This document shows, piece after piece, positions 1 to 64,000 of a stretch of DNA of 64,000 nt. Within the stretch, counting starts at the first letter, position 1. Every line of letters starts with the position of its first letter. The notes beneath the pieces are model-generated. The model had not been told where the DNA came from and did not search any database. It worked only from the letters and a program-made list of their open reading frames with translations. Position numbers and translations under genes: made by a program. The stretch lies in the NCBI GenBank assembly GCA_045603965.1, contig JAZUND010000019.1, positions 312-64,311 of the forward strand, written 5' to 3'. This DNA comes from Candidatus Nanosyncoccus sp. (GTDB lineage Bacteria > Patescibacteriota > Saccharimonadia > Saccharimonadales > Saccharimonadaceae).

Positions 1-274
1 CGAAATCTCGTTCCGTAAGCCGCGAATCGTATTGCACAGGATAATCCTTTATCCCCATCTCCATCAAAGCAATCCGGCAAGTTTCCTTCGCCCTTTCATA
101 AGGCGAACAATAAATCGCATCAAACCGCACACCAGCCTTTTTCAATCTCCGGCCAGCGTCCGCCGCCTGTACTCGACCCAAGGCAATCAACGGTTCCTTT
201 GAATCATCATAAAAATAATCCTTCGTATTACAAACCGCTCTGCCATGTCTCACATAATACAATGTGGTAGCCAT
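1..274 (-). CDS. Histidine phosphatase (PGM/GpmB-like) family protein, 5' part; runs off the left edge
   Basis: Manual translation from ATG 274: MATTLYYVRHGRAVCN...FDAIYCSPYERAKETC...DSRLTERDF, with the RHG motif, SPxxRA and L-x-E. SD AAAGGAG upstream. Not in the ORF track because it is truncated. Confidence 0.85.
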   Translation of the reverse strand, partial: MATTLYYVRHGRAVCNTKDYFYDDSKEPLIALGRVQAADAGRRLKKAGVRFDAIYCSPYERAKETCRIALMEMGIKDYPVQYDSRLTERDF

Positions 275-324
275 CTCTTTAAACTCTCCTTTCTTAAGGT
301 ACAAAAACCACCCTCTATAACTTC

Positions 325-353
325 ATTATATCACACTTTGGCATTTTTGTCAA
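325..353 (-). promoter_or_regulatory. Consensus sigma70 promoter for the histidine phosphatase gene
   Basis: - strand TTGACA-17 nt-TATAAT with extended TG, starting 11 nt after the lepA-fragment stop. Confidence 0.8.
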
Positions 354-363
354 TATAAACACT

Positions 364-912
364 CTAGGCTACCTTCCTTGGTGCCGGACCTCTCTCTACC
401 ACCGCATCCAGTATTCTCTCAATGTTTAGTCCGGTTTTTGCTGATACTCCAATAATATCTTCTCTTGCACATCCGAGCAAATTCATTATCTGTGCCGCCA
501 CGCCCTCAACATCTGCCGCTGGCAAGTCAATTTTATTTATCACCGGAATAATGGTCAGATCCTGTTCGATAGCCAAATATACATTCGCAAGTGTTTGCGC
601 CTGAATCCCCTGCGTGGCATCTACCACTAATACCGCCGATTCCACCGCCTGCAACGACCTCGACACCTCGTACGAAAAATCCACGTGTCCCGGTGTATCA
701 ATCAAATTCAAAGTATATCCCTTCCACTGCATCGTCACCGGTGTCAGCTTAATTGTGATACCCTTCTCACGCTCAAGTTCCATCGAATCAAGCAGCTGCT
801 CTTTCATCTCCCGCTTCTCTACCGTCCCCGTAAGTTCCATCATCCGATCAGCGATAGTCGACTTTCCGTGGTCAATATGTGCAATAATACAAAAATTTCT
901 AATCTTTTCCAT
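364..912 (-). pseudogene. lepA: Elongation factor 4 (LepA), N-terminal G domain only (182 aa): truncated or split gene
   Basis: [53 protein letters not shown]. Stops at GPAPRKVA*, where domain II normally starts. Confidence 0.85.
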
Positions 913-965
913 CTCTTATATTATATCAAAAAACTCCCCTTATGGAGAGTTTTCTGTTAAAACGT

Positions 966-3143
966 CTATTTCTCTACCCCAATCATGCTAAGTGACAGCT
1001 TCCCGTTATCTATCGCAACCAACCTCACACGTACTTTGTCACCCACATGGAGCACTTCTTCCACCTTCTTGAGTCGTCGGCCTTCCACAATTTGTGAAAT
1101 ATGAAGCATCCCGTCCACTCCTGGCATAATATTCACAAACGCGCCAAAATCCTTAATCGTCACCACCGTACCATTATAAATCTTCCCTACTTCCGGCTCT
1201 TCTACAAGTCCTTTAATCCATTCCACTGCCTTCGCAATTTTCTCTGGATCGTTACCAGATACCGTAACGAGACCCGAATCATCAATATCTACCCCAGCAC
1301 CAGTCTCAGTTGTAATCTTATTGATCGTCTCGCCACCCTTACCAATAATCATCCCGATTTTTTCTGGCTTCACCATAATCTTTTCAATCTGTGGCGCATA
1401 TTTTGAAATCTCCGCTCGTGGCTTATCAATCACTTCAAGAATATGTTTTAAGATGAACATTCTCCCCTCATGCGACTGTTTCAAAGCCTTTTCCATAATC
1501 TCCACTGGAAGCCCATGCACTTTCATATCCATCTGCAATGCCGTAATACCTTCCGTAGTACCAGTCACTTTGAAATCCATATCACCCGCAAAATCTTCCG
1601 CGTCCATAAGATCTGTCAGTACATAAGCTTTATCAATATCCGTAGCCTCAATTGGCGTCCCCTTTGGCACATCCACCATCAGCCCCATCGCCACACCAGA
1701 CACTGGCCGCTTCAACGGCACACCAGCATCCATGAGCGCCATACACGATGAACAAGTCGCCGCCATCGAAGTAGAACCATTCTGTGACATAATCTCCGTC
1801 ACCGAACGAATCGCATAAGGGAATTCTTCCTCAGAAGGAAGCACTGGCAGAAGCGCCCTCTCCGCCAAATATCCATGACCAATCTCCCGACGTCCCGGTG
1901 AACCAATCCGTCCAGGTTCACCCACCGTATAGGATGGCGCATTGTAATGATGCATATAACGACGTTTACCATCAGTTACTTCCATCGTATCCACCTCTTG
2001 CGCATAAGACAAAGGTGCCAAAGTCACGATATTCATTGCTTGCGTTACGCCACGCGTAAAGAGTGACGAACCATGCGCTCTCGGCAAAATCGAAACCTGT
2101 GACGACAGGGGTCTCACTTCTGTGAGTTTCCGACCATCCGGCCGTACACCTTCCTCCAAAATCCCCCGCCTTACTTCCTTATGTACAGCCAGCTCAAACG
2201 CCTGGTCATATACATCACGCAAATTCTCATCGTACCATTCTACCTTCTCATTATCAGTTTCACCCTCGCCGTGCTTCAGCGCCATCTCGTCGTGCATTGC
2301 ATACTTAATATCGTCAAGCACATGCGCTCTTTCCATCACGTTACCACGGATTTTCGAGCCAAACTTTCCCGCCGTCCATTCAGCCACTTCTTCCATCACT
2401 GCCTCATCAGGCAACACCAACTCATACTCCTGCGGTGTAGCTGCCACCTGTCGCGACAACTCTCTTTGCAAATCAAGCACCGGTTGCACATTCGCCACTG
2501 CCCAATGCATCGCTTCAATAATAGTTTCCTCTGGTACTTCTCTCGCACCAGCTTCCACCATCATCACCTTGCCATCCTTACAGGCCACCACGAGATCGAG
2601 TGGCGAAATCTCGCGTTCTTCTGGCGACAAAAAGCCTTTAAACTCACCACCAATTCTACCAATTCTTATCCCCGCCACTGGTCCATCAAATGGCACCCCG
2701 GCATTCATGAGAGCCGAAGAAGCCGCAATCATCGCCACACAATCTGGCCTAAACGATGGGTCCATCGAAAGCACCGTGCAGACTACCTGAATTTCCTGCC
2801 GGTAGCCCTTTGGAAACAAAGGGCGAATTGGCCGGTCAATTAGCCTCCCCACCAGCACTGCTTCATCCGCCGGCTTTCCCTCGCGTTTGATAAAGCGCGA
2901 AGACGAAATCTTTCCAGCCGCGTAATACTTCTCTTCATAATCAATAGAAAGCGGGAAGAAATCCTGCACCACTGGCTTCGTTCCCACTACCACCGACCCT
3001 AGCACCACGGTGTCGCCATAAGTTACGAGTACCGACGAAGTTGTCCTAAAACCCACTCGGTTGACTTCAAGCGTCAACTTACGTCCTAACCACTCCGTAG
3101 AAACCTGTATGGTTTTCTTACCGTTAGGATTAATAATATCCAT
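966..3143 (-). CDS. pnp: Polyribonucleotide nucleotidyltransferase (PNPase)
   Basis: RLIDRPIRPLFP, RPDGR, HGSSLFTRG, RREIGHG, NGSTSMA, GDMDFKV, KH and S1 domains. Confidence 0.97.
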   Translation of the reverse strand: MDIINPNGKKTIQVSTEWLGRKLTLEVNRVGFRTTSSVLVTYGDTVVLGSVVVGTKPVVQDFFPLSIDYEEKYYAAGKISSSRFIKREGKPADEAVLVGRLIDRPIRPLFPKGYRQEIQVVCTVLSMDPSFRPDCVAMIAASSALMNAGVPFDGPVAGIRIGRIGGEFKGFLSPEEREISPLDLVVACKDGKVMMVEAGAREVPEETIIEAMHWAVANVQPVLDLQRELSRQVAATPQEYELVLPDEAVMEEVAEWTAGKFGSKIRGNVMERAHVLDDIKYAMHDEMALKHGEGETDNEKVEWYDENLRDVYDQAFELAVHKEVRRGILEEGVRPDGRKLTEVRPLSSQVSILPRAHGSSLFTRGVTQAMNIVTLAPLSYAQEVDTMEVTDGKRRYMHHYNAPSYTVGEPGRIGSPGRREIGHGYLAERALLPVLPSEEEFPYAIRSVTEIMSQNGSTSMAATCSSCMALMDAGVPLKRPVSGVAMGLMVDVPKGTPIEATDIDKAYVLTDLMDAEDFAGDMDFKVTGTTEGITALQMDMKVHGLPVEIMEKALKQSHEGRMFILKHILEVIDKPRAEISKYAPQIEKIMVKPEKIGMIIGKGGETINKITTETGAGVDIDDSGLVTVSGNDPEKIAKAVEWIKGLVEEPEVGKIYNGTVVTIKDFGAFVNIMPGVDGMLHISQIVEGRRLKKVEEVLHVGDKVRVRLVAIDNGKLSLSMIGVEK

Positions 3144-3159
3144 AAAAATATCCTTTCTC

Positions 3160-3331
3160 GGGAAAACATCAGATACAGCCAGCCAAATCTGCTAATTATA
3201 CCCTGCCGAGGACCCTTTGCGACTAACGAGGAGCAACGGAGCAACCGAGCCCCATAACGATGGGCGCGAGGGAGCGCGTCCGAGGTGGGCATAATTAGCA
3301 GATTTAGCCACGTTATATCTGCCGTCTTCCC
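3160..3331 (-). promoter_or_regulatory. Long 5'-UTR hairpin of pnp (candidate RNase III/PNPase autoregulatory stem)
   Basis: Perfect 15-bp inverted repeat 3185-3199/3291-3305 plus outer pairing 3160-3184/3306-3331. The -10 (TG-G-TATAAT) is at 3350-3355. Confidence 0.6.
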
Positions 3332-3362
3332 TTTGTTAATGTTATCTTAATTATACCAAAGG

Positions 3363-3391
3363 TTGACTTTTTTGCCAAACTGTGCTATAAT
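3363..3391 (+). promoter_or_regulatory. Sigma70 promoter of orphan gene 3425-3748
   Basis: TTGACT-17 nt-TATAAT with extended TG. Confidence 0.75.
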
Positions 3392-3424
3392 AAGAGTAAG
3401 TTAGTCATTAAGGGGGGTAATAAA

Positions 3425-3748
3425 TTGATTAACATCATCCATAGCGAGACCCATTACAACGATAAGCGCAAAATTACCGCTATCGAGGTCAAGCTCAAGT
3501 ACTTTAAGAACGGAAATCAGGACACCGTGACCGATCATTCCTTAGTAACCACCGTTTCAGCGGCTTTTTACAAGACTACACTTCTTACCGACTCCGGGAG
3601 ATCTCTGAACACGTCCATAAATCCCAACCGCAGCGACATCGTCAATCTTGTCATTTTTCTCAAGAAAGACAACGACCTCACCTTTGTGGATGTTGGTCGT
3701 TTTCTCGACGCACTTCAAAAAGCCCTTGATGAAACCCCACTGTTCTAG
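3425..3748 (+). CDS. Hypothetical protein (107 aa), orphan cassette between pnp and rpsO
   Basis: TTG start, G-rich SD (AAGGGGGG), own promoter and downstream hairpin. Confidence 0.65.
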   Translation: MINIIHSETHYNDKRKITAIEVKLKYFKNGNQDTVTDHSLVTTVSAAFYKTTLLTDSGRSLNTSINPNRSDIVNLVIFLKKDNDLTFVDVGRFLDALQKALDETPLF

Positions 3749-3766
3749 CTCTGATTTTCGCACCAA

Positions 3767-3790
3767 AAACCCGCCATAACAGGCGGGTTT
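3767..3790. terminator. Bidirectional intrinsic terminator
   Basis: AAACCCGCC/GGCGGGTTT hairpin between convergent 3425-3748 and rpsO. Confidence 0.7.
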
Positions 3791-3818
3791 CTTCATATCA
3801 GGCATATTTTGCCAAAAT

Positions 3819-4085
3819 TTATTTCCTAAGTCCGAGCTTGGCAACAGTCTTCTTATATAGCTCAAAATCAGTCGTCTCAAGATATTTGAGAAGCTTCTTC
3901 CGCTTCCCAACCATCTGCATTAGACCTCTTTTAGCCATAAAGTCATGTTTATTATTCTTCACGTGCTCAGTCACTTCTTTGATGCGCTCCGTAAGAATAG
4001 CCACTTGAACTTCAGGAGAACCAACATCGTTCTTATTACGAGCGACCTTGGCAATAGCTTTATCCTTATTCTCTTTTGTTATCAT
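3819..4085 (-). CDS. rpsO: 30S ribosomal protein S15
   Basis: DVGSPEVQVAILTERI, HKHDF..KRGLMQMVGKRKKLLKYL, LGLRK. Confidence 0.97.
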   Translation of the reverse strand: MITKENKDKAIAKVARNKNDVGSPEVQVAILTERIKEVTEHVKNNKHDFMAKRGLMQMVGKRKKLLKYLETTDFELYKKTVAKLGLRK

Positions 4086-4151
4086 AGTAGACCCATTATA
4101 TCATCTCAAAGGCAAAAAGTAAACCCCCGCCTAAACGACGGGGGCTCAATA

Positions 4152-5153
4152 CTAATTCTCATAGATTTTTGTTCTTGGGGCAATTTCGTCGCCAGGCATT
4201 CCACCACGCTCATATGATTTGATGAATTTCCTTATCGGGATTTTTCTGCCTTTTCCAGTCCAATACGTCCTATAATGCCCAACTACCGCGTGCCTTCCTG
4301 GTGTCCTATGACTACCATTTTGCATTACGATTTCAACCTGACGGTCATCTGGCGGGATCAACCCATCAATGACAAATGCTGCGCCGGGGCCAGCGATATT
4401 TTCCTTTTCGCTACTCGTGAAAACTGTCTTCTCTTCAAGGATTTTATCACCAGAGACATACCCTGCCCTTTTATCGGTACTATCCACACCAAGTTTGACC
4501 TTCTTTACCTTAATTACTTCCGGACGACAATTATAAGTTGCTAAAAACAGAAACGCATGCCAGAAAAGGTTAATAAAATAAAGCGAATATGCATCATAAG
4601 CATATTCAGTCATACGCTTGCTTGACAAAGACACCATAGTATCATCATTAATCGGAAAATAATATGGTATCCCGTCCGCAATAGTCACTACATCGTATCT
4701 ACCTTCCCTCTTACAGACTATGTAGGCTATGCTGTGTCCATCATCCCTCGGATCGTCCAAATCCATCACTATCATCATCGCAGGAAACGGTAATTCAAGT
4801 TTCTCAAAAACAGGTCGCTCATGAATATAATTCTTAGTATAGCCATGTGCCACTGACTTCTTTACCACATATGTAATCCGCTCCTTCATCCATTCTCGCA
4901 AATTGCATTCCGCAAAAATGCAGGCTTCTATCTGATAAGTTTCCTCAGCAGATTTGCCGTAATCCCTACGGTATTTCTTTACATATTCGCCAATTGTCAT
5001 TCCGTGCCTTGCCGCGTCCATCGCGTAGTCATAATTACCATTGCCCGCTAAAATCTCCGCAAGAAAAGGAGTTGCACGAACAATTTTCATCCCTACCGAA
5101 TTTTCGGCGCCCACAACCTTTTTCTTGTTCCGACGGATTTCATTTTTCTTCAA
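4152..5153 (-). CDS. Hypothetical protein (333 aa), orphan cassette between truB and rpsO
   Basis: Long ORF with TTG start and SD AAAGGAG; promoter TTGACA-17-TATAAT at 5221-5249; CCCCCG/CGGGGG hairpin after the stop. Confidence 0.75.
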   Translation of the reverse strand: MKKNEIRRNKKKVVGAENSVGMKIVRATPFLAEILAGNGNYDYAMDAARHGMTIGEYVKKYRRDYGKSAEETYQIEACIFAECNLREWMKERITYVVKKSVAHGYTKNYIHERPVFEKLELPFPAMMIVMDLDDPRDDGHSIAYIVCKREGRYDVVTIADGIPYYFPINDDTMVSLSSKRMTEYAYDAYSLYFINLFWHAFLFLATYNCRPEVIKVKKVKLGVDSTDKRAGYVSGDKILEEKTVFTSSEKENIAGPGAAFVIDGLIPPDDRQVEIVMQNGSHRTPGRHAVVGHYRTYWTGKGRKIPIRKFIKSYERGGMPGDEIAPRTKIYEN

Positions 5154-5292
5154 CAGTCAAATCACTCCTTTCAAAATCTACAAAAACTCTTAAAAACCTA
5201 GCCGAAACGGCTCTACTATAATTATAGCACGCATATTGCATTTTGTCAATAGATGCCATTTACGATACGAAAAAATATGTTATAATAATGCA

Positions 5293-5976
5293 ATGAACGA
5301 AAACCAAATCATCTTAGTTGATAAACCCGCCGGCCTTTCTAGTTTCGGCGTCGTCGCCAAAGTCCGCGCTTATTTACGAGACGAATTCGGCCACAAAGTC
5401 AAAGTCGGCCACACCGGCACCCTGGACCCCTTCGCCACCGGCCTCCTCATCCTCCTCTCCGGTAAAATGACCAAGCGCTCCAACGAATTTCTAAAAAAAG
5501 ACAAAATCTATGAAGCCACATTAAAACTCGGCTGCACTTCCACCACCGGTGACCCAGAAGGACAAATCACACAAATTAATGATATCATCCCAAATCTAAA
5601 TCAAATTCAAAATATAACCAAAAAATTCATCGGTGTTATCAAACAAAAAGTTCCCACTTTCAGCGCTGTAAAAATTAACGGCGAAAGAGCTTACAAACTC
5701 GCCCGCGCCGGTAAAGTTTTCGAAACTCCAGAAAGAGCAATCACTATATATAATATAGAAATTTTAGAATATAGTTACCCCGAGCTCAAAATCCGTGTCC
5801 ATTGCAGCTCCGGCACCTACATCCGCACCCTCGCCGAGGACATCGGCAAGAGCCTCGGCACCGGCGCCTACCTCACTTCTCTCCGCCGCCTCCAAATCGG
5901 CGACTACGACCTCACCTCCGCCCACCCCCTCTCCGACTTCATCCCAAATTCCCCTGTTGACAACCATAAACACTAG
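5293..5976 (+). CDS. truB: tRNA pseudouridine(55) synthase TruB
   Basis: VDKPAGLSS, KVGHTGTLDPFATGLL, PTFSAVKINGERAYKLAR, CSSGTYIRTLAED. Start moved to ATG 5293, 6 nt after TATAAT (leaderless). Confidence 0.95.
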   Translation: MNENQIILVDKPAGLSSFGVVAKVRAYLRDEFGHKVKVGHTGTLDPFATGLLILLSGKMTKRSNEFLKKDKIYEATLKLGCTSTTGDPEGQITQINDIIPNLNQIQNITKKFIGVIKQKVPTFSAVKINGERAYKLARAGKVFETPERAITIYNIEILEYSYPELKIRVHCSSGTYIRTLAEDIGKSLGTGAYLTSLRRLQIGDYDLTSAHPLSDFIPNSPVDNHKH

Positions 5977-5985
5977 AAGTATAAT
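5957..5985 (+). promoter_or_regulatory. Perfect sigma70 promoter with no downstream + strand gene
   Basis: TTGACA(5957-5962)-17 nt-TATAAT(5980-5985), overlapping the truB stop. Confidence 0.75.
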
Positions 5986-5990
5986 TACAT

Positions 5991-6065
5991 TAACGGATAA
6001 GCCCTAGCTACTTATCCAAAATTGAGTTGCGGAATTACCATTCTACCCGAATGGTAATTTCTTTC
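5991..6065 (+). ncRNA. Candidate short antisense RNA
   Basis: Follows the perfect promoter. Hairpin GGATAAG/CTTATCC, then terminator-like AATTACCATTC/GAATGGTAATT plus U's. Complementary to the 3' end of small ORF 6035-6109. Confidence 0.5.
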
Positions 6066-6109
6066 CTAAATAATCGCACTGCTAGTGCGAAAACAAACCG
6101 TCTTCTCAT
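6035..6109 (-). CDS. Small protein, 24 aa (MRRRFVFALAVRLFRKEITIRVEW)
   Basis: Strong SD AGGAGG 10 nt before the ATG; promoter TTGCAA-18-TATAAT at 6270-6299; about 150-nt structured leader. Confidence 0.55.
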   Translation of the reverse strand: MRRRFVFALAVRLFRKEITIRVEW

Positions 6110-6386
6110 TTGCAGTACTCCTCCTATTAATTAACTTAATAAATAATTGGAGGCTTAACGACCATAATCACGACTAGGATAGATTATATAAAGCCTCCTC
6201 GCGATAATTAGCGTGCGAGACCCACGCCCAGACTTTATACTAGATTAGAAACTCCGCCAACCCGCGCATATTATATGCACGCTCCACTCACCATTGCAAC
6301 CCCCTACCTCCAAAAACTTAGGCATAACCACAAACCAAATTAGCAAAAACATATTGTTTCTTGCAATCACACCGTACAAAACACAC

Positions 6387-7340
6387 TTATTTCTTTGCAA
6401 CGGCACTCAGCACATAATGCCCACTATCTTTCACGAATGTCATAGCGTAAACCGGTATTCTTCCGACAAAATTACCAATCAAATCACGCATGTTATACTG
6501 ATCAATCGAACTCACTATTCCACCAGGAAATTCAATATTCAAACAATACCCATCATTCTCATTTGCACCACATGTAGGAACAGTATCATGATAAACTCCC
6601 ACAATCACATTTTCGCCATCGTATCTGGCACTCTCCACCACATCAAACATAGCAGTACCCGCACCGCCAATACCACTACTCACGACCTCAAATGTTTCAT
6701 AACCATCACTGGCTCTATTTTTATACAAAAACTTCACATTCTGTGCTTGATAATCCTTTTTCTCTATATTCTCGCCACTACCAAATAAATTCTTATATTC
6801 GCTGTTAATTTCATTATAGGAGACTTCCGGATTTTCGCCACTTCCTGAACCAAACAACTCACGCTCTAAATTTCGGTACGCAAGATAAACTTTAGTATCT
6901 TCGCTAAAACCAAGATTAAGAATATTATTATAATAGCCAATCATTTTGATGTACGGATTGATTAAATTCTGCGCTAAGCCATTATCAATATGATTATCGG
7001 CGATATTTATTATGGCTTCATCTTCTGTTGGTCCTTTTTCCTCACTTAGCTTCCCCGCCAGCTCCTCATTTTGTTTTTTCAGTTCATCCACCTGCTGATT
7101 TGCAACATCCACTTTCTTGTTCGCATCCGCCACCTGATTATTCCCGTCAAGCATCGCCCACACGCCAAATCCAATCCCACCAAGCGCCACAATCGCTAGC
7201 ACAATCAAGCCAATTAGCATTCCACTATTCTTCGTCTTCATGTCTTTTGTCATTGCGCCACCCTCATCATTTCCTGTTGTGTTCGCATTTACCGTTTCCA
7301 TCGTTTCACCACTATTTATTTTTTTATCTCCAGTTTCCAT
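6387..7340 (-). CDS. Single-pass membrane-anchored surface protein with coiled coil, unknown function
   Basis: Hydrophobic helix GMLIGLIVLAIVALGGIGFGVWAM followed by heptad repeats; SD AGAAAGG. Confidence 0.8.
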   Translation of the reverse strand: METGDKKINSGETMETVNANTTGNDEGGAMTKDMKTKNSGMLIGLIVLAIVALGGIGFGVWAMLDGNNQVADANKKVDVANQQVDELKKQNEELAGKLSEEKGPTEDEAIINIADNHIDNGLAQNLINPYIKMIGYYNNILNLGFSEDTKVYLAYRNLERELFGSGSGENPEVSYNEINSEYKNLFGSGENIEKKDYQAQNVKFLYKNRASDGYETFEVVSSGIGGAGTAMFDVVESARYDGENVIVGVYHDTVPTCGANENDGYCLNIEFPGGIVSSIDQYNMRDLIGNFVGRIPVYAMTFVKDSGHYVLSAVAKK

Positions 7341-7403
7341 ACAAAACCTTTCTAATCAGACTTATTTTTTTATTATAATACCACAAGCCAAAACCATTAA
7401 TAC

Positions 7404-7546
7404 AAAAATGGCACCGCAAGGGTGAAACACTTTAATCACGACATCAAGGCTGACATACGTAATCAAGAACCTTCCGGTGCCAACATTCCGTACGTCAACA
7501 ATACTAAATAAAAGTACCTTGATTCTCAATGATTAAAGTGTTTCAC
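7404..7546 (-). ncRNA. Structured RNA family, copy 1 (about 143 nt)
   Basis: Promoter TTGCGG-17-TATAAT (7552-7580). 17-bp perfect stem 7530-7546/7422-7438. Conserved 3' end CACCCTTGCGGTGCCATTTTTG. Confidence 0.65.
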
Positions 7547-7594
7547 TTACCATTATATATTGAAAAAACATTCTCCGCAAGCTATAATTTAATT

Positions 7595-8203
7595 ATGTTA
7601 ATTACTGCCAGCCATTTAATCGGCACTCCAGTTCTCAGTATGCAAGCCGCCAGCGCCGTCGGCCAAGTCTCAGCCATCATCGTCGACCCCACCAGTTTTC
7701 AAATTATTGCCTTCTATCTAATCGGTCCCGGCATCGACAAGTCCACCAATATCTTAGACTCTAAATCCATCCGCGAATACTCTAGCTTAGGCATGGTCAT
7801 AGATTCCACCGACGAGCTCGTCGCTCCCACCGACGTCGTTAAAATCAGCAAGGCCATCGCACTAAATTTCAGCCTCATTGGTCTCAAAGTTGAGACCAAA
7901 AAAGGCTCCAAGCTTGGTCGCGTTATTGATTTTACCGTCACCAACGACAATTTCAGCATTCAGCAAATCATCGTCAAACGTCCACTCGTCAAAAGCTTTT
8001 CCGATCCAGAACTTACCATTCCTCGTCACGAAATCGCTGAAATCACCGACACTAAAGTTATCGTCAAAGACGAAGAGGACGTCATTCGCAAAAAAGCCGC
8101 CAAAGAAGATTTCATCCCAAATTTCGTTAATCCATTTCGGAAGTCAGAACAAGCTCACGCACCAGCTCATACGGAAACCCCTGCCGACATAGATATTGAA
8201 TAA
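7595..8203 (+). CDS. PRC-barrel domain protein
   Basis: Two PRC-barrel-like units (LIGTPV...VGQVSAIIVDP; LIGLKVETKKGSKLGRVIDF). Start moved to ATG 7595, 6 nt after TATAAT. Confidence 0.75.
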   Translation: MLITASHLIGTPVLSMQAASAVGQVSAIIVDPTSFQIIAFYLIGPGIDKSTNILDSKSIREYSSLGMVIDSTDELVAPTDVVKISKAIALNFSLIGLKVETKKGSKLGRVIDFTVTNDNFSIQQIIVKRPLVKSFSDPELTIPRHEIAEITDTKVIVKDEEDVIRKKAAKEDFIPNFVNPFRKSEQAHAPAHTETPADIDIE

Positions 8204-8747
8204 GTTTCTCATCTGTATATTTCGCGCGTTTTTTTGTAATCATCTTACGAATTTCATCTTCATCATTCCGTTCGGACTCTTTCAATATCGCGTCAATGGC
8301 TTCTTTCACGATACCTTTTTTCATTAACTCCATTCGGAGCCTTTTCGCCGACACTCCTTTTTTCACAAACCGATTCTCCACATACCATTCTGCGAATTTT
8401 TGATCATCCAAATACCCACGCGAATAAAACTTTTCAATCGTATCATCAATAAAACCCGAAGAAGGTTGCCTAAGCTTATTTTTCAAATACTCTCTAGTCT
8501 CTTTCTCACTTCTAGGCCTCGTAAGCACCCATTCCAACGCTCTCTGATATATCTTCCCGAACTCACTCTCCTGCCTCAATTGCGCCAGCTCGCTATCATC
8601 AATTATCTTTCCAACCTTTACACCTAAATCCACCACTTGCGCCACGCTCAAAGAAAAAGCATATTCATTATTCACATACACATTCACTCGTTCTGGATTC
8701 TTCACTCCAGATTTCAAATTGGTAATCACCAGTTTATAAATATCCAT
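8127..8747 (-). CDS. recX: Regulatory protein RecX
   Basis: RPRSEKE, GYLDDQKFAEWY, SAKRLRMELMKKGI, KLIQYLCRQGF; downstream of recA. Confidence 0.88.
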   Translation of the reverse strand: MDIYKLVITNLKSGVKNPERVNVYVNNEYAFSLSVAQVVDLGVKVGKIIDDSELAQLRQESEFGKIYQRALEWVLTRPRSEKETREYLKNKLRQPSSGFIDDTIEKFYSRGYLDDQKFAEWYVENRFVKKGVSAKRLRMELMKKGIVKEAIDAILKESERNDEDEIRKMITKKRAKYTDEKLIQYLCRQGFPYELVRELVLTSEMD

Positions 8748-9291
8748 TTTGGCGAAACCATTCTTCTAGTAATGCAAAAGTTAACTTGTCTTTTTTAAGT
8801 GGGGATTTGGCAAACTTTATCCTAAATTCTTCCGTCTCTTCAAATGGCACCCATCGCACCTCGCTTACCTCCGCGTCATCAAAGTGGAATGTCTCCGGTC
8901 TTCCAGTCCAATCCACCGCATAAATCCACGCAAAACGATTCTTATTAAATGCTCGCTCTGTCACAAATCTCAAATCACCCGCCACAATCTCCGCGCCAAT
9001 CTCTTCGCGCGTTTCTCGCACCGCCGCTTCCGCCAACGTTTCACCAAGATTGATATGACCACCCGCCGATATGTCGTAATCACCAGGGTACCTATCTATT
9101 TTGTCAGATCTTCTCTGCCACAAAAGCTCCAGCACGCCATCACTAGACCACCGAAATAGAAACACTACCGCCACCCCCACAATCGCGTCTGCACCAGTTT
9201 TTTCCGGATTATCTAGTGCTGCATCCCACCCTTCACCAGGAATCGCCTCTCCATTCGGCGCATACACTTGCCACATTTCATCCTTATGCAT
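8734..9291 (-). CDS. NUDIX hydrolase (type 1 IDI-like subfamily)
   Basis: QRRSDKIDRYPGDYDISAGGH plus Nudix box GETLAEAAVRETREEIG. Confidence 0.85.
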   Translation of the reverse strand: MHKDEMWQVYAPNGEAIPGEGWDAALDNPEKTGADAIVGVAVVFLFRWSSDGVLELLWQRRSDKIDRYPGDYDISAGGHINLGETLAEAAVRETREEIGAEIVAGDLRFVTERAFNKNRFAWIYAVDWTGRPETFHFDDAEVSEVRWVPFEETEEFRIKFAKSPLKKDKLTFALLEEWFRQNGYL

Positions 9292-9313
9292 GAACCTTAA
9301 GCTCCTTCAATTT

Positions 9314-10348
9314 CTAGGCTTCTGCTGATGCTTTTTCGCGCACCTTCGCCTCAATCTCCGCCATCAACTCTGGTTTTTCGCGGAACAACTTCTTCACCGC
9401 TTCACGTCCTTGTCCTAGTGTCTCACCATTGTATTTAATAAATGCGCCGGCTTTTTCGAGTACACCATATTGAACACCAAGATCCAATACATCACCAGAT
9501 TTCGAAATACCCTCATTATACATAATGTCAAATTCTGCTGTTCTAAATGGCGCCGCAATTTTATTTTTCACCACTTTAATCTTCGTCCGATTCCCGGCGA
9601 TATTCTCACCATCCTTAATCTGCCCAATTCGACGAATATCCACCCTTACTGACGCGTAAAACTTCAGTGCATTACCACCCGTAGTTGTCTCCGGATTTCC
9701 AAACATCACTCCAATTTTCATCCGAATCTGGTTAATAAATATCACCGTCGCCCGTGACTTTGAAATAATGCCCGTCAGCTTCCGCATCGCTTGCGACATC
9801 AGCCGTGCCTGAAGACCCATCTGCGCATCACCCATATCACCATCGATTTCCGCTTGTGGTACCAACGCCGCCACCGAATCCACCACAATTAAGTCCACTG
9901 CATTAGAGCGCACCAAAGTCTCACAAATTTCCAAAGCCTGCTCGCCATTATCGGGCTGAGAAATCAACAAATCTGCCGTGTTCACACCAATTTTCTTCGC
10001 ATAAGCTGGATCTAGCGCATGTTCCGCATCAATAAACGCCGCCTGTCCACCCTGCTTCTGAATCTCCGCAATCGCATGAAGCGCAAGCGTTGTCTTACCT
10101 GATGATTCCGGCCCATAAATTTCTATAATACGACCTTTTGGCCAACCACCGCCAAGCGCCAAATCAAGCGACAGCGATCCAGACGGCAAAAGTTCCACAT
10201 CCATTTTTGGCGTCTCGCCAAGTTTCATAATAGAACCATCACCAAACTGCTTCGTAATCTGTGCTATTGCAAGTTTCAAGGCCTCACTCTTGCCATCATT
10301 CTTCCCGCCGTCGTTAGTTTTTTCTTCCACCGCATCCTTTTTTGCCAT
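9314..10348 (-). CDS. recA: Recombinase RecA
   Basis: [59 protein letters not shown]. Confidence 0.99.
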
Positions 10349-10443
10349 ATCGTATTACCTTTCTTTTCTATTGACAATTATATTATATTTTATAAAATGA
10401 AGATAGGATTGATTTTTCCAATCTTGTATGGTAGAATCAGTTT

Positions 10444-10492
10444 AAGGTTATTTCGAAATCTCTTCAGCTTCTTGCCGAGGAGATTTCTTTTT
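10444..10492 (+). ncRNA. Candidate short antisense RNA
   Basis: Promoter TTGATT(10409-14)-17-TAGAAT(10432-37); hairpin GAAATCTC/GAGATTTC followed by TTTTT; antisense to small ORF 10448-10537. Confidence 0.4.
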
Positions 10493-10537
10493 AAATTTGA
10501 TAATGATGTAATCAAGATCTAATTCTAGCTCACCCAT
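10448..10537 (-). CDS. Small protein, 29 aa (MGELELDLDYIIIKFKKKSPRQEAEEISK)
   Basis: SD AAAGGAGG directly upstream; promoter TTGCAA-17-TAAAAG at 10595-10623. Confidence 0.5.
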   Translation of the reverse strand: MGELELDLDYIIIKFKKKSPRQEAEEISK

Positions 10538-10752
10538 AACCCTCCTTTCTTCTGACCACATTTTTAAAATTGCACCATCCTATCTTCTGCCGCTCTTTTA
10601 CCACATCAAAATCGCAATTGCAACCCTACACCACTATAAATATTTCTCATGCTTTATTTACTAATTCTTATGGCAAAAACATTCATGCTCATGTTTATAT
10701 CTATCAACCTTAAGTTTTAATTTCTCACCCATTGATGTTATAATTATATAAT

Positions 10753-11832
10753 ATGATTATTCGTAAGAATGTTCCCTTATCAGAACTTACTACTATGCGA
10801 CTTGGCGGCCCCGCACGCTTTTTGATTGAAATCGAATCTGCAAGCGAAGCAGCCGAAGCCCACAAATTTGCCATCACCCACAACTTACCATATTATATTC
10901 TCGGCGGTGGCGCCAACACTATCGCGAAAGACGAAGGTTTCAATGGCGCCATTATCAGGAACATTATGACGGGTATTATAGCGGGGCGGGTGACGAACTT
11001 GGAAGGGGTTCCACGGAGCACCCAAAGGGTGGGGCCGTGGGAAGGAAAAGTCCGGCAGGACCCGCTCCACATAATAACTGTTCTAGGTGGCACCAAGTGG
11101 GACGACGTTGTCGCTTATGCTTGCAACCATAATCTCACCGGTATCGAAGCTCTCAGTAAAATCCCCGGTCTCGCCGGCGCCGCTCCGGTTCAAAACATCG
11201 GCGCCTACGGCCAAGAAATTGCCGACACTTTCATCTCCGCCGAAGCCTACGACTTCAAACGTCGCACTTATTGCACATTAGATAAACATGATTTCGGCTT
11301 TGCATATCGCAAATCAATTCTCAACACCACCGAAAAACAACGCTATCTAATTCTAAGCATCACTTTATCACTTCGCGAAGGCGAAATGCCTCGTCCTTTC
11401 TATAATTCCATTGAATCCTACATCAAAGACCACCACGAAACCGATTTCACTCCACAAAATATCCGCAAAATCGTCAGCACCATCCGCGCCGACAAATTGC
11501 CTGACCCTACCACCACGTCTAGCGCCGGATCATTCTTCAAGAATATCTACCTGACGCCAAAAGAAGCCGAAAAAGCCGAAGCAGAAGGCATCCCTGTCCA
11601 TCACGGTCACGATGGCCTTAAAATTAACTCTGGCTGGCTCATTGAACAAGCCGGTCTCAAAGGCAAATTACTGCACGGTTTTCGCATCAGCGATAAAGCC
11701 GCCCTCGTCCTCATCAACGAGTCCGCCAGCTCATATCAAGATCTCGTTGCTGCTCGCACCGAAATCATCGACACCGTTCAAGCCAAATTCGGCTTTAAAC
11801 TCTCACAAGAGCCCATGGAGTTACCACTATGA
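10753..11832 (+). CDS. murB: UDP-N-acetylmuramate dehydrogenase MurB, with an in-frame palindromic insertion
   Basis: TTMRLGGPA, LGGGAN, IPGLAGAAPVQNIGAYG, FAYRKS, SAGSFFKN, ALVLIN, LSQEP. Confidence 0.93.
   Translation: MIIRKNVPLSELTTMRLGGPARFLIEIESASEAAEAHKFAITHNLPYYILGGGANTIAKDEGFNGAIIRNIMTGIIAGRVTNLEGVPRSTQRVGPWEGKVRQDPLHIITVLGGTKWDDVVAYACNHNLTGIEALSKIPGLAGAAPVQNIGAYGQEIADTFISAEAYDFKRRTYCTLDKHDFGFAYRKSILNTTEKQRYLILSITLSLREGEMPRPFYNSIESYIKDHHETDFTPQNIRKIVSTIRADKLPDPTTTSSAGSFFKNIYLTPKEAEKAEAEGIPVHHGHDGLKINSGWLIEQAGLKGKLLHGFRISDKAALVLINESASSYQDLVAARTEIIDTVQAKFGFKLSQEPMELPL
10974..11076. repeat. G-rich palindromic element inside murB
   Basis: Nested inverted repeats: TATTAT/ATAATA, GGGGCGGGT/ACCCGCTCC, TTCCACGG/CCGTGGGAA, CACCC/GGGTG. 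Confidence 0.6.
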
Positions 11833-12611
11833 AAATCTTAAACGGTAGCGAACTGGCCGGTTTCATCAAAGAACGTCAAGCCCATCAAGTCGCCACAATG
11901 AAAAAAAAGCCCACCCTTCTCATCCTTCGCGACAACGACGACCCAGTCATCAACAAATACGTCACATTAAAACAACATTATGGCGAGGACATCGGCATCA
12001 AAGTCACAGATTACGTCGCAAATAGCACCGACACACTCCAAAAAGAACTCATTCGCGCAAGCAATGACTCGACAATTAGCGGCATCATTATTCAACTTCC
12101 TCTCACCGATAAGACCCAGACCGACGCCCTCTGCAATCTCATCGCCCCAGAAAAAGACGTTGATGGTCTCGGCATCCATAGTCATTACGATTCCGCCACC
12201 GCTACCGCCATCCTTTGGCTCCTTGCCGGCTACGACATCAATCTAAACGACAAGAAAATCGCCCTCGTCGGTCACGGCAAACTCGTTGGCAAACCCTTAG
12301 AAAAAATGCTCACAAACTCCCACTACCAAATAACCGTTTTTCATAAAGGCGATGACTTGACAAAACTTAACCAGTATGATATCATCATTACAGCCACCGG
12401 CGTTCCGGGGTTGATTTCTAGTTCCCTAGTCAAACCAGGCGCCGTTCTTGTAGATGCTGGCACCGCCTCCGAAGACGGTGTTATCAAAGGCGATGCCTCG
12501 GACGACCTACGCGCCCGCACCGATCTCACCGCCATTACCCCATTAAAAGGTGGCGTTGGTCCCATTACCGTCACTTGTCTCTTTGAACACGTCATACAAG
12601 CAGCCAATTAA
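11829..12611 (+). CDS. folD: Methylenetetrahydrofolate dehydrogenase/cyclohydrolase FolD family
   Basis: GIIIQLPL, PEKDVDG, GKLVGKPL, DIIITATG, VDAG, ITPLKGGVGPITV. Confidence 0.9.
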   Translation: MKILNGSELAGFIKERQAHQVATMKKKPTLLILRDNDDPVINKYVTLKQHYGEDIGIKVTDYVANSTDTLQKELIRASNDSTISGIIIQLPLTDKTQTDALCNLIAPEKDVDGLGIHSHYDSATATAILWLLAGYDINLNDKKIALVGHGKLVGKPLEKMLTNSHYQITVFHKGDDLTKLNQYDIIITATGVPGLISSSLVKPGAVLVDAGTASEDGVIKGDASDDLRARTDLTAITPLKGGVGPITVTCLFEHVIQAAN

Positions 12612-12616
12612 CCAAC

Positions 12617-12650
12617 AAAAATCCTCTCCTTATATAAGGAGAGGATTTTT
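12617..12650. terminator. Bidirectional intrinsic terminator
   Basis: AAAATCCTCTCCTTA/TAAGGAGAGGATTTT perfect inverted repeat between convergent genes. Confidence 0.75.
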
Positions 12651-12696
12651 TAAGTTCCCGCCCTACTTCTAGTTACCTAGTTACGAAGCGGTCAAC

Positions 12697-14397
12697 TTAC
12701 TTTAACAATTTTTTGCGGCTAGCAATAAAGTAACCGAGACCAGTCACAGTGAGACCAGCACCCACAGCACCAGCTGCAATTTCTGTCGCACCAGTATCAA
12801 CAATCCGAGTTGGAGTTGGATTTACTGGAGGATTTTCCGGGTCAGTTGGGTCAACAGGACAAGTCTTAGTAGTCACGACTTTAGCGTCGTCCTTCACTAC
12901 CTTAGAATCAATTGTTGCACTTGCCCAGTTTACTAAATCGTTGTTTTTGCCACAAGCGATGTTTTTGTCAACAACCTTAGCGGTAAATCTTACATAAGCA
13001 TTACCGTTGGCTTTATAATCACCAATGTTAATGCCACTTGTCGTTATGGTGTTCTCACTTAACAATTTACCATCTTTATTGTTGGAATTGTAAAGGTAAG
13101 TAGTATTCGCTACATATTCCAAATTTGTAGGCAAAGTATCTGTAATTTTTACATTCTTAGCTTCAGTAGAACCGGTATTGGTATATTCAATCTGGAATTC
13201 GACTTCGTCGCCAATCTTTGCGTCAACAGATTCTTTCCATTCATTCGTACCTTTGATGCGAACAGTCTTAGAAATCTTTGCATCAGCCGTAGCTGGAGTT
13301 ACACACGCAGCGCCATCCACCATCACCGAAGCGTCATCCTTAGAAACTTTAGAGTTTACAGTAGCACTCGCCCAGTTTACAAGCTGACTCTTCTTGCCAC
13401 AAGCAAGATTCTTATTCACTACCTTAGCGGTAAAACGAATGAACGCATTACCTTTTGGACCATAATTACCAATGTTGATGCCATCAGTAGTTAAAGTATC
13501 ATCATTAAGGCGCACGCCATTAGGATTGCTTGAGTTGTAAAGATAAGTTGAGCCAGCAACATATTCTACATTGTCAGGTAAAATATCGCGAATCATCACA
13601 TTCTTAGCTTCCGCAGAACCAAGGTTCTCGTACTCAATCTCGTATTCTACTTCATCACCAACTTTCACGTCCACGGATTCGCTCCAAGTCTTAGTGCCCT
13701 TGATGCGCACTGTATTAGAAAGTTTAGTAGTAATAGAATTGTGTACCTTCACCTGAATCGTCACCTGACCATCATATTCGTAACAACCAGGGATTTTACC
13801 GTCAAGCGCTTCATAACCAATTTTTACGCCAGATGTAATCACATCATTAGAAAGCGCTACAGTGCCAAGCTTAGAATTGGTATATTTTGCAGAACCATCT
13901 ACGTACTCTAGATAGAAATCTTCACTCGAAGTAAGTTTCACTTCATCCCAATAACGATTAGGAGTAGCATTTGAAGAATCGAGGTAGCCTATAATCGTAT
14001 GCTCTTTACCAACCGTAGTAGGCAAAGAGAAAGTCGCATATACATTCTCTGCAATTTTAGCAGTACCCTTAGGGCTGTTGTTGTGGACATAAAGACGAAT
14101 TGTATAGGTTTCGCCATCTTTTACAGTAATTTCGTTAGCTTTCCATACGTTGCTAGTGTCAGTGCTTACCTTAGCACCTACGAAATTCCGCTCGTCACCA
14201 ATTTTACCATTGGTGATAGAGTTGAAAGTAATGGTGTCACCAAGTTTACCCGCATTGATCTCATCAAGCGTATAAACTGGACGGCCATTAGCCGAGTCAC
14301 CCCAAGCAAGCACGCTTGTCGTTGGGACGACGATGCTTGTGCCAGCCACTATTGCAGCAGCCGCCACACTTAAAATAGATTTATAAACTTTATTCAT
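12697..14397 (-). CDS. Secreted surface protein with two DUF11-like repeats and a C-terminal sorting-signal-like tail
   Basis: Signal peptide; two about 135-aa repeats (KLSNTVRIKG...; KISKTVRIKG...); ends IVDTG + hydrophobic helix + RKKLLK. Confidence 0.8.
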   Translation of the reverse strand: MNKVYKSILSVAAAAIVAGTSIVVPTTSVLAWGDSANGRPVYTLDEINAGKLGDTITFNSITNGKIGDERNFVGAKVSTDTSNVWKANEITVKDGETYTIRLYVHNNSPKGTAKIAENVYATFSLPTTVGKEHTIIGYLDSSNATPNRYWDEVKLTSSEDFYLEYVDGSAKYTNSKLGTVALSNDVITSGVKIGYEALDGKIPGCYEYDGQVTIQVKVHNSITTKLSNTVRIKGTKTWSESVDVKVGDEVEYEIEYENLGSAEAKNVMIRDILPDNVEYVAGSTYLYNSSNPNGVRLNDDTLTTDGINIGNYGPKGNAFIRFTAKVVNKNLACGKKSQLVNWASATVNSKVSKDDASVMVDGAACVTPATADAKISKTVRIKGTNEWKESVDAKIGDEVEFQIEYTNTGSTEAKNVKITDTLPTNLEYVANTTYLYNSNNKDGKLLSENTITTSGINIGDYKANGNAYVRFTAKVVDKNIACGKNNDLVNWASATIDSKVVKDDAKVVTTKTCPVDPTDPENPPVNPTPTRIVDTGATEIAAGAVGAGLTVTGLGYFIASRKKLLK

Positions 14398-14558
14398 AAT
14401 AATCCTTTCTAAATCTATATTAAAGTTAATAATTTGTTATTAATTACTTCTCGCTGACAAAAACCATCAAAACGATTATCATCAGCTAACCTTTATTGCT
14501 ATCCGAATTGTTAAAATTCGTCTGCAACCGAATCGTCTCAAATTTTAAATCTTGGGTC

Positions 14559-14587
14559 TAGCCCAGCGAGTTAAACCCGCTGGGCTA
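14559..14587. terminator. Intrinsic terminator after the 14613-16517 gene
   Basis: TAGCCCAGCG/CGCTGGGCTA perfect 10-bp stem. Confidence 0.7.
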
Positions 14588-14612
14588 TTAAAGTACTTGC
14601 TATACACCCGCG

Positions 14613-16517
14613 TTAGTCAGGCCTTGTAATATGCGCCTCCGTTTGTCCGTTCACGGCCACCCCTCCGTCAGTCCGAACATAACTTTCTACCGGAGCCGCA
14701 GTATCAATACCACCATTTCCCGTACCATTATCAGCGTTGCTGATTACTTCTGTTCCAGACGGTGCTGACACAGTCGGCGTGTTGGGGTCACCCCCAACTT
14801 TCTGGCCTGCTTCAGTCGCAGCCGTCACATGGGTCATTTCTGCCCTATATTCATCATAGGACATCGTATCAGAATTGGTCGGCGTATCTGCCGAGGAAAA
14901 CCAAGAACCCACACCGTTATTGGTAGAGCTTCCCGGACCCGGGTCATCATCCTTGCCAACATCGGTTCCATTAGTCGGATCTTTATGATACGGAGTATCA
15001 GAGCTGTTTGGTCCAGAACCGGGATTGTCATTTCCGCCAGGATTGATGCCACCACCAGTTCCAGCCTTCGCCTCAATCGGCGGCTGATAGCCACAGGCCA
15101 ACTTATACAACGCTTCCGCATTTGTATAGCCAGTCCTGATTTTGAACACCAGGAACCAAGCCTGCTCATTGTGCGCCTTCGCGATCACCTTCGGCATTTT
15201 GATGGTCTGATTCCCGGAAGAACCATAGCCACCATAACCGTAGTTGTTCGCATACAGGTTGACCGTATTGTTCGGGTTCATGTACATCAAGCCCTTCACA
15301 TCGCTTCGCTGCGTTATTTCAACAGCCTGCACGATGTTAGAATTGTTTAATGTTCTGATGAACTCTTCCACCACGGCTCTGTACAGAGTCTGGTCTTTGA
15401 CAAATTCCACTGCTCTGGCATTGATATTATCAAGCCACCGCTGGGGGTCTTTGTCATATTTAACGCCACTGATATTGGTGCCTGCCACATAGTCAAAATA
15501 GGCTATGTCAGCCGCACCCAGCACCGGGTCGTTCCAGATTCTTGCCAACATATCATTGACATAATCTGTCACAATCCAGCCATCTCTGTACGGATTCGGA
15601 CCAAAGTCATTGTCATTGGATGCAAGTCCGTCGCTTTGAATGGTCAAGTTGTAAAATGTCCACCACTCAACCAGCTGGCCATTATAACCGTACTGGTTAC
15701 CGCCATACTGATTGCCATTATACTGACCGTTGTTACCATTCCAAACACCATAATTCGGCTGCGCCGTCGGCATCGGAGTCGGCTGTACTGTCGGCATCGG
15801 AGTCGGCTGTACTGTCGGCATCGGAGTCGCAGTAGCTACAGGTTGCAAAGTCGGCTCCGGAGTTACCTCCATCACCACTGCTTCCTGCATTTCCTGTTCC
15901 TGGATCCTGTTCGCCAAGTTGACGATCCTGCCACTAAAGGCAAACAAAAGCAACGTGATGAGAATGCCGAGGATCACTATCCAAATAACGAACAGTGCCC
16001 AATTCGGATGATCTTTGTACCTCAGCAGTCCGACCAACGCCGAACCTTCACACAACGTCCCTACGATGTACGGAAGGCTAGTCAAAGCGACAATCAGGAC
16101 CACAAATCTACTAATCGTAGACCATCTGACCAAGTTTTCGCTCGCTCTTCCTGCCAACATCATGCAAATCGCCATCAACAGCAACCAGCAGAAGAAAGCC
16201 TTCCAAGTTGCACCGCCCTTAGCAAACCACCAGGCAAGATAAATCATCATGCCAATAGTCACCACCAACGCTACCGCTTGCAGAAACCACAGTTCGCCAA
16301 ACTTTGTCACGACAAATCTCGTCGCGCCAATCAACACGCCGAGAATCACAGCCCGCGTCCAGTCCTCCGGATCGCCAAAAGCGCCAGAGTTAAACTTTTT
16401 CCGCGTACCGTTCTTCTCATCTTCCACTTCCACGAACAGCCCCTGCTGCATAAAAGCGAGGTTAATCACCATCGCCCACAGGGTTACGAAAATTGCCAGT
16501 AAAATAGCTCCTATCAT
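14613..16517 (-). CDS. Orphan multi-pass membrane protein with Pro/Thr linker and large extracellular C-terminal region
   Basis: Several hydrophobic helices, PTPMPTVQ repeats, NGQY repeats, Gly/Asn-rich tail. Start moved to ATG 16517 (SD AAGGAGG 8 nt upstream). Confidence 0.75.
   Translation of the reverse strand: MIGAILLAIFVTLWAMVINLAFMQQGLFVEVEDEKNGTRKKFNSGAFGDPEDWTRAVILGVLIGATRFVVTKFGELWFLQAVALVVTIGMMIYLAWWFAKGGATWKAFFCWLLLMAICMMLAGRASENLVRWSTISRFVVLIVALTSLPYIVGTLCEGSALVGLLRYKDHPNWALFVIWIVILGILITLLLFAFSGRIVNLANRIQEQEMQEAVVMEVTPEPTLQPVATATPMPTVQPTPMPTVQPTPMPTAQPNYGVWNGNNGQYNGNQYGGNQYGYNGQLVEWWTFYNLTIQSDGLASNDNDFGPNPYRDGWIVTDYVNDMLARIWNDPVLGAADIAYFDYVAGTNISGVKYDKDPQRWLDNINARAVEFVKDQTLYRAVVEEFIRTLNNSNIVQAVEITQRSDVKGLMYMNPNNTVNLYANNYGYGGYGSSGNQTIKMPKVIAKAHNEQAWFLVFKIRTGYTNAEALYKLACGYQPPIEAKAGTGGGINPGGNDNPGSGPNSSDTPYHKDPTNGTDVGKDDDPGPGSSTNNGVGSWFSSADTPTNSDTMSYDEYRAEMTHVTAATEAGQKVGGDPNTPTVSAPSGTEVISNADNGTGNGGIDTAAPVESYVRTDGGVAVNGQTEAHITRPD
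15766..15829. repeat. 24-bp tandem repeat, about 2.7 copies, encoding PTPMPTVQ
   Basis: GTCGGCATCGGAGTCGGCTGTACT twice plus a partial copy. Confidence 0.9.
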
Positions 16518-16772
16518 TTTAGGCGCCTCCTTCATAAAAATATTGGAGGCATACCGCCTCCGAGTTGGGGGTGGTATAAAGATGTATAGCTCAGGTTTTA
16601 AAACCTGAGATGATTCGGTTGTTAATGGTCGTCTTCTTTTAAACACACCTTTAAATTCAGACTACTTTCATTGTATCACACTTCGCCATTTTTGTCAATA
16701 GCATTATCATTATTTTACGCTTATGTCTATAATAAGAAGAACCAGGTCGTAAAACCTGGTTTTCTAAGGTGC

Positions 16773-17426
16773 TTAGCACTTGGGGAAACGACGCGGAAAA
16801 CACTTCCGCGCCTCCTTCGGAGACAGCTTGTGGTCAATCCGGCCCTTATCGTACCATACCGGCACGAATTCCACGCCCTCAACCCCATCGGGGCTGAAGT
16901 AGATGGCCGTCAGCAGATCGGTGCAAGGCATCATCTCCTCAGCCTCCCAATCCCAGTAGTAATATGCCATACCAGGACCAGTTCTGAGATGAGCCGGACC
17001 AAACGCATAGGGCGCTTCTTCCTCAGCTTCTTCCTCATCCACCTCCGGAGCCGGTTCGGGCTTCCGTGCCGGCTGTTTGGGTTTCGGAGTCACCCTCGGC
17101 GCCGGCTTAGCCGGTTTCACCGGCTCGGGCTCAATCTCTTCTTCAGACTCCACTTCCGGTTCGTCCTCAGGTTCCGGCTCAGACACTCCCTGCGACTTAC
17201 CGCCGAAAACATCTGCCATCTCCAGGAACGCCATGCGGAACTTTTCCGCCGCATCCCGAGAGAGATAAATCCCGTTCTCCTCGATTTTTGCCGCAGGCTG
17301 CGGCTTCTGAGCTTCCGGCTTCTTTGCCGGAGCGGGCTTCGTCGCCGGTTTCGTCACAGCCTTCTCTGTAACCTTCTGGGCTGCCGCCTGACTTACTTTC
17401 TGATTCTTCGGATATTTCGCGTTCAT
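16773..17426 (-). CDS. Orphan low-complexity Pro/Glu/Lys/Ala-rich protein (217 aa)
   Basis: SD GGAGGG; promoter TTGACA-17-TATAAT at 17474-17502; hairpin AACCAGG/CCTGGTT after the stop. Confidence 0.7.
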   Translation of the reverse strand: MNAKYPKNQKVSQAAAQKVTEKAVTKPATKPAPAKKPEAQKPQPAAKIEENGIYLSRDAAEKFRMAFLEMADVFGGKSQGVSEPEPEDEPEVESEEEIEPEPVKPAKPAPRVTPKPKQPARKPEPAPEVDEEEAEEEAPYAFGPAHLRTGPGMAYYYWDWEAEEMMPCTDLLTAIYFSPDGVEGVEFVPVWYDKGRIDHKLSPKEARKCFPRRFPKC

Positions 17427-17626
17427 TGCTGAACCCTCCCTAAATGAAATATATTTTTAAAAGTGCTAACCTCATTATAGCACACTTCGCCTAAAATGTC
17501 AATGGCTATATCATACGATTTCATCGAAATCATAAAAGAAAAATAGTGCGGGTAGAGAGAAAGTCTTCTCTCGGTCCCACTCCACAGAAACTAAAAATAA
17601 CCACAAGTGGTTATTTTTACTTTCTC

Positions 17627-17701
17627 TGGTGCGGGTAGAGAGAATCGAACTCTCATCTCAAGTTTGGAAAACTTGCATACTAACCACTGTACTATACCCG
17701 C
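17627..17701 (-). tRNA. tRNA-Gly (TCC)
   Basis: Cloverleaf, anticodon arm CAAGT-TTTCCAA-ACTTG, GTTCGA T-loop, CCA end. Confidence 0.95.
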
Positions 17702-17714
17702 AACAAATTCTTAA

Positions 17715-17792
17715 TGGGGTGGGATACCAGGATCGAACTGGTGACCTTCTGGACCACAATCAGACGCTCTAACCATCTGAGCTAATCCCACC
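17715..17792 (-). tRNA. tRNA-His (GTG)
   Basis: Anticodon loop TTGTGGT, encoded G-1 pairing with C73, CCA end. Confidence 0.95.
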
Positions 17793-17818
17793 ATACGCTA
17801 AATTATACACTATTAAAT

Positions 17819-18454
17819 CTATTTCGGCAAGAGTAAGAATGCTACCGTCCCAGCCGCTGCACCGAGGATAATCGTAATGATTATCGTCACCACTAGCCCC
17901 ACCTTGGAATCTTTTTCAGGCTTGTCAATAATCGTCACTGGCCCAGACGGCGTTTCTTTCGGCACCATCACATTCTTACGGTAAACGTTCTTCGACAACG
18001 GACGTTTTGTCACTTTCTCGGTATTCACAAAAGATTTTTTTACTGGAAGCACCTGCTTCTTCGCGCTAACGCCAGTCGTTATAGCTGTTGGCTTCTTCGT
18101 AGGCACCGCCGCAACTGGCTTCTTTGCTGTAACCACAGGCTTCTTCGCAGCGCTACTCAGCTTTGCCATGCCATCAACGGGCTTCGTTACTGCCCTCGGT
18201 TTCACACTAAGCGGTCGCTTATTCACCTCTGTTTGCACAAACTTTGCCCGATAATCTTCCACCTTCGGAGTATGCAAAGCAGTCTTCGGCTTCGTCACGC
18301 CAGCTTGCACAACTTTTTCCCGTGCCTCAAATAACTGGCTCACATCCAGCTCGTTCACCTCAACAAAATCTTCCTGCCTTATTCCTGCGGCAGGCCTATG
18401 AACAGGTTTCTTCGCTGCACCTTTCGGCACAAAGTCCATGTATCTTTTGTTCAT
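17819..18454 (-). CDS. Hypothetical Lys/Pro/Val-rich protein with C-terminal membrane anchor
   Basis: C-terminal hydrophobic helix VGLVVTIIITIILGAAAGTVAFLLL; overlaps the tpiA stop. Confidence 0.75.
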   Translation of the reverse strand: MNKRYMDFVPKGAAKKPVHRPAAGIRQEDFVEVNELDVSQLFEAREKVVQAGVTKPKTALHTPKVEDYRAKFVQTEVNKRPLSVKPRAVTKPVDGMAKLSSAAKKPVVTAKKPVAAVPTKKPTAITTGVSAKKQVLPVKKSFVNTEKVTKRPLSKNVYRKNVMVPKETPSGPVTIIDKPEKDSKVGLVVTIIITIILGAAAGTVAFLLLPK

Positions 18455-19221
18455 GCTCTCACTCTCTTAGCAACCTCTATTATATCAGCAAACTCGTCGA
18501 GAATCAAGGATGCCCCACCCACCAAAAGTCCATTTACACCAGGCACCGTCAAATACGCACCAGCATTGGAATGATTCACACTACCACCAAATAAAATTGG
18601 CACTTCTTCAGCCTTTTCCTCGCCATATATTTCCTTCAAATTTTTTCGAATCAACTTCACCACCTCAGTTACATCCATCGGAGAAGCCAGTTTTGAAGCC
18701 TTAGTAGATGAAATCGCCCATACCGGTTCGTAAGCAATAATTACCTTATCTATATCCTCCTCTGACACCTCAGATAGTCCTCCTAGCACCTGATCACGAA
18801 TCACGTCTGCCGCTTCACCAAATGCACGCTCGCTCTCCGTTTCTCCCACACACAAAATCGGCGTTATTTTATTTCTCACCGCCGCCGCAACTTTTTTGCG
18901 CACAACTTTATCATCATCGCCAAACTTATATCGTCGTTCTGAATGTCCCACAATGCAATAATCGGCCAAACCTTGCAACTGTGCAAAAGACGTTTCGCCC
19001 GTATAAGCACCAAAATCCTGGTAAAACGCATTCTGCGCCCCAAGTTTCATCTTGTGCCCACCAATCTGTAACGACAAAGACTGTAACGCCACCGTCGATG
19101 GCGCTATCACCACCTGTACATCCCGATAATTTGGTATTCGTTTTAATAGTTTATGAAGATAAATTGAAGCCTCTCCGACTGTAAAATTCATCTTCCAGTT
19201 GCCCACGATATAAGTTTTCAT
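18451..19221 (-). CDS. tpiA: Triosephosphate isomerase
   Basis: GNWKMN, GAYTGE, GHSERR, AYEPVWAI, LFGGSV, LVGGASL. Confidence 0.97.
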   Translation of the reverse strand: MKTYIVGNWKMNFTVGEASIYLHKLLKRIPNYRDVQVVIAPSTVALQSLSLQIGGHKMKLGAQNAFYQDFGAYTGETSFAQLQGLADYCIVGHSERRYKFGDDDKVVRKKVAAAVRNKITPILCVGETESERAFGEAADVIRDQVLGGLSEVSEEDIDKVIIAYEPVWAISSTKASKLASPMDVTEVVKLIRKNLKEIYGEEKAEEVPILFGGSVNHSNAGAYLTVPGVNGLLVGGASLILDEFADIIEVAKRVRA

Positions 19222-19251
19222 AATAACATTATAGCATGTTATAATTAAAGT

Positions 19252-20025
19252 ATGAAAAAAGTTTTAGCATTTGACATTGACCAAACCCTTAACGTCGCCA
19301 AGACTCCCATCACCGATGAAGTCGCAGATTTGCTCGTTAAATGTCTCGACCATTTTGAAATCTGCCCCATTTCCGGTCAAAAATTCGACCAATTCCTCGT
19401 TCAAATCGTCAACCGTCTACTCGACCGTGGTGCTAAACCAACTGAACTCACGCATTTACATCTCTTTGTGGCTCAAGGCACCCAGTATTACCGCTACGAA
19501 AATGGCGACTGGCACCAAATCTACAACTACCCCCTTACTGACGAACAAGTCAAAGAAATCAGCAACGCCATCGAGCAAGCCGCTAAAGAACTCGGCTTCT
19601 GGGAGGCCGACAAGCTCGCTCCAGGTGACGAAATTATCGAGAACCGCTTGTCCCAAGTCACTTTCTCCGCTCTCGGTCAAAGCGCCGGTACCAAAGAAAA
19701 ATACGCCTGGGATCCAGACTGCAAAAAACGCGGGCGAATTGTCGCCCGTTGTAAAGAACTTGCACCAGATTACGATTACGAAATCGGCGGCACTACCTCA
19801 ATCAATGCCATCATTCCTGGCATGAATAAAGAATTCGGCATGACTCATCTTTTAAAAGAGCTAGGTTGCGAAAAATCCGACATCCTCTACTTCGGCGACA
19901 TGACTCAGCCAGGTGGCAACGATTATCCAGTCGTTAAAATGGGCATCGACACTATTACCGTCAGAAGCCACGAAGACACCGCCTTCGCTCTTCGCGGCAT
20001 TCTCGGTGTCCTCGGCGCCTTGTAG
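19252..20025 (+). CDS. HAD-IIB family hydrolase (phosphomannomutase-like)
   Basis: FDIDQTL, ENRLSQVTFSALGQ, GGTTSI, YFGD..PGGNDY. Confidence 0.85.
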   Translation: MKKVLAFDIDQTLNVAKTPITDEVADLLVKCLDHFEICPISGQKFDQFLVQIVNRLLDRGAKPTELTHLHLFVAQGTQYYRYENGDWHQIYNYPLTDEQVKEISNAIEQAAKELGFWEADKLAPGDEIIENRLSQVTFSALGQSAGTKEKYAWDPDCKKRGRIVARCKELAPDYDYEIGGTTSINAIIPGMNKEFGMTHLLKELGCEKSDILYFGDMTQPGGNDYPVVKMGIDTITVRSHEDTAFALRGILGVLGAL

Positions 20026-20092
20026 TCCCATCAAAGCGCGTAGCATTATTCCGAAAATCTCACATTATTTTTAGCCACAACTATGCTATAAT

Positions 20093-21919
20093 ATGCTTAT
20101 GAATATTCTAATCGTGGGCAATATCTTAAAAGACGTTTATCTTAACCTTGACAGCCGCACCGAGGCTTTTGAACAAGACAAACACCATGTCAACTGGCTA
20201 AATCTCAGTTTCAATGCATCCGAACATCATTATTTCAACCGCCACAGCAGTTTCGGTGGCGCCGCCATCACTCTTCAAGTCTTAGAAAAGCTCGGTCTCA
20301 CCGCCACTGTTACTGGTTCCGATTTTCGTTATATTGAACACGACGCAGCCGACGCTCACGACATGAATACCGCTCGCTCCCACCGCTACATTCTGATTTC
20401 CGACGATGGCGTTAGCTATATCACGCCAAGCAATTTTGAGCCTACGATCTTTATCCCTTCTACTACTGAGCCAGATTACATCTACCTAGATCGCTCCGCC
20501 TTCATTATTGAAGAGAACGCACAGCAAATCTCCAGCTACCTTGATGCCCACCCGCACACGAATCTCATCGTTTATCAAAAAGACGACACCAACCCGCATT
20601 TAAATCAACTCATTAGTCGCGCCGCTCTTATCTTTACCGAAAAAACCACCACCGATATGTCTAGCTTCGATAAAACCATCTTCTTATCCGAACACGACAT
20701 TTCATACAAAAACATTACCGAACCCATCACTATTGAACGCATAGATAAACTCACTCATCTTTCTGCTTATTCTATCGCCTCCGCCACCGTGCTCGGTAGT
20801 TTCCTGCTTGGCCTCACCGTTGAAAATAGTCTCAAAATGGCCCGCGCCAACGTTGAAAGCGCCAATCTGGATTCCGTCCTTACCTTAGACGAACTAAATG
20901 CTATCGTCGCTTCCCCTTCCGAAAGCCTCGACCTTATCGCCGCCAGTCTCGTCGCTCCCCACAAAGGCATCCTCGCCGCCGACGAATCAGGCGGTTCTAT
21001 CAATAAGAAATTCGCCGAGCTAAATATTGAAGATACTTTTGAGCACCGTCACAACTATCGCAACATCTTTTTCTCTACTCCCGATATCGAAAATTACACC
21101 AGCGGCATCATCCTCTTTGACGAAACCGCCCGCGATTTCGCCGATAACGGTCAGCGCATCCCAGATTACCTCATCTCCCGTCGCATCATTCCAGGCATCA
21201 AAGTCGATCAAGGTCTTGAACCATTACTAGATCACCCAGAAGAAACCTACACCAAAGGCCTTGCCGATTTACCACAAAGGCTTCGCGAATACTATGGCAT
21301 GGGGCTTCGCTTCGCCAAATGGCGTGCTGCTTTCAATCTTACCCTAGATGATCACGGCAACATTTTAACCCCCACCGATCACGCCATCACCGAAAATTGC
21401 CGCATTCTCGCCGAATACGCCCGCGATTGTCAATCCGCTGGTCTCGTCCCCATCGTTGAGCCTGAGCTAGTCTATGACGGCAACTATTCCCTCACCCAAT
21501 CTGTTGAAGTCACTGGCCACATTTTAAACATCCTCTTCAAAACTCTCGAAAGTTTCGGAGTCAACCTACGCGCTTGCATTTTGAAATGCAACATGGTCCT
21601 CGCTGGCAAACGCTACCACACTCAGTCTACTCCAGAAGAAGTTGGCAAAGCTACCGCCGAAGTTTTAAAAAATCACGTTCCATCTGAGCTTGCCGGTATC
21701 GTGTTCCTCTCTGGCGGACAAACTCCAGAACAAGCCACCGATAATCTCGCTTCTGTCATCAAAAACGGTCCATTCCCTTGGCCAGTCACTTTCTCCTTTG
21801 CTCGTGCCTTGCAAGACCCAGCCCTCTATGCCTGGAAAGGCGATCATGCCAATGCTGAAGCCGCCAAAGAAGCCTTCCTCGCTCGTCTCAAAGCCAACTC
21901 CGAAGCCTTAAATAGCTAA
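20093..21919 (+). CDS. Fusion: degenerate PfkB/ribokinase-like domain + class I fructose-bisphosphate aldolase
   Basis: C half: KGILAADES, PGIKVDQG, RFAKWRA, VPIVEPE, LKCNMV, FLSGGQ, FSFARALQ. N half: ILIVGNILKDVY, SSFGGAA. The start may be ATG 20099. Confidence 0.88.
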   Translation: MLMNILIVGNILKDVYLNLDSRTEAFEQDKHHVNWLNLSFNASEHHYFNRHSSFGGAAITLQVLEKLGLTATVTGSDFRYIEHDAADAHDMNTARSHRYILISDDGVSYITPSNFEPTIFIPSTTEPDYIYLDRSAFIIEENAQQISSYLDAHPHTNLIVYQKDDTNPHLNQLISRAALIFTEKTTTDMSSFDKTIFLSEHDISYKNITEPITIERIDKLTHLSAYSIASATVLGSFLLGLTVENSLKMARANVESANLDSVLTLDELNAIVASPSESLDLIAASLVAPHKGILAADESGGSINKKFAELNIEDTFEHRHNYRNIFFSTPDIENYTSGIILFDETARDFADNGQRIPDYLISRRIIPGIKVDQGLEPLLDHPEETYTKGLADLPQRLREYYGMGLRFAKWRAAFNLTLDDHGNILTPTDHAITENCRILAEYARDCQSAGLVPIVEPELVYDGNYSLTQSVEVTGHILNILFKTLESFGVNLRACILKCNMVLAGKRYHTQSTPEEVGKATAEVLKNHVPSELAGIVFLSGGQTPEQATDNLASVIKNGPFPWPVTFSFARALQDPALYAWKGDHANAEAAKEAFLARLKANSEALNS

Positions 21920-21972
21920 ACCATACCAACAAAAAATCTCTCGTCCCCTCCGCGAGAGATTTTCTAGTCTTA

Positions 21973-22638
21973 TTATTCGGCTTGTTCTTCTGGTTTCGCA
22001 CCGTTTTCTGATGGCACATCTGCAGCATCCACTGCTGGCTCCGCCGCCTCAGCTTCACGCTCTGCCGCTTCCGCCGCTGGATCGTAAAGCGATGCGACCA
22101 CCTGCTCAGAATCAAGTTCTTTGTCGGCAAGTTCTACACCTTTTGGCAGCTTAATGTCAGCAATCGTAATCTTGTCGTCAACATCTTTTAGTGCACTTGC
22201 ATCTACTGTAAGTTCTGCCGGCAAATCCGCAGGCTTCGCTTTCACGTCAATCTCTTCCATCGCCTGAGTCATTGCAAAATGATAAATCTTCGACGCATCA
22301 GAGGCTTCAAAATTCACAATCACGATTGGAGTCGTAGCTTCCACTACTTCGTCTGCCGATATAGCCTGAAACTCTACGTTTACAATCTTACGAGATACCG
22401 GATCAATCTGTACGTTCTTCACAATTGCAAGCTGTTTCTTACCAGCCACGTCCAAATCAATTGGTGAATGGTAGCCAGCCTTTTCCAAAACTTTTTCCGT
22501 TGCTACATATTCAGACGAAGTAAGCACCGGTGTCTTTTCACCGTAAATTACTGATGGAATAAGTCCGCTTGCCCGCAAGCTCTTAATCTTTTTACCTGTC
22601 ACTTCACGCTTTTCAAGCGTTAATTTGTATTCAGCCAT
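21973..22638 (-). CDS. rplY: 50S ribosomal protein L25 / general stress protein Ctc
   Basis: LRASGLIPSVIYG, VKNVQIDPV, DDKITIADIKLPKGV, acidic tail. Confidence 0.92.
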   Translation of the reverse strand: MAEYKLTLEKREVTGKKIKSLRASGLIPSVIYGEKTPVLTSSEYVATEKVLEKAGYHSPIDLDVAGKKQLAIVKNVQIDPVSRKIVNVEFQAISADEVVEATTPIVIVNFEASDASKIYHFAMTQAMEEIDVKAKPADLPAELTVDASALKDVDDKITIADIKLPKGVELADKELDSEQVVASLYDPAAEAAEREAEAAEPAVDAADVPSENGAKPEEQAE

Positions 22639-22690
22639 TTTAATCCTTTTCTACTAATTTACATTATTTTATCACTTTATAGCTGTTTTT

Positions 22691-23170
22691 TCAAGATACC
22701 CTCTTAACCTTCACCATCGCTTCTCGCAAAACTTCGCCCTCATAATAATACCCAGCCCTTAATGTTTCCGCCACTATCTCTTTTTCACCATCACCTTCCG
22801 CCATCACCGCTTCATGCACATCAGGATTAAAATCTACGCCTTCCCCTGACTCTATCTTGCTAAGACCCAATTCTTTCATTACTTTGGAAAGCGACTTTTC
22901 TAGCGGTTTTAATTCTTCGTAACTCTCAATCGCTCGATCAATATCGTCAAGTAGCGGCAACATTTTATATACCGTCGCCAGCCTTGCCGCCTTTTTCTCA
23001 TTTTCCTTCTGCAGTTCCACTTGTTTACGAAAATTCTCAAAATCCGCCCGCGTCCGCTGTAAATCTCCCACTAGCTCCGCCATTTGGCTTTCTAGCGTTG
23101 AGGTATCAACCTCTTTCTTACGCCCCTCCATAACATCATTTTTTTGCTCTTTAGTCTTCTTATCTAGCAT
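22691..23170 (-). CDS. grpE: Nucleotide exchange factor GrpE
   Basis: LQRTRADFENFRKQ, LLDDIDRA, FNPDVHEAV, GYYYEGEVLREAMVKV. Confidence 0.95.
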   Translation of the reverse strand: MLDKKTKEQKNDVMEGRKKEVDTSTLESQMAELVGDLQRTRADFENFRKQVELQKENEKKAARLATVYKMLPLLDDIDRAIESYEELKPLEKSLSKVMKELGLSKIESGEGVDFNPDVHEAVMAEGDGEKEIVAETLRAGYYYEGEVLREAMVKVKRVS

Positions 23171-23179
23171 CTTTCCTCC

Positions 23180-23905
23180 TTATAATATTTCTTCCAACAT
23201 TTGGCCAGTCCGCTTCACGAGCTGCGTCACCAGAGCATAATTTTGCCTAGTCGGCCCCAGTACACCAATATAACTCCTGTCCGAAAAAGGTGACTTAAAA
23301 CGTGAAATTATGAGCGACACCTCAGAATTTTTCCCAATCGGATTCTCATGACCAATAAAAATGTTAAGTGGCTGTCCAGGCGCCGCCTCTCTAAGCCACG
23401 GCTCCAAATTATCTAATAGTTTCGCCACCGCCTGCACTCGCCTCGTATCGTTAAACTCTGGCTGAACAAAAAGCCGCGATATCCCAGAAAGATACAACTG
23501 CCCACCAATTGTCGCGAGCCCCAAATTCCCCGTCAATTCCACCAAAGTGTCCACCGCGCCCCTAATTGCCGCATCCGCACGCGATTGCGAAGTTACTCGC
23601 ACTTCTAGCACGTGCGTCCCTCGCTCCAGTGTTTTCTGCTCTGCCACACCAGGTCGCTCATCCATCGCACCATCCAAATTATTCACATAAAATCTATATC
23701 CCGCATCAGTCGGTACTCGCCCAGCTGAAGTATGAGGTTGTGCAATTAGCCCCAACGCCTCCAGCTTTGCCATCTCCGCCCTAATCGTTGCTGGCGACAC
23801 TCCAAACAACCTCGCCATCGTCACGCTTCCCACCGGCGATGCTGTTTCCGCATATTCCTCTATAATTTGACACAAAATCTGCTTTTGCCGTCCTGTGATT
23901 TCCAT
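23180..23905 (-). CDS. hrcA: Heat-inducible transcription repressor HrcA
   Basis: RQKQIL..IIEEY...[45 protein letters not shown]. Start moved to MEITGRQ. Confidence 0.93.
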
Positions 23906-23922
23906 ATCTTCATTATATGAAA

Positions 23923-23949
23923 TTAGCACTCAACTGTCAAGACCGCCAA
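23923..23949. promoter_or_regulatory. CIRCE element (HrcA operator) over the hrcA promoter
   Basis: TTAGCACTC-N9-GACCGCCAA versus consensus TTAGCACTC-N9-GAGTGCTAA; overlaps - strand TTGACA-17-TATAAT. Confidence 0.75.
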
Positions 23950-24087
23950 CCACACTTTTACCACCCGCCCATCGCAACAATAAGCATTTTTCTCTTTACA
24001 AAATAGTAATTTTGTGTTACAATGGAATCATATCCTTTTTCAAAGGGTAAATTTATGAGTTATCTCAACGAACCTTAGGAGGAAAAC

Positions 24088-24372
24088 ATGGCAACTAGAC
24101 AGAGGATCTTCAAAACAGATCGTAGCAATACTGGCTACACAGCCACTCTCGCCAAAGGCGTCGTCACCGTTCGCATCAACAATAACGGCGCCCAGGGCAA
24201 CAACGCCATCGTCGGCATTTACGACCCGGAGAAGCATCTCTGGCAGAACGACAACGGCCGCAAGGTTCTCCCCTGCAGCATCAAGAAGCAGATCGAACGG
24301 GCCTTCAAGCCCCTTGACGTTGGAATCGCCGAACAGAACCACAAAGCCAAACTTTGTGCGTCCAGCACGTAA
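24088..24372 (+). CDS. Hypothetical protein (94 aa), orphan cassette
   Basis: SD AGGAGG; upstream TTTACA...TACAAT; terminator GCCCTAGC/GCTAGGGC followed by T's. Confidence 0.7.
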   Translation: MATRQRIFKTDRSNTGYTATLAKGVVTVRINNNGAQGNNAIVGIYDPEKHLWQNDNGRKVLPCSIKKQIERAFKPLDVGIAEQNHKAKLCASST

Positions 24373-24432
24373 CCCCTCCCCCTTCTTTGCCCTAGCCTAT
24401 GCGCTAGGGCTTTTTCATGCTATACTAGACAC

Positions 24433-25056
24433 ATGAACGACAAAATCTCCACCATCAAAAATTGGCTCGGCACCGGCTCCATCAATATCTTCGGACTCCC
24501 CATGTCCGGCAAAGACACTCAGGGCATCCGCCTAGCCGGCACTTTGGACGCCAAATTCCTCTCTTCGGGCCTAATCATCCGCGCCAAAGAAAAAGAACTC
24601 AAAAAAGATTATTCCGAACATGGCGAGCTTATTCCTACCAACGTCTTCTACGAATGGGTTCTGCCTTATTTTGAACGTCAAGACCTTTACGAATATCCAC
24701 TTATTTTATCCTCTATCGGCCGTTGGTCTGGCGAAGAGGACTCCGTTATGACCGCCGCCGCCAGCGCCGGCCACGATATTAAAGCCGTTATTCTTCTCAA
24801 TATTTCCGAAGCCGACGTCGAAAATCGTTTTGAAATGGCTAAATCCCTCAATGATCGTGGCGAACGCAAAGACGACCTGGATCTCACTACTTTCCGTACC
24901 CGCCTAGAAGAGTTCCGCACCAAGACTCTACCAGTTATTGAGCATTACCGTGACCTTGACCTACTCATCAATGTCAATGGTGACCAAGATCGTGACTCAG
25001 TTTTTAACGAAATCGTCGAAAAACTTTACCGCACAGCCGTCGAAGCTCATGTCTAA
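24433..25056 (+). CDS. Adenylate kinase / nucleoside monophosphate kinase family
   Basis: P-loop IFGLPMSGKDTQG, LSSGLIIR, RKDD...RLEEF...TLPVIEHY. Confidence 0.85.
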   Translation: MNDKISTIKNWLGTGSINIFGLPMSGKDTQGIRLAGTLDAKFLSSGLIIRAKEKELKKDYSEHGELIPTNVFYEWVLPYFERQDLYEYPLILSSIGRWSGEEDSVMTAAASAGHDIKAVILLNISEADVENRFEMAKSLNDRGERKDDLDLTTFRTRLEEFRTKTLPVIEHYRDLDLLINVNGDQDRDSVFNEIVEKLYRTAVEAHV

Positions 25057-26443
25057 ACTGCCATCCCGTATAAATAACTCCTAGCGCCACCACACCAACT
25101 ACCGCATAAAGCGCCACAAAGGAAGACTTTTCTTCATAAACTTCCGTCACCAAGCTATAATCCGCACCTTTATTTTCCACAATTTTACGACATCTTCCCG
25201 TTTCTTCATTCAAATAGTACCCCTCTTTGCATATCGTAGCAGACGCCACTTCTTCAATCTTTTTGCACCTACCGGTTAGTGGATTCAAATACTGTCCATC
25301 TGTACATACCTTTTCCACCACTTCGGTAACCTTGACACAATTTCCAGTCACTTCGTTAATTACTTTACCCACCTCACAAGTTCGAAACTCTTGGTAATTA
25401 TTTGCTTCGCCCGGCGTAGGCGCATATGTCGTCCGCCAAATTTCACCGCCATCTGCATCATATCCAATCAAAGCCCACGCCGTTCCTTTCCGTTGACCAC
25501 CAGGATATTCGAGTCGCGCTACTACTGCTCCATCCACGTCCGCAAGCTCTAGCACCCCAACGTTTGTTGGGTTTTTTGTCACCGCAAAATCCGTCAAGTA
25601 TCTCGCCACGTATTCTTCTGCCTTCAAAATCCCCGTTAGCGGATATGTCTTATTTTTATATTTAAGAGCACATCCATCCAACAATACTTGCTCAGACGTC
25701 GTATTATAAACTTCCACAAATTGTTCTGCCTGCGTTTCCTCATAATAACTCAGTATCTCGGAAAATATCACACCAGCACATTGTGACACCTTACCGTAAC
25801 CCTCATCATCCTTCTCTTCCACATAATAATCCGCATTATCGTACTTCACTTCATAATCGTCTACCGCCATATGCCCAAATTCACCAGTTTCCACATTCCT
25901 CACTAGCACCGTCGGACTTGCCGATTTAAATTCTTTCGCACAACCTTCTTTTCCATCCCAGCATACACTATCTATCACTTCGCCGTCTCGCATTAGCACA
26001 AGTGGTCCCGCTTTAAATGCCAAAGTTTTTGCGTAATTGAGCGCCGCCAGCTCGTGCCCAGGCGAGCTGGCTAGGCGAAGGAGGATGGTCTCGCCAACCA
26101 TATAACTGTTCTCGGGAAATTCTACCAACGTAGTCATATTCCCGCTTGAATTTGTATAGCCTACAGTTAGGCCAGCGAGCGAAATCATTTCATCGGAGCG
26201 TCTTCTGCCAATTTCTATCGCTTCTCCGACATTTCCCACTCCATCAATCGTATACCCAGGATTTACCATCTTAATATACACTTCCGGCAATTTCACCGAA
26301 TCGTTATCACTACTTTCCACCACGCAGTCCACCTCACATTCCATGCTTTCCGCTCGCACGTTATCACGCATCACGAATAATAAACTCATTATCACCCCAC
26401 ACGTCGCCCAGAAATAAATCATAATTTTTCTCATAGCCCACAC
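25004..26443 (-). CDS. Surface protein with lamin-tail-like domains, Cys-rich repeats and C-terminal anchor
   Basis: VIFSEIL...EQFVEVYN (LTD-like); three CxxGxxxNxxTGxC repeats; C-terminal TM and basic tail. Confidence 0.75.
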   Translation of the reverse strand: MWAMRKIMIYFWATCGVIMSLLFVMRDNVRAESMECEVDCVVESSDNDSVKLPEVYIKMVNPGYTIDGVGNVGEAIEIGRRRSDEMISLAGLTVGYTNSSGNMTTLVEFPENSYMVGETILLRLASSPGHELAALNYAKTLAFKAGPLVLMRDGEVIDSVCWDGKEGCAKEFKSASPTVLVRNVETGEFGHMAVDDYEVKYDNADYYVEEKDDEGYGKVSQCAGVIFSEILSYYEETQAEQFVEVYNTTSEQVLLDGCALKYKNKTYPLTGILKAEEYVARYLTDFAVTKNPTNVGVLELADVDGAVVARLEYPGGQRKGTAWALIGYDADGGEIWRTTYAPTPGEANNYQEFRTCEVGKVINEVTGNCVKVTEVVEKVCTDGQYLNPLTGRCKKIEEVASATICKEGYYLNEETGRCRKIVENKGADYSLVTEVYEEKSSFVALYAVVGVVALGVIYTGWQFRHELRRLCGKVFRRFR

Positions 26444-26494
26444 CCTAGCAAATTCTTACTAGAATTACAACCCCCCACATGCTATAATTAAGGC

Positions 26495-27202
26495 ATGAGC
26501 ATTTTCATCCCTGTAATTATTCTCATCTTGGTTGCGCTTATCCTGAGTTTTTTACAATTCTCGCCAAGCCTTTTCTCATTTTTCTATCATTACGCTCTTG
26601 GTAAATATTCCCATTCTAAAGCCGACAATCTCGCACTTGATTACATCCTCGGTGCCGAAACAATTTCCGCAATTGTTTGGTTTGCCATCTATGTTATATT
26701 TTTCGCAATCTTTTACCACAACCCCAACCTCAGTTCAAGCATCATCCCGTGGATAATCACCGGCATTTTATGCGCTGAATCAGTTTTTGCTTTCTTTTTC
26801 TATTTTCGCAAAGGTAAATCTACCGCACTCTATGTGTCACGTTCCGCCGCCAATACCTTCTTAAACGATACCAAAAAAGTCACTTCACGTCGTGAAGCCT
26901 TCATGCTGGGATTTATGTCCAAAGTCCCCGAACTTATTTTCACCATTCCAATTTATTTACTTATTGTTTATATTCTCGCCTATTCCACGTTCATTCCGTC
27001 AGCCATCACTATTATCTTCTTTATCATCATCTCCACCATCCCGCTCTTCATCATTCGCACCATTTACCGCGCGGGTCGCACTCTCGCCGATATACAACGC
27101 ATGCGCACTAAGACTAAACTTTTCATCCGTCTCACTCTCACCATTAGTCTTTTGTTACTCACTATCGCAACTTCATATTTAGGAATAGCTTATTATGGAT
27201 AA
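26495..27202 (+). CDS. Hypothetical multi-pass membrane protein
   Basis: About 6 hydrophobic segments; leaderless start (TGCTATAAT + 6 nt). Confidence 0.75.
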   Translation: MSIFIPVIILILVALILSFLQFSPSLFSFFYHYALGKYSHSKADNLALDYILGAETISAIVWFAIYVIFFAIFYHNPNLSSSIIPWIITGILCAESVFAFFFYFRKGKSTALYVSRSAANTFLNDTKKVTSRREAFMLGFMSKVPELIFTIPIYLLIVYILAYSTFIPSAITIIFFIIISTIPLFIIRTIYRAGRTLADIQRMRTKTKLFIRLTLTISLLLLTIATSYLGIAYYG

Positions 27203-27434
27203 ATCCACTATCTCTTCCCTCACTAGAGAACTCAAAATTCACGCTCGCGCGCTCGGCATTCCCGACGGCGCCGCCGAAGATTTTATTAATCACGCCCTTT
27301 CGTCCGTTGAAAAATCCATCGCTAGAAAATCCATCATAACTTCCACCGACCTTACCAGAATAGTAGCCAAAGAGCTTGGGAAATATCACCGCGATTTAGC
27401 TTACGTTTTCCAGAATCGTGATACAATAATATAA
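27195..27434 (+). CDS. Small hypothetical protein (79 aa)
   Basis: Overlaps the upstream stop; local codon usage. Confidence 0.65.
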   Translation: MDKSTISSLTRELKIHARALGIPDGAAEDFINHALSSVEKSIARKSIITSTDLTRIVAKELGKYHRDLAYVFQNRDTII

Positions 27435-27442
27435 AGGATTTT

Positions 27443-28807
27443 ATGGGAAAAAAATACGATTACGATTATATAATTATTGGTAGCGGACCAGCCGGTTGTA
27501 CTGCCGCCCTTAGTCTTGCCAACCCAAAACGCAAAATCGCTCTCGTAGAAGGTGGCAAATTTGGTGGTAGTAATCTCAGCACTCGTGATATTCCTTACGC
27601 CATCAGTCTAGATTTTTCACACACTCTTTCCAAGCTCATCAGCTACCCAGAAATCAATCGTCACGGCCTACATTTTAATTTTCCCACCGTTGTCGCCCAC
27701 CAAAATTACACTATTTCTACCATCGCAAATCTAGATGCCAAGTCCATCAAAGAAGCTGGCATTACTTATTTTCAGGACAATGCCTACTTCCTTGACCCAC
27801 ACACCGTTGCAATCAAAAACAAACAAGTTACTTCTGCTAATTTCATTATTGCTACTGGCGCCACACCTACTTATGGCGATATTCATGGTATTGATACTGC
27901 CAAGTTTTTCACGCCATACAACATCATTAAAGCTAGACGCATTCCTAAGTTCATTCTTGTCGTCGGCGGTGGCGCTTCCGGTTGCGAAATTGCCGAATAC
28001 TTCGCCGAACTCGGTTCTAAAGTCATCATTCTCGAACGTGAGAACCGCTTGCTTCCTCGCGAAGACAAAGAAGCCGGTGCCGCACTCGCTGAATACTTTA
28101 CTAGACGCTTTGGCATTATGGTTATCACTGGTGCCGACGTCATCGCTCTAGAACCAGACGGCTCCACCGCGACCAAAGTCACCTTCAAACTCAAAAAAGA
28201 AGAAAAGACCATCCGCATTGATTGCGCCGTCCTCGCCACCGGCTCCGCCCCCAACACCGATCTTGGCCTAGAGAACGCCGGCGTCAAATACACCGAATCC
28301 GGTATCAAAGTCAATCGCATGTTCCAGACTTCCGCTCGCAATATTTACGCCATTGGCGACTGTATTGGTGGCGAATCTTCCACCGAGCGCGCCGAATATC
28401 AAGCCTCGGTTCTCGTTTCTAATCTTACTAGCCGTACCAAAAGTTACCCCAGCTACACTGGCTTCATCCGCACCGTTAATACTTTTCCAGAAGTTGCCAT
28501 CGTTGGCTATAATAAAGTCGACCTCGCCAAAATGAAACGCAGTTGCCGCAAAGCCATTGTCTATCTCAAAGACATCACCGCTAGTAAAATCCACCGTATC
28601 GATTACGGTTTTGTCAAAATCCTCGCCGACCATTCTGGCCACATTCTCGGTGCAACTATCGTCGCCCCAGGTGCATCTCTCATGGCCGAAGAATTCGCTA
28701 TCGCTATCCGTCATAATCTTACCGTGTTGGAGCTCGCCAGCACTCCACATATTTCCAACAGCTTCAACTACGCCATCAAACTCGCCGCCCGCCAATTAGT
28801 CAAATAA
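27443..28807 (+). CDS. Pyridine nucleotide-disulfide oxidoreductase (Lpd/MerA family) lacking the redox cysteines
   Basis: IIIGSGPAG, IIATGA, VVGGGASGCE, IYAIGD, PEVAIVG, ILGATIVAPGA. The CxxxxC site reads GGSNLSTRDIP. Confidence 0.85.
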   Translation: MGKKYDYDYIIIGSGPAGCTAALSLANPKRKIALVEGGKFGGSNLSTRDIPYAISLDFSHTLSKLISYPEINRHGLHFNFPTVVAHQNYTISTIANLDAKSIKEAGITYFQDNAYFLDPHTVAIKNKQVTSANFIIATGATPTYGDIHGIDTAKFFTPYNIIKARRIPKFILVVGGGASGCEIAEYFAELGSKVIILERENRLLPREDKEAGAALAEYFTRRFGIMVITGADVIALEPDGSTATKVTFKLKKEEKTIRIDCAVLATGSAPNTDLGLENAGVKYTESGIKVNRMFQTSARNIYAIGDCIGGESSTERAEYQASVLVSNLTSRTKSYPSYTGFIRTVNTFPEVAIVGYNKVDLAKMKRSCRKAIVYLKDITASKIHRIDYGFVKILADHSGHILGATIVAPGASLMAEEFAIAIRHNLTVLELASTPHISNSFNYAIKLAARQLVK

Positions 28808-28879
28808 CAAAAATCGGCGCGTAAGTTAGGGGGGTAACTTTAACGCGCCGGTTTCTATCCTAAAATCTCTTTTAGAACT

Positions 28880-28956
28880 TGGTGGCGGGGGTTGGATTTG
28901 AACCAACGACCTTTTGGTTATGAGCCAAACGAGCTACCAGGCTGCTCTACCCCGCG
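28880..28956 (-). tRNA. tRNA-Met (CAT), initiator type
   Basis: CGCGGGG 5' end with unpaired C1:C72, anticodon loop CTCATAA, CCA end. Confidence 0.9.
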
Positions 28957-29106
28957 ATATTCACCCTAGTACCTCCTTATTATACACCCATATCACCTTT
29001 TTGTAAATACCCCAAATTTATTTTGCACATAAACATTTTCCTGTACTTCATTCCAAAGTGAAAAACGGGGAGAAAACCGGAACCGGAAGACTCCGCTTCA
29101 GGACGA

Positions 29107-31296
29107 CTACTCTGCTAGGATACACCTAACTGAGAAACCGTTGTTGCGAACAAAATTACCATTGGACGGATAGACACCGCTAGAATTGACGCCGAGGAAG
29201 TACATACTGTAAGTACTGTACCACGTAGAGGACCAGAAGAAGCCGCTGTTACCCTGATAGCCCGCCTTACCTAAGATGAAGCGGCCGGATAATGGCGTAG
29301 AGAGAGCGGTCTGAAAGGCAGCTACTTGACTTGGGCTACCGCCACTATATTGACTATAAAGATTCTGGAACTCACCAGTTGAACCACCGGTTGGCAATCG
29401 CCATTTGTATGGACAAATATCATCTGTGATGTCTCGGATAGAATCAGCAACTGGATCACTAGAAGGGGAACCGGCAGATGATGTCCCGAAGCCACCCCAA
29501 CAATATGAACCAGCCGAAGCGGCACAATAGTTATAATATACACCTATCTTGCCTTGCACTATACTAGTCACTCCGTTAATAGTTTCAGAAGTAACACTAT
29601 CGTAAGACCAAGGTGAGTCAGCTGCTCCACCGTCCACACAGTATGCATCACTACAGCCACCACTAGTAGTGCTATCTACTGCTATCCACGGCTGTGAATA
29701 ACTGTAGCTGGAAGTCCAAGTTTTCTTCACTGCCGCCATTGCCCATTTATCAGTAGCGGTACCAATAGTATCCCCTTTTAGATAGCCTAGTGCTTTATTG
29801 CTTGCATTAGTCATCTTGCCAGCATTATCACCTGTTCCGTAAAGTTGAGCCCGAGTTAGAGCGGTAAGGTCTAGCGCAAGGTTATCTAACATCCAACATT
29901 TATCGTCAGCGAGTTTCTGCACTCGGTATGGAGTTTCATCACGTTTGTCATATACCGTCGTAATAGTCGTTGGACAATTAGCCAAAGTCAAGTCTTGCAT
30001 ATATATCTTGCTAGTCTTCCCCGTCACCGTCAGCGTAGAAGTACCTGTCACCATATAAGTTGTCGGATTATCCGTCGTAGAACCCAGTGTACCATTCGCC
30101 GTCGTCGCCCAAGTGTCTAACGTATAACTGTTTGAAGTTGGCTCCATAGCAATGGTGTACGGCACTCCATATTTCAAACTCGTTGTTCCGCCACTCGTAG
30201 TCACCGAAGCGGCATTACCGTAAGTCGAGTTCTCAAACGCTACGCTCCCCACACCAGCACCAGCGAAATTTACAGTAACGGTATAACTATTCAAACCCCA
30301 CATAGCATAAAGATATAAGTCGTTAGTATTTGACGTCTGATCGATATTCCAAGACAAATCAGTCCCAGCACCATTAGGATTGTAAGTAATACCGCCACAA
30401 CTATCCACACCGGCCGCTGTAGTGATATTACTAACACTACTAGTGCCACTACACCAACCTAGAAATGTATAATTTGTTTTGGTGGGTACAGCACTGCTTA
30501 TATTAACAGTTTCAGCATAAGAAGAACTACTCTCATTCACTGGGGCATTGCTACCATCCCCAACATTGTAGGTAATAGTATACGGTGTAGCATTCGCTAC
30601 CGCCGTCACCACGAAAGCACTACTATAAGTACCCGGAGGTGTAGTGGCATAACTCACCTTAGCCCCAATGACGATGTTATAGTCATTCTCACTATTATTG
30701 GCAGCATTAGTAATGTCTAGCGTATCACCTTCAATAGTAGGAGCAGGACGAAAAACAGTATTAGCACCACTGTTAAATTTACTTGGCAAATATCCCCAAG
30801 TACTAGCAACAAAATCATTTACGTCACTCAATGTAGACGTCGTGATAGACGGTATCGTGCAATTAGCCGTACAATTGGTATCCACATTTGTAAGTGGCAC
30901 TGGTGTACCTGTAGTGCCAGAAGCTGCAGCTATTTTCAGAGTATAGCCCGTAGCGTTGTTCGTACTAATGCCTATTGTCGTGTCGGAAGCAGACGTACTC
31001 CCCATCATAAAACCATCATCATAATTAGATAAATCAAGCGAAACCGAATCACTGACCCGTATGCTGATGGTGCTAGCGGCGGCATAGACTACACCCCCAT
31101 TATTAAACAGCAATGAAGCAACCCCTGTCACAGTCATTAATACCGCAACCGTCTCCGCCCTAAAGCCAAGACCACTACGCATAAATGCACTACTACGCCG
31201 CCCAAGAGAGGGGTGAATCTTTAGTTTGAAATAAAGGCCCAAAGATTCCAGGCGGCGTAGTAGTACATTCATATTATATATATGCTTATTCTTCAT
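29107..31296 (-). CDS. Surface protein with InlB B-repeat-like and C-terminal Fib_succ_major (FISUMP, C-type lectin fold) domains
   Basis: PTKTNYTFLGW (B-repeat), CWMLDNL, YYNYCAASAG, CPYKWRLPT, GFFWSST, NGFSVRCI. Confidence 0.85.
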   Translation of the reverse strand: MKNKHIYNMNVLLRRLESLGLYFKLKIHPSLGRRSSAFMRSGLGFRAETVAVLMTVTGVASLLFNNGGVVYAAASTISIRVSDSVSLDLSNYDDGFMMGSTSASDTTIGISTNNATGYTLKIAAASGTTGTPVPLTNVDTNCTANCTIPSITTSTLSDVNDFVASTWGYLPSKFNSGANTVFRPAPTIEGDTLDITNAANNSENDYNIVIGAKVSYATTPPGTYSSAFVVTAVANATPYTITYNVGDGSNAPVNESSSSYAETVNISSAVPTKTNYTFLGWCSGTSSVSNITTAAGVDSCGGITYNPNGAGTDLSWNIDQTSNTNDLYLYAMWGLNSYTVTVNFAGAGVGSVAFENSTYGNAASVTTSGGTTSLKYGVPYTIAMEPTSNSYTLDTWATTANGTLGSTTDNPTTYMVTGTSTLTVTGKTSKIYMQDLTLANCPTTITTVYDKRDETPYRVQKLADDKCWMLDNLALDLTALTRAQLYGTGDNAGKMTNASNKALGYLKGDTIGTATDKWAMAAVKKTWTSSYSYSQPWIAVDSTTSGGCSDAYCVDGGAADSPWSYDSVTSETINGVTSIVQGKIGVYYNYCAASAGSYCWGGFGTSSAGSPSSDPVADSIRDITDDICPYKWRLPTGGSTGEFQNLYSQYSGGSPSQVAAFQTALSTPLSGRFILGKAGYQGNSGFFWSSTWYSTYSMYFLGVNSSGVYPSNGNFVRNNGFSVRCILAE

Positions 31297-31348
31297 GTTA
31301 CCTCGTTATTAATACCTCCACCCCGAGCGTGCTACATATAATATAATC

Positions 31349-31494
31349 AAAAATGGCACCGCAAGGGTGCAACAACCTAATAACTAGCATCAGTGACCTG
31401 ATTCAGCTAACGGCTTCCTTGCGATGCCATTTTTTTGCTAAACTCAGGTCCTGATACAAAATATCCTGATGCCATTGGTTATTAAGTTGTTGCA
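31349..31494 (-). ncRNA. Structured RNA family, copy 2 (about 146 nt)
   Basis: Extended -10 TG-T-TACAAT at 31500-31508. 17-bp stem 31478-31494/31368-31384 with one G.U. Identical 22-nt 3' end at 31348-31369. Confidence 0.65.
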
Positions 31495-31575
31495 ATACCA
31501 TTGTAACACGAAAAAACGTCTTTGCCATAGACATTTTCTGCTATTTCAAGTTTTCCACAACCAAAAAAGAAAAAG

Positions 31576-32310
31576 CTACACGAATAATAACGCCAGCCTC
31601 AACACCAACCAAATAATCAACCTAATAATAATCGCTATTATAATAATCAGCGTCAATAATATCACAAATCCCGCCACCGTCGGTGCCCATACAGGCGACG
31701 CATAATTGTGACGATATAATTCTGTAGAAGGTAGTGATGCAATTATTGTGTCGTGTAACTCTTCCGCCGCTGGGTATTTCTGGATTTCCGACAGCATACA
31801 GTTAATAAACTCCGGCGAACTCCACAGCCACCCATTCGCCAATGCTTCTTCACGACAAGTCTCCCCTGCCATACCATACACATTGCCATAAGGATTCTCA
31901 TCACCCGTCATATTCTGCTCAGCCTCCTCGAGCGCCCTAGTTGCGTCCCGCAAATATTGATGCTCCAAATAAAACGGCCCCGTGCCAAAGCTCACTCGTT
32001 GCACACCATTCTCTTCCACCACATTCACCACAATATGCGAAAATACGAATTCCTTCAATCGTATCAATGCACTCGCCAATTCCTTATCGTTCGTAGCCGC
32101 CTCCGCTTCACTCTCATTCGCACCAATCCTCGCATCTACGGCAAGCACTGCATCTCTCAGTTCTGTCATCCGGATGTGGTTAAATCTAAGTAACGTCGCA
32201 TCAACTGGCAATAACACTACCAACAAAACCACCAGCACCCACGTTTTTATCCGCAAGCGCCATTTACGCTTTCGCACAAATTCCCTTATTTTCCCACCCG
32301 TTTTCACCAT
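31576..32310 (-). CDS. Hypothetical membrane protein (N- and C-terminal TM helices)
   Basis: 244-aa ORF with two hydrophobic segments, directly after aspS. Confidence 0.75.
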   Translation of the reverse strand: MVKTGGKIREFVRKRKWRLRIKTWVLVVLLVVLLPVDATLLRFNHIRMTELRDAVLAVDARIGANESEAEAATNDKELASALIRLKEFVFSHIVVNVVEENGVQRVSFGTGPFYLEHQYLRDATRALEEAEQNMTGDENPYGNVYGMAGETCREEALANGWLWSSPEFINCMLSEIQKYPAAEELHDTIIASLPSTELYRHNYASPVWAPTVAGFVILLTLIIIIAIIIRLIIWLVLRLALLFV

Positions 32311-32327
32311 ATATTATATATATTATA

Positions 32328-34088
32328 TTATTCTTCCGGTATAATCGCAAGGTGTGCTTCATCAAGTTGCACCTGATCCACCACAGACGGCGAATTCATC
32401 ATCAAGTCCACCCCATTACCATTCTTCGGGAACGCTACAATGTCGCGGATATTCTCGGTATCTTCTAGCACCATAAAGATTCGGTCAATTCCAAACGCGC
32501 ATCCCGCATGCGGTGGCGCCCCAAACTTAAATGCCGACAGCATTCCACCAAACCTTGCCTCTACATATTCCTTATTATAACCCAAGATATTAAATACCTT
32601 GTACATTATTTCTGGATTATAATTTCTTACTGCACCAGAACAAATCTCGTAGCCATTCATCACCATATCATATTGATCCGCCACAATTGCCAGCTTCTCT
32701 TCTACTGTTTCAGCTTTTTCAAGCGCTTCTAGTCCACCTTTTGGCATTGAAAACGGGTTGTGACCGAAATCTAACTTCTTGTTTTTCTCATCCCACTCGT
32801 AAAACGGAAAATCCACAATCCAACAAAGCGCCACCACATTTGGATCCTTCAACCCAAAATGGTCCGCAAAGGAAATCCGGAGCTGACCTAGCACCTTGTT
32901 TACCTTATCGCGCTCATCCGCGCCAAAGAATACCGCATCACCATCTTCTGCCCCCATCCGTTCGCGCACCCCAGCAATTTCCTCGTCACTCATAAATTTC
33001 AAAATCGGTGACTTGGCTTCTCCATCACTATACAATATGTACGCAAGTCCCCCAGCACCCAATTTTCTCGCCTGTTCCGTAAATTCGTCAATCTCACGTC
33101 GCGTCAACTTCGCACCACCCTTCACGCAAATTGCCTTCACGCATGGCTGTTTAAATACCTTGAACTCTGTCTTACTAAACACATCTGTAAGCTCCGTAAG
33201 CTCCATACCATATCTCAAATCTGGTTTATCTACGCCATATCTTTCCATAGATTCGGTATACGGAATTCGTGGCACTTTTTCAGAAAGCAGTTTCTTCCCT
33301 GCAAAATCTTTTACTAACGACTTAATTAACGGTTCCATTTCTTCGCGCACCATCTCGCCATTATCTGCAAATGACATCTCGAGATCTAACTGATAAAAAT
33401 CACCATATAATCTATCCGCTCGCGGGTCTTCATCACGAAAACATGGCGCAATCTGATAGTACTTCGGAATACCACCCACCATCAAAAGCTGCTTAAATTG
33501 TTGCGGAGCTTGCGGCAGTGCATAGAACTGTCCAGGGTGAAGCCTGGATGGAATCAAGAAGTCACGCGCTCCTTCCGGTGACGAATTTGCGAGTATCGGA
33601 GTCGTCACTTCAATAAATTCGTGTTTCTCCATATAAGCACGCATAAAGCTATAATACCTTGCTCGCTCGGTCAATAACTTCAACATAGATGGACGACGAA
33701 GATCTAGGAATCGATATTTTAACCGCATCTCTTCTGACGATTTTTCACCATCATCATGTGTGTTTACTGGTAACGGCTCGCTACGGTTAAGTAGCACCAA
33801 CTCTTCCACCACTAGTTCAATCTTCCCAGTAGGAATATTTGGATTTACTAGTTCTGGCTCACGCTCGCGCATTTTGCCCACTGCCTTCAACACAAATTCA
33901 TCACGCACCGACTCCGCCAATTTAAACGCTTCCTCAGTTTCTGGCGTCACCACCAACTGAATAATTCCAGTATGGTCACGCAAATCAATAAAAATCAATC
34001 CACCATGGTCACGGCGCGAATTCACCCAACCTTCCACCGTTACTTTTTTTCCTAAATAATCAATTAGTTTATCAGTCAAGATTCTCAT
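32328..34088 (-). CDS. aspS: Aspartate--tRNA ligase
   Basis: RRDHGGLIFIDLRD, RLKYRFLDLRR, SSPEGARDFLIPSR, YALPQAPQQFKQLLM, FRDEDPRADR, GAPPHAGCAFGIDR. Confidence 0.97.
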   Translation of the reverse strand: MRILTDKLIDYLGKKVTVEGWVNSRRDHGGLIFIDLRDHTGIIQLVVTPETEEAFKLAESVRDEFVLKAVGKMREREPELVNPNIPTGKIELVVEELVLLNRSEPLPVNTHDDGEKSSEEMRLKYRFLDLRRPSMLKLLTERARYYSFMRAYMEKHEFIEVTTPILANSSPEGARDFLIPSRLHPGQFYALPQAPQQFKQLLMVGGIPKYYQIAPCFRDEDPRADRLYGDFYQLDLEMSFADNGEMVREEMEPLIKSLVKDFAGKKLLSEKVPRIPYTESMERYGVDKPDLRYGMELTELTDVFSKTEFKVFKQPCVKAICVKGGAKLTRREIDEFTEQARKLGAGGLAYILYSDGEAKSPILKFMSDEEIAGVRERMGAEDGDAVFFGADERDKVNKVLGQLRISFADHFGLKDPNVVALCWIVDFPFYEWDEKNKKLDFGHNPFSMPKGGLEALEKAETVEEKLAIVADQYDMVMNGYEICSGAVRNYNPEIMYKVFNILGYNKEYVEARFGGMLSAFKFGAPPHAGCAFGIDRIFMVLEDTENIRDIVAFPKNGNGVDLMMNSPSVVDQVQLDEAHLAIIPEE

Positions 34089-34108
34089 GTGCTATATTAT
34101 ATCACATT

Positions 34109-34693
34109 TTACCCAACCAAATACTCTAATAATATCTGAACCGTGAAAAACCCCGCCAATTTTTCTTCTTTATCCATCACCAAGAAATAATGCTTGCCAG
34201 TCCTCTCGATTTCATCCGTCGCAAATCTCAGAGTATCATAAGTATGCAAATAGTAAACTTCTGCATCCAGATATTTTTCTGCTTTTTCCATCTCGCGCAC
34301 TTCTAGCGCATTCAAAGCCTCAGTATTTATAATTCCCTTAACTTTCCCTTTGGCGTCAACTACCGGAAAATTCGTAAAACCAGACTTATATAACTTATCG
34401 AGTACCAATGGCCCTAGCATCTCTTTATCTTTCACGAAGATCATTCTATCTTTCTGCACCATCAACTCACCTACCGTCCGCGAGTCATAGCTCATCACCG
34501 CCGCGATTCTATTGCGTTCTTTCGTACTTAACACCGAAAGCGGCGTCCGTCGAATCACTCCCACGAAATCCTCCATTGTTCTCGGTGTATATTTCGGCAC
34601 TATTTTTTTCACAGGCTCCGCCGGCTTCTCGCGATACCTCTCCAGCTTCGGATCAATAAACTTAACAATTTTTTGCAAAAAGTTTTGCCACAT
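34109..34693 (-). CDS. CBS-domain protein
   Basis: TVGELMVQKDRMIFV, SGFTNFPVVD..GKVKGII. Confidence 0.75.
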   Translation of the reverse strand: MWQNFLQKIVKFIDPKLERYREKPAEPVKKIVPKYTPRTMEDFVGVIRRTPLSVLSTKERNRIAAVMSYDSRTVGELMVQKDRMIFVKDKEMLGPLVLDKLYKSGFTNFPVVDAKGKVKGIINTEALNALEVREMEKAEKYLDAEVYYLHTYDTLRFATDEIERTGKHYFLVMDKEEKLAGFFTVQILLEYLVG

Positions 34694-34723
34694 GCTACAA
34701 TCATTATATCACAAAGGAGTTAT

Positions 34724-35488
34724 ATGAAAATAAAACAAGGCTTTTCTAAAGCAGGTCTCATTGCCAGTATCGCGACATTCGCTTTTGTCATCGTTGCAAC
34801 CATTCTCGTCATCAACGCTAACAACAATGCCACCAACTACGATAATTATGATTTTTATTCCGTCATCACCGGCGACGAGCATAATGGTAACATCGGCGAC
34901 AACATCAAAGGCGACAAAAACGCACCTGTTCTAGTTTTTGAATATGCCGATTTTCAATGCCCAGGTTGCGCTTCCATGAACACGCGCGTCAACGACGCCA
35001 TCAAAAAATCTGACGGCAAGTTAGCTATCGTCTACCGCAATTACTTACTTAGCTACCACAAAAACGGCACCGCCGCCGCTTCTGCCGCCGAAGCCGCCGG
35101 ACTTCAAGGCTACTGGAAAGAATACGCTGATAAGCTTTTCTCTGAGCAAGCCGAATGGGAATATGCCACCGGCTCCGAACGTACCGCCTTGTTCAATAAA
35201 TACTTCACCGACGTCACAGACGGCAAAGGTGACCTAGACAAATTCAATCAAGACATCGCTTCCGCCAATGTCTCACAAAAAATCAGCTTTGACATGGGAA
35301 TAGGCAAACGCCTCGGCATTCCAGGCACACCAGCATTTTATGTGGACGATCAATTCATCAACTGGAACAACAAAGAAGGTGGCTCCGTCAAAATCAACGA
35401 CCAAGAATTAACCTGGGATCACGCACTAAACGGCGATGAATTTGTTGACCTTCTTCTCGATATTGTTGATGCCAAGATCAACAACTAA
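34724..35488 (+). CDS. DsbA-family thioredoxin-fold protein
   Basis: N-terminal TM, EYADFQCPGC, GIPGTPAFYV. Start moved to ATG 34724 (SD AAAGGAG). Confidence 0.88.
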   Translation: MKIKQGFSKAGLIASIATFAFVIVATILVINANNNATNYDNYDFYSVITGDEHNGNIGDNIKGDKNAPVLVFEYADFQCPGCASMNTRVNDAIKKSDGKLAIVYRNYLLSYHKNGTAAASAAEAAGLQGYWKEYADKLFSEQAEWEYATGSERTALFNKYFTDVTDGKGDLDKFNQDIASANVSQKISFDMGIGKRLGIPGTPAFYVDDQFINWNNKEGGSVKINDQELTWDHALNGDEFVDLLLDIVDAKINN

Positions 35489-35571
35489 ATCTCAATGAAT
35501 TTTTGCCATTCGGCAGGCGCTATTTTTACTTTTTTGTTCTCTTGAGAATTTTTAATTCTTTTGATACGCAT
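35485..35571 (-). CDS. Candidate small protein, 28 aa (MRIKRIKNSQENKKVKIAPAEWQKFIEI)
   Basis: Promoter TTGCAT-17-TAGAAT (35579-35607) 7 nt before the ATG, matching the leaderless pattern. Confidence 0.35.
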   Translation of the reverse strand: MRIKRIKNSQENKKVKIAPAEWQKFIEI

Positions 35572-35663
35572 GTTGTCTATTCTATCAAACATTGCAAACC
35601 TATGCAAGTGCTTATGCTTGCAATCTATTAATAAGAGTGATATAATGTGGCCACTGGAGTAAT

Positions 35664-37742
35664 ATGGGAAAATTTATTGTTAAATTTCGTCATTTAATTT
35701 TGATACTCGCCTTGGTGGCGCTTGTTCCATCTTTCATTGGCATGATGCTTACCCGCGTCAATTATGACATGTTGAGCTACCTACCAGATAGCATGGAAAC
35801 AGTCATCGGGCAGAACGAGCTACTCAAAGATTTCGGCAAAGGCGCTTTTTCTATGATTATCGTAGAGGACCTGCCAATTTCCGAACAAGCCAAACTCGAA
35901 GATAAAATCAAACAAATCGACCACGTTGACACCGTACTTGGTTTCGGCACTCTCGAAAATAATAATATCCCTGCCGCCATTCTGCCAGATAGTATCTACG
36001 AAACTTTTAATAAAAACAATGAATCCCTCATTGCCGTATTTTTTGACACATCAACTTCCGCTGACGAAACATTAGACGCCGTAGCTAAAATCCGTAATCT
36101 AATGGACGACCATATTTATGTTTCCGGTATGTCCGCTTTTGTTGTGGATCTTAAATCCATCAGTAACGGCGAACAAATCGCCTACATTGTCATTGCAGTT
36201 TCTCTTGCCTTACTCGTCATGTTCACTATGCTAGACAACTGGCTTATTCCTATTGTCTTCCTCGGTAGTATCGGTATCATGATTCTTATCAACCTCGGTA
36301 CCAATATCATCTTCGGCGAAATATCCTATGTTACTAAAGCCCTCTCTGCCGTTTTACAACTCGCCGTCACCATGGACTACTCCATTTTCTTATGGCATAG
36401 CTATCGTGAATATCTAAGCCAAGGCGAGAAAACCAACGACGCCATGGAACACGCTATTAAAGCCACCCTTAGTTCAGTCTTCGGCAGTTCCGCAACCACA
36501 ATTGCCGGTTTTATCGCTCTTTGTTTTATGACTTTCACCATGGGACTTGACCTCGGTCTTGTCATGGCCAAAGGTGTCCTTCTTGGCGTCATCGGCAGTG
36601 TTACCGTTCTTCCTGCTATTATCCTCGTCCTCGACAAGCCCCTCCGCAAATTAGACCATAAAAGCCTCTTACCAAAGTTCGATAAACTCTCCGACAAAAT
36701 CATCAAACTCACTCCGGCTTTGCTTATTATCTTCGTAGCAATTCTCCCGCCAGCCATATATGGCTACAACCAAACCAATGCCAATGTTAATTATGCAATC
36801 GCAAATGGCTTGCCAGGCAGTACTCCTTCCGCCATCGCCAACGCCAAACTAGACGAAACTTTCGGGCTCTCCAATGTCCACATGATTCTAACCAGCGCTA
36901 GTTTGCCAGCATCTGAATCACACGCCATTGCTACCGAATTAAAACAAGTAGCTGGAGTAAAATCCATTCTCAGCGTAGACTCCCTTCTTGGTGACAATAT
37001 CCCTAGAGATATTCTACCCGCCGAAGTAGACAGCATTTTTCGCAGTGACAAATGGGAACTCACCTTAGTCGTTTCCGAATATAAAACCGCCACTTCCGAA
37101 ATTGCTGATCAAATCACTGCCATAAATAGTATTATCAAATCACACGATCAGTCCGCTCTTTTAATTGGCGAATCCAGTTGCACCCAAGACATGATTGGCC
37201 TTACTTCTAATGATTTTCAAGTCGTCAATACCGTTTCTATTGCCATCATTTTTATCATCATCGCTATCGTTACGAAAAGTATTTCCCTTCCAGTTATTCT
37301 TATTGTCCTCATTGAAATGGCCATCTTCATTAACCTCGCCATTTCCTATTTCACCGGCACTTCACTTTCATTTATTGCGCCAGTCTGCATTAGTACCATC
37401 CAACTTGGTGCCACCGTTGATTATGCTATCCTCATGACCACTCGCTATCTTCGTGAACGTACCGATGGCAAATCTAATAAAGAGGCCGCCAAAATTGCTT
37501 TGCGCACTTCTTTGCCATCCATCATCATTTCCGGCTCCGTCCTCTTCGCTGCCACCATCGGCGTTGCCGTTTATTCTAAAGCCGAACTCGTCAGCTCTAT
37601 TTGTATGTTGCTCGCACGTGGCGCCATCATTAGCATCATCGTCGTTCCACTTTTCTTGCCACCGTTACTGTCCTTCGCCGACCCCCTAATTATTCGAACC
37701 ACTAAAGGAATGAAAAAATTATCTAAAAGGAGTACCAAATAA
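35664..37742 (+). CDS. MMPL/RND family transporter
   Basis: Two TM bundles with LQLAVTMDYSIFL and IQLGATVDYAILM motifs and extracytoplasmic loops. Confidence 0.9.
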   Translation: MGKFIVKFRHLILILALVALVPSFIGMMLTRVNYDMLSYLPDSMETVIGQNELLKDFGKGAFSMIIVEDLPISEQAKLEDKIKQIDHVDTVLGFGTLENNNIPAAILPDSIYETFNKNNESLIAVFFDTSTSADETLDAVAKIRNLMDDHIYVSGMSAFVVDLKSISNGEQIAYIVIAVSLALLVMFTMLDNWLIPIVFLGSIGIMILINLGTNIIFGEISYVTKALSAVLQLAVTMDYSIFLWHSYREYLSQGEKTNDAMEHAIKATLSSVFGSSATTIAGFIALCFMTFTMGLDLGLVMAKGVLLGVIGSVTVLPAIILVLDKPLRKLDHKSLLPKFDKLSDKIIKLTPALLIIFVAILPPAIYGYNQTNANVNYAIANGLPGSTPSAIANAKLDETFGLSNVHMILTSASLPASESHAIATELKQVAGVKSILSVDSLLGDNIPRDILPAEVDSIFRSDKWELTLVVSEYKTATSEIADQITAINSIIKSHDQSALLIGESSCTQDMIGLTSNDFQVVNTVSIAIIFIIIAIVTKSISLPVILIVLIEMAIFINLAISYFTGTSLSFIAPVCISTIQLGATVDYAILMTTRYLRERTDGKSNKEAAKIALRTSLPSIIISGSVLFAATIGVAVYSKAELVSSICMLLARGAIISIIVVPLFLPPLLSFADPLIIRTTKGMKKLSKRSTK

Positions 37743-39109
37743 TGAAAAAACAAATTATCACCGCTTCACTCATTAGTGCAGCCATCCTTACTGGCAGTTT
37801 TGCAACTGTTGCCATCAAAAATGCCAATGCAAGTCAAACCGAGAAAAGCGCGCCAGTTCTCGCCGTCGCCGAATCTCCACTTGCTCCTGCTAGTCCGATT
37901 ACCATCACACCAAAATACGAAACCGTCTACGCCATTATTAATAACGATGGCGCCATCAATCAATCTTTCATCAACAGCACCATCAACAATAGCAAAGAAC
38001 CTTTGCCAGTTAATCTCACCATCAATTATTATCTAGATGGCGTAAAAACTACCGCCGCCGACCTTGCTGGTAAATCTGGGCATGTTCGTGTTTCTTTCCA
38101 TTACGATGCAACTAAAACTTATCAAGAAAAATACATTCCATTCGTTGCTATCACTGGTCTCATTCTAGATGATACCAAATTCTCCAACATCACACTCGAA
38201 AATGGTAAAATTATTTCCGAAGATCGTGGCATTGCTATCGTCGGCTACGCTATTGCCGGCATCAATGAAAATCTCGGCACCGATTTCTTGCCAAACAAAT
38301 TCGCTTTTGAAGCCGACGTCAAAGATTTTGCCCTTGACACCACTTACACTATCGCCACCAATTCCATCTTCTCCAGTATCGACACTTCCAAGTTAACTTC
38401 CATCGATAGCGTCATCAATTCAGTCAATGATCTCGCTGGCGGTCTTAACCAAATCGTAAACGGCGCCACCGACCTTTCAAACGGTCTCGGGCAATTATCC
38501 ACCGGTATTAACACTTTACAAACCAACGTTACTACCATTGTAAATAAAGTTATCAGCATCGCAAATGACGCCGAGTCCGTACTTGGCTCGTTTAATGAAT
38601 TAGTCGATGCTGGCCGCGCAGTCATCCAAGAAATTCCAACCACTTCCGAATTCTTAAATGACGATATTGATGAATTCGCGAGCGAGCATGAGCTATCAGC
38701 CGAACTTACCGACGAAATCAAATCCCTCATCGCCGCTAAATACGCCGAGGCCTACACTGATTTCTCCACCAAAGTAAATCACATTGATTCCACCATCACC
38801 ACTGCCACCGACACCGTCGCAAGCTACATTACCAAAATCAAATCTGGTGCCACCGAACTCAAAAACGGCGTAGACGCCATCGCTAGCGGTGCCGACCAAC
38901 TCTACAACGGTTCTATAAGTCTAAAGAATGGTCTCCATACTTTCAAGTCTCAAGGCATCGATCGTCTCGTCAGTTTTGCCAACAACGACTTAGATAATTT
39001 CATCCGCAACCTTCGCAAAACTATCGAAGCAGCAAGTAGCTATCACAACTACAATAGCGACTCTGCTCAGTCTGTCAAGTTTGTTTTCAAAACTCCAAGC
39101 ATCAAATAA
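37742..39109 (+). CDS. Secreted coiled-coil protein with xxxLxxG heptad repeats (YhgE/Pip-like)
   Basis: Signal peptide, KYETVY, DLAGKSGHVRVSFHY, repeats DLAGGLNQIVNGATDLSNGLGQLSTG. Confidence 0.75.
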   Translation: MKKQIITASLISAAILTGSFATVAIKNANASQTEKSAPVLAVAESPLAPASPITITPKYETVYAIINNDGAINQSFINSTINNSKEPLPVNLTINYYLDGVKTTAADLAGKSGHVRVSFHYDATKTYQEKYIPFVAITGLILDDTKFSNITLENGKIISEDRGIAIVGYAIAGINENLGTDFLPNKFAFEADVKDFALDTTYTIATNSIFSSIDTSKLTSIDSVINSVNDLAGGLNQIVNGATDLSNGLGQLSTGINTLQTNVTTIVNKVISIANDAESVLGSFNELVDAGRAVIQEIPTTSEFLNDDIDEFASEHELSAELTDEIKSLIAAKYAEAYTDFSTKVNHIDSTITTATDTVASYITKIKSGATELKNGVDAIASGADQLYNGSISLKNGLHTFKSQGIDRLVSFANNDLDNFIRNLRKTIEAASSYHNYNSDSAQSVKFVFKTPSIK

Positions 39110-40318
39110 TTAACGCTTCTGAAACAATTTAAGTTTTGCAATCTCAAAGTTAATTGCATTTTTCTGGAACGTAACCACCGCCAAGCGTATCATCACTACG
39201 GCAAGTATCACCACCTCGCCTACACCGATAATAAATTCTACCGTACTGAGCGTTCCAAACCCACTTCGAAGCATCAATGCAATCGGCGCTGATAGTGGGA
39301 AATATGTTAAGAATTGCACTAGCATATTTGGCTCTGTCATCATAAACGACTGCATAAAGTAAAGTGGGAACACCATAGCAACAATTGCCGGTCCAATAAA
39401 CGAAGAGGCATCTCGTGCCGTCGGCACAAGTGACCCTACAAATACACAAGTCCCAGCATACAAGAATACCGCACCGATAAACAACACCAAAATCATCACT
39501 ATTGCGGCTGGCTCAATCACAATATTGCTAAGTACCGTGCTAATTAGAGGATTTTCACGATTCACAAACACAAGTATTACGAGCGGCACCACAAAAGCCA
39601 AAATTTGAACCATCCCCAGTATCAACATCGCCACAATTTTTCCTACAATCAAATGCTTCGTTGATACCGACGTCAATATCATTTCCGAAATCCGGTTTTC
39701 TTTTTCTTCCACTACTGCCATTAGGAATCTGTTTCCAAACAGTGCCACAAAGACAAAATATACTACCAAAATCGTAAATGGTATCACTGCCTTACCCAAT
39801 GGATTTGCTTTCTCACCATTCGCAGTCAGCTGATTATTCTCAACTTCGTAATTACCACTGAGTATCATCACGTCCATCGGTGATACTTTTTCCGCTACAT
39901 TTTGGCTAAGTATTGCTTTCAAAATACTCGCATCGTTATTAAATAAATCTAACCCCTCTGAAATATGATAAAACTCCGCTTTTTTATTCTCTTCAAAATC
40001 CGCCGGAATATAGAAATATAAATCTGCCTCACCTTTTTTAATCATTTCTATACCATACTCTTTGCCACCATTTATTACATATTGACCCGTGGTTAATACC
40101 CCAGCCTCATCAGTAATCGCAATTTTTGTATCTTCATCCCAAGTCGGTTCCTTATTTGCATCACCCGAATTAAACACAAATCCAATCAAGAACATCACGC
40201 CCATTAATATTGGCATTAGTAGCACCGCCGCCCAAAACGCTGGCTTCTTTAGCTGTCGCACAATTTCAAATTTTGCTACCTTTAAAGTCGCACTATTCAT
40301 TTTCACCTCCATACACAT
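39110..40318 (-). CDS. ABC-2 type transporter permease
   Basis: VVEEKENRISEMILTSV...IVGKI, YFPLSAPIALMLR. Confidence 0.9.
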   Translation of the reverse strand: MCMEVKMNSATLKVAKFEIVRQLKKPAFWAAVLLMPILMGVMFLIGFVFNSGDANKEPTWDEDTKIAITDEAGVLTTGQYVINGGKEYGIEMIKKGEADLYFYIPADFEENKKAEFYHISEGLDLFNNDASILKAILSQNVAEKVSPMDVMILSGNYEVENNQLTANGEKANPLGKAVIPFTILVVYFVFVALFGNRFLMAVVEEKENRISEMILTSVSTKHLIVGKIVAMLILGMVQILAFVVPLVILVFVNRENPLISTVLSNIVIEPAAIVMILVLFIGAVFLYAGTCVFVGSLVPTARDASSFIGPAIVAMVFPLYFMQSFMMTEPNMLVQFLTYFPLSAPIALMLRSGFGTLSTVEFIIGVGEVVILAVVMIRLAVVTFQKNAINFEIAKLKLFQKR

Positions 40319-41015
40319 CTACGAAAATTTGATCTAGTGACCTACCGCCAAATTCTTTTCGGATGTCACTTATTTTACCATAAGCCCGCGCCACACCATC
40401 TTTTAATAACAATGCTCTATCGCACAATTTTTCCACCTCATCCATATAATGTGTAATTAAAATCACCGCAGTTCCTTTTTGGTGCAATTCGTCAATTATT
40501 TCCATCAACAGCCGTCGATTCATCGGATCAAATCCCTTCGTCGGCTCGTCTAAAATCAATAATTTTGGATTATTCATTATCGTCACACCAAGTTGCACTT
40601 TCTGCTGCTGTCCACCAGAAAGCCTTTCCAACTTTTGATTCGCCTTATCCGCTAGCCCTACACGATTCAAATATTTAAGTGACCACTCCAACGGATTTTT
40701 TAGCCCCTTTAATTCTCCAAAATACACCATCGTGTCAATCACGGATTCCTTGCGATATAGTCCACGCTCTTCTGGCAAGTATCCCACAGTTACTTTGGTA
40801 TCCTCTGGATTATACTTCTTCCCATCAATCAAAAGTTCTCCACTTGTGGGCTCATAGAACCCTAGTAGCGTCCTAAGTGTCGTAGTCTTTCCCGAACCAT
40901 TCGCACCTAAGAATCCAAATATTTCCCCCTTTTTCACTTCAAAAGACAAATCTTTGATAACAGTCTTATTACCAAATTTCATTTTGAAGTTTTTCACTTC
41001 GACAATGTTATCCAT
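40293..41015 (-). CDS. ABC transporter ATP-binding protein
   Basis: GANGSGKTT, YLPEERGLY, LSGGQQQK, LLILDEP, LITH. Confidence 0.95.
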   Translation of the reverse strand: MDNIVEVKNFKMKFGNKTVIKDLSFEVKKGEIFGFLGANGSGKTTTLRTLLGFYEPTSGELLIDGKKYNPEDTKVTVGYLPEERGLYRKESVIDTMVYFGELKGLKNPLEWSLKYLNRVGLADKANQKLERLSGGQQQKVQLGVTIMNNPKLLILDEPTKGFDPMNRRLLMEIIDELHQKGTAVILITHYMDEVEKLCDRALLLKDGVARAYGKISDIRKEFGGRSLDQIFVDVYGGENE

Positions 41016-41029
41016 ATATATAATATATA

Positions 41030-41788
41030 CTAGTTTTCAGGTTTTCTCAACTTATAGTAAATGGACGGCGCAAATCGAATCGGTGCCAACATCTGTTGAG
41101 CTCTATTTTCCATTTTAACTAGATTTGCCGTACCAAATACTTTCTTGAGCCCCCGACTGCGAAAATTAGACACCGACAAAACTTTCTCTCGCTTAAATCC
41201 AGTTTTTTCAAAAATTTCTTCCACATACTTCGGATGATAATTATAAAATCCGTCCTTTGAAATTTCCTTGTAGTTCGCCACCTTCTTATCAAACGGGTTT
41301 ACTTTACTGCGTCCCGTCACGAACCTTGCCATTTTTGGCAAAGTTCGCTTATTCGCTACTTCAATCACTGCTACTCCACCTGGTTTTAGTACGCGGTATA
41401 GTTCGCCCATCGCTTTATCCATATCTTTGAGATGATGCGTCACTCTTATCATCATCAGCCCATCCAGCTCACCGTCTTTAAACGGCAACTTATAAATATC
41501 ACCCGCCTTAGTTTCTATCTTATCACCATAGATTTCTTTTGCTTGCTCCAGCTCCGTCTTTGAATAGTCAAAAATATAAACTTTCCTCGCTCGCTTCAAA
41601 TATTCATTCGCCAGCCTTCCGTATCCACCGCCAATATCTGCAAACTTTTCCATCCGCTTCGGTAACAACTTCCGAATTGCCATCCTATCCGCCTGATCCT
41701 CATACTCACGATCTACGTCTTCCCAGAATTCTTTTTTATAATCGTAACCATTATAGTCCGAAATAACTTTTTCACTCATAGTTTTCAT
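41030..41788 (-). CDS. Class I SAM-dependent methyltransferase
   Basis: FADIGGGYGRL, GDIYKLPF, LYRVLKPGG. Confidence 0.9.
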   Translation of the reverse strand: MKTMSEKVISDYNGYDYKKEFWEDVDREYEDQADRMAIRKLLPKRMEKFADIGGGYGRLANEYLKRARKVYIFDYSKTELEQAKEIYGDKIETKAGDIYKLPFKDGELDGLMMIRVTHHLKDMDKAMGELYRVLKPGGVAVIEVANKRTLPKMARFVTGRSKVNPFDKKVANYKEISKDGFYNYHPKYVEEIFEKTGFKREKVLSVSNFRSRGLKKVFGTANLVKMENRAQQMLAPIRFAPSIYYKLRKPEN

Positions 41789-41842
41789 TATAGCATTAAA
41801 AATCTATTTTACAAAACCAACATAAGTGTGATATGATTAAAC

Positions 41843-41987
41843 TGTTACAAGTTTACATTTAATTATGGCAGCGATTTTTATATATCGCAGTTTCAAGCAA
41901 TAAATGGCATCGTAAGGAAGCCAAATGTTTGGAACCGCGTACGCTGTGACAAATGTAAGCTTGTAACACCCTTGCGGTGCCATTTTT
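41843..41987 (+). ncRNA. Structured RNA family, copy 3 (about 145 nt)
   Basis: Extended -10 TG-A-TATGAT at 41829-41837. 18-bp stem 41843-41860/41951-41968 with one G.U. Identical 22-nt 3' end at 41967-41988. Confidence 0.65.
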
Positions 41988-42057
41988 GTGCATACTCCAT
42001 TATGATTCATAAGATGGCACCGCAAGGGGGATAGTAACAAAATAAGTGAGGTAAGCT

Positions 42058-43869
42058 ATGCGGTCAATACATCATATCATTCATAAGTATCATCATCCTA
42101 GCACATATTTACTATATGGTTCACTAGGGCTTACTGTTCTTTCTGGGTTTGTTCTATCAAGTTCTGCTACTTATGGTTTGTTTAGTTCTTCTGCTTCTGC
42201 TGTCACTCAAGCCACCTCATCTCGGGCTTCTGTTACTGTATCCTCAACTTGTTCCATGACTGCAACTGTTAATACTGAACATAATGCCACTTTAATTAAT
42301 GGTATGTATTCAGGTAATGATAGTAACTATAATAATGGTATTGGTAAAACCACTATACAGACTTTCTGTAATGATGCTGGTGGTTATGCTATTTATGCTG
42401 TAGGTTTTGGTAATAATGAAGTAGGTAGTAATAAACTACATAGTAATATACTTGGTAGTAACTATGATATTGCTACTGGTACTGCCGAGAGTGGTGATAC
42501 TTCCAACTGGTCTATGAAGGTTACTGCACTTACTGGTACTATAGACGGTGTAGAACAAACCTATGCTCCTACCATTACTAATGACTATGACAAGTATTCA
42601 CCAGTCCCAACGAGTTATACCAAAGTAGCTAGGTTTGATAGACCTACAGACGCAGAAACTATAGGCTCATCCATCACTACTACTTATGCTGCATATATCT
42701 CTCAAACTCAACCAGCTGGTACTTATGTAGGACAAGTAAAGTATGCTCTTGTTCATCCAGGTACTTCTAACGCTCCAGAATCTCTCATCATGCAGAATGT
42801 TGCAGACTGGAAAGAAACCCTTCTAGTAGGTGAAGAAATTGCTGTTACAGATGCAAGAGATGGCAAATCATATACTGTAGCTAGACTTTGTACCAAGGTC
42901 AATTACGACTCTACTTCTGGTCAGTATGAGGCTGGCACCTGTGCTCCTGATGATTTGGAATCTGAAATCTGGATGACTCAGAACCTAGATCTCACTATTG
43001 GTGGAGAATACAATGGTGAACCAATCATTCTAGACAGCAATAATACGGACCTTAACACTGCGGTGACTCCCGAAGGCAACACTATGAAAGATTACAGCAC
43101 AGACGGCGTCACTATTACTTGGGCACCAGGCTCAAATATCCATACGGCTACTAAGATTACTTACCCGGCTACTTCTGGTAATGGTACCGTGGCTGGCTGG
43201 ACTAACACTTATACTGATGCTTATCAAGCTGAAGGCGTGGATGCCAGTGGTAACGAGATGTACAACTATCAAGGCACTAAATACGCTGGTTTGTCTGCTT
43301 GTGAAGCCGCCAATCACACCGAGGCCCAATGTCAGCATTACCATGTAGGTAATTACTACAACTGGTCTGCTTCGGTAGCGATGAGCAACACTGATAATAA
43401 TGCGGCCAACGGTGGTTCCGCTAGCTACTACACAAAGAACTATGTGATGCCGAACTCTATTTGTCCGAAAGGTTGGAGATTGCCGAACGGTCTGACAAAG
43501 GATGAAAACGACGACATAGTGATGTCTGACTTCAACAAGCTTCTCAAGGCTCAGGGTATTACTGGCACTGGCGGTAAAACTGTCGATAATATTACCCGAA
43601 CTGACGGTATAGACTTATATGGTAGTACTAACGTAGGATGGGCTTCGAATGGCTTTAATAAAGTTGGTCTTGCTCCTCTCTATTTCGTTCGCTCAGGCAG
43701 TCTGGGTGGCTCGGCGCTCTATAATTTCGGTACGAGCGGGTACTACTGGTCTAGTACGGTTAGCTCTTCGACGAACGCGTTCAACCTGGGTTACGATTCC
43801 GATGTATTGGTCCTGGCGAACCAGTACAATCGCGGCAACGGCTGGTCTGTGCGTTGTATGGCGCGGTAG
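42058..43869 (+). CDS. Surface protein with C-terminal Fib_succ_major (FISUMP) domain
   Basis: N-terminal TM, DARDGKSYTVARL, WMTQNL, GNYYNWSAS, ICPKGWRLP, GYYWSST, NRGNGWSVRCMAR. Confidence 0.88.
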   Translation: MRSIHHIIHKYHHPSTYLLYGSLGLTVLSGFVLSSSATYGLFSSSASAVTQATSSRASVTVSSTCSMTATVNTEHNATLINGMYSGNDSNYNNGIGKTTIQTFCNDAGGYAIYAVGFGNNEVGSNKLHSNILGSNYDIATGTAESGDTSNWSMKVTALTGTIDGVEQTYAPTITNDYDKYSPVPTSYTKVARFDRPTDAETIGSSITTTYAAYISQTQPAGTYVGQVKYALVHPGTSNAPESLIMQNVADWKETLLVGEEIAVTDARDGKSYTVARLCTKVNYDSTSGQYEAGTCAPDDLESEIWMTQNLDLTIGGEYNGEPIILDSNNTDLNTAVTPEGNTMKDYSTDGVTITWAPGSNIHTATKITYPATSGNGTVAGWTNTYTDAYQAEGVDASGNEMYNYQGTKYAGLSACEAANHTEAQCQHYHVGNYYNWSASVAMSNTDNNAANGGSASYYTKNYVMPNSICPKGWRLPNGLTKDENDDIVMSDFNKLLKAQGITGTGGKTVDNITRTDGIDLYGSTNVGWASNGFNKVGLAPLYFVRSGSLGGSALYNFGTSGYYWSSTVSSSTNAFNLGYDSDVLVLANQYNRGNGWSVRCMAR

Positions 43870-43907
43870 GATAAAATATAAAATAAGCCTTCAATATGAA
43901 GGCTATT

Positions 43908-45530
43908 TTATATCACTCTCGCCACTTCCGCGAGAGTCGTCTCTCCCCTAAGTGCCGCCAACACCCCCTTCTGCTCAAGCGTCAACATCCCATGCTTTTT
44001 CGCAGTTCTTTCAATCACTTCCGTTTGAACATCCATCACGTCTCCACGAATGAATTTCTGAATTTCTTCGTTCACAATCATCTGCTCCATTATCACCATA
44101 CGCCCGGCATAGCCAAAAGGCTCCTCTTCCGTTTCCACTGGCTCATATAATTTAAGTTTCTCCAAATTAATCCCCGTCAGATTTTTTTCACTCACACCTT
44201 CTAATACTTTCCGAACATATTTCACCTCCGATTCGCTTGCCTCTCGTTCCTTCTTCGAATCTGACAGCTTCCGAAGCAATCTCTGCGCCACAATTAGCCG
44301 AATAGAAGAAGCAAAAATCGGATTTACTCCAATTAAGTCAATCATACGCGAGAAAGCCGCACTAGTTGAATTAGCATGAAACGATGACAACACCAAATGC
44401 CCCGTGATTGAAGCCTGTATCGCCGTCTTCGCCGTATCCGCATCACGAATCTCTCCCACCATCACCACATCTGGATCCAGCCGAAGCACCGAACGTAGCC
44501 CCTCCGCAAACGACCCACCATCATTTGTATTTATTGGAATTTGCGAAATACCCGTAATTCCATATTCAATCGGATCCTCAAGTGTAATAATTTTTCTGTC
44601 CGTCGTATTCAGTGCATTTAACATTGAATAAAGCGTAGTAGATTTACCAGAACCCGTCGGCCCCACCATTAGCACCATCCCTCGCGGATGTGAAATCACT
44701 TCATCTATTTCATGTTTCTCACTCTGCGATAATCCTAGTAAATCCAAATTTAATAACGTTTCGTCAAAATTAAAAAGCCTTAGTACTGCATCTTGCCCAT
44801 ACATCGTTGGAATCGTCTCTACACGTATATTCAGAATATGCGTCGCGCCATCACGATGTATTTCCTTTTGCATATGCCCACTTTGTGGTTTATTAGACGC
44901 CGTAGACACATTTGCTCGCGATGACAACTCACCCATGAAAATCCGGTATTTGTCTTTATCAATTTTCGCCACCGGATGCAGAAGTCCATCCACACGCATC
45001 CGAATCCGTATCTCCCCTCGCAAATTCTCAATATGAATATCGCTTGCACCTAACTTATCCGCTTGATCAATCAGGAAATCAAACACTTTTTCCGTTGATA
45101 CAGCATTTAGTGTTTGCGATACCGCCGCAATCGTTTCCGAATCGCCATCACCCGCAATTCTAATATCATCATAATGCACCTCTTTCGGCGGATCATATCG
45201 AAGCATCAATATCCGATATGCTGACCCCGAAATCAAGAAGAAATCCACTCTCTCGCCATCTTCTGTATAGTCATGTCTCATCTTCTGAATTAAAGATCTC
45301 GGCGTTTGGCTCGTCACTAGGAACTGAAAATGTTCTTCTCCACCACCCTTATGTAGCGGCAAAATATAGTTTTTATGCATTTCCGGGATCGTCAGCAGTC
45401 CTTCCGTTAGTGGTACAGTTGCTTCAAATTTTCTCGTATCAAGATAAGGCAGGTTCAATATTTTAGCGCGCTCCGCAGTTGCCCGCTCCTCGCTTTCACG
45501 TCTTTTCTCCTGAATTTCCTGCTCATTCAT
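43908..45530 (-). CDS. Type II secretion / type IV pilus assembly ATPase (GspE/PilB family)
   Basis: ASDIHIE, IRMRVDGLL, GPTGSGKSTTLY, EDPIEY, LRLDPDVVMVGEIRD. Confidence 0.93.
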   Translation of the reverse strand: MNEQEIQEKRRESEERATAERAKILNLPYLDTRKFEATVPLTEGLLTIPEMHKNYILPLHKGGGEEHFQFLVTSQTPRSLIQKMRHDYTEDGERVDFFLISGSAYRILMLRYDPPKEVHYDDIRIAGDGDSETIAAVSQTLNAVSTEKVFDFLIDQADKLGASDIHIENLRGEIRIRMRVDGLLHPVAKIDKDKYRIFMGELSSRANVSTASNKPQSGHMQKEIHRDGATHILNIRVETIPTMYGQDAVLRLFNFDETLLNLDLLGLSQSEKHEIDEVISHPRGMVLMVGPTGSGKSTTLYSMLNALNTTDRKIITLEDPIEYGITGISQIPINTNDGGSFAEGLRSVLRLDPDVVMVGEIRDADTAKTAIQASITGHLVLSSFHANSTSAAFSRMIDLIGVNPIFASSIRLIVAQRLLRKLSDSKKEREASESEVKYVRKVLEGVSEKNLTGINLEKLKLYEPVETEEEPFGYAGRMVIMEQMIVNEEIQKFIRGDVMDVQTEVIERTAKKHGMLTLEQKGVLAALRGETTLAEVARVI

Positions 45531-45588
45531 ACCACAATTATATCATAAGAACTATGTTTTTTACGGCCTTCGTGATATAATTACTCAC

Positions 45589-45674
45589 GGAAGGGTGGCC
45601 GAGTGGTTGATGGCACTGGTCTTGAAAACCAGCGTACGAAAGTACCGCAAGTTCGAATCTTGTCCCTTCCGCCA
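45589..45674 (+). tRNA. tRNA-Ser (TGA)
   Basis: Anticodon arm CTGGT-CTTGAAA-ACCAG, long variable arm, G73, CCA. Confidence 0.95.
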
Positions 45675-45772
45675 TTATATATCAGAAAGTTCGCATCCCA
45701 CGCGTCAGCGTGGGATTCCTCATCTTGTCCCTCCCGCCATAAAAATAGACCCCGTAGGGTCTAATTTTTATT

Positions 45773-46738
45773 TTACGCTCCCGCATGTAGTTTTGCAAAC
45801 TTTTCTGATTTCTTATCGAGTTCCTTCATCTCGCTTTCAGTTGGCATATCATCTATACCAGACTTGATATAATTACGCAACACGCCAATCAATATAAATG
45901 GTCTCACGAATACCGATTGCAACATTGACCACATAATCACACCTACTATCGCTGAACACACTAAGCTAAGCGAAGTTACATTATATACAAACTCCGGTAG
46001 CTCCGAGGCATCTTCTGCCGTTTCGATAATCGCTTGGCTAAGTTCTGTCATCGCACCGGGCATCAGCTGAGTAATCAAGAAAGAAATACCGAAAAACACA
46101 CCGCCAATTATAACAAAAGAAAGCAAGCTAATACCAAATACTCTGCCCAAATTCTTCATCAATGTCTTGCCATGCTTAAAGAACAATACCGCGCCCTCGC
46201 AAGTTGCCTTTGTTGCACTTTCGTCTTTGCGGTAAAACACCCAGCCCAAACAACAATCGCAAAGATATGCCACTACCGTATCAATCACGCCAGATATTGT
46301 ACTTCCTACAGTTCCTCCTGCATCACCACCAACAGCTCGTCCTACCGCAGTTATTCCAGCACCAATCTGCCTAAATACTCCACGAATCGCACCAGTCACT
46401 ACGTAGTAAGCAGCCACTGTCGCAAATCGCTCTTTCACAATCTTCTTGCCAGCCGCCACAGTATCTTCCGGCAACTTACCCTTAACTACGCCTTCTGTCA
46501 TCATCGCAATCTGTCCAGCTTTATAAGTATAAGCCACAAAATGGACTATTAAATACGCACAAACTCCGCCGAGTACCGCGCCAATCGCTAGCCCAATGAG
46601 CGCTTGGTCAGAAGTGCCATTTGCTACCGCAAACCCTGCTGCTGCAAATCCCGCAAACGCCGCAAACGCAATTACATCCCACAGTAATCGCCAAAGCGAA
46701 AACTTTATTGTCTTTTTATATATAGTCTTATTATCCAT
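45773..46738 (-). CDS. Hypothetical membrane protein
   Basis: 321-aa ORF with several hydrophobic helices; SD AAAGGA. Confidence 0.8.
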   Translation of the reverse strand: MDNKTIYKKTIKFSLWRLLWDVIAFAAFAGFAAAGFAVANGTSDQALIGLAIGAVLGGVCAYLIVHFVAYTYKAGQIAMMTEGVVKGKLPEDTVAAGKKIVKERFATVAAYYVVTGAIRGVFRQIGAGITAVGRAVGGDAGGTVGSTISGVIDTVVAYLCDCCLGWVFYRKDESATKATCEGAVLFFKHGKTLMKNLGRVFGISLLSFVIIGGVFFGISFLITQLMPGAMTELSQAIIETAEDASELPEFVYNVTSLSLVCSAIVGVIMWSMLQSVFVRPFILIGVLRNYIKSGIDDMPTESEMKELDKKSEKFAKLHAGA

Positions 46739-46810
46739 AATTATTCCTTTTATTACTATTATTATAACATAATCCTTCGCGTGGCAAAAAGACCCTTGGC
46801 GGGCCTTTTC

Positions 46811-46915
46811 TTAGCGACCATTTTTAAGTCTTGGATGTTTCCTTTTGTCGCTGTGCTTATGATTATTGTTACGATTTTGCTTCGCAACCGGTTTAAACGT
46901 AAATTTTCTTGCCAT
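46811..46915 (-). CDS. Small basic protein, 34 aa (MARKFTFKPVAKQNRNNNHKHSDKRKHPRLKNGR)
   Basis: TGATATAAT 6 nt before the ATG (leaderless); hairpin plus T-tract right after the TAA. Confidence 0.55.
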   Translation of the reverse strand: MARKFTFKPVAKQNRNNNHKHSDKRKHPRLKNGR

Positions 46916-46965
46916 ACTATCATTATATCACATCCTCCCCAATTTGTGTTATAATATAAAAAGGT

Positions 46966-47040
46966 GGAGCCGTCGTTCAACGGATAGGACCCAGACCCTC
47001 TAAGTCTGCGATACAGGTTCGATTCCTGTCGGCTCTACCA
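46966..47040 (+). tRNA. tRNA-Arg (TCT)
   Basis: Acceptor GGAGCCG/CGGCTCT, anticodon arm CAGAC-CCTCTAA-GTCTG, CCA. Confidence 0.88.
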
Positions 47041-47105
47041 TTTTTGTTGTCGCTGGTTCGAACGGAGCGAAGCGACGTCCTATTTCCAGCCGGGCCTACC
47101 ATTTT

Positions 47106-48203
47106 TTATAACGTATCCGTATCCAAAACCACATAAAATCTGTAGTCTGGATACATTTTTTTTGCTCGGCTGTGGATTTCCTTACATTTTTTCTCAACTT
47201 CCTTCTCGCTAAAATCAAAAATTAAGTCAAACGACACGATTTTCTCATCTTCGTCCACATAAAATCCATGCATTTGCTTCACGGTCTGATATTCTTCAAC
47301 TATTTCTCCAACCTGTTTTTTCATCTTCTTCGCGAGCCCGCTATCATTCGCCGCGTACACACCAAGCGTCAAAATAATCCCAAATTTTTCATATATTTCC
47401 ACCTCAATTTTACGTGACAACCTATGAATCTCGCGGGTTTTTAGCCCATCCCCTATCTGAATATGCGCGCTTGCAATTATTTTATTTGGTCCATAATTAT
47501 GCAACGCCAAATCATACACCCCTTGCACCTCGCTATATGCCAAAATCGTTTTGCGTACCTTTTTCACCAGTTCATCGTCCGCCCTCATGCCAATAATATC
47601 GTTCACCGCATCCTTCAAAATCTCCATCGCCGTCCGAACTATCATTATCGCAATCAAAATGCCAATATAACCCTCTAAGCTCACATGCCAAATACAACTA
47701 ATCACCGCACCTACGAAAACCGAAAACGATAATGCCGCATCCGAAATCGCATCCACACCACTCGCACGTAAACTTCCAGAATGTAGCAATTCACCTTTTC
47801 TTTTCACATAACGTCCAAAGAAAAACTTCACTATTACAGCTACCAAGATAATTATTAACGCTGCAACCGAATAATCAGCCTCCTCCGGATCAACAATTTT
47901 CATTACAGATTCTCGCAAAGCCATCACGCCAGCCACTAGCACAATCATCGCCACGATAAATGCGGAAAAATATTCCACTCTCCCATAGCCAAACGGATGT
48001 TTTGCGTCCGGCTTGCGCTCGGACAATTTTTGTCCGATAATCGTCACAATTGAAGATAATGCATCAGTAAAATTATTTACTGCATCCAAAATAATAGAAA
48101 TAGAATTAACAATTAGCCCCACCGCCATTTTAAAGCCCACCAAAATTAAATTTACCGCAATTCCCTGCAGACTAACTTTGACGATTTCTTTACCACGTTT
48201 CAC
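47106..48203 (-). CDS. Cation diffusion facilitator transporter
   Basis: DAVNNFTD, PDAKHPFGYGRVEY, DAISD, VYDLALHNYGP; GTG start. Confidence 0.92.
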   Translation of the reverse strand: MKRGKEIVKVSLQGIAVNLILVGFKMAVGLIVNSISIILDAVNNFTDALSSIVTIIGQKLSERKPDAKHPFGYGRVEYFSAFIVAMIVLVAGVMALRESVMKIVDPEEADYSVAALIIILVAVIVKFFFGRYVKRKGELLHSGSLRASGVDAISDAALSFSVFVGAVISCIWHVSLEGYIGILIAIMIVRTAMEILKDAVNDIIGMRADDELVKKVRKTILAYSEVQGVYDLALHNYGPNKIIASAHIQIGDGLKTREIHRLSRKIEVEIYEKFGIILTLGVYAANDSGLAKKMKKQVGEIVEEYQTVKQMHGFYVDEDEKIVSFDLIFDFSEKEVEKKCKEIHSRAKKMYPDYRFYVVLDTDTL

Positions 48204-48205
48204 TT

Positions 48206-48907
48206 TTATTCCGCATTCGCATAAACGTTTGTTACGTCATCCAAATCATCTACCGCCGAAAGCAACTTTTCTAGTTTTTCCGCAGCTTCACCCTCCACCG
48301 GCACATACGACGAAGGCACGTATTGTAATTCGGCCGAAGTAACTGTCATCCCTGCATCCACCAAAGCCTGGCGCACTTTCATTAAGTCCGAAGAAGCTGT
48401 ATAAATCATCGTTCCGTCATCTTCATCCGCCACATCTTCCGCACCGGCTTCCAGAGCCGTCATCATGACTTCATCTCCTTTTTCCGAAATCTCAATTACG
48501 CCTTTCCTTGCAAACTGAAACATCACCGAACCTGGCTCTGCCATTCGTCCACCATTTTTGTCCAAAGTATGACGCACTTCCGGCATTGTGCGATTTTTAT
48601 TGTCCGTTGCCACCTCAATAATAATCCCCACTCCACCAGGACCATATGCTTCATACACTTCCTCAATTAACGCCGCCGCCGACTTATCTGCGACCCTCGC
48701 AATCGCCCGCTCAATATTCGCTTTCGGCATATTCGCGAGGCGCGCCTTCTCTAAAACCATCGCAAGAGACGGGTTCATTGCTGGATCCGTCCCCGCTCGC
48801 GCCGCAATTGCAATTTGATTCCCTATCTTCGTAAAAAGCGCTCCACGTTTTGCATCCACTACTGCCTTCTGGCGCTTCGTCGTTGCCCATTTACTATGTC
48901 CAGACAT
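48206..48907 (-). CDS. YebC/PmpR family protein
   Basis: MSGHSKWATTKRQK, YEAYGPGG, TDNKNRT, DDLDDVTNVYAN. Confidence 0.95.
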   Translation of the reverse strand: MSGHSKWATTKRQKAVVDAKRGALFTKIGNQIAIAARAGTDPAMNPSLAMVLEKARLANMPKANIERAIARVADKSAAALIEEVYEAYGPGGVGIIIEVATDNKNRTMPEVRHTLDKNGGRMAEPGSVMFQFARKGVIEISEKGDEVMMTALEAGAEDVADEDDGTMIYTASSDLMKVRQALVDAGMTVTSAELQYVPSSYVPVEGEAAEKLEKLLSAVDDLDDVTNVYANAE

Positions 48908-48911
48908 AAAA

Positions 48912-50375
48912 CTACTCCAATTTATATTTAACTTCCCTTAATTTTACCATTTTCCCCCACAAAAGTAAAATCACGACCGGCACGTACAAAGAAAAAACCC
49001 ATACTTGCCCTGCTGGCATTTTTACTAAAAACTCTGGCATTCCTCCGAACCATCCTACCACTGCAATATGAAAAGAAAGTAGCGTCTTAGCACACCACGC
49101 CACCACCATCTCTACACCGGGAAATCCCGTAAACACACCCGTCAAAAATGTAAGTCCCATTGCGTAAGACAATGTTGGCAAAATCAGCAGATTTGCTACT
49201 ACCGAAATCAAAGACACTTGCCCATAATAATACAAAATAATTGGCAACGTCATCACGGTTGCCGCCAGGGTTGTTATTATCGTCTCGCTCACGAATCCTG
49301 GCTTTCTCGTCCCCCAAAAAATCTTCGTCAATCTCGGTCCCACCAACATTATCCCCGCATAACTTGCGAATGATAACATCCAGCCCATGTTCATCACAAA
49401 ATTTGGCTCCACCATTAGCGTCAACGCCATCACCATAATAATCATCCTAAGTGGCGCAATTTTTCGCCCCACATATCCAGCCACTAAAGTCAGTATCGCC
49501 ATCACTCCCGCTCGCATGATTGACGGCGTCCATCCCACCAATATCATAAACATCACGATAAATAGCCCCGAAAATAACACGCCACTAAGTCTTGAAATTC
49601 TTCCAAAAATCTTTTTTGCAATCTCCACCAATATCGCAAGATGCGCCCCACTCGCCACCACGATATGCGTAAGGCCAACCGTCCGTAAATTTTCATTCAA
49701 ATCATCCGGCAGCCCAGATTTCATTCCCAAAAGATACGATAACCCAAGTGAGACTTCTGGCTCTGGTATCAACTGACGTATTCTTTCCGCAAACCAATCC
49801 CTCACCTTTATAATTAAATTCCCTGGCTCTGGCTTCAGATGTCGAACCACTTTTGGCCTCCACATGTACCCAGCATAAGTCCCAAACCCCATCCCCATTT
49901 TCCCTTCTAACACCACCGTATCACCACGCCTCAAATTCTCATTTTTCTTACTCGACACATATATGCTCCCTTTACTTTCTATTTTCTCCTCTCCAAATTT
50001 TAGCTCGGTTAGTTTATATTTTGTTTCGCCGTCATCAGTTTCCGGATCACCATTAATGGTTCCTTCCACCACCACATTAGAGTCTACTAGTCGCCAAATA
50101 TAATCTTCGCCTTTTAGTTCTTCCGACACTCTGAAAAATGCCAGCACCATCCCAGCTAACAACGCCACAATCACGAATACCAACTTCGGCTTCAAATATG
50201 CTATTACTAGCAATATCATCGCTAGCACGCACCACCATACCGATCCAAAATAATTCATTCGAAGCACCAATCCTAATATCACCCCAGCTAAAATCCCTAC
50301 GCATAGAAAAACTACAAAATACGATTGATGTATATTTTGCCACAACACACGCACCATTTTTCGCATATGCCACAT
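48912..50375 (-). CDS. comEC: ComEC/Rec2 family competence membrane channel
   Basis: GLTHIVVASGAHL, PSIMRAGVM, GWMLSFAS, SVVANLLILP; no metallo-beta-lactamase domain. Confidence 0.9.
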   Translation of the reverse strand: MWHMRKMVRVLWQNIHQSYFVVFLCVGILAGVILGLVLRMNYFGSVWWCVLAMILLVIAYLKPKLVFVIVALLAGMVLAFFRVSEELKGEDYIWRLVDSNVVVEGTINGDPETDDGETKYKLTELKFGEEKIESKGSIYVSSKKNENLRRGDTVVLEGKMGMGFGTYAGYMWRPKVVRHLKPEPGNLIIKVRDWFAERIRQLIPEPEVSLGLSYLLGMKSGLPDDLNENLRTVGLTHIVVASGAHLAILVEIAKKIFGRISRLSGVLFSGLFIVMFMILVGWTPSIMRAGVMAILTLVAGYVGRKIAPLRMIIMVMALTLMVEPNFVMNMGWMLSFASYAGIMLVGPRLTKIFWGTRKPGFVSETIITTLAATVMTLPIILYYYGQVSLISVVANLLILPTLSYAMGLTFLTGVFTGFPGVEMVVAWCAKTLLSFHIAVVGWFGGMPEFLVKMPAGQVWVFSLYVPVVILLLWGKMVKLREVKYKLE

Positions 50376-50446
50376 CTATCATAGTCATCCGTTTTTTACA
50401 ACCCCCCACTAGCGCCAAAGATGAAAATATGCTATAATTCAGTCAC

Positions 50447-50523
50447 GCACTCGTAGCTCAGTGGATTAGAGCACTTGTCTTCGGAACAAGGGGTCGTGGG
50501 TTCGAATCCCTCCGAGTGTACCA
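50447..50523 (+). tRNA. tRNA-Arg (TCG)
   Basis: Anticodon arm CTTGT-CTTCGGA-ACAAG, CCA. Confidence 0.93.
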
Positions 50524-50536
50524 AGCACATCTCTTC

Positions 50537-50613
<77 letters not shown>

Positions 50614-50646
50614 ATCCCTCAAAGTGTGCTATAATATACAACACGT

Positions 50647-50723
50647 GGTACCGTAGCTCAGATGGTTAGAGCGTGGGACTCATAAGCCCAAGGTCACTGG
50701 TTCGATCCCAGTCGGTACTACCA
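50647..50723 (+). tRNA. CAT-anticodon tRNA (elongator Met or Ile2; not resolved)
   Basis: Acceptor GGTACCG/CGGTACT, loop CTCATAA, own TGCTATAAT promoter. Confidence 0.85.
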
Positions 50724-50817
50724 TTTTTTATGTCCATTTTTTCACACCCCGAACCGATGCCCTCGTCCATTTCGTCAATATCCCCATTCATCAAACCAAT
50801 ATGCTATAATATAAAAT

Positions 50818-51261
50818 ATGCGTAACAAAAAAGGCCTCACCTTTTTAGAAGTCTTAATTATCCTCATTTTTCTTGCTACCCTAGTCGTAGCGTTTTTTAT
50901 TCAACAATCTAGTCTTGCCGCCGCACATCGTGATGATGAACGCAAAACTTCTATCAATGCTATCTATTATGCTCTTGAAGAAAGTTTTTACCCTACTCAC
51001 GGCTATTATCCAGAATATATTTCAGAATCTAATCTCACTGTCATAGACCCATCATCTTTTACTGACCCATCAGGTTATCAACTCGGCGACCCTGTCAGCT
51101 CTTACTCTTACCGTCCAGCCAACTGTTATCTTGGTCGTTGTCAAGAGTATATTCTCTCCTCTACGCTAGAATTAGAAGAAACCTACTCCAAATACAGTCG
51201 CACTACCGAGCAACATCTAGAAAATGTTCCAGAAGAATCCCCCAACGAACAGCAATCCTAA
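50818..51261 (+). CDS. Type IV pilin / pseudopilin-like protein
   Basis: Class III signal KKG|LTFLEVLI, hydrophobic helix, RDDERK, terminal Cys pair. Confidence 0.8.
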   Translation: MRNKKGLTFLEVLIILIFLATLVVAFFIQQSSLAAAHRDDERKTSINAIYYALEESFYPTHGYYPEYISESNLTVIDPSSFTDPSGYQLGDPVSSYSYRPANCYLGRCQEYILSSTLELEETYSKYSRTTEQHLENVPEESPNEQQS

Positions 51262-51836
51262 TCTTTAGTCCGATTTTTCTTTTCTTTCGCCGTAGTAATC
51301 AATTTAGATATTGCATTTAAATCGTGCGCCGATATATCCGCATACGGAAAAGTATACGTCGTCTCGTCGCCTACCGTTGACAGTCTCAAAGTTCCATAAT
51401 GCAAAAATGCCTGCAAAAATCCACTTTGATGGAAACTTGCATCTTCCACCGATGGTAAATCTATAATATTCACCGACTTCGCCATTGGTGATTTTTTTAC
51501 AATCTGGATAACATGTTTATTAGTTATATACATCACATTACCACGAAATACCATTGCCGCCACTACGCCAAACACCAACCCAATCAAAATGATAATTACA
51601 AGAAGCACATACATAAAATTCCGCCCCGCCGCATCTATTGACGCCTGTCCTAGTAACACCATTAAGAAAGCAAATAGTACTACAGCAAGTCCACCTGCCA
51701 CCGCTCCAAATACCAACATATAACAAATCTTCGCCCGCTTAAAAGCAAACTCCACCCATTCATCATCTTCAAGTTTCAGAAAAGGAAAATCTTTTTCGCT
51801 TCTTGCGTGTCTTATTTTCGCCAAATCTTCGTTCAT
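51258..51836 (-). CDS. Membrane protein with bacterial PH domain
   Basis: Two TM helices then YITNKHVIQI, VEDASFHQSGFL..FLHYGTLRLST. Confidence 0.75.
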   Translation of the reverse strand: MNEDLAKIRHARSEKDFPFLKLEDDEWVEFAFKRAKICYMLVFGAVAGGLAVVLFAFLMVLLGQASIDAAGRNFMYVLLVIIILIGLVFGVVAAMVFRGNVMYITNKHVIQIVKKSPMAKSVNIIDLPSVEDASFHQSGFLQAFLHYGTLRLSTVGDETTYTFPYADISAHDLNAISKLITTAKEKKNRTKD

Positions 51837-51883
51837 CCTTCTCCTTTCAAGAATTACACTCTATACTTTTATTATATCACATT

Positions 51884-52891
51884 TTATTGATTTTGTAAAT
51901 GTTTTCTTCCCTTTTCTGTCACGACTCTGCCTTTCGGTGTTCGCGCTAAAAGCCCAAGCTGTAATAAATACGGTTCATAAAAATCCTCAATCGTTGCCGC
52001 CTCATCACCAGTTAGGGCTGCTATCGTCGTAAGCCCTACCGGTCTTTCGCCATAGTTCTCCCACATTAGCCGGAGCATGTTTCTATCTGCCGGATCAAGC
52101 CCCAAATAGTCAATCTCCATCAACGCCAATGCACTTTTCGCAATTTTCGTGTCAATAATTCCATCTCCATTTACATCTGCATAATCTCTCACGCGTTTAA
52201 AAATGCGATTCGCAATCCGCGGCGTCAACCGCGATCTAGTCGCAAGTAACTCTGTGGCCTCGGGCTCAATTCTCGTGTTCAAAATCCCCGCCGTCCGCGT
52301 AATAATTTGCTCAATTTCTGGCTCCTTATAATACTCCAGCCGATGAATAATTCCAAATCTATCCCTAAGCGGCCCCGCAAGCGAGCCAGTTCGCGTCGTT
52401 GCTCCTATCACTGTAAAATGCGGTAAATCCAACCTCACACTTCGCGCCGCCGGGCCTTTCCCTATCACAATATCTAACTTATAATCCTCCATCGCTGAAT
52501 ATAGCACTTCCTCCACCGCCCGACGCAACCGATGGATTTCATCAATAAACAACACATCACCATCCTTCAGATTCGTCAAAATCGAAGCAAGATCTCCAGC
52601 ACGTTCTATTGCCGGCCCACTCGTCACCCGAAGTGACGCGCCAAGTTCACGCGCAATCACTCCCGCCATCGTTGTTTTGCCAAGTCCTGGAGGACCATAC
52701 AATAATACATGATCGAGCGTATGCCCGTCATTGCGTTTCTTCACCGCATCTATCGCCAACCGTAAATTACTTTTGAGATGTTCCTGCCCAATATATTCCT
52801 CAAAAGTCGTCGGACGAAGTGAAATTTCAATTCGCTCCTCATCCGCATCATTTAAATCCGCCGTCGGCTCCACTAATCTTTCAATTGCCAT
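51884..52891 (-). CDS. ruvB: Holliday junction branch migration helicase RuvB
   Basis: [49 protein letters not shown]. Confidence 0.97.
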
Positions 52892-54831
52892 TACCAGCCA
52901 CCTCCCCCTCCACCGCCTCCGCCCCCTCCAGAGAATCCTCCCCCTCCTCCACCAGAAGACCCAGATGACGATCCTCCACTCCCACTTGACATTGTAGTCG
53001 CACTCCTCGAATACGAAGATGCGAGCGTCGATGCATAGTGCAAATCTCTCACTGTGAATCCATTTCTATGCCACTCTGGCTCAGTCACCCCCTCAAGTTT
53101 ATAATACTTCTCTAGTTCTGCCATCCACGATTCTTCCAGCCCTAATACTGCCGCATATGGCAACAGTTTTTCATACAACCGCACCACCCCTTCGCTAGAC
53201 ACATCCGCTCCCTTCACGCTCTGCAACATTTTCAACCTCTCCGCCTCTGCCATCCCAATGTATAATTTCGACCCATCCATATATCGCGATGTTTCAAGTC
53301 CTTTTTTCGTCCGTACCACATATTTATCCGTCTTGGAATACAGCAAACTCCATATCACAATCGCCATTATTATCATCACTATAAGTACTGACGAAAACAC
53401 ATTTTCTCCTACCACATATCCTCTCAATAACCCATTATCCCGCAATGTTTCATAGAACATAATTATTCCGAAAAATACAAAACACATCACTACAGAAATT
53501 ACTACTACCATCGTCCCCGTCGACGCATTTCGTCCAACCGATTTATACTTTTCCTCTACTAGCCCATCTTTTTTCAGTTCAGCTATTATCTGCTCATCAT
53601 ATTTTCGTCCTAGTGCCACCAATCTCGACGTCGCCACTTGCGCCTTAATCTCCACCTCATCCCCTACCTCCGGTACCCACCCACCATTCATTATCGCAAG
53701 TAGCGTTCTTGCTTCCTCACTCACTCCATCAAGACTCAAAACCATCGCCTTCCATCCCTTCTTCCTATTTTCCCCCGTCTTCGCCAAGGCAATCTTCTTT
53801 CTCACTATCATATCAAGCAGTACCGCCACTTTCGCATCTTTCTTCTTTCCAATATACACTTCCGCCATCTCTGCCACGGTATAATCAGGGTTCGGCTGAT
53901 ATTCTGGCTTTATAAACATCTTTTTATAATACTCTCGTTTCTCCTTCGCTTTTCTGTAGCGTCTCACCGGTCCTAGCACCGTAAACAGCATCAACCCCAT
54001 TCCTACCGCCGTCAGTATCCACACGAGTGTATAATTCTTTGCTGGCTCCAGCACCACGAAAGTCCCCGCCTTAAGTTCCACATCAAAAGTCAAGTTCTCA
54101 TATCCTCTCACTCCGCTAGTCGTAAATTCCACCCCATCATCAATCTTAACGATAGTACACCTATCTTGCCCGCTCTCACCATATCTCCCCACATAGCACC
54201 AACTCTTACCAGTAAAACCATTTAACACCCTGTCCACAAAATGCACTCTCGCCGTCACTTTATCAAATCTCTGCGTCCAACTCGTCCCGTTCGTATCCCA
54301 ATATAACTCCTGGAACATTTTTTCCACATTTTGTCCGCTCACATTATTCCCCTCCGCATCAAACTCTGTCACAACATTCGCAAAATCATATTCTAATACA
54401 TAAACCTGTTTCCCTTGCACATACTTCGCCGCATCCCCAATTCGAATATAAAAATAATTATCTTCCACTCCCATATTACTCACCGGCTCGTATTCCCCGT
54501 TTCTTGTCACCTTAAGGTTCAATGCCTCGTAATCCGCCACTGTCATATTTATTCCACCCTGATTTGTAAATGGTATGTATCTTTCTATTCCATGATTTTG
54601 ATTCGTTCCTGGAAACACCGCCGTCAACACTTCTTTCACATGTAGCCGACTCGTCCCGTCCTCCGCTTTGCTGAGATAATAATCCCCCGTAAAATCCTCA
54701 AAATAAAAATTATTTACATCGGCAAAAACATTCGCACTGCCAAATATGCCCACTAGCATCACGCATACTACACCTAATACCTCGCACCACTTTTTCATAC
54801 CATATATTATAACACGCACCACTCTTATCAC
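52891..54831 (-). CDS. DUF2207-type membrane protein with Gly/Ser-rich tail
   Basis: [48 protein letters not shown]. The true start is probably the internal MKKW. Confidence 0.85.
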
Positions 54832-54847
54832 AATAACAATTCTTTAA

Positions 54848-54921
54848 TTAGCACTATTGACAATACAGTGCCAGTTTGCTACAATAGAGTCATATTAGCA
54901 CTCAACGTCAATGAGTGCCAA
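54848..54921 (+). promoter_or_regulatory. dnaK promoter with two CIRCE elements
   Basis: TTAGCACTA-N9-CAGTGCCAG (54848-54874) over TTGACA-17-TACAAT; TTAGCACTC-N9-GAGTGCCAA (54895-54921). Confidence 0.85.
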
Positions 54922-54955
54922 CATGAACCAAGAAATCTAAACAGGAGAATATAAT

Positions 54956-56845
54956 ATGAGCAAAATCATTGGTATTGACCTCGGCACCACCAACTCAGCA
55001 TTTGCCTACATGGTTGCCGGCAAGCCAGAAGTTATTACTAATGCCGAGGGCGACCGCACTACGCCATCCGTAGTGGCCGTCACCAAAAAAGGCGAACGTC
55101 TTGTTGGTAAAGTCGCTCAACGTCAACGTGTCACCAATCCAAAAAACACTATTTATGGCATCAAGCGCCTTATCGGTCGTAAATTTGAAGACAACGAAGT
55201 CCAGCGCGACGTAGAAATCAGCCCATACAAAATCGTCAAGAAAGGCAACGGCGTAGCTGTCGAAATGGACGGCAAAGAATACACTCCAGAAGAAATCAGT
55301 GCCATGATTCTATCCAAAATCAAGGCCGACGCCGAAGCTTTCCTCGGTGAAAAAGTCACCGAAGCTATCATTACCGTTCCAGCTTACTTCGACGATTCTC
55401 AACGTCAAGCCACCAAAGACGCAGGCAAAATCGCTGGTCTCGAAGTCAAGCGTATTATCAACGAACCTACCGCTGCCGCACTCGCTTACGGTCTCGAGGG
55501 TAAAAAAGACGAAAAAATCGCCGTCTTCGACCTCGGCGGTGGCACCTTCGATGTCAGTATCATGGATATCGGCGATGGTGTGTTTGAAGTTCTTTCCACC
55601 AACGGCGACACCCATCTCGGCGGTGAAGATTTTGACAACATCCTTGTCAACTTCCTCGTCGATCAGTTCAAGCAAGAATCCGGCATCGACATCAAAGGTG
55701 ATGCTGCCGCCATGCAACGTGTCAAAGACGAAGCCGAGAAAGCCAAGAAGGAGCTCAGCTCCAGCACTTCTACCGACATCAACCTTCCATTCCTATCAGC
55801 CGATGCCGATGGTCCAAAGCATTTTGAATACACCCTCACTCGCGCAAAGTTAGAAGAACTCGTCGCTCCACTTCTCGACAGATTGGCTAGCCCAGTCGAA
55901 AAGGCACTAAAAGACGCCAAGCTCGAAACCAAAGACATCGACGAAATCGTCATGGTCGGTGGTATGACTCGTATGCCAGCCGTCGTTGAAAAAGTTAAAA
56001 CCATCTTCGGCAAGGATCCAATGCAAGGCGTCAATCCAGATGAAGTTGTAGCTGTCGGTGCCGCTATTCAAGGGGGCGTCCTTCAGGGCGATGTCAAGGA
56101 CGTATTACTCCTTGATGTCACCCCGCTCACTCTCGGTATCGAAACCATGGGCGGCGTTCGCACTCCCTTAATCGACCGCAACACCACCATCCCGACCAGC
56201 AAATCTGAAGTATTCAGCACTGCCAGCGACAATCAGCCACAAGTAGAGATACACGTTCTCCAAGGCGAACGCGAATTTGCCAAAGACAACAAGTCTCTCG
56301 GACGTTTCATCTTGGATGGTATCGCACCAGCTCCTCGTGGCGTTCCTCAAATTGAGGTCACTTTCAACCTCGACGCAAATGGCATTTTGAATGTCACTGC
56401 CAAGGATAAAGGCACCGGCAAAGAGCAATCTATCACCATCCAGAATTCTGGCAACATGAGCAAAGAAGACATTGAGAAAGCTCAACACGAAGCCGAAATG
56501 CACGCCGAAGAAGACAAGAAAAAGAAGGAAACCATCGACGCTAAGAACCACCTAGAAAATGCTATTTATCAAGCTGAAAAAATGCCTGATGAGTACAAAG
56601 ACAAAATCAGCGACGAAGATAAAGAAACCATCAAGAAAGCAGTTGAAGACGCGAAGAAAACCTTGAGCGAAGAGAACGCTACCAAAGAACAACTCGAACA
56701 GGCCGCCAAGGATCTCTCTGACCGCATCATGCCTATCGGCGCTAAGATGTACCAGCAAGCCTCATCCGACAACACCGACGCCAAAAAAGACGAAGGCAAA
56801 AAAGACGAAGGCGACGCCGTAGAAGGTGAAGTTGTCGACAAATAA
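54956..56845 (+). CDS. dnaK: Chaperone DnaK
   Basis: [55 protein letters not shown]. Confidence 0.99.
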
Positions 56846-56862
56846 TATGCTATAATAGGGGT

Positions 56863-57630
56863 ATGAAAATTATCTTCCCCGAAATGTCCAATAACTCGAT
56901 TGTCCAGGAAGCTATCAAGCACTTCCCTGACATCGAGTTTTTTGGTGCCGATAATCTAGTTACAGCTACCGCTATATTAAAACAAGGTCAAGCCGACTCT
57001 CTCATTTCCGGCATCGACTTCCCTTCTCGCGATGTCGTTCTCGCCGTCAAAAATCAAATTCCGCTAAAGTCCAAATACTTTTCAAGTTGTTTCATTTGCG
57101 AGCGTGTTGAATCGAACGGCAAAACCACCCATCTCGCCATCGCTGACGGCGGCATCAACAAGCAACCCGACGCCGACAAACTCTACACCATCGTCGAAGA
57201 CACCGCACACACCTTTGAAGACTTCTATCACGAGCAGCCCAAAATCGCTATGCTTTCCTATTCCACTTACGGTTCTGGCGGTAAGAATCCCGACCTTGAA
57301 AAAATCTACGCCGTCATCGACCAAATCAAACAAAATCACCCAGATTGGCTCATCGATGGCGAGATGCAACTAGACGCCGCCGTCAGCCCAGCGGTAGCCA
57401 TCAAAAAGACACCAGGCGGCCCACTAAAAGGTCAAGCCAACATCCTCATCATTCCCGACTTAAATTCTGGCAACATTTTCTATAAATCCCTAGAGCGTTT
57501 CGGCGGCTTCACTATCGCCGGTCCCATTATTCAAGGTTTCACCATTCCTCTCGCCGACCTCTCCCGTGGTAGCACCGTGGAAGATATCATTTTAACTATT
57601 AAAGTAATCAGGAGTCAACTTATCAAATGA
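56863..57630 (+). CDS. pta: Phosphate acetyl/butyryltransferase family protein (short form)
   Basis: PKIAMLSYSTYGSG, DGEMQLDAA, GQANILIIPDLNSGNIFYK, GPIIQG, ADLSRG. Confidence 0.85.
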   Translation: MKIIFPEMSNNSIVQEAIKHFPDIEFFGADNLVTATAILKQGQADSLISGIDFPSRDVVLAVKNQIPLKSKYFSSCFICERVESNGKTTHLAIADGGINKQPDADKLYTIVEDTAHTFEDFYHEQPKIAMLSYSTYGSGGKNPDLEKIYAVIDQIKQNHPDWLIDGEMQLDAAVSPAVAIKKTPGGPLKGQANILIIPDLNSGNIFYKSLERFGGFTIAGPIIQGFTIPLADLSRGSTVEDIILTIKVIRSQLIK

Positions 57631-58943
57631 AATACTTCGGCACTGACGGCATCCGTGGCGATGCCTCCAAATTCACCACCGAATTTCTTACCAAAATCGT
57701 AAAAGGCCTTATCAACTACGCTGGCGACGAAATCAAAGTCTTAATCGGCGGTGACACCCGCGAATCTACTGAGTGGATTCTCTCCGATCTTGAATCAATT
57801 TTAGACACATTTGGTATTGAATATGGCAATGTAGGCGTTCTTCCTACTCCCGCTATCAATTATTGCTTCTATCAAATGGGCTTTGATTTCGCCATTGACG
57901 TCACCGCTAGCCACAATCCATATCATGACAACGGCATCAAAATCTTTGAGCGTGGTACCACTAGTGGTCAAAAACTAAATAAAGAGGCTTGCGAAATCAT
58001 CGAAAACGCTATTGATTCGGAACAAGACTACGCGCTTTCATCTCCCACCCTCCGCGAAGATTTACATAACGACGCTGTTGCACTTTATAAAGATCACCTC
58101 TTAAATTATCTCGGCACCGCCGATTTTAAAGGCCTTCATATCGCTATTGATTGCGCCAATGGCGCTACTAGCACTATCGGAGACCAGCTCTTCGCTTCCT
58201 TGGGTACCATAGTAGAACTTCTCAGTGCCGATGCCCACTATGGCCAATCCATCAACAATAATTGCGGCTCCACTCATCTAAACCAACTAAAATCCACCGT
58301 CACAAATAACCACCTAGATTTTGGTATTGCCTATGATGGCGACGGCGACCGTTGTCTCATGATTGACGCTGACGGCAACGAAGTAGATGGTGACGAAATC
58401 ATCGCTATTCTCGCTCATCATTTGCAACTAGACAGTATTGCTGTCACCGTTATGACGAATCAGGGTCTGCTCAACTGGGCCAAAGACAACCACATCCACG
58501 CCGAAATTACTGCCGTTGGCGATTCTAATGTTGCCGAAGCCATGCGCACCCACCATATCAAAATCGGTGGCGAACAATCTGGCCATATCATTCTTCCAGG
58601 CGAAGCTACTGGCGATGGCATTCTTACTTCGCTCATGGTTGCCAAAGCTATCACCGAGTCACACGCTTCTTTACATGACCTCGCACATATTATCACCAAA
58701 TTCCCCCAAGTAATGCTCGGTCTCTCCGCCACTGACGACCAGAAAGCCACCCTCAAATCTTCCGATGGCGTCAAAAAGCTTTTACTGGATTACGATAAAA
58801 AACTCACTGAATATAACGGTCGCTTGCTCGTCCGCCCTTCCGGCACCGAACCTCTCATCCGCATCACTATGTGGGGCAATAATCAAGATGCCATCACCGC
58901 TCTCGCCCACGAACTCACTGCCTCTCTTTCCGAAATACTTTAA
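57627..58943 (+). CDS. glmM: Phosphoglucosamine mutase / alpha-D-phosphohexomutase
   Basis: KYFGTDGIRG, GGDTR, TASHNP, DGDGDR, GGEQSGH, RPSGTEPLIRI. Confidence 0.88.
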   Translation: MKYFGTDGIRGDASKFTTEFLTKIVKGLINYAGDEIKVLIGGDTRESTEWILSDLESILDTFGIEYGNVGVLPTPAINYCFYQMGFDFAIDVTASHNPYHDNGIKIFERGTTSGQKLNKEACEIIENAIDSEQDYALSSPTLREDLHNDAVALYKDHLLNYLGTADFKGLHIAIDCANGATSTIGDQLFASLGTIVELLSADAHYGQSINNNCGSTHLNQLKSTVTNNHLDFGIAYDGDGDRCLMIDADGNEVDGDEIIAILAHHLQLDSIAVTVMTNQGLLNWAKDNHIHAEITAVGDSNVAEAMRTHHIKIGGEQSGHIILPGEATGDGILTSLMVAKAITESHASLHDLAHIITKFPQVMLGLSATDDQKATLKSSDGVKKLLLDYDKKLTEYNGRLLVRPSGTEPLIRITMWGNNQDAITALAHELTASLSEIL

Positions 58944-60087
58944 ATTTTCGACAAACCCATCTTGCATAAACATATTTCAAAAACGTAGACGCCAATTGTC
59001 CTATGTACACACAAAAACCAGTTGGAATAAGCGCGCATGCTATCCTCACGCCACGTGTCAAAAGTATCATTCCGTTATGTATTATACGATTATCTCTAAT
59101 CTGCATATAACCCAATCTTAAATCGTTCGTTACGCACACTATCATATCCACAAATTGCACCACCAACAATACTGCTAAAATCCAAAGCTCTGGCCTATAA
59201 TACCAATACAATACTATCGTCATAATCAAAGTAGTACCAGCAAAAATCCCAACCAACCCCCAAGCCTCATTTCTAAGCTTCTTATAATTCAATTTTCTTT
59301 CTGTAATATCAACTTTCGCCACCGTTCCCACGGACTCGTTTAGCATATCCCATTGCGCATCCGTTACTAAAGTCTCAAAATTTATCGCATTCAAAAATTC
59401 CTTCCCATACGAAAAGCTATTTGCTAAACCCAACCCATACGAAAATAGCATACCTAAATTGTCTAAAATCTCAAACGATGTATTCTTGACATTATCCCGT
59501 AACCGTAAACTAAATTTTCCCTTTTCATAGTACATACCAAAGAATATCATCACTATCGTTGCATCAGTCAGTAACGTCACGACAATCGCAAAAACATTAT
59601 CGACTACGGCACTAAGCCCAACAATCATCATAAAGTCGACCAGACCATAAATGATATTCATAGTATTCGTTCTTTTAATTTCATTATCATAATATAGTTT
59701 TTGTGAAATCATCTGAATCACCGACGTCAAAAAACACCGGATTATGCAATATATTGAAAAATCATGATATGTTTCCGCCTCCGCTCCCATCCATTCCAAA
59801 TATCCATCAATCATCAAGCAGATCAACGCCGTTATACCGCCAATCACAACCGTTCCTACCACCAAGTTCGTCCCCACCACGTTCTTATCCCTTATTTTAC
59901 GAGCCGTAATATTTGCCCCTACAGCAAAAACTAAAATTAATAATACATAAATAAATTGCAATGGATATGTTAAAGAAAAAACGTTAGCAATTTCAGATTT
60001 TACTATTATTCCAAGCAATATCCAAGTCAACAGCGGCAAAGCCGATATTAAAAGCATATTTAAGCTAATCCTCAATAATCTTTTCAT
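58915..60087 (-). CDS. Multi-pass membrane protein (about 10-12 TM; possibly MATE/flippase-like)
   Basis: Hydrophobic pattern with two similar halves; AT-rich. The family assignment is an inference. Confidence 0.6.
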   Translation of the reverse strand: MKRLLRISLNMLLISALPLLTWILLGIIVKSEIANVFSLTYPLQFIYVLLILVFAVGANITARKIRDKNVVGTNLVVGTVVIGGITALICLMIDGYLEWMGAEAETYHDFSIYCIIRCFLTSVIQMISQKLYYDNEIKRTNTMNIIYGLVDFMMIVGLSAVVDNVFAIVVTLLTDATIVMIFFGMYYEKGKFSLRLRDNVKNTSFEILDNLGMLFSYGLGLANSFSYGKEFLNAINFETLVTDAQWDMLNESVGTVAKVDITERKLNYKKLRNEAWGLVGIFAGTTLIMTIVLYWYYRPELWILAVLLVVQFVDMIVCVTNDLRLGYMQIRDNRIIHNGMILLTRGVRIACALIPTGFCVYIGQLASTFLKYVYARWVCRKFKVFRKERQ

Positions 60088-60158
60088 CTCTCGTCTTTTA
60101 CTTTCACCACTTTATTATATCAAAAATGCTATAATATAATAAAAGCAAGGATACACTC

Positions 60159-60602
60159 ATGATAGTTAAACTATTAACCAACTACACCCCCACCACTGCT
60201 CAGAGAGTTTGTGAATTACTCATCCAGCTTTCTCGCAGCGGCAAAGACCGTGGTGAAATACCCAAGTCGTGGTTCGACTGCCTTATCGCTTCCGACTCTC
60301 ACGATATGTTGCTCGCCATTGATGATGACGGCAAAATCCAAGGCATCGCCACTCTCTCCATCATCATGGGGCCTATTGTCCGCAAAATGGCTTACCTAGA
60401 AGATTTCGTCACCGATGAATCTTGTCGCGGCCAAGGCGTCGGCACTCTGCTCTGGGATGCCATGTTAGACTGGGCTAAAGACAAAGGTTGTACCGAACTA
60501 GATTTCACTTCCGGCCACGGTCGCGAAACCGCCTGGAAATTCTATCAAAATAAAGGCGCCGAAATCTACGATACAAATTTCTTCCGCAAAACATTACAAT
60601 AA
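60159..60602 (+). CDS. GNAT family N-acetyltransferase
   Basis: LEDFVTDESCRGQGVGTLL, AWKFYQNKG. Confidence 0.9.
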   Translation: MIVKLLTNYTPTTAQRVCELLIQLSRSGKDRGEIPKSWFDCLIASDSHDMLLAIDDDGKIQGIATLSIIMGPIVRKMAYLEDFVTDESCRGQGVGTLLWDAMLDWAKDKGCTELDFTSGHGRETAWKFYQNKGAEIYDTNFFRKTLQ

Positions 60603-62207
60603 TTATTTTGCCACTGCCGACTTCTTTTGCATTATCGTCCATAAAACGACTGATAGCAAATATATCTGCAACGCATTAACCATCCCGGAAAAGAACACTA
60701 GCGTCACGCCATACGTCACCGCTAATGCCAACAGCATCGGCGCCGCCGCACTCTTTAAAGTTATCCGCACTATCATAACCACAAGTATTAGCGCAAACAC
60801 CGCCCCCACAATACCAAGCTCAAGCAAAACATTTGCGTATTCGTTCTGCACGATTTCCTTCGGCCAGTCCGTAAAGCCTGCATTATACATCGCTTGTCCA
60901 GCCCCGCCAATGCCTACCCCCACCGCAATCGTTTTGGCATTCTGCGACCAAGTTTTAATGGCATTTCGCGTCATCATTTTTCTAATCTCAGTCGATTCTT
61001 CCACATAGCCATCAAATATTGCTTCCGTTCCCGCACTATTTTCAACCGCAACATCGTCTTCATACTTTTCCACAGGTTTTTCCACAACATTATTTTTCGC
61101 TTCATCATTATTTTCAACAACTTTCTCGCCCCTTATATCAATAATCCCAAGCGACAACTGATTCAATACTTTTGCCACCCCATCCACATAGGTATCGTTT
61201 GTCGGCCCCACCTGCGCCATCAGACCTTGCATATTTAGCGCAAAAACAAATGCGACTACTACAATCCCCCACACAATCCCAACCCGCTTCAAAATCAACT
61301 TCATTTTCTTCCGCCCCATCACCATCAGCATTATGCTCATAAACATCATCCCTACCACAAATGCATAAATTGCTCCTCGCGAGAACACCAAAAACAGCGT
61401 CGCGGTTACTATAAAGAAGCAAGGCAGTAAGAAATCAAAACCTAAAAAGCCTGAGCCTGAGGTGTTTTTTACAACAGTCACGGAGCGAGTACGGAACTGT
61501 AATTCCGGCGCAGCTCCGCCTGATCTGTTGTAAAAAACACGACCGCGCGAAGGCTCAAGTTCTGACTTCTTACTTCCTTGTTTCTTCAAGTATAACCACG
61601 CCGCCGCTATCGCTGGCGCAAGGAGCAAATTCCCCATAAACTGTGGCTCTACCGCAAACCCATTCGGATGCGGAAATCCAAAACTTTGCGACGTACACCC
61701 AACACAAAGTAATGAATAATCTCTTGCTACGCCCGCCAAATCCAAAATACATTGGATGATGCACCAAGCACACGCAAATAATGCCGCTCCAAAAAACCAC
61801 CGCCAAAAATTTTTTCGAAATTTTTCTTCAGCAAACCACTTCCCAAATACCACAAGTGTCATCACCGCAATCACTACCAGCCACATCAGCCCTACCGTTA
61901 ATATTCCACGCGTTAGGTTCGCAGTCCACGCAAGGCTCACTGTCGCGAATGTCGGCAGCAACAATAACCACACAAAACATTTCCATCGCCTCAATAATTC
62001 CCGTCCTTTACCGCGCACCATCGCCACCGCAAACGCTATCGCTCCCGTCAAGTCAAATGCCACCAACCACAACAAAGCTACCGACAACTCAAAATTCATC
62101 GTCGTATTTCCACCCAACGAAATCACTGGATGATACGAAAACAAAAGCGCCAATGGCAACACATATAACAGTATCTGCAATATTTTACTTAATTTTTTCA
62201 CCAACAA
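60603..62207 (-). CDS. O-antigen ligase / Wzy-like membrane protein with an in-frame palindromic insertion
   Basis: HPNGFAVEPQFMGNLLL, FSRGA, GVGIGG, QNEYANVLLELGIVG; within the glycosylation cluster. Confidence 0.8.
   Translation of the reverse strand: MLVKKLSKILQILLYVLPLALLFSYHPVISLGGNTTMNFELSVALLWLVAFDLTGAIAFAVAMVRGKGRELLRRWKCFVWLLLLPTFATVSLAWTANLTRGILTVGLMWLVVIAVMTLVVFGKWFAEEKFRKNFWRWFFGAALFACAWCIIQCILDLAGVARDYSLLCVGCTSQSFGFPHPNGFAVEPQFMGNLLLAPAIAAAWLYLKKQGSKKSELEPSRGRVFYNRSGGAAPELQFRTRSVTVVKNTSGSGFLGFDFLLPCFFIVTATLFLVFSRGAIYAFVVGMMFMSIMLMVMGRKKMKLILKRVGIVWGIVVVAFVFALNMQGLMAQVGPTNDTYVDGVAKVLNQLSLGIIDIRGEKVVENNDEAKNNVVEKPVEKYEDDVAVENSAGTEAIFDGYVEESTEIRKMMTRNAIKTWSQNAKTIAVGVGIGGAGQAMYNAGFTDWPKEIVQNEYANVLLELGIVGAVFALILVVMIVRITLKSAAAPMLLALAVTYGVTLVFFSGMVNALQIYLLSVVLWTIMQKKSAVAK
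61452..61557. repeat. Palindromic element inside the O-antigen ligase gene
   Basis: Perfect 16-bp inverted repeat 61462-61477/61525-61540; inner CGGAGC/GCTCCG and CGGAA/TTCCG; outer TGAGCCT/AGGCTCA. Confidence 0.7.
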
Positions 62208-63390
62208 ACTCTACCATTTCTTTATCAAACCGTTTCTTCGCAAATTTCTCCACTGTCTTCGGCAATTTTCCCCTATCAAATTCACACTTCTCAAACTCCA
62301 AAATCGCCGCCGCTAATTCCTTTGCCGTCTGTTTATAAAATAAAATCCCGTTTTTTGCTTCCACGATATAATCCAGTGCGCCACCTTCACCATACGCAAT
62401 CACCGGACACCCCGCCGCAATTGCTTCCACCGGTGCGATTCCAAACGGCTCCAAACTCGGAAACAAATACCCCTTCGCCTGCGACAAATACTTCGCCAAA
62501 TCTTCTTTTTTCATAAGTGGCAAAAATTTAATATACTTAGACCCACCAGCTATCTTCATAAGCTTTTTATGTTCCGGACCTTCGCCAATCACCAAAAGAT
62601 GTCGTTTTGCCATCATACAAGCCTTTACCGCAAGATCCAATCGTTTCCAGTTTACTTGTCTAGAGGTTACTACATACGCTTCATCCACATGGAATCTTTC
62701 CACTGTCATCCGCCGCTTCGGTTTTACATTTTTAAAATCATCCACTTCGACTGGTGGATGAATAATCTCAGCATCCGATCCATAATATTTCTTGATTAAA
62801 TCTTTTGCATACTCACTAATTGTTACAAAATAATCCACCTTCTTCGCCGCCGCTAAATCTTTTTCTCTCAGCGGTTTCACCATTTTCTTAAAACATGCTC
62901 GCACTAGTGGATTCAATGCTCCAAAACCAGGATTCTTCACATAGTCATTATACATTTGCCAATAATACTGCGTTGGCACATGACAATACGAAATATGTAT
63001 TCCCTTCGGTACTCGTACCGCTTTTGCCTCCGCTCCCGTCACCGATATTACCACGTCATATTCCGATAAATCCAACTTTTCAAAATACTTTTGTCTTTTT
63101 GCCCCCAAAAATCTCCTTAAGCATGTTGGATATTTTTGCAAATACCCAGTTCTCACATCAGCATCCAGAAACCAATCAATTCCCTTCGGGTCATATTTTG
63201 AAGTGTAAATCGGCGCCTTCGGAAAAAGCTCATGAATCGCAAGGAGTACCTTTTCCGCTCCACCCACGTTCGTTAGCCAATCGCACACAATCGCCACCTT
63301 CAAATCTTCAAGTTTACGTTTTTCTTTCTTCGTCACGCTTCGCCCATTCAAAATCTCTTCAATCGCTTCCTTTACGGCTTTATCTTTCAT
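62185..63390 (-). CDS. Glycosyltransferase family 4
   Basis: DWLTNVGGAEKV, WKRLDLAV, EPFGIAPVEAIAAGCPVIAYGEGG. Confidence 0.92.
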   Translation of the reverse strand: MKDKAVKEAIEEILNGRSVTKKEKRKLEDLKVAIVCDWLTNVGGAEKVLLAIHELFPKAPIYTSKYDPKGIDWFLDADVRTGYLQKYPTCLRRFLGAKRQKYFEKLDLSEYDVVISVTGAEAKAVRVPKGIHISYCHVPTQYYWQMYNDYVKNPGFGALNPLVRACFKKMVKPLREKDLAAAKKVDYFVTISEYAKDLIKKYYGSDAEIIHPPVEVDDFKNVKPKRRMTVERFHVDEAYVVTSRQVNWKRLDLAVKACMMAKRHLLVIGEGPEHKKLMKIAGGSKYIKFLPLMKKEDLAKYLSQAKGYLFPSLEPFGIAPVEAIAAGCPVIAYGEGGALDYIVEAKNGILFYKQTAKELAAAILEFEKCEFDRGKLPKTVEKFAKKRFDKEMVEFVGEKIK

Positions 63391-64000
63391 TTTGCCCCAT
63401 CCCTTCTTAGCACCGCGGCTATTGTCTTAAAAAATATTTGCACATCTAACAAAATAGACCAATTCATCACATAGTAAATATCCAGCGCTCTACGCTCCGC
63501 AAACGAAATATCTCTCCGTCCGGACACCTGTGCAAATCCAGTTAATCCCGATTTCACTGTCAAAAGAAGCGATCTATCGCCATAGTCTCTTAATTCACCA
63601 GGTAGTAACGCCCTCGGTCCTATCAACGAAATATCGCCCTTTAATATATTAAATAATTGCGGCAATTCATCAATTGAAGTTCTTCTAATGAATCTGCCAA
63701 AACTCGTCACCCTCGGGTCATTCTTTAAGTAATCACCGTTTTTGCGATATTTCTTAATCAGCTCCGGCTTCCCCATTTTAATAAACGCTTCCTCCGGCGT
63801 CATTCCGCTATATTCCCGCTTCATTGACCGAAACTTGTAACACCGAAACTTACGATTATACTGCGTCAATCGCTCGCCTGCATAAATCGCCGGCGCCTTT
63901 ATATCCGACAACTTCAAGATCAACCACGTAAGCATCATCGGAATAGCCGCAACCACAATCGCTACAAGCGCAAACACTATATCAAACGTCCGCTTAACTA
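63387..64000 (-). CDS. Undecaprenyl-phosphate sugar transferase (WcaJ/WbaP family), 5'-truncated by the window edge
   Basis: Frame stays open to the edge (VKRTFDIV); KFRSM, DPRVT, SIDELPQL, GPRA, GLTGFAQVSGR. Confidence 0.92.
   Translation of the reverse strand, partial: VKRTFDIVFALVAIVVAAIPMMLTWLILKLSDIKAPAIYAGERLTQYNRKFRCYKFRSMKREYSGMTPEEAFIKMGKPELIKKYRKNGDYLKNDPRVTSFGRFIRRTSIDELPQLFNILKGDISLIGPRALLPGELRDYGDRSLLLTVKSGLTGFAQVSGRRDISFAERRALDIYYVMNWSILLDVQIFFKTIAAVLRRDGAK

What the first reader, a model, noticed from the sequence alone, without database searches (positions are those of the whole stretch)
5957..6299. Type I toxin-antitoxin-like locus hidden after truB: 24-aa ORF plus convergent antisense RNA
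Seen in sequence, - strand: promoter TTGCAA-18-TATAAT, an about 150-nt leader, SD AGGAGG, then MRRRFVFALAVRLFRKEITIRVEW*. The leader holds a CCTCC that can pair either with an upstream GGAGG (hairpin about 6149-6199) or with the real SD, an anti-SD / anti-anti-SD arrangement. On the + strand a perfect TTGACA-17-TATAAT has no gene to drive. It yields an about 75-nt two-hairpin RNA whose terminator overlaps the last codons of the ORF. Established: convergent 3'-overlapping antisense RNA plus a translationally occluded long leader is the TxpA/RatA and Fst/RNAII architecture. Inference: a new family, since the peptide is amphipathic and basic with alternating hydrophobic residues rather than a classic TM helix.
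Basis: partly seen in the sequence, partly recalled or inferred. Interest (0 to 1): 0.7.

Follow-up and report, generated by a model that had tools for sequence, protein, structure and literature searches.

The report
Antisense-guarded mini-protein gene cassette
The gap after truB holds a real, conserved, multi-copy cassette of ruminant-gut Saccharibacteria (a 24-residue peptide gene with a long self-folding leader, facing a ~74-nt antisense RNA gene) that is built like a type I toxin-antitoxin pair, although its peptide looks unlike known type I toxins and its toxicity is untested.

Summary
The 410-nt gap between truB and a convergent membrane-protein gene is filled by a stand-alone module of about 390 bp.

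- **Minus strand:** promoter, a 154-nt structured leader, a Shine-Dalgarno site (SD, the ribosome-binding site) and a 24-codon ORF.
- **Plus strand:** a perfect convergent promoter and a two-hairpin RNA of about 74 nt. Its terminator lies over the last ORF codons.

A covariance model of the antisense part finds the module in 111 of 369 genomes of the same genus (ruminant-gut 'Ca. Nanosyncoccus'-type Saccharibacteria). There are up to 7 copies per genome, some in tandem, and none in 298 genomes of 216 other genera of the order.

The ORF is under purifying selection (pN/pS about 0.1-0.3, frame kept through 3n indels). All 16 full copies keep the convergent promoter, and both antisense hairpins covary.

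New here: the mRNA 5' end pairs with the stretch just after the stop codon, and a leader motif pairs with the 3' hairpin loop. Decayed copies lose the ORF or its promoter but keep the antisense gene.

There is no Rfam, Pfam or NCBIfam match. The peptide has no transmembrane segment. Transcription and toxicity could not be tested.

The parts
6300..6345 (-). Conserved block upstream of the -35 (GGTTATGCC...GGGGG); left edge of the module; function unknown
   Evidence: The alignment of 15 copies loses conservation about 25 nt upstream of the -35.
6270..6299 (-). Promoter of the peptide mRNA, TTGCAA-18-TATAAT
   Evidence: The hexamers are conserved in all copies while the spacer diverges.
6110..6263 (-). 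154-nt 5' leader. Elements: e 6263-6250 (GGGUUGGCGGAGUU); a 6241-6230; b 6200-6186 (GGAGG at 6198-6194); x 6179-6173 (UCCUAGU); c 6156-6149 (AAGCCUCC, the anti-SD); SD 6125-6118
   Evidence: Duplex energies in this copy are a:b -12.3, b:c -14.9 and c:d -9.8 kcal/mol. The probability that the SD is unpaired is 0.01.
6035..6109 (-). 24-codon ORF, MRRRFVFALAVRLFRKEITIRVEW, plus stop
   Evidence: Purifying selection: pN/pS 0.04/0.29 against the nearest copy, and all four CGN Arg codons at codon 4. Family alignment.
6074..6090 (-). Hairpin inside the ORF (UCGCAC-UAGCA-GUGCGA) followed by UUAUUUAGG; terminator-like; role unknown
   Evidence: It is kept in subfamily A with a compensatory change to UCGUAC...GUACGA.
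6024..6036 (-). Site f: stretch just after the stop codon that pairs with the mRNA 5' end (element e)
   Evidence: RNAduplex gives -17.0 kcal/mol, z -3.65. The pairing is present in the MFE fold. Compensatory changes occur in other copies.
5995..6017 (.). Hairpin H1 (GGAUAAG / CUUAUCC) with a loop containing CUAG; it forms in both transcripts
   Evidence: All 6 pairs show changes on both sides across 42 distinct copies.
5957..5985 (+). Perfect promoter of the antisense RNA, TTGACA-17-TATAAT. The truB stop codon (5974-5976) lies in its spacer
   Evidence: A convergent promoter scoring 9-12 of 12 sits at the same place in 16 of 16 full copies.
5992..6065 (+). Predicted antisense RNA of about 74 nt: H1, single-stranded spacer AAAAUUGAGUUGCGG, then terminator hairpin 6033-6043/6049-6059 and U-tract
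   Evidence: The covariance model R1 scores window 5955-6079 at 92 bits.
6154..6180 (-). 27-nt piece of the leader repeated exactly at G000:C25:16601-16627
   Evidence: It is part of the conserved subfamily-A leader.

Best explanation
**What it is.** This is one copy of a selfish, multi-copy, stand-alone gene pair built and regulated like a type I toxin-antitoxin system.

**The peptide mRNA.** The - strand makes an mRNA of roughly 280 nt or more for a 24-residue basic peptide. Three features appear to keep this mRNA closed:
- The SD is paired with an upstream CCUCC (c:d). This is favoured when the competing GGAGG (b) is held by an earlier segment (a:b).
- The 5' end GGGUUGG... pairs with the stretch just after the stop codon (e:f).
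- A leader motif (UCCUAGU) pairs with the loop of the 3' hairpin H1.

**The antisense RNA.** The + strand makes a ~74-nt antisense RNA from a consensus promoter. It is fully complementary to the last 9-10 codons and the 3' UTR. It would seed on the H1 loop or the CCAAC-like spacer and form a duplex of about 70 bp. The genome's RNase III would then cut the duplex, so peptide synthesis is prevented while the antisense RNA is made.

**Shown and inferred.**
- Shown: the elements, their conservation, coding selection, covariation, copy number and distribution.
- Inferred: transcription of both RNAs, the order of folding events, RNase III cleavage, and above all that the peptide is harmful to the cell.
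For: **A real family.**
- A homologous module sits at other genomic sites.
- The 5'-end pattern gives 25 hits in 18 of 369 genomes and 0 for the reversed control.
- The covariance model R1 hits 111 of 369 genomes of the genus, with up to 7 copies and tandem arrays. It hits 0 of 298 genomes of 216 other genera.

**The ORF is coding.**
- pN/pS is about 0.1-0.3, variation is highest at third codon positions, and all four CGN codons occur at one Arg position.
- The frame is kept in 24-40-residue variants.

**The antisense gene.**
- The convergent promoter is present in 16 of 16 full copies, 41-60 nt from the stop codon.
- Its hairpins are paired in 94.5% of cells, against 79% in shuffles and 26-50% in slid controls. 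There are 120 cells with a change on both sides against 39 expected.

**A closed mRNA.**
- The probability that the SD is unpaired averages 0.19, against 0.37 in 57 ordinary genes of this genome.
- SD and anti-SD co-vary.
- The 5'-3' pairing has mean z -1.9 and is -17 kcal/mol in the window. There is a U-A to C-G compensation in L069 and L096, and a rescue through G-U pairs only in L072.

**Decay is one-sided.**
- Of 19 complete copies found through their 5' end, 2 lost the ORF and none lost the antisense gene.
- Other copies are 5'-truncated, but these came from the antisense-based search.
- The genome's own second copy (C27) lost the mRNA -10, the 5' end and leader elements. It keeps the ORF and the antisense gene, compared with a ~99% identical orthologous locus.

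**Other support.** RNase III is present in the genome. Published type I systems use the same devices of SD sequestration, 5'-3' locking and 3'-overlapping antisense RNA (PMC5416894, PMC6733600, PMC8309996).
Against:
- The peptide is hydrophilic to mildly hydrophobic. Its longest uncharged run is 5-7 residues, with GRAVY -0.86 to +0.65. It therefore fails the hallmark of nearly all small type I toxins.
- SD occlusion is only moderately stronger than in ordinary genes. It does not change in thermodynamic models when the antisense target is masked.
- The 5'-3' pairing is individually significant in only 14 of 27 copies.
- Part of the C-terminal peptide conservation (KK-V/I-T...) is confounded with the U-tract and stem of the antisense terminator.
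- No convincing terminator for the full-length mRNA was found in the window's subfamily. The only terminator-like site on the - strand is inside the ORF.
- The one-sided decay pattern rests on small numbers.
Confidence: 0.6

Rival explanations
1. This is a non-toxic mini-protein gene under antisense control. The 24-28-residue basic peptide would have a regulatory or structural role, for instance binding nucleic acid or the ribosome. The antisense RNA would simply tune its level, and there would be no addiction or toxin logic.
For: The peptide lacks any transmembrane segment and is partly acidic at its C-terminus in the largest subfamily. Purifying selection fits any functional protein. Toxicity is untested.
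Against: The module is present in only 30% of species of one genus. Copy number varies from 0 to 7, with tandem arrays, many positions and frequent decayed copies. That fits a selfish or defence-type element better than a housekeeping regulator. The layered translational locks are typical of genes whose product must not be made.
Confidence: 0.25
2. The RNAs are the functional products. The ~74-nt RNA, the structured - strand RNA, or both would act in trans on other targets, and the small ORF would be secondary or a dual-function add-on.
For: RNA structure is strongly conserved on both strands. Orphan antisense genes persist after ORF loss. The C-terminal codons coincide with the terminator hairpin.
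Against: Synonymous changes are in excess and the reading frame is kept outside the hairpins too. The SD and start codon are conserved in 27 of 27 full copies. No second complementary target was found in the genome beyond a 27-nt remnant.
Confidence: 0.1
3. This is chance, or ordinary punctuation. The hairpins would just be the truB terminator, and the promoters and ORF would be accidental.
For: The terminator hairpin at 6033-6059 is also correctly placed to end truB transcripts.
Against: The same module occurs at unrelated loci without truB. Perfect promoters are about 40-fold enriched over chance in this genome. In relatives truB is followed within 7-73 nt by other genes, with no such element.
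Confidence: 0.01

Closest known systems
Convergent, 3'-overlapping type I toxin-antitoxin systems of Bacillus subtilis: bsrG/SR4, txpA/RatA, bsrE/SR5, yonT/SR6 (PMC8309996, PMC5848175; details partly from my own knowledge)
   Same: The toxin gene and the antisense RNA gene face each other and overlap at their 3' ends. Pairing at the 3' end leads to RNase III-dependent decay, and for SR4 also to translation inhibition. The modules are stand-alone with their own promoters.
   Different: No sequence or model match. Those toxins are 38-59-residue hydrophobic membrane peptides, whereas this peptide has 24-28 residues and no hydrophobic stretch. Here the mRNA also closes 5' to 3'. The host phylum is Patescibacteria, not Firmicutes.
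hok/Sok (plasmid R1) and aapA1/IsoA1 (Helicobacter pylori) (PMC5416894, PMC6733600)
   Same: A long, highly folded toxin mRNA whose SD is sequestered. A long-distance 5'-3' interaction keeps the full-length transcript inert. Successive alternative helices are present.
   Different: In those systems the antisense RNA overlaps the 5' part of the mRNA, and 3' trimming activates it. Here the antisense RNA covers the 3' end itself, including the site that binds the 5' end. The toxins there are membrane peptides.
par locus of pAD1 (Fst mRNA RNA I / RNA II), Enterococcus faecalis (from my own knowledge)
   Same: Convergent transcripts that share a terminator region. The peptide is small (33 residues) and the module is compact.
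   Different: Fst regulation relies on direct repeats that pair at the 5' end near the start codon. In the window's subfamily the antisense loop is identical to the leader motif, not complementary to it. Fst is hydrophobic.
Cytosolic type I toxins SymE/SymR and RalR/RalA (PMC8309996)
   Same: Type I systems whose toxin is not a membrane peptide.
   Different: Those toxins are larger folded nucleases (about 60-110 residues, from my own knowledge). No similarity was found.

Membership tests
Type I toxin-antitoxin system (general definition) | The antitoxin is a small antisense RNA that base-pairs with the toxin mRNA | tested here: met
   A convergent promoter and terminator define a ~74-nt RNA complementary to the ORF 3' end and 3' UTR. 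It is conserved in 16 of 16 full copies and its hairpins covary. This rests on sequence only; expression was not seen.
Type I toxin-antitoxin system (general definition) | The small protein is toxic when expressed, and the RNA neutralises it | not testable with these tools
   This needs an expression experiment. The only indirect hint is one-sided decay: the ORF or its promoter is lost while the antisense gene is kept.
Type I toxin-antitoxin system (general definition) | Both RNAs are transcribed | not testable with these tools
Promoter quality and conservation are the only support.
Type I toxin-antitoxin system (general definition) | The toxin mRNA is folded so that the ribosome-binding site is sequestered | tested here: met
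   In the window copy the probability that the SD is unpaired is 0.01. The family mean is 0.19 against 0.37 for control genes. SD and anti-SD co-vary. The effect size is moderate.
Membrane-associated type I toxins (Hok, Fst/Ldr, TxpA, BsrG, Ibs, TisB, AapA classes) | A hydrophobic peptide of under 60 residues with a predicted transmembrane helix (PMC8309996) | tested here: not met
   The longest uncharged run is 5-7 residues, and the highest 15-residue hydropathy is 1.14 in the window peptide and at most 1.59 in the family. Two AlphaFold runs on the 40-residue outlier were of low to moderate confidence and not decisive.
Membrane-associated type I toxins (Hok, Fst/Ldr, TxpA, BsrG, Ibs, TisB, AapA classes) | Sequence membership in a described toxin family | tested here: not met
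   No Pfam or NCBIfam family matches five representative peptides at E up to 10.
Described antitoxin or toxin-mRNA RNA families in Rfam (for example Sok, RatA, par RNA II, SR4-type) | A match to the covariance model | tested here: not met
   No relevant Rfam hit in 5700-6700 at E up to 10 on either strand. Nothing but tRNAs reaches the gathering score in the window.
Housekeeping structured RNAs (RNase P RNA) | A model match at this locus | tested here: not met
   I considered this because of a GUAUAAAGUCUGGGC stretch. The genome's RNase P RNA is on another contig at 235 bits.

The most novel reading that the evidence does not exclude
This would be the first type I toxin-antitoxin family of the Patescibacteria (CPR). 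Its effector would be a new class of soluble, basic mini-toxin of 24-28 residues with no membrane helix. Its mRNA would combine a hok/aapA-style 5'-3' lock with a Bacillus-style 3'-overlapping antisense RNA that targets exactly the locking site. The cassettes spread and decay within one genus of ruminant-gut episymbionts, and they might serve in phage defence or in stabilising genome segments.
Probability: 0.4. Interest if true: 0.75.

Novelty: new variant of a known kind. Interest (0 to 1): 0.62.

Why it matters
[quoted passage not shown] No paper in the searchable library links type I systems with Saccharibacteria.

**What a confirmed system would add.**
- It would extend RNA-antitoxin biology to ultrasmall episymbionts with genomes of about 0.8 Mb.
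- It would show that these genomes still afford selfish RNA-controlled cassettes.
- It would add a non-membrane mini-toxin whose target is unknown.

**Practical points.**
- The family gives a clean natural data set of more than 200 copies for studying how mRNA 5'-3' locking and antisense targeting co-evolve.
- It flags genes that annotation pipelines miss, because the ORFs are under 30 codons.

Tried and rejected
- **RNase P RNA.** I considered a reduced RNase P RNA because of an AAAGUCUGGGC / AGGGCUUAUCC resemblance. Rejected: the real RNase P RNA is on contig C39.
- **Rfam.** At E up to 10 it gave only noise.
- **BLAST of the gap.** A search against 60 relatives gave almost nothing. One weak hit (G013) opened the family.
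- **Exact-protein look-ups.** Look-ups of truB and the neighbouring gene found nothing on record.
- **Metagenome scan.** A scan with truB found no same-species contig; the best identity was 75%.
- **The 27-nt repeat.** It is absent from the representative genomes.
- **Peptide tblastn.** Noise only.
- **Whole-mRNA RNAalifold.** Run across subfamilies it recovered only two helices, because the alignment is poor in the variable hairpin.
- **Masking the antisense target.** This did not change predicted SD accessibility, so I do not claim an SR4-like allosteric effect.
- **AlphaFold.** The 40-residue outlier gave helices at pLDDT 79 when run alone, and a helix plus coil at pLDDT 66 with the family alignment. 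This is too weak to decide between helix and the beta-hairpin suggested by the alternating residues.
- **Phage and viral searches.** No phage record and no viral contig carries the module or its 5' motif.

Full report
**Setting**

The window is contig C19 of a 0.8-Mb, 99%-complete genome. Its relatives are ruminant-gut Candidatus Saccharibacteria MAGs, some labelled Ca. Nanosyncoccus. The finding lies in the 410-nt gap between truB (5236/5293..5976, +; Pfam TruB_N) and a convergent gene for a 317-residue membrane-anchored protein (6387..7340, -). In relatives truB is followed within 7-73 nt by rpsO, a PRC-barrel gene or recX. Positions 5977-7528 are therefore extra in this genome.

**Observation**

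- Both promoters are present: TTGCAA-18-TATAAT at 6299..6270 on the - strand and a 12-of-12 TTGACA-17-TATAAT at 5957..5985 on the + strand.
- Perfect promoters occur 27 times in the genome against 0.7 expected.
- The - strand RNA would start near 6263. It carries a 154-nt leader, the SD AGGAGGAG (6125-6118) and the 24-codon ORF 6109..6035.
- The + strand RNA (about 5992-6065) has two hairpins. The second is a terminator (6033-6043/6049-6059 plus TTTCTTT) lying over the last ORF codons.
- Both strands fold far better than shuffles (z -4.8 and -5.4).
- In the minimum-free-energy fold the CCUCC at 6153-6149 pairs with the SD, and the 5' end pairs with the stretch just after the stop codon.
- Rfam has nothing here. 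The genome's RNase P RNA, which I briefly suspected, lies elsewhere.

**It is a family**

A weak nhmmer/BLAST hit in genome G013 turned out to be a complete homologous module at an unrelated locus. It has the same promoter hexamers with a diverged spacer, the same 5' end, and a leader hairpin with compensatory stem changes. It also has an SD, a 28-codon ORF and a convergent TTGACT-18-TATAAT promoter that drives a two-hairpin RNA with a clean terminator.

- A 31-nt pattern from the -10 and the RNA 5' end found 25 sites in 18 of 369 genomes of the genus. The reversed control found none. There were up to three sites per genome, often at contig ends.
- All 16 full-length copies share the whole layout.
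- A covariance model of the antisense part (R1) finds 111 of 369 genomes of the genus at E <= 0.001. There are up to 7 copies per genome, with tandem arrays such as three copies within 3 kb in G324.
- The same model finds nothing in 298 genomes of 216 other genera of the order.
- Module edges are about 25 nt upstream of the mRNA -35 and at the antisense -35, which gives about 390-420 bp.
- No phage record or viral contig carries the module.

**The ORF is a gene**

The peptides fall into three subfamilies:
- MRRRFVFALAVRLFRKEITIRVEW-like (the window's subfamily);
- MFIEFNFVFRFGSKTKKITIRIEW-like;
- MEIECYFHFKFVRKSKNKKVTVVVEDEQ-like.

They align with the consensus MEIEFxFxFxRKPKxKKVTxVVExx. Length differences are in whole codons.

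Within subfamilies pN is 0.02-0.12 and pS is 0.07-0.51, and variable sites peak at third codon positions. The four subfamily-A copies use CGG, CGT, CGC and CGA at the same Arg codon.

One caution applies. The last ~12 codons also encode the U-tract and stem of the antisense terminator, so that part is under double constraint.

No Pfam or NCBIfam family matches. The peptides have no run of more than 7 uncharged residues. AlphaFold on the only member long enough (40 residues) was not decisive.

**The antisense gene is conserved**

A convergent promoter scoring 9-12 of 12 lies 41-60 nt beyond the stop codon in 16 of 16 full copies. On 42 distinct copies the two hairpins are paired in 94.5% of cells. 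The corresponding figures are 79.4% in shuffles and 26-50% when the partners are slid. There are 120 cells with changes on both sides against 39 expected, and all six pairs of hairpin H1 show compensatory changes. These helices form on both strands, so this supports structure but not one strand in particular.

**How the mRNA seems to be locked (inference from sequence)**

*(i) Three competing helices in the leader.*
- a:b has -12 to -18 kcal/mol.
- b:c has -12 to -16 kcal/mol.
- c:d, which is anti-SD with SD, has -5 to -11 kcal/mol.
- If a holds b, then c is free to close the SD.
- SD and anti-SD change together: GGAGA goes with UCUCC, and GGAGG goes with CCUCC.
- The predicted probability that the SD is unpaired averages 0.19, and is 0.01 in the window copy. 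It is 0.37 for 57 ordinary genes with a GGAGG SD in the same genome.

*(ii) The mRNA 5' end GGGUUGG(A/C)G... pairs with a CCAACC-like stretch directly after the stop codon.*
- The mean z is -1.9, and 14 of 27 copies have p < 0.05.
- The window copy gives -17.0 kcal/mol with z -3.65.
- In L069 and L096 the 5' end reads GGGUCGG and the partner carries G where the others carry A.
- In L072 fourteen pairs are kept through five G-U pairs. G-U pairs work only at the RNA level on this strand.
- L081 is an exception.

*(iii) The leader motif N-CUAG-N pairs with the loop of the mRNA's 3' hairpin H1.*
- The flanking bases co-vary between subfamilies: C-CUAG-U with A/G-CUAG-G, against U-CUAG-A with U-CUAG-A/G (sequences).
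- In the window's subfamily the antisense loop is identical to the leader motif, not complementary to it.
- The contact is therefore within the mRNA.

The antisense RNA is complementary to both 3' partner sites (f and the H1 loop). It would compete with these locks while forming a ~70-bp duplex. RNase III is encoded in the genome. Masking the antisense target did not alter SD accessibility in the thermodynamic model. I therefore propose decay rather than an allosteric translation block as the main effect.

This combines devices known from aapA1/IsoA1 and hok/Sok (5'-3' locking and SD sequestration; PMC5416894, PMC6733600) with the 3'-overlap layout of bsrG/SR4 and its relatives (PMC8309996, PMC5848175).

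**Decay pattern**

- Of 19 complete copies found through their 5' end, 17 have both the ORF and the antisense gene. Two have lost the SD and ORF start by internal deletion but keep the antisense gene. None has lost the antisense gene.
- Among copies found by the covariance model there are further 5'-truncated copies with only the antisense gene, one frameshift and one lost stop codon. The search method biases that set.
- The genome's own second copy (C27, about 2430-2760) is about 99% identical in its flanks to G013:C51. It has lost the mRNA -10, the 5' end and elements a and b, while the ORF and the antisense gene are intact.
- The exact 27-nt repeat on contig C25 is a piece of a subfamily-A leader and probably a remnant of another copy.
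- One-sided loss of the peptide side is what a toxin-antitoxin model predicts, but the numbers are small.

**Comparison and novelty**

The module works like a type I toxin-antitoxin system of the 3'-overlap class. It is not a member of any described toxin or antitoxin family. It fails the transmembrane-helix criterion of the small membrane toxins.

The library holds no paper that links type I systems with Saccharibacteria. [quoted passage not shown]

Earlier notes of this scan describe the same kind of cassette in other Saccharibacteria genomes. I read them after reaching my own reading. They are not independent evidence, and sequence look-ups linked none of them to this copy.

**Limits**

There are no toxicity data. 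The 3' end of the mRNA in the window's subfamily is unknown, and the only terminator-like site on the - strand is inside the ORF at 6090-6074.

**Verdict**

- The toxin function is likely but unproven: I put it at 0.6, against 0.25 for a non-toxic antisense-controlled mini-protein.

Noticed in passing
G000:C27:2430-2760 (locus L089, match 1501-1627): This is a second copy of the module in the same genome, from another subfamily (peptide MEIECDFHFKLVRKPKTKKVTLVVEDEG). The ORF and the antisense gene are intact. The mRNA -10, 5' end and leader elements are deleted relative to the ~99% identical orthologous locus G013:C51.
   Followed up: yes
G000:C25:16601-16627 (locus L005, 1501-1527): An exact 27-nt copy of leader positions 6180..6154 lies 54 nt after the stop codon of a 437-residue surface protein gene. 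It is followed by ACTAGGA, which can pair with its own TCCTAGT, and by GTCAAGATT, like the module's right edge. It is probably a decayed subfamily-A copy.
   Followed up: partly
window 6074-6090 (- strand): A hairpin inside the ORF is followed by UUAUUUAGG, and it is the only terminator-like site on the - strand. It is kept in subfamily A with a compensatory C-G to U-A change. It could end most sense transcripts before the stop codon.
   Followed up: partly
window 5950-5976: The last 7-11 or so truB codons (about ...NSPVDNHKH) are not matched in relatives, and they run into the module. The truB stop codon sits in the spacer of the antisense promoter. truB read-through would carry the whole antisense sequence as its 3' UTR and end at the antisense terminator.
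   Followed up: partly
window 5977-7528: Relative to other genomes of the genus, the module, the 317-residue membrane protein gene and that gene's leader are extra between truB and the PRC-barrel gene. rpsO lies upstream in the opposite orientation instead of downstream of truB.
   Followed up: partly
window 6300-6345 and the same place in loci L003, L055-L074: A conserved block (AAAACGCTTATGC ... TTTT ... GGGGG) lies just upstream of the mRNA -35. It is not a conserved ORF. It may be an UP element or a binding site.
   Followed up: no
loci L003, L057, L058, L063, L073, L074 (around the antisense -10): In two subfamilies a palindrome of about 13 bp encloses the antisense -10, for example CCTTGCCACTATTATACGATAGTGGCAAGG, and keeps its symmetry through compensatory changes. 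It is absent from the window's subfamily. It may be the 3' hairpin of the sense mRNA or an operator.
   Followed up: no
G324:C1:165028-167827; G144:C9:8119-8673; G192:C26:9431-9727: These are tandem arrays of two or three modules.
   Followed up: no
window 1-12000: GC skew is strongly negative on the + strand whatever the coding strand (about -0.2 to -0.5).
   Followed up: no
The covariance model R1 does not match it: the model's only hit in the window at E <= 1e-5 is 5955-6079. If it is real, it belongs to a different family.
   Followed up: partly

What the first reader, a model, noticed from the sequence alone, without database searches (positions are those of the whole stretch)
7403..7580. 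Candidate new about 145-nt switch-like RNA family, copy 1 of 3 (family description)
Seen in sequence: the 22-mer CACCCTTGCGGTGCCATTTTTG occurs identically three times (7403-7424 -, 31348-31369 -, 41967-41988 +). Each copy lies about 50-70 nt upstream of, and in the same sense as, a surface-protein gene. Each ends a 143-146 nt unit that starts just after a sigma70 -10 box. All three share the layout A...B...A'B'. A/A' is a long interrupted stem whose sequence differs between copies while pairing is kept (cores GTGAAACACTTTAATCA, TGCAACAACTTAATAAC, TGTTACAAGTTTACATTT). B (TGGCAYCGNAAGG) lies in the loop of that stem and is complementary to the conserved 3' tail B', which is followed by U5. Most mismatches are G.U wobbles on the sense strand only, which points to RNA or ssDNA structure. 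Inference: B' abuts the base of the long stem, so A/A' and B/B' cannot form together in cis. That implies either a two-state attenuator controlling surface proteins, or loop-tail pairing in trans between copies. I recognise no riboswitch or Rfam-type family with this layout, but cannot search. Copy 1 details: promoter TTGCGG-17-TATAAT; extra stem segments 7517-7523/7443-7449 and 7489-7497/7451-7459; B at 7470-7482.
Basis: partly seen in the sequence, partly recalled or inferred. Interest (0 to 1): 0.9.

Follow-up and report, generated by a model that had tools for sequence, protein, structure and literature searches.

The report
Pseudoknotted terminator leader RNA family
The three flagged repeats belong to a real folded RNA family of gut Saccharibacteria that is absent from Rfam, sits at the start of surface-protein messages, ends in a terminator-like helix built from a distant loop and the RNA's tail, and most likely gates whether those genes are transcribed.

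Summary
The 22-mer occurs three times in the window (none expected). It ends about 145-nt units that start at an extended -10 promoter.

The family is larger than three copies:
- 10 units in this 0.8-Mb genome (Ca. Nanosyncoccus-like).
- 1-22 units in 14 of 25 genomes of the genus.
- 1-2 detected in 17 of 217 sampled genera of the order.
- Almost none elsewhere in the phylum.

Both helices covary strongly. In the long stem, all 16 pairs show compensatory changes. In the loop-tail helix B:B', 93% of cells pair and 9 of 13 pairs are compensatory. G.U pairs greatly outnumber A.C pairs, so the fold belongs to sense-strand RNA.

B:B' abuts an invariant U-tract. 87 of 95 units lie directly upstream of a co-oriented gene that usually lacks its own promoter, and 78% of those gene products have a hydrophobic N-terminus.

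No Rfam family matches, and it is not LOOT.

Best reading: a 5' leader whose pseudoknot forms a conditional intrinsic terminator. The signal it senses is unknown.

The parts
7552..7557 (-).
   Evidence: Across 109 units a TGnTATAAT-type extended -10 sits at a fixed distance, 6 nt before the first G of P1.
7422..7546 (-). Copy 1: long irregular hairpin. P1 is 7529-7546 paired with 7422-7439. P2 and a U-rich hinge lie at about 7500-7517. P3 is 7489-7499 with its partner strand.
   Evidence: MFE fold z = -6.8. P1 pairs 16/16. P1 covariation. Arm and hinge layout.
7470..7482 (-). Copy 1: B (UGGCACCGGAAGG) in the apical loop, partner of the tail
   Evidence: Helix statistics.
7404..7421 (-). Copy 1: B' (CCUUGCGGUGCCA, 7409-7421) followed by the U-tract (7404-7408). 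This is the terminator-like 3' end.
6387..7340 (-). Copy 1: downstream gene of 317 aa with an N-terminal membrane anchor
   Evidence: hydrophobic 15-mer KD 2.93. Pfam gives only weak hits.
31349..31505 (-). Copy 2: whole unit. Extended -10 TGTTACAAT at 31500-31508; P1 31478-31494 paired with 31369-31384; hinge about 31451-31465; B 31417-31429; B' 31354-31366; U-tract 31349-31353.
29107..31296 (-). Copy 2: downstream gene of 729 aa, a secreted protein with a Listeria-Bacteroides repeat and a C-terminal FISUMP domain
41830..41987 (+). Copy 3: whole unit. Extended -10 TGATATGAT ending at 41837; P1 41843-41860 paired with 41951-41968; hinge 41874-41885; B 41905-41917; B' 41970-41982; U-tract 41983-41987.
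42014..42028 (+). Copy 3: B'' (AUGGCACCGCAAGGG), a third element after the U-tract that pairs with B' more strongly than B does
   Evidence: Duplex energy -31.2 against -23.2 kcal/mol. A B'' is present in 28 of 87 units, in three species only, and it covaries with B'.
42058..43869 (+). Copy 3: downstream gene of 603 aa, a secreted FISUMP-domain protein whose last about 186 nt are a DGR variable region
   Evidence: Comparison with the template repeat.

Best explanation
Each unit is the 5' leader of the gene behind it.

Transcription starts from an extended -10 promoter at or next to the first G of a long helix (P1). The nascent RNA folds into a rod, P1-P2-hinge-P3, whose sequence is specific to each locus.

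When the tail B' emerges directly after the 3' strand of P1, it pairs over 11-14 bp with B in the apical loop. This pairing is extended by A-tract:U-tract pairs. The result is a GC-rich helix abutting an invariant U-tract, which is the signal for intrinsic termination.

Forming that helix requires the rod to fold back at the one-sided U-rich hinge. I infer that this step, or the availability of B, is what is regulated. Most transcripts would then end as an RNA of about 145 nt. Read-through into the surface or membrane-protein gene would occur only when the loop-tail helix fails to form in time.

In relatives outside the genus, two further features give a classical 1-2-3-4 attenuator layout. 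The hinge carries a copy of the 5' half of B' that can sequester B. A compact local hairpin, GACACC-loop-GGUGUC, overlaps the last 3 nt of P1.

Shown: the anatomy, the covariation of both helices, the strand, the promoter position and the gene association.
Inferred: termination, its conditionality and the fold-back. The signal (ligand, protein, temperature or another RNA) is unknown.
For: Copy number and spread:
- The 22-mer occurs 3 times against 0 expected.
- There are 10 units in the genome and 1-22 in 14 of 25 congeners.
- 17 of 217 genera of the order have a match, and there is only one weak hit among genomes sampled outside the order.

P1:
- RNAalifold on a plain MAFFT alignment of the 9 paralogues gives 16 pairs, 15 of them compensatory and none broken.
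- On 89 units, 97% of cells pair and all 16 pairs are compensatory. Covariation score is 0.91 against 0.20 in shuffles.

B:B':
- Every one of 89 units has an 11-14-bp loop-tail duplex, and B and B' change together.
- Duplex energy of a unit's interior is -23.6 kcal/mol with its own tail and -16.8 with a foreign tail.
- 93.3% of cells pair, 9 of 13 pairs are compensatory, and 0 of 500 shuffles reach the observed values.
- RNAalifold on an independent MAFFT alignment of out-of-genus units recovers the same helix plus the A:U extension.

Strand: 121 G.U against 12 A.C in the first 9 pairs.

U-tract: it is invariant, whereas its A-tract partner tolerates G.

Promoter: TGnTATAAT is fixed 6 nt before the first G of P1 in 109 units.

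Leader status:
- 87 of 95 units are followed by a co-oriented ORF with a Shine-Dalgarno site, at a median of 63 nt in the genus and 25 nt outside it.
- Only 6 of 70 in-genus spacers and 0 of 17 out-of-genus spacers hold an extended -10, against 56 of 70 and 11 of 17 upstream of the units themselves.

Gene class: 78% of products have an N-terminal hydrophobic segment, against 38% in the genome background.

The energy sum is.
Against: - There are no transcript data.
- The simple scan calls no canonical terminator at copy 1. The local hairpin there has only 4-5 bp and the real stem is long-range.
- A helix whose 5' strand lies 60 nt upstream inside a pseudoknot may form too slowly to terminate. 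It could instead be an anti-terminator or purely architectural.
- No invariant ligand-pocket-like core is evident in the own-genus units.
- The downstream genes share no metabolic theme.
- The perfect identity of the 22-mer may partly reflect gene conversion. The stretch from B' into the start of the ORF is shared between paralogues whose hairpin bodies differ.
Confidence: 0.55

Rival explanations
1. It is a constitutive structural 5' UTR element. The paired 5' end and compact pseudoknot protect long surface-protein mRNAs from 5'-end-dependent decay, or tune translation, without regulated termination. On this reading the U-tract matters mainly as the partner of the A-tract.
For: The predicted start site falls at the base of P1, so the 5' end would be base-paired. 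The fold is very stable. The A-tract before B pairs with the U-tract. Structured 5' leaders that stabilise ompA and S-layer mRNAs are established (own knowledge).
Against: The U-tract is invariant while its partner varies (A or G). It therefore seems selected as U and not merely as a pairing partner. Relatives carry a compact hairpin plus U-run of textbook terminator form. A stabiliser does not need a covarying 13-bp long-range helix placed exactly at a U-run.
Confidence: 0.15
2. It is a free-standing small RNA that is efficiently terminated and has a function of its own, with expression of the downstream gene a by-product of leakage. The RNAs could act in trans. One option is reciprocal loop-tail pairing that gives antiparallel dimers or chains. 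Another is pairing with the tails of nascent sister leaders.
For: The unit has its own strong promoter and a terminator-like end. Outside the genus the hairpin sequence is conserved across families while the gene behind it varies. Within one genome most units share compatible B and B' sequences. Antiparallel dimers would solve the geometry without any bending (inference).
Against: 87 of 95 units are co-oriented with, and close to, a downstream ORF that mostly lacks its own promoter. Units of a single genome (G023) carry different B' variants, each matched by its own B. This points to selection on pairing within one molecule or between identical molecules, not on a common trans partner.
Confidence: 0.15
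3. It is a small-molecule riboswitch, a special case of the best explanation. A metabolite or ion would bind at the hinge or junction and set the fold-back, and so the terminator.
For: It has a riboswitch-like layout: the closing helix overlaps the terminator, there is a pseudoknot, and relatives show alternative pairings. The hinge and the 3' internal loop (UGUGAAUGG) are conserved in out-of-genus units.
Against: Up to 22 copies per genome lie in front of adhesin-like paralogues with no shared metabolic or transport function. The stems are hypervariable, and few unpaired positions are invariant in the own-genus units. In the own genus the hinge is simply U-rich and shows no conserved pairing to B.
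Confidence: 0.12
4. It is a DNA-level element: a MITE, a cruciform, or an invertible segment bounded by the inverted repeats (B/B' or A/A') that switches the genes by site-specific inversion.
For: Nested inverted repeats lie in front of surface-protein genes and of one Mod methylase gene. These are classic phase-variable gene classes (own knowledge).
Against: - The mismatches are G.U on one strand only (121 against 12; UG-type pairs in P1).
- All 109 units have B complementary to B', so no flipped copy was seen.
- The promoter lies outside the repeats.
- The arms differ in sequence between loci, so no single recombinase site exists.
- Position and orientation relative to genes are fixed.
- Hairpin bodies are conserved between species at matching loci.
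Confidence: 0.03

Closest known systems
Intrinsic (Rho-independent) terminators within transcription attenuators (trp-type 1-2-3-4 leaders)
   Same: A GC-rich helix is directly followed by a U-tract and preceded by an A-tract. It sits in a leader between a promoter and an ORF that has no promoter of its own. In out-of-genus members there are four segments: hinge arm b, hinge arm b' (a copy of part of B'), B and B'. These allow 1:2 with 3:4, or 2:3.
   Different: The 5' strand of the terminator stem lies about 60 nt upstream in the apical loop of a rod of about 36 bp. The stem is therefore a pseudoknot and not a hairpin. There is no conserved leader peptide: ORFs from the 5' NUG run from 2 to 69 codons. 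The own-genus units lack segment 2.
Transcriptional riboswitches whose pseudoknot or closing helix overlaps the terminator (ZTP/pfl, preQ1-I, fluoride, SAM-II-like designs)
   Same: A structured leader in which long-range pairing between a loop and the 3' tail decides what happens at a U-tract. The end of P1 overlaps a local terminator hairpin in relatives.
   Different: No Rfam riboswitch model matches. The pseudoknot is 11-14 bp, far longer than in those aptamers. The stems are locus-specific. The genes are adhesin-like paralogues and assorted membrane proteins rather than a metabolic regulon. No ligand is known.
LOOT RNA (Rfam RF03000), an orphan RNA that is also present in this order
   Same: It occurs in the same bacterial order (2 of 16 sampled other families).
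   Different: The LOOT model finds nothing in this genome or in 24 congeners. LOOT's consensus is four hairpins with CCUAA...GCAUGG and GAAA loops, which is a different fold.
5'-terminal stem-loop mRNA stabilisers (ompA leader; S-layer gene leaders)
   Same: A stable helix starts at or near +1 of mRNAs for abundant envelope proteins.
   Different: Those elements have no covarying loop-tail helix and no U-tract. Here a terminator-like module is the most conserved part.

Membership tests
LOOT RNA (RF03000) | Scores at or above the Rfam gathering threshold with the family model | tested here: not met
   No match in the window or in unit loci at E up to 1-5. There were 0 hits in the own genome and in 24 congeners, while two other families of the order scored 65-80 bits.
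LOOT RNA (RF03000) | Four-hairpin consensus with CCUAA...GCAUGG and GAAA tetraloops | tested here: not met
   The alignments show that fold. The units here are one long rod plus a loop-tail helix.
Any other Rfam 15 family | A match at the gathering score or at a low E-value | tested here: not met
   Only tRNAs were found. At E up to 5 only chance-level hits appear, namely mir-4868, SAM, rivX, GEBRO and STnc400. RF00169 gives nothing in the genome.
Canonical intrinsic terminator | GC-rich helix immediately followed by a run of U | tested here: met
   The B:B' helix ends 0-1 nt before T4-6 in 109 units. The T columns are invariant.
Canonical intrinsic terminator | Compact hairpin with a loop of about 3-8 nt | tested here: not met
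   The scan finds none at copy 1, where the local hairpin has 4-5 bp. Out-of-genus units do have GACACC-loop-GGUGUC.
Canonical intrinsic terminator | Transcripts end in the U-tract | not testable with these tools
Riboswitch | Expression platform that shares nucleotides with, or is controlled by, the folded sensor domain | tested here: met
   B' pairs with the apical loop. The 3' end of P1 overlaps the local terminator arm.
Riboswitch | Conserved ligand-binding core and specific ligand binding | not testable with these tools
   The conserved unpaired positions are limited to the U-rich hinge and, outside the genus, UGUGAAUGG.
Riboswitch | Association with a coherent set of metabolic or transport genes | tested here: not met
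   The downstream genes are FISUMP or List_Bact-repeat surface proteins, small membrane proteins and one Mod methylase.
Peptide-dependent (trp-type) attenuator | Conserved leader peptide ORF | tested here: not met
   ORFs from the NUG at the 5' end run from 2 to 69 codons with no conserved length.
MITE | Insertion without regard to gene and orientation | tested here: not met
   87 of 95 units are co-oriented just upstream of an ORF. The promoter is part of the unit. The mismatches are strand-specific G.U. Target-site duplications were not examined.
Invertible promoter or segment (inverton) | Inverted repeats flank the switched segment, and both orientations occur | tested here: not met
   All 109 units have the same internal orientation. 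The promoter lies outside the repeats. The repeats are imperfect at the DNA level. Read-level heterogeneity could not be tested.

The most novel reading that the evidence does not exclude
The leaders form an RNA-RNA network. Terminated RNAs of about 145 nt, or the B'' segment of read-through transcripts, would pair in trans with the loops or tails of sister leaders, or would form antiparallel loop-tail dimers. Termination at one adhesin locus would then depend on transcription at the others. This would be an RNA-level circuit that coordinates, or makes mutually exclusive, the expression of a DGR-diversified surface-protein repertoire in an epibiont that has few protein regulators.
Probability: 0.08. 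Interest if true: 0.9.

Novelty: new variant of a known kind. Interest (0 to 1): 0.7.

Why it matters
Saccharibacteria are tiny epibionts whose surface proteins decide host attachment. Little is known about how they regulate genes.

Here a single RNA design, with up to 22 copies in a 0.7-1 Mb genome, heads the genes of adhesin-like proteins, at least one of which is diversified by a diversity-generating retroelement (DGR). If it is a conditional terminator, it is probably the main switch for this repertoire.

It would also be an unusual case of an intrinsic terminator whose stem is a 13-bp long-range pseudoknot. Its covariation support is strong, and it is a tractable orphan for riboswitch or attenuator biochemistry.

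Tried and rejected
- Rfam at gathering and permissive thresholds on the window and on unit loci: nothing.
- SRP-RNA mimicry, suggested by a GGAA/GCAA-capped apical loop: RF00169 finds nothing, and the GNRA loop is not conserved outside this genome.
- Leaderless leader peptide starting at the 5' NUG: ORF lengths run from 2 to 69 codons. The UG is explained by pairing with the conserved CA of the tail.
- Sequestration of the Shine-Dalgarno or start region by the unit: no signal, mean z -0.55.
- Hinge pairing with B in the own genus: none, mean z +0.25. It is present only outside the genus.
- A separate promoter between the U-tract and the ORF: rare.
- Exact tails in viral contigs: 0.
- Inversion or MITE: see the rival explanations.
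- One Pfam call on a 90-aa fragment was uninformative.

Full report
**Observation**

The 22-mer CACCCTTGCGGTGCCATTTTTG occurs exactly three times in the window: 7403-7424 (-), 31348-31369 (-) and 41967-41988 (+). There are no near-matches and none are expected by chance.

- A -10 box lies at 7552-7557, 31500-31505 and 41832-41837.
- A few nt later begins a long stem whose 16-nt cores pair 16/16 although the three sequences are unrelated.
- B (TGGCAYCGNAAGG) sits at the apex, at 7470-7482, 31417-31429 and 41905-41917.
- The 3' arm of the stem runs straight into CCTTGCGGTGCCA plus T5.

The folds are much more stable than shuffled sequence, with z = -6.8, -7.6 and -5.0. Co-oriented ORFs start 51-69 nt further on.

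**Size and spread of the family**

- The window's genome (796 kb, 45 contigs) holds 8 exact tails plus a variant with a compensated change.
- A covariance model built from these nine finds a tenth, divergent unit.
- The same model finds 1-22 units in 14 of 25 genomes of the genus. G023 has 22, G013 has 16 and G015 has 13.
- A second model, built from 89 units, finds 1-2 units per genome in 17 of 217 sampled genera of the order.
- It finds only one weak hit among genomes sampled outside the order in a 400-genome sample of the phylum.
- Record titles of exact 21-mer matches name Candidatus Saccharibacteria and Ca. Nanosyncoccus MAGs from ruminant, rabbit, mouse and human guts.

**It is a structured RNA read on the sense strand**

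P1:
- RNAalifold on a plain MAFFT alignment of the nine paralogues predicts 16 pairs. Fifteen have compensatory changes and none is broken.
- On 89 units, 97% of cells pair and all 16 pairs are compensatory. The covariation score is 0.91 against 0.20 in shuffles and about 0.1 for slid partners. That alignment was fitted to the model; one search was not.

B:B':
- In every one of 89 units, the 17 nt before the T-run pair over 11-14 bp with a segment at the centre of the unit, and the two sides change together. Examples are CCTCGTGGTGCCG with CGGCATCATGAGG, CCTAGTGGTGCCTA with TAGGCACCATTAGG, and TGGCACGGTGTCGA with TCGGCATCGTGCC.
- A unit's interior binds its own tail at -23.6 kcal/mol on average, and foreign tails that differ at 3 or more positions at -16.8.
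- On an ungapped 61-sequence alignment, 93.3% of cells pair and 9 of 13 pairs are compensatory. None of 500 shuffles reaches the observed values, and slid controls fall to 31-52%.
- RNAalifold on an independent MAFFT alignment of 19 out-of-genus units recovers the same helix, extended by A-tract:U-tract pairs.
- Units within one genome (G023) carry different B' variants, each matched by its own B. The selected pairing is therefore within one molecule, or between identical molecules.

Strand: in the first nine pairs of B:B' there are 121 G.U against 12 A.C. P1 has many U.G pairs. This asymmetry rules out a double-stranded DNA signal and the antisense strand.

**Promoter and leader status**

- Aligned on the model start, 109 units show TGnTATAAT at a fixed position. 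The last T lies 6 nt before the invariant first G of P1. The predicted 5' end is therefore at the base of P1.
- 87 of 95 units with enough flank are followed by a co-oriented ORF with a Shine-Dalgarno site. The median distance is 63 nt in the genus and 25 nt outside it, and can be as short as 10 nt.
- Only 6 of 70 in-genus spacers and 0 of 17 out-of-genus spacers contain an extended -10. By contrast 56 of 70 and 11 of 17 units have one upstream of themselves.
- Most downstream genes can therefore only be transcribed through the unit. The unit is a 5' leader and not an independent neighbour.

**The genes behind it**

- In this genome they encode large secreted proteins. Several have a C-terminal FISUMP domain (TIGR02145) and a Listeria-Bacteroides repeat. 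One is a 317-aa anchored protein.
- Across the family, 78% of products have an N-terminal hydrophobic segment, against 38% of long ORFs in the genome.
- Outside the genus the genes are small membrane proteins, hypothetical proteins and one Mod-type methylase.

**Architecture**

Folding with B held single-stranded gives the same plan in nearly all units:
- P1 of 13-19 bp, then a small internal loop.
- P2 of 6-11 bp.
- A strongly one-sided, U-rich 5' bulge of 12-30 nt, with 0-3 nt opposite.
- P3 of 7-16 bp.
- An apical loop of 5-8 nt, then B, then 5-8 nt.
- B' follows P1 after 0-4 nt.

The lower arm averages 21.5 bp and the upper arm 14.2 bp. If the rod folds back at the hinge, the apical loop comes within linker reach of a B:B' helix lying beside P1. 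This is my rough geometric estimate and not a model.

An additive energy estimate (hairpin with B free, plus the duplex) gives -65 to -78 kcal/mol. The best nested folds give -50 to -61, before any pseudoknot penalty.

Since both helices covary and the rod is far too stable to open, the two most likely coexist.

**Terminator reading**

- B:B' is GC-rich, ends 0-1 nt before an invariant run of 4-6 U, and is preceded by an A-tract.
- The U's are invariant whereas the A-side tolerates G. The U-run therefore appears to be selected for its identity as U and not only for pairing.
- In the window's copies the local hairpin within the tail (CACC-CUUGC-GGUG) has only 4-5 bp. The simple scanner calls no terminator there. 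Any termination must therefore rely on the long-range helix.
- That an RNA strand supplied from elsewhere can replace the upstream half of a terminator hairpin is established in vitro (Yarnell and Roberts 1999, from memory).
- Outside the genus the tail also forms a compact GACACC-loop-GGUGUC hairpin, whose first three nt are the last three of P1.
- Outside the genus the hinge is a small hairpin whose 3' arm copies 5-8 nt of B' (TTGCGGT, GCGTGGT, GCACG, covarying with B'). It can sequester B.
- That gives four segments with alternative pairings, as in classical attenuators. The own-genus units lack this copy (mean z +0.25; 0 of 89).

**The third element**

- In three species (this genome, G013 and G015; 28 of 87 units) a segment B'' lies 11-34 nt after the U-tract. 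It pairs with B' more strongly than B does, at -27 to -32 kcal/mol, and it covaries with B' between species.
- Window copy 3 has it at 42014-42028.
- Because it is transcribed after the U-tract, it can only act on read-through transcripts, or in trans. Its role is unexplained.

**Comparison with known families**

- No Rfam 15 family matches at gathering or permissive thresholds.
LOOT is present in two other families of the order but not in this genus, and its consensus is a different, four-hairpin fold.
- Full-text searches found no description of such an element in Saccharibacteria.
- Earlier notes of this scan describe what seems to be the same or a sister family in other genomes as an uncatalogued leader with a terminator. 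These are unverified AI notes, but my independent analysis agrees with them.

**Verdict**

The finding is real. It is a new family of structured leader RNA, restricted to Saccharimonadales and expanded in Ca. Nanosyncoccus. It most likely works as a conditional intrinsic terminator built from a long-range pseudoknot.

The kind (leader or attenuator) is known. The design and the family are not. What it senses, and whether the pseudoknot terminates or prevents termination, remain open.

Noticed in passing
window 43684-43869 (3' end of gene 42058-43869); own genome C1:881-1066 and C1:233-418: There is a diversity-generating retroelement (DGR). C1:881-1066 behaves as the template repeat. 21 of its 22 differences from C1:233-418, and 18 of its 26 differences from the window gene's last 186 nt, fall at template adenines, and the alignments are ungapped. 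At least one leader-controlled surface protein is therefore DGR-diversified.
   Followed up: partly
own genome C33:33132 and C35:25634; G013 and G015 loci L042-L072: The stretch from B' through B'', the Shine-Dalgarno site and the signal peptide is nearly identical between paralogues whose hairpin bodies are unrelated. Many contigs of G013 and G015 break about 115 nt downstream of a unit. This suggests recombination or gene conversion with a breakpoint at the tail. The hairpin bodies, by contrast, are conserved between species at matching loci.
   Followed up: partly
window 29107-31296 (-) N-terminus; own genome C29, C11; L047, L057: Several downstream proteins share an N-terminal motif...(H/I)PSLGRRS..., ahead of the membrane segment. 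Another paralogue group in G023 shares MLHKKRKPSTFT...NMLHSKSTYFYRW. These may be lineage-specific export signals.
   Followed up: no
whole own genome: The bacterial small SRP RNA model (RF00169) finds nothing at E up to 1 in a genome rated 99% complete. The large-SRP model was not tried.
   Followed up: no
L145, L146, L162, L170, L171, L187, L200: Full units occur on contigs of rabbit-gut MAGs labelled Clostridia, Oscillospiraceae or Bacilli, including contigs of 115 and 161 kb. These are probably mislabelled or mis-binned Saccharibacteria.
   Followed up: partly
L164 (Phytobacter), L211 (Kosakonia): The exact 21-mer also occurs in two enterobacterial genomes, but only as part of a 33-nt stretch that matches the model. 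I did not read these sequences. The match covers the tail region only.
   Followed up: no
window 7560-7588 (+): A near-consensus promoter (TTGAAA-17-TATAAT, 11 of 12) points away from copy 1, towards the PRC-barrel gene at 7529-8203. Its ORF start overlaps the 5' arm of P1 of copy 1 on the other strand.
   Followed up: no

What the first reader, a model, noticed from the sequence alone, without database searches (positions are those of the whole stretch)
31348..31508. RNA family copy 2, upstream of the 729-aa Fib_succ_major gene
Seen in sequence: -10 TG-T-TACAAT (31500-31508). Stem 31478-31494/31368-31384 continues as 31466-31472/31387-31393 and 31444-31450/31395-31401. The alternative B/B' helix (31417-31434 with 31349-31366) is 18 bp with a single G.U, the longest in the family. 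The U-tract is about 52 nt before the ATG. The B-to-B' spacing is 50 nt here, versus 48 and 52 nt in the other copies.
Basis: partly seen in the sequence, partly recalled or inferred. Interest (0 to 1): 0.8.

Follow-up and report, generated by a model that had tools for sequence, protein, structure and literature searches.

The report
Pseudoknotted leader RNA before adhesin gene
The flagged stretch is a real folded RNA of about 150 bases, absent from Rfam, that sits between the only promoter and a surface-protein gene of a tiny gut Saccharibacterium and ends in a built-in stop signal, so it probably sets how much of the gene is made.

Summary
Observation confirmed; interpretation partly supported. 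Window 31345-31498 (- strand) is one of ten copies in this 0.8-Mb Candidatus Nanosyncoccus (Saccharibacteria, CPR) genome of a ~150-nt 5' leader RNA with no Rfam 15 match.

- **Anatomy.** An extended -10 promoter (TGTTACAAT) is followed by a ~39-bp rod (P1, P2, U-rich bulge, P3). Its apical loop carries box B. Box B' abuts the 3' arm of P1 and runs into U5.
- **Covariation, 100 homologues.** Rod: 92.8% paired against 32-39% in slid controls, and all 39 pairs change on both sides. B:B': 92.3% against 42-52%. G.U outnumbers A.C six to one, so the sense-strand RNA is selected, not a DNA operator pair.
- **Context.** An ORF with a Shine-Dalgarno site follows in 92 of 100 copies. FISUMP lectin-type surface proteins dominate. 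A second promoter in between is rare (8 of 92).
- **Most likely function.** A transcription attenuator that uses a long-range terminator helix.
- **Outside the genus.** A patchy one- or two-copy variant precedes methylase, recombinase and membrane-protein genes.

The parts
31500..31508 (-). Extended -10 promoter, TGTTACAAT. Predicted transcription start is about 31494 +/- 2, at the first base pair of P1.
   Evidence: Sequence. TGTGnTATAAT sits at -12..-2 of the model start with 74-94% conservation per position in 100 homologues.
31345..31498 (-). Whole leader RNA, copy 2 of the family (covariance-model match).
   Evidence: R2 155.6 bits, E 3.5e-30. MFE -61.3 kcal/mol, z -7.29. No Rfam 15 match.
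31478..31494 (-). P1 5' arm (17 nt).
   Evidence: Pairs with 31368-31384. 97.9% of cells paired in 100 sequences, and all 17 pairs change on both sides.
31368..31384 (-). P1 3' arm. Its last bases (GCA) are also the start of the 5' half of local hairpin T.
31466..31474 (-). P2 5' arm.
   Evidence: Pairs with 31385-31393. Covaries (helices 2-3).
31385..31393 (-). P2 3' arm.
31451..31465 (-). 5'-side bulge with a U run (GAUAUUUUGUAUC mini-hairpin).
   Evidence: UUUU is present in this bulge in 85 of 100 copies. The mini-hairpin is weak and not general: median z -0.5.
31437..31450 (-). P3 5' arm.
   Evidence: Pairs with 31395-31407. Helices 4-5 are 85-97% paired, and all pairs covary.
31395..31407 (-). 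P3 3' arm.
31417..31434 (-). Box B with its A-tract, in the 29-nt apical loop (AAAAAUGGCAUCGCAAGG).
   Evidence: Pairs with B' over 18 bp, duplex -29.2 kcal/mol. B:B' covaries in 100 sequences.
31349..31366 (-). Box B' plus the U5 tract (CCUUGCGGUGCCAUUUUU). It abuts P1 with a 1-nt linker.
   Evidence: Near-invariant in the family. The U run has a median of 5 in all subgroups.
31356..31370 (-). Local hairpin T, GCACC-CUUGC-GGUGC, ending 2 nt before U5. It competes with the end of P1 and with B:B'.
   Evidence: A local hairpin is predicted just before the U run in nearly all of 123 family members. Outer pair: G-C 56, A-U 8, G-U 0, A.C 24, Fisher p 1.6e-4. Out-of-genus members have 6-7 bp with compensatory variants.
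31319..31332 (-). Weak B''-like box (GCACGC-UC-GGGGUG), able to pair with B' downstream of the U-tract.
   Evidence: Duplex -19.1 against -12.4 for shuffles, z -2.3. A strong B'' is present in 46 of 100 homologues.
31294..31304 (-). Shine-Dalgarno site GAGGU and the ATG of the 729-aa gene.
   Evidence: The SD is not systematically sequestered.
29107..31296 (-). Downstream gene: a 729-aa surface protein with one Listeria-Bacteroides repeat and a C-terminal FISUMP domain.
   Evidence: PF09479 9.3e-08. TIGR02145 1.4e-10.
7400..7549 (-). Family copy 1, upstream of a 317-aa membrane-anchored protein.
41839..41991 (+). Family copy 3, upstream of a 603-aa FISUMP protein. A perfect B'' lies at 42014-42028.

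Best explanation
The stretch is a cis-acting 5' leader RNA that works as a transcription attenuator.

**Proposed sequence of events.**
1. An extended -10 promoter starts the transcript at the first base pair of P1.
2. A ~39-bp rod (P1, P2, a U-rich bulge that can act as a hinge, P3) forms as the RNA is made. It presents box B in a loop whose linker lengths are fixed.
3. When B' emerges directly after the 3' arm of P1, it is captured by B. This gives a 14-18 bp long-range helix (a pseudoknot relative to the rod) that runs straight into U5.
4. That helix, possibly helped by the short local hairpin T, acts as an intrinsic terminator. The product would be a ~147-nt RNA with both ends base-paired.
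5. The FISUMP surface-protein gene has no promoter of its own. It is expressed only by polymerases that read through.
6. The read-through fraction would depend on how fast B reaches B'. Polymerase speed could set this, or a still unknown factor that recognises the near-invariant B/B' sequence.

**Shown:** the promoter, the helices, the covariation of both rod and B:B', the strand, the conserved U-tract, the position in front of genes, and the lack of a second promoter.

**Inferred:** that termination occurs, that B:B' rather than T drives it, and that it is regulated.
For: - **Structure.** The rod is 92.8% paired against 32-39% in slid controls, and 39 of 39 pairs change on both sides. B:B' is 92.3% paired against 42-52%, with 94 cells changed on both sides. 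There are dozens of B/B' haplotypes with compensatory changes, including a differently sequenced pair in the tenth copy and in distant members.
- **Strand.** G.U to A.C is 298:50 in the rod and 150:24 in the B:B' core. The sense strand folds 14 kcal/mol better than the antisense strand.
- **Promoter.** It is conserved in 80 of 92 copies upstream, while only 8 of 92 have such a motif between the U-tract and the ATG.
- **Gene context.** An ORF with an SD site starts a median of 64 nt after the RNA, in the same orientation, in 92 of 100 copies.
- **U-tract.** The U run keeps a median of 5 whether T has 5 bp or only 4 bp. B:B' is equally strong (-25.2 kcal/mol) in both groups.
- **Geometry.** B-to-B' spacing has a median of 50 nt (IQR 47-51). 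Loop linkers are 6 and 9 nt with very narrow spread. The P1/B' junction is 0-1 nt. Total rod length is conserved.
- **Translation.** The SD is not sequestered, so control at the level of translation is unlikely.
Against: - There is no transcript data.
- A canonical short hairpin T exists and covaries, strongly so in out-of-genus members. This fits a model in which T is the terminator and B:B' blocks it.
- No trans-acting factor was identified. There is only one NusG.
- Some Nanosyncoccus genomes with many FISUMP genes have no detectable copy.
- The function of B'' is unexplained.
- Whether a 14-18 bp loop-to-tail helix is sterically compatible with the intact rod was not tested.
Confidence: 0.5

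Rival explanations
1. This is a two-state ON switch. The short local hairpin T (GCACC/GGUGC plus U5) is the real terminator. The fully closed P1 together with the B:B' pseudoknot is the antiterminator, because the two sequester both halves of T. A ligand or protein that stabilises or disrupts the loop-tail contact then decides the outcome.
For: - T has canonical geometry: a 4-6-nt loop, and a stem that ends 1-2 nt before U5.
- A local hairpin at this position is predicted in nearly all of 123 members.
- T covaries: GACACC/GGUGUC, GACGACC/GGUCGUC, GACAACC/GGUUGUC, GACACCA/UGGUGUC and GACACCG/CGGUGUC out of genus. In Nanosyncoccus, U appears only opposite A, p 1.6e-4.
- The 5' half of T overlaps P1. 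Its loop and 3' half are B'.
Against: - In Nanosyncoccus, T is only 4 bp (-4.1 kcal/mol) in 27 of the 91 copies classified; 24 of these have an A.C outer mismatch. Yet U5 and B:B' are unchanged in those copies.
- B:B' extends through the spacer into the U-tract, with a partly conserved A-tract. An antiterminator would not need this.
- From established knowledge: an oligonucleotide annealing in place of the upstream half of a terminator hairpin can trigger release (Yarnell and Roberts 1999). A long-range helix ending at the U-tract should therefore terminate, not protect.
- There are few conserved unpaired nucleotides of the kind a ligand pocket needs.
Confidence: 0.22
2. The terminated ~147-nt RNA is the functional product: a stable, doubly end-protected small RNA acting in trans, for example as a protein sponge or decoy. 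Expression of the gene behind it is incidental read-through.
For: - Both ends are base-paired: the 5' end in P1, and the U-tract with the A-tract.
- Out-of-genus copies occur once or twice per genome, are very similar across five families (81% mean column identity, E down to 1e-31), and precede unrelated genes.
Against: - In every case examined a gene with an SD site follows within about 20-225 nt in the same orientation, and it usually lacks its own promoter.
- Ten to 21 copies per genome, each tied to a paralogous surface-protein gene, is typical of a cis element.
- Rod sequences differ between copies, so there is no common trans-pairing surface beyond B/B'.
Confidence: 0.12
3. It is an RNA processing or stability element. 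The long duplexes (the rod, or P1 stacked on B:B', or B':B'') are RNase III substrates or 5' stabilisers that set the mRNA half-life. The U-tract plays no terminator role.
For: - There are quasi-continuous helices of more than 20 bp at the very 5' end of the mRNA.
- The B':B'' hairpin is present in about half of the copies.
Against: - It does not explain the strict conservation of U5 directly after B'.
- It does not explain the near-invariance of the B/B' sequence.
- No evidence on cleavage is available.
Confidence: 0.08
4. It is a DNA-level element: a pair of inverted protein-binding sites (operators), or recombinase target repeats for phase variation.
For: - B, B' and B'' are inverted or direct repeats of one 14-mer.
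- Surface proteins and methylases are classic phase-variable genes, and one out-of-genus copy precedes a serine recombinase.
Against: - Mismatches are G.U on the sense strand six times more often than A.C.
- The rod arms differ in sequence between copies but keep pairing, which a protein-binding site would not do.
- All 92 copies with a downstream gene have the same orientation.
Confidence: 0.03

Closest known systems
Intrinsic-terminator attenuators in leader RNAs (trp, pyr and T-box leaders; riboswitch expression platforms)
   Same: A promoter-proximal structured leader ends in a GC-rich helix plus a U-tract, placed between the only promoter and the gene. One segment (B') has alternative partners.
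   Different: The main helix before the U-tract is closed over about 50 nt by the apical loop of a preformed rod. It is a pseudoknot, not a local hairpin. There is no leader peptide, no tRNA-binding features and no recognisable aptamer core. The genes controlled are surface lectins, not biosynthetic operons.
Riboswitches that use a loop-to-3'-tail pseudoknot next to a terminator (ZTP, fluoride, preQ1-I, SAM-II/V)
   Same: Long-range pairing between a hairpin loop and the 3' tail overlaps the terminator region.
   Different: Those pseudoknots are 4-8 bp, lie upstream of or compete with the terminator, and surround conserved ligand-contacting nucleotides. Here the helix is 14-18 bp, runs into the U-tract itself, and the conserved bases are almost all paired. 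No Rfam model matches.
Leader-based control of surface-structure loci in host-associated bacteria (Bacteroides UpxY/UpxZ acting on capsule 5' UTRs; LoaP)
   Same: Many paralogous surface loci each carry a related 5' leader with a locus-specific part and a common part.
   Different: Those systems depend on NusG paralogues. This genome has a single NusG. No invertible promoter was seen.
6S RNA and other rod-shaped small RNAs
   Same: A long, imperfect rod with a large bulge, and a discrete promoter and terminator.
   Different: It is multi-copy, always directly upstream of a gene, has a loop-tail pseudoknot, and gives no hit to the 6S models in Rfam.

Membership tests
Any Rfam 15 family | Match to a curated covariance model at or near its gathering score | tested here: not met
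   Only tRNAs in the window. The best match in the locus is 22 bits against a 65-bit threshold. Nothing for the out-of-genus copies.
Intrinsic (Rho-independent) terminator | A GC-rich helix immediately followed by a U run | tested here: met
   B:B' (-25 kcal/mol median) and hairpin T both end at a U run with a median of 5.
Intrinsic (Rho-independent) terminator | Transcripts end at the U run in vivo or in vitro | not testable with these tools
Classical attenuator (mutually exclusive terminator and antiterminator) | The two structures share a strand | tested here: inconclusive
Hairpin T does share its 5' half with P1 and its 3' half with B:B'. Which helix terminates is unknown.
Metabolite riboswitch | Conserved unpaired core nucleotides, and a consistent link to genes of one pathway | tested here: not met
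   Conserved positions are nearly all inside B:B', at the base of P1 and in the U-tract. Downstream genes are FISUMP surface proteins, pilin-like proteins, methylases, a recombinase and membrane proteins.
H-type (loop to 3' tail) pseudoknot | Hairpin-loop bases pair with a segment outside the hairpin, supported by covariation | tested here: met
   Coexistence with the rod in three dimensions was not tested.
DNA operator pair or invertible repeat | Conservation of the primary motif without strand-specific pairing rules | tested here: not met
   G.U far exceeds A.C, and there are compensatory changes.
Translational (SD-sequestering) leader | The SD is paired in one conserved conformation | tested here: not met
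   Median probability that the SD is unpaired is 0.52. Only 10% of copies fall below 0.3.

The most novel reading that the evidence does not exclude
The leader is a modular and horizontally mobile promoter-plus-gate cassette. Its invariant B/B' pseudoknot-terminator would be read by one shared factor or physiological signal, while the locus-specific rod gives each paralogue its own identity. This would let a 0.8-Mb episymbiont with few regulators coordinate 10-21 adhesin/lectin paralogues, or express them in a mutually exclusive way. In other Saccharibacteria the same cassette would control restriction-modification and recombinase genes. It would be a new RNA-based route to surface and host-range variation in CPR bacteria.
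Probability: 0.15. Interest if true: 0.85.

Novelty: new variant of a known kind. Interest (0 to 1): 0.65.

Why it matters
Gene regulation in Saccharibacteria and other CPR bacteria is almost unknown. Full-text searches found no paper on structured RNAs in these bacteria.

- **The genes behind the leader.** They are lectin-type surface proteins. By general knowledge of episymbionts, such proteins are candidates for attachment to the host bacterium.
- **Scale.** One RNA family heads 10-21 of these genes per genome. That would make it a major control point of the episymbiotic lifestyle.
- **Mechanism.** A terminator helix closed over 50 nt by the loop of a preformed rod would be an unusual form of intrinsic termination. 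It is easy to test in vitro.
- **Practical use.** The covariance models built here can annotate the family in several hundred MAGs.

Tried and rejected
- **Known RNA family.** Rfam at gathering and at permissive thresholds gave nothing, for the locus and for out-of-genus copies.
- **Specialised NusG paralogue as antiterminator.** Only one NusG is present.
- **SD sequestration or translational control.** No systematic pairing of the SD.
- **Second promoter between the U-tract and the ATG.** Found in only 8 of 92 copies.
- **A conserved P2a hairpin that would make a three-way junction.** It is weak and not general, median z -0.5. Only the U run is conserved.
- **Helix-length compensation between P1+P2 and P3+B:B'.** Only total rod length is conserved (rho -0.55 between lower and upper parts). 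This does not decide the 3D model.
- **Mini-ORF inside B** (AUG GCA UCG UAA in the commonest haplotype). About a quarter of copies have ACG or UUG in place of AUG and there is no SD, so I treat it as coincidence.
- **Literature.** Searches on Saccharibacteria or Patescibacteria structured RNAs and on FISUMP returned nothing on this element.
- **MAFFT alignment of the copies.** It misaligned the inner helices. I replaced it with a covariance-model alignment seeded from a single sequence.

Full report
**Observation.**
The finding lies on the minus strand, in the 279-nt gap between a 244-aa ORF (31576-32310) and the 729-aa gene (29107-31296).
- TGTTACAAT is at 31508-31500.
- P1 is 31494-31478 with 31384-31368.
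- P2 is 31472-31466 with 31393-31387.
- P3 is 31450-31444 with 31401-31395, continued by 31442-31437 with 31407-31402.
- B is 31434-31417 and B' is 31366-31349 (18 bp, one G.U).
- U5 is at 31353-31349, 52 nt before the ATG.

The B' 18-mer with up to 3 mismatches occurs 6 times in the window, against 0.07 expected. The sense strand folds at -61.3 kcal/mol (z -7.29); the antisense strand gives -47.6. The 729-aa protein has a Listeria-Bacteroides repeat and a C-terminal FISUMP domain.

**Organism and copy number.**
The window is contig C19 of a 795,854-bp, 99%-complete genome. Its AspRS is 99% identical to that of a Candidatus Nanosyncoccus MAG, and all close relatives are Saccharibacteria from ruminant or other animal guts.
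- A pattern scan and covariance models find ten copies in this genome. Three are in the window: 7400-7549 (-), 31345-31498 (-) and 41839-41991 (+).
- All ten fold the same way:
  - P1 of 15-18 bp;
  - P2 of 6-9 bp;
  - a 12-22-nt bulge on the 5' side only, containing a U run;
  - P3 of 11-15 bp;
  - a loop of about 29 nt with box B;
  - then, with 0-1 nt after the P1 3' arm, the near-invariant CCUUGCGGUGCCAUUUUU.

**Covariation.**
MAFFT misaligned the inner helices. I therefore built a covariance model from this copy alone (R1), aligned the genome's copies to it (A4) and rebuilt the model (R2). The paralogues in A4 already give 94.4% paired cells against about 35% for slid controls.

R2 finds 1-21 copies in 21 of 36 genomes of the genus. 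For 100 copies fetched with flanks:

| Measure | Rod (P1-P3) | B:B' |
|---|---|---|
| Cells paired | 92.8% | 92.3% |
| Slid controls | 32-39% | 42-52% |
| Pairs changed on both sides | 39 of 39 | 8 of 18 |
| Cells changed on both sides | 1580 | 94 |
| G.U : A.C | 298 : 50 | 150 : 24 (14-bp core) |

- B:B' was written as a pseudoknot for this count. Its compensatory changes include UA to CG 18 times, GC to AU 25 times and AU to GC 34 times.
- Because this alignment is fitted to the model, the rod counts lean towards it. P1 has almost no indels, however, and the effect is very large.
- The tenth copy and distant relatives carry differently sequenced B/B' pairs that still match.
The pairing is selected on the sense-strand RNA, not a DNA motif.

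**Topology.**
The rod and B:B' share no nucleotide. For this copy the rod alone gives -61.3 kcal/mol, a nested fold with B:B' enforced gives -50.3, and the B:B' duplex alone is worth -29.2. As both sets of helices covary, the simplest reading is that they coexist as a pseudoknot. Several length constraints argue for a defined three-dimensional arrangement:
- B-to-B' spacing has a median of 50 nt (IQR 47-51).
- The loop linkers are 6 nt (IQR 5-6) and 9 nt (IQR 9-9.25).
- The P1/B' junction is 0-1 nt.
- Total rod length is conserved; the lower and upper parts are anticorrelated, rho -0.55.

A fold-back at the U-rich bulge, giving two parallel stacks, is my inference. It is not shown.

**A third and fourth partner for B'.**
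- *Hairpin T.* Folding the last 31 nt of 123 family members predicts a short local hairpin just before the U run in nearly all of them. In this copy it is GCACC (31370-31366) with GGUGC (31360-31356).
  - Its 5' half overlaps the last bases of P1. Its loop and 3' half are part of B'.
  - Outside the genus it is a canonical 6-7-bp terminator hairpin with compensatory variants.
  - In Nanosyncoccus the outer pair is G-C 56, A-U 8, G-U 0 and A.C 24 (Fisher p 1.6e-4).
- *Box B''.* Downstream of the U-tract, 46 of 100 copies have a strong complement of B', and it covaries with B'. This copy has only a weak one, at 31332-31319.

**Context.**
- TGTGnTATAAT lies at -12..-2 of the model start in most copies. 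The transcript therefore starts at the base of P1.
- In 92 of 100 copies an ORF with an SD site starts a median of 64 nt after the model end, in the same orientation.
- Only 8 of 92 have an extended -10 motif in that interval, against 80 of 92 upstream.
- The SD is not systematically paired.
- Of 50 long downstream proteins, 33 match TIGR02145 (FISUMP), 26 PF09603, 6 Flg_new, 5 Lcl_C and 3 a CPR pilin model. All have an N-terminal signal or anchor sequence.
- FISUMP genes also occur in Nanosyncoccus genomes without detectable leaders.

**Wider family.**
- R2 finds single full-length copies in six genomes of other genera of the order.
- A model built from these (R3) finds 21 of 301 genomes of the order, in 18 genera. 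It finds one genome outside the class among 300 sampled from the phylum.
- These copies occur once or twice per genome. They are very similar across five families (81% mean column identity).
- They keep the promoter, the rod, B:B', T and the U-tract.
- The genes 23-75 nt downstream differ: HsdM, an N6/N4 methylase, a large serine recombinase, DUF805 and small membrane proteins.
- The module is therefore generic and probably mobile. It is not tied to one pathway.

**Mechanism.**
I favour a leader attenuator (confidence 0.5).
- The gene depends on the upstream promoter.
- The U-tract is strictly kept.
- U-run length and B:B' strength are the same whether T has 5 bp (-7.5 kcal/mol) or only 4 bp (-4.1). 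This points to B:B' plus U5 as the working terminator in Nanosyncoccus.
- It is established knowledge that an oligonucleotide annealing in place of the upstream half of a terminator hairpin can release the transcript (Yarnell and Roberts 1999). A long-range helix is therefore a plausible terminator.

The main rival (0.22) reverses the logic: T terminates, and P1 plus B:B' protect. The covariation of T outside the genus keeps this rival alive. The remaining rivals are less likely:
- a trans-acting stable small RNA (0.12);
- a processing or stability element (0.08);
- a DNA-level element (0.03).

No regulator was found, and there is a single NusG.

**Comparison and novelty.**
Nothing in Rfam 15 matches. 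Full-text searches found no description of this element. It works like a terminator-based leader, but the terminator helix is closed by the loop of a preformed rod. It fails the tests for a metabolite riboswitch and for SD sequestration.

Earlier notes from this scan describe the same family in other genomes with similar readings. They are not independent evidence. I consulted them only after my own analysis.

Noticed in passing
genome contig C26:31025-31273 and 33526-33775 (outside the window): A diversity-generating retroelement. A 250-nt template repeat lies next to a 430-aa reverse transcriptase (C26:31300-32589, -). The variable repeat is at the 3' end of a 702-aa gene. 26 of 27 mismatches fall on template adenines. 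A homologous domain (68-75% identity) lies in the FISUMP gene behind the C29 leader copy.
   Followed up: partly
genome copies C33:33118(-) and C35:25635(+), compared with each other: A sharp mosaic boundary at B'. The two rods are 59% identical, which is the level of unrelated copies. From B' through the UTR and signal peptide the two are 98% identical. This suggests recombination or gene conversion with the invariant box as the breakpoint.
   Followed up: partly
relatives, e.g. L129, L135, L156, L165, L178 (hits about 115 nt from contig ends): Very many copies in related MAGs lie about 115 nt from a contig end, with the gene cut off. The near-identical B''-UTR-signal-peptide stretch shared by paralogues probably breaks k141 assemblies.
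   Followed up: no
upstream of several copies, e.g. L012, L129, L138, L153, L151 (about -60 to -35 from the RNA start): A recurrent palindrome, GTGTTGTAAA-N3-TTACAACAC, followed by a T run, just upstream of the leader promoter. It could be the terminator of the preceding gene carried along with the cassette, or an operator.
   Followed up: no
window 31417-31430 (box B) and homologues: The commonest B haplotype reads AUG GCA UCG UAA, a three-codon mini-ORF. The U of the UAA or UGA triplet is a conserved U.G wobble (76%). About a quarter of copies lack the AUG and there is no SD, so this is probably coincidence.
   Followed up: partly
genome contig C11:17789-17939 (-): A tenth, divergent leader copy with a compensatory B/B' pair (AUCGGCAUCGUGCC with GGCACGGUGUCGAU). 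Its P1 resembles the out-of-genus type. It lies upstream of an 849-aa protein.
   Followed up: yes
genome contig C13:1159-1695 (-): A second reverse-transcriptase gene (340-aa frame) on a short 4.8-kb contig. Its nature (retron, group II intron or DGR) was not examined.
   Followed up: no
G363 (same phylum, different class), C1:44916-45050: A single strong match to the out-of-genus model (E 3.9e-19) far outside Saccharimonadales. This fits horizontal transfer of the cassette.
   Followed up: no

What the first reader, a model, noticed from the sequence alone, without database searches (positions are those of the whole stretch)
41829..42028. RNA family copy 3 carries an extra downstream competitor of the conserved tail
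Seen in sequence: stem 41843-41860/41951-41968, plus GCAGCG/CGCTGT and GCAGTTTCAAGCA/TGTTTGGAACCGC. B is at 41902-41917 with two G.U pairs. Only in this copy, a perfect 15-nt complement of the tail (ATGGCACCGCAAGGG, 42014-42028) lies between the U-tract and the ATG, giving B' a third possible partner. The downstream gene has T-ending codons, unlike the C-ending codons of neighbouring + strand genes. Inference: element and gene arrived or were moved recently as one cassette.
Basis: partly seen in the sequence, partly recalled or inferred. Interest (0 to 1): 0.75.

Follow-up and report, generated by a model that had tools for sequence, protein, structure and literature searches.

The report
Multicopy leader RNA before surface genes
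The flagged stretch is one of ten copies of an uncatalogued, strongly folded RNA leader in front of secreted surface-protein genes of a gut Saccharibacterium; it probably acts as a transcription on/off switch, and its "extra" third pairing partner is real but common in the family rather than peculiar to this copy.

Summary
"Only in this copy" holds only for the three copies in the window. The genome has ten copies. Five others also carry a complement of the tail 18 nt after the U-tract. Across the genus (Ca. Nanosyncoccus, Saccharibacteria), 51 of 95 leaders have a significant downstream complement of the same strand, and it covaries with the tail.

The element belongs to a genus-restricted family absent from Rfam, with up to 19 copies per genome. 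It starts at a -10 box and has a roughly 40-bp hairpin (H). A second helix (T) joins the hairpin tip (B) to the tail (B') and is always followed by a U-tract. Both helices show compensatory changes. They interleave, which suggests a terminator/antiterminator switch whose trigger is unknown. The downstream box B'' would capture B' after read-through.

Synteny supports a cassette insertion. pilB and a methyltransferase gene abut in 57 of 76 relatives, and only this genome and its closest relative have the 2.1-kb leader-gene-terminator block between them. T-ending codons are a trait of all leader-linked genes, so they say nothing about how recent the insertion is. No transcript data could be obtained.

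The parts
41808..41837 (+). Promoter-like site TTTACA-18-TATGAT with a TG extension. The predicted start lies 3-7 nt downstream, at the foot of P1.
   Evidence: A -10 box stands at the same place in all nine aligned copies.
41843..41860 (+). P1 5' arm of the long hairpin H
   Evidence: Family covariation: 96.7% of cells paired, 16 of 17 P1 pairs changed on both sides.
41868..41873 (+). P2 5' arm (GCAGCG), followed by the U-rich bulge 41874-41886
   Evidence: The U-run is conserved in the family alignment.
41887..41899 (+). P3 5' arm
41902..41917 (+). Box B at the tip of the hairpin: the 5' strand of helix T, also part of a small apical hairpin
   Evidence: B:B' covariation.
41926..41947 (+). 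P3 3' arm (41926-41938) and P2 3' arm (41942-41947)
41951..41968 (+). P1 3' arm
41969..41988 (+). Box B' (CCCTTGCGGTGCCAT) plus the U-tract TTTTT: the 3' strand of the terminator-like helix T
   Evidence: Eight exact copies of the 15-mer lie in leaders of the genome.
42014..42028 (+). Box B'', a perfect complement of B'. Together with B' it forms hairpin L (41969-42028), whose 30-nt loop contains the U-tract.
42046..42060 (+). Shine-Dalgarno sequence GTGAGG and the ATG start codon, left unpaired by H and L
42058..43869 (+). 603-aa secreted FISUMP-domain protein gene, rich in T-ending codons
43886..43904 (.). Bidirectional intrinsic terminator between the convergent FISUMP gene and pilB
41789..43907 (+). 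The 2.1-kb block inserted between pilB (43908-45530, -) and the methyltransferase gene (41030-41788, -)
7399..7549 (-). Family copy 1, which has no B''
31344..31498 (-). Family copy 2, with only a weak downstream complement

Best explanation
Copy 3 is an ordinary member of a genus-specific, multicopy, cis-acting 5' leader RNA that heads secreted surface-protein genes (mostly FISUMP genes) in Ca. Nanosyncoccus.

The transcript starts at the foot of a roughly 127-nt, 40-bp hairpin (H = P1, U-rich bulge, P2, P3, small apical hairpin). The tip, B, is complementary to the 15-nt tail B' that directly follows P1 and is itself followed by a U-tract.

Proposed mechanism:
- B:B' plus the U-tract (T) is an intrinsic terminator whose 5' strand is held at the tip of H.
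- If H folds first, which is both the co-transcriptional order and the thermodynamic ground state, T cannot form and RNA polymerase reads through.
- A still unknown condition or factor that weakens the inner part of H, or brings tip and foot together, lets T form and stops transcription.
- In more than half of the family, copy 3 included, a box made after the U-tract (B'', sometimes extending over the P1 3' arm) pairs with B' once read-through has happened. This fixes the full-length mRNA as two tandem hairpins: a 5'-terminal stem that should also protect the mRNA, and a free ribosome-binding site.

Shown here: the copies, their position, both covarying helices, the invariant U-tract, and the recurrence and covariation of B''. 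Inferred: termination, the default ON state and the locking role of B''.
For: Family and position:
- There are ten copies in the genome.
- Model R1 gives matches in 20 of 37 genomes of the genus, 10-19 copies in nine of them.
- It gives none in 199 genomes of 151 other genera of the order, and there is no Rfam family.
- Each copy lies between a -10 box and an SD plus ORF.

H:
- P1 is 96.7% paired with 611 cells changed on both sides, against 37-43% paired when the partner is slid.
- About 40 bp enclose B in all members.

T:
- It was not part of the search model, yet it is 92.3% paired.
- 89 cells in 8 of 17 pairs are changed on both sides (for example AU 54 / GC 30, GC 67 / AU 21, UA 68 / CG 16), against 35-52% paired when slid.
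- Different B:B' pairs are compensated in cis within one genome.
- A run of U follows B' in every member.

H against T: H is favoured over nested T by 11.8 +/- 6 kcal/mol, and by 5.1 in copy 3.

B'':
- 51 of 95 leaders score z < -3.
- It covaries with B' (CUUGCGG/CCGCAAG, CUCGCGG/CCACGAG, CUCGUGG/CACGAG).
- In another subfamily it covaries with the P1 3' arm (GAACACCC/GGGUGUUC and others).
- The MFE of whole leaders is H plus L with the SD unpaired.
Against:
- T has a loop of about 51 nt, unlike typical terminators, and the simple terminator scan does not report it.
- H is so much more stable that, without a factor, termination may hardly ever occur.
- No sensor is visible. The interior of H is hypervariable and shows no conserved pocket.
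- No trans-encoded B-like RNA exists in the genome.
- B'' lies after the U-tract, so it cannot affect the termination decision itself.
- The strength of L does not correlate with the H-T energy gap (rho = -0.14, p = 0.22), so the lock idea has no quantitative support.
- P1 plus T could coexist as a long pseudoknot, in which case H and T would be only partly exclusive.
Confidence: 0.5

Rival explanations
1. The leader is purely a stabiliser and translation leader. H is a 5'-terminal protective stem for highly expressed surface-protein mRNAs. B:B' and B':B'' are alternative folds of the mature mRNA that tune decay (for example RNase III or 5'-end-dependent nucleases) or ribosome access. The U-tract is not used as a terminator.
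For: - H begins 0-4 nt from the predicted start. From established knowledge, 5'-terminal stems of this kind prolong mRNA life in the ompA, aprE and ermC leaders.
- The linked genes have the pyrimidine-ending codon bias also seen in EF-Tu.
- H is the ground state by about 12 kcal/mol.
- The MFE of full leaders is H plus L with a free SD.
Against: A stabiliser alone does not explain why a second, interleaved helix covaries. It also does not explain why a U-run follows B' in every member, even where the A-run opposite it is not conserved.
Confidence: 0.2
2. The leader is a ligand- or protein-sensing riboswitch-like element. A small molecule, ion or RNA-binding protein binds H (the U-rich bulge, junction or apical hairpin) and sets the H/T balance. 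This refines the best explanation by naming a class of trigger.
For: - There are two conserved, competing helices.
- A conserved U-rich bulge or side hairpin lies midway along H, and the arm lengths are conserved.
- The regulon-like distribution, before 10-19 paralogous genes, fits one shared effector.
Against: Outside B, B', the first bases of P1 and the U-run, hardly any nucleotide is conserved. P2 and P3 differ completely even between orthologous leaders. That is unlike a metabolite-binding aptamer. No candidate protein was identified.
Confidence: 0.12
3. Leaders of different loci talk to each other in trans. The exposed tip B of one leader RNA, terminated or full-length, pairs with the nascent tail B' of another. 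Expression of the surface-protein paralogues would then be coupled or mutually exclusive, and B'' would insulate a transcript's own B'.
For: B' is identical in 8 of 10 copies of this genome and nearly uniform within several other genomes, whereas P1 differs in every copy. B, B' and B'' form one interchangeable set of boxes.
Against: Several genomes hold different B:B' pairs, each compensated in cis (for example AUGACGCC/GGCGUCAU beside AUGGCACC/GGUGCC in G029 and G036). That is what a cis helix predicts. Uniformity within a genome can also come from gene conversion among paralogues. There is no direct evidence.
Confidence: 0.08
4. It is a DNA-level element. The inverted 15-bp boxes B, B' and B'' and the palindromic H are recombination sites or a mobile palindromic cassette (MITE, or an invertible or shuffling element), and the pairing reflects DNA rather than RNA function.
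For: - The block is inserted at a site that is empty in most relatives.
- In G013 two different leaders join the same gene start, and the ortholog of copy 3 has an entirely different hairpin interior.
- Many copies lie about 114 nt from contig ends.
Against: - The element always has one orientation, directly after a -10 box and before an ORF.
- G.U pairs are frequent in both helices, which only makes sense in RNA.
- There is no target-site duplication or terminal repeat at the insertion borders.
- The other palindromic insertions in the window are unrelated in sequence.
- No inverted form of the B-B' segment was seen among 97 copies.
Confidence: 0.06

Closest known systems
Terminator/antiterminator attenuators and riboswitch expression platforms of Gram-positive-type bacteria (B. 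subtilis trp/TRAP, pyr/PyrR, sacB-bgl RAT/LicT, T-box leaders)
   Same: A leader between promoter and ORF. A covarying GC-rich helix is followed directly by a U-tract. An alternative structure uses the terminator's 5' strand (B is also part of the apical hairpin of H).
   Different: - No recognisable sensor domain or protein-binding motif.
- The terminator 5' strand sits at the tip of a 40-bp hairpin, and its 3' strand directly abuts that hairpin's foot (an a-b-a'-b' interleaved order with a 51-nt terminator loop).
- 10-19 copies per genome in front of paralogous surface-protein genes.
- A third box downstream of the U-tract.
- No Rfam T-box match.
5'-terminal stabiliser stem-loops of abundant envelope-protein mRNAs (E. 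coli ompA 5' UTR, B. subtilis aprE leader, S-layer gene leaders)
   Same: A very stable hairpin starting within a few nucleotides of the 5' end, in front of highly expressed secreted or surface proteins.
   Different: Those leaders have no conserved, covarying alternative helix followed by a U-tract, and they are not multicopy families.
HMP-PP (thiS motif) riboswitch with a terminator-embedded aptamer (PMC6478431, seen only as title and abstract)
   Same: The regulatory structure is nested in the terminator hairpin rather than placed upstream of it.
   Different: thiS is a small element with a conserved ligand pocket that controls a thiamin gene. Here the nested part is about 50 nt of hypervariable stem arms and the ligand, if any, is unknown.
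Antisense-RNA-driven attenuation (pT181 RNAI/repC, pIP501 RNAIII)
   Same: A loop-presented sequence decides whether a downstream terminator forms. This applies only under the cross-talk rival.
   Different: No separate antisense gene exists, and the complementary boxes lie in the same transcript.

Membership tests
Any Rfam 15 family | Covariance-model score at or above the family's gathering threshold | tested here: not met
   Across the whole window only tRNAs pass. At E <= 10 on 41700-42150 there are only sub-threshold miRNA/sRNA noise hits caused by the B':B'' hairpin.
T-box leader | Stem I with specifier loop, plus the T-box 14-mer in an antiterminator bulge, as scored by RF00230 | tested here: not met
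   There is no T-box hit even at E <= 10. The resemblance of B'' (GUGGCACCGC) to the T-box core GUGGNACCGC is recalled from memory and treated as coincidence. The downstream genes are surface proteins, not amino-acid genes.
Intrinsic (Rho-independent) terminator | GC-rich helix directly followed by a U-tract | tested here: met
   B:B' is 14-18 bp, at -22 to -33 kcal/mol. It covaries, and a run of at least 4-5 U follows B' in all members.
Intrinsic (Rho-independent) terminator | Short hairpin loop (about 3-8 nt) and actual release of RNA at the U-tract | tested here: not met
   The loop is about 51 nt and holds the 3' arms of P3, P2 and P1. The consensus scan does not list it.
Terminator/antiterminator attenuator | Two evolutionarily conserved, mutually exclusive structures, one of which is the terminator | tested here: inconclusive
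   Both helices covary, and B is shared between T and the apical hairpin of H. P1 and T share no bases, however, and could coexist as a pseudoknot. Exclusivity rests on geometry, not on a test.
Metabolite riboswitch | Conserved ligand-binding core of unpaired nucleotides | tested here: not met
   Outside B, B', the start of P1 and a U-run, nothing is conserved. P2 and P3 are replaced even between orthologous leaders.
5'-terminal mRNA stabiliser stem | Stable stem starting no more than about 4 nt from the 5' end | tested here: met
   The -10 box ends at 41837 and P1 starts at 41843. H is about -49 kcal/mol in copy 3 and -52 +/- 5 across the family. The transcription start is predicted, not mapped, and the effect on half-life cannot be tested here.
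FISUMP / Fib_succ_major domain protein (downstream gene) | TIGR02145 score above the curated cut-off | tested here: met
   42.3 bits against a cut-off of 41.65 for 42058-43866, and 42.1 bits for the gene after copy 2. Pfam PF09603 scores 36.6 against 33.9 for the C35 paralogue.
MITE / mobile palindromic element | Terminal inverted repeats with target-site duplication, inserted in varied contexts and orientations | tested here: not met
   There is no duplication at the borders of the inserted block. All copies lie directly after a -10 box and in the same orientation as the gene that follows.

The most novel reading that the evidence does not exclude
The leaders form an RNA-level network. Each surface-protein locus displays the same box B on the tip of a locus-specific hairpin and carries the same tail B'. 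Leader RNAs from one locus could therefore pair with nascent tails of the others and decide which paralogues are transcribed to full length. That would be a transcript-based form of coordinated or mutually exclusive surface-protein expression in a bacterium with very few classical regulators. B'' would make a locus immune to this cross-talk.
Probability: 0.08. Interest if true: 0.85.

Novelty: new variant of a known kind. Interest (0 to 1): 0.6.

Why it matters
Almost nothing is known about gene control in Saccharibacteria and other CPR bacteria, which have tiny genomes and few recognisable regulators. A structured leader present 10-19 times per genome would be a dedicated RNA regulon for the cell surface. 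It stands in front of the secreted lectin-like (FISUMP) proteins that probably mediate contact with host bacteria. It would also be a new terminator architecture, with the 5' strand presented on the tip of a long hairpin. The cassette-like mobility of leader plus gene, and the complete replacement of the hairpin interior between orthologous loci, suggest how such surface repertoires are rearranged. For this particular finding the main result is corrective. The third partner B'' is a family feature to be built into any model, not an oddity of one copy.

Tried and rejected
- **Rfam:** gathering and permissive searches found nothing.
- **T-box or tRNA-sensing idea:** this was prompted by GUGGCACCGC. 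There is no model match and the gene class is wrong, so it was rejected.
- **Mini-ORF in B (AUG GCA YCG UAA):** rejected. At least 16 members have ACG in place of AUG, with the change compensated in B', and there is no SD.
- **GNRA tetraloop as the conserved feature of B:** rejected. GUAA becomes AUGA in many genomes, with compensation in B'.
- **Trans-encoded anti-B' RNA:** every TGGCACCGCAAGGG-like site in the genome belongs to a leader, apart from one 1-mismatch site at C29:24254, away from any leader.
- **B' pairing with the SD or mimicking the anti-SD:** no convincing complementarity was seen by eye, and the MFE leaves the SD free.
- **L as compensation for a weak H:** no correlation.
- **Donor for the replaced hairpin interior:** none found among 97 leaders or in the genome.
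- **Link to the other palindromic insertions in the window (murB, O-antigen ligase):** the sequences are unrelated and model R1 does not hit them.
- **Leaders in front of FISUMP genes of genomes without R1 hits (G008, G011, G017, G020):** none found in six upstream stretches with filters off. My gene starts there were estimated.
- **The search for related loci and the look-up of encoding contigs with the 603-aa protein:** both returned nothing.

Full report
**1. The observation**

- P1: 41843-41860 pairs with 41951-41968, 18 bp with one G.U.
- P2: GCAGCG (41868-41873) pairs with CGCTGT (41942-41947).
- P3: 41887-41899 pairs with 41926-41938.
- B (41902-41917) is complementary to the tail B' plus the first U's (41970-41985), 16 bp with two G.U.
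- ATGGCACCGCAAGGG at 42014-42028 is the exact reverse complement of B' (41969-41983).

It is more than chance. The 15-mer and its near-complements occur seven times in the window, against 1.03 expected. RNAfold gives the long hairpin as the MFE, z = -5.2. With the downstream box included, the MFE is two tandem hairpins, z = -7.6. A promoter-like site, TTTACA-18-TGtTATGAT, ends at 41837, so the transcript should begin at the foot of P1. No Rfam family matches.

**2. The family**

The window holds three copies. The 796-kb genome holds ten. All have the same layout:
- a -10 box;
- a P1 stem whose sequence differs in every copy;
- variable inner stems with a U-rich bulge;
- box B at the tip;
- the P1 3' arm;
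- the invariant CACCCTTGCGGTGCCATTTTT;
- an SD and an ORF.

I built covariance model R1 from nine copies, using P1 plus two apical pairs. Its results:
- more than 120 matches in 20 of 37 genomes of the same genus, with 10-19 copies in nine of them, and one weak hit outside the genus;
- none in 199 genomes from 151 other genera of the order, under strict filters.

Record titles of relatives identify the genus as Candidatus Nanosyncoccus (Saccharibacteria), mostly MAGs from the gut of ruminants and other animals.

The downstream genes encode secreted proteins. Several are FISUMP (TIGR02145 / Fib_succ_major) proteins with a Listeria-Bacteroides repeat. FISUMP genes are also numerous in genomes of the genus without R1 hits. 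Six sampled upstream regions there showed no leader. The leader is therefore patchily distributed.

**3. Two covarying, interleaved helices**

I aligned 103 matches to the model, six of them weak reverse-strand or overlapping hits.
- **P1** is 96.7% paired, with 611 cells changed on both sides, against 30-43% paired when the partner is slid (nine-copy version). The alignment was fitted to P1, so it leans that way. The nine-copy MAFFT alignment gives the same picture.
- **B:B'** was not in the model. It is 92.3% paired with 89 double-change cells in 8 of 17 pairs, for example AU 54 / GC 30, GC 67 / AU 21 and UA 68 / CG 16. Slid controls reach 35-52%.

Individual genomes hold distinct B:B' pairs that are compensated in cis, for example AUGACGCC/GGCGUCAU next to AUGGCACC/GGUGCC. 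A run of U follows B' in every member.

The strand order is P1a, B, P1b, B'. B lies at the tip of a rod of about 40 bp, and B' starts directly at its foot. The complete hairpin H and the helix T (B:B') therefore cannot coexist unless the inner stems open or the rod folds back at its U-rich bulge. In nested folding, H beats T by 11.8 +/- 6 kcal/mol, and by 5.1 in copy 3.

**4. The downstream competitor B''**

B'' is not peculiar to copy 3.
- Five other copies in this genome carry GTGGCACCGCATGGG 18 nt after B', inside a block that is nearly identical from B' to the start codon.
- Of 95 leaders with enough downstream sequence, 51 have a complement of the strand [P1 3' arm + B'] that beats 100 shuffles with z < -3, and 36 with z < -4.
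- The box covaries with its partner: CCCCUCGCGGUGCCGU with ACGGCACCACGAGGGGG in G015, and ACCUCGUGGUGCCAG with CUGGUCCUCACGAGGU in G019.
- In the G036/G029 subfamily the complement shifts onto the P1 3' arm and follows its sequence, for example GAACACCC/GGGUGUUC, UAGACACCC/GGGUGUCUA and GAACGCCC/GGGCGUUC.
- The orthologous leader next to the methyltransferase gene in the closest relative, G013, has the same B''. There its first base is G rather than A and the spacer is 3 nt shorter. The "perfect" match of copy 3 thus amounts to one substitution.
- Copy 3's B'' region resembles the type common in G025 (TTTTTGTGCAT...AAGTGGCACCGCAAGGGGG).

In copy 3 the B':B'' duplex is stronger than B:B', about -34 against -26.3 kcal/mol. 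The SD stays unpaired.

**5. How it most likely works**

The best-supported reading is a transcription attenuator.
- T plus the U-tract is an intrinsic terminator whose 5' strand is presented on the tip of H.
- H forms first and is more stable, so read-through is the default.
- A still unknown signal would have to weaken the inner stems, or bring tip and foot together, for T to form.
- B'' is transcribed after the decision point, so it cannot change termination. It can only capture B' in read-through transcripts.
- That capture keeps the 5'-terminal hairpin intact and the RBS free. From established knowledge of the ompA, aprE and ermC leaders, such a hairpin should protect the mRNA.

Weak points:
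- The terminator loop is 51 nt.
- No sensor was identified.
- The strength of L does not correlate with the H-T gap.

I put about 0.5 on this mechanism. That the element is a functional structured cis-leader I regard as close to certain. The rivals are a pure stabiliser/translation leader, a ligand- or protein-sensing switch, trans cross-talk among paralogous leaders, and a DNA-level recombination element. They are set out in the rival section with their evidence.

**6. Cassette, synteny and codon usage**

- In 13 of 20 relatives examined through the methyltransferase gene, pilB ends next to that gene's start.
- In 80 further Nanosyncoccus loci fetched through pilB, the gap between the two genes is 2-33 nt in 57 of the 76 that hold both. 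No leader lies between them in any.
- In this genome, 2.1 kb separates them: promoter, leader, FISUMP gene and a bidirectional terminator at 43886-43904. The methyltransferase gene has its own TATAAT just upstream.
- Only G013, whose methyltransferase is 96% identical, shares the arrangement.
- Four other genomes have a leader with a 31-37% identical homologue on the opposite side of pilB.
- No target-site duplication is visible.

The block is therefore an insertion, older than the G000-G013 split. Codon usage does not date it.
- The window has an extreme strand bias at third positions: + strand genes have C3 of about 0.45 and G3 of about 0.07, and - strand genes show the mirror image.
- All eight leader-linked genes of the genome escape this bias and are T3-rich, mean 0.445 against 0.313 +/- 0.048, p = 3.6e-6. 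This holds on whichever strand they lie.
- EF-Tu and EF-G lean the same way.

The bias is a trait of the gene family, from expression level or Ser/Thr/Asn/Gly-rich composition. It is not a mark of recent arrival.

**7. Unexplained**

- Four leaders are 96-99% identical between G000 and G013. The ortholog of copy 3 keeps its flanks, P1, B, B' and B'', but has a completely different P2/P3 interior. No donor was found.
- G013 also has a second, unrelated leader joined to the same gene start at a contig end.
- Many leaders in several assemblies lie about 114 nt from contig ends. This points to repeats or population heterogeneity at the leader/gene junction.

**8. Comparison and novelty**

The element works like the terminator/antiterminator leaders of Gram-positive-type bacteria and shares traits with 5' stabiliser stems. 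It fails the membership tests for T-box, for every other Rfam family and for metabolite riboswitches.

Four features have no counterpart that I know of:
- the interleaved a-b-a'-b' architecture;
- the hypervariable but always paired rod;
- the high copy number in front of one class of surface-protein genes;
- the frequent post-terminator box.

I rate it a new variant of a known kind.

Earlier notes of this scan describe the same family in other genomes, with similar readings. They are AI notes, not independent evidence. I re-derived the structure, covariation and distribution here.

Noticed in passing
window 1-64000 (whole contig C19): Third-codon-position strand bias is extreme. Genes on the + strand have C3 of about 0.42-0.53 and G3 of about 0.03-0.11, and genes on the - strand show the mirror image. 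The leader-linked genes and the gene at 12697-14397 are the main exceptions.
   Followed up: partly
L130:1-350 (G013:C12) versus window 41770-42110: The orthologous leader in the closest relative keeps its flanks, P1, B, B' and B'' at about 96-100% identity. The roughly 90-nt P2/P3 interior is completely different, and no donor copy was found.
   Followed up: partly
L046 (G013:C24:19843-20146) and L130 (G013:C12:1-350): Two different promoters and hairpins are joined to the same B'-B''-gene start at two contig ends. Many family copies in several MAGs lie about 114 nt from a contig end. This could reflect gene duplication, strain mixtures or exchange of leader modules.
   Followed up: no
L152, L180, L194 (and L141 = G011:C4): The pilB-methyltransferase junction looks like a hot spot. 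Three or four other genomes carry an unrelated insert of about 2.2 kb there, without a leader or a homologue of the 603-aa protein. In seven loci (L161, L182, L195, L207, L216, L221, L228) the methyltransferase gene is inverted about 0.9-1.5 kb away.
   Followed up: no
window 41787-41814 (- strand): The methyltransferase gene has TTGTAA-16-TATAAT ending 7 nt before its ATG, which suggests a leaderless or nearly leaderless mRNA. The site is divergent from, and overlaps, the leader's promoter.
   Followed up: no
window 43680-43900: A first-stage note (e1-5245403) reports a codon-usage switch in the last 60 codons of the FISUMP gene. Other notes of the scan report DGR templates that target FISUMP proteins in Saccharibacteria. 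I did not test for a template repeat or a reverse transcriptase.
   Followed up: no
   Followed up: partly
G000:C11:17787-17939 (-), outside the window: A tenth, divergent copy (B' = TGGCACGGTGTCGAT with a matching B = ATCGGCATCGTGCC) stands before an 880-aa protein with two FISUMP domains.
   Followed up: partly
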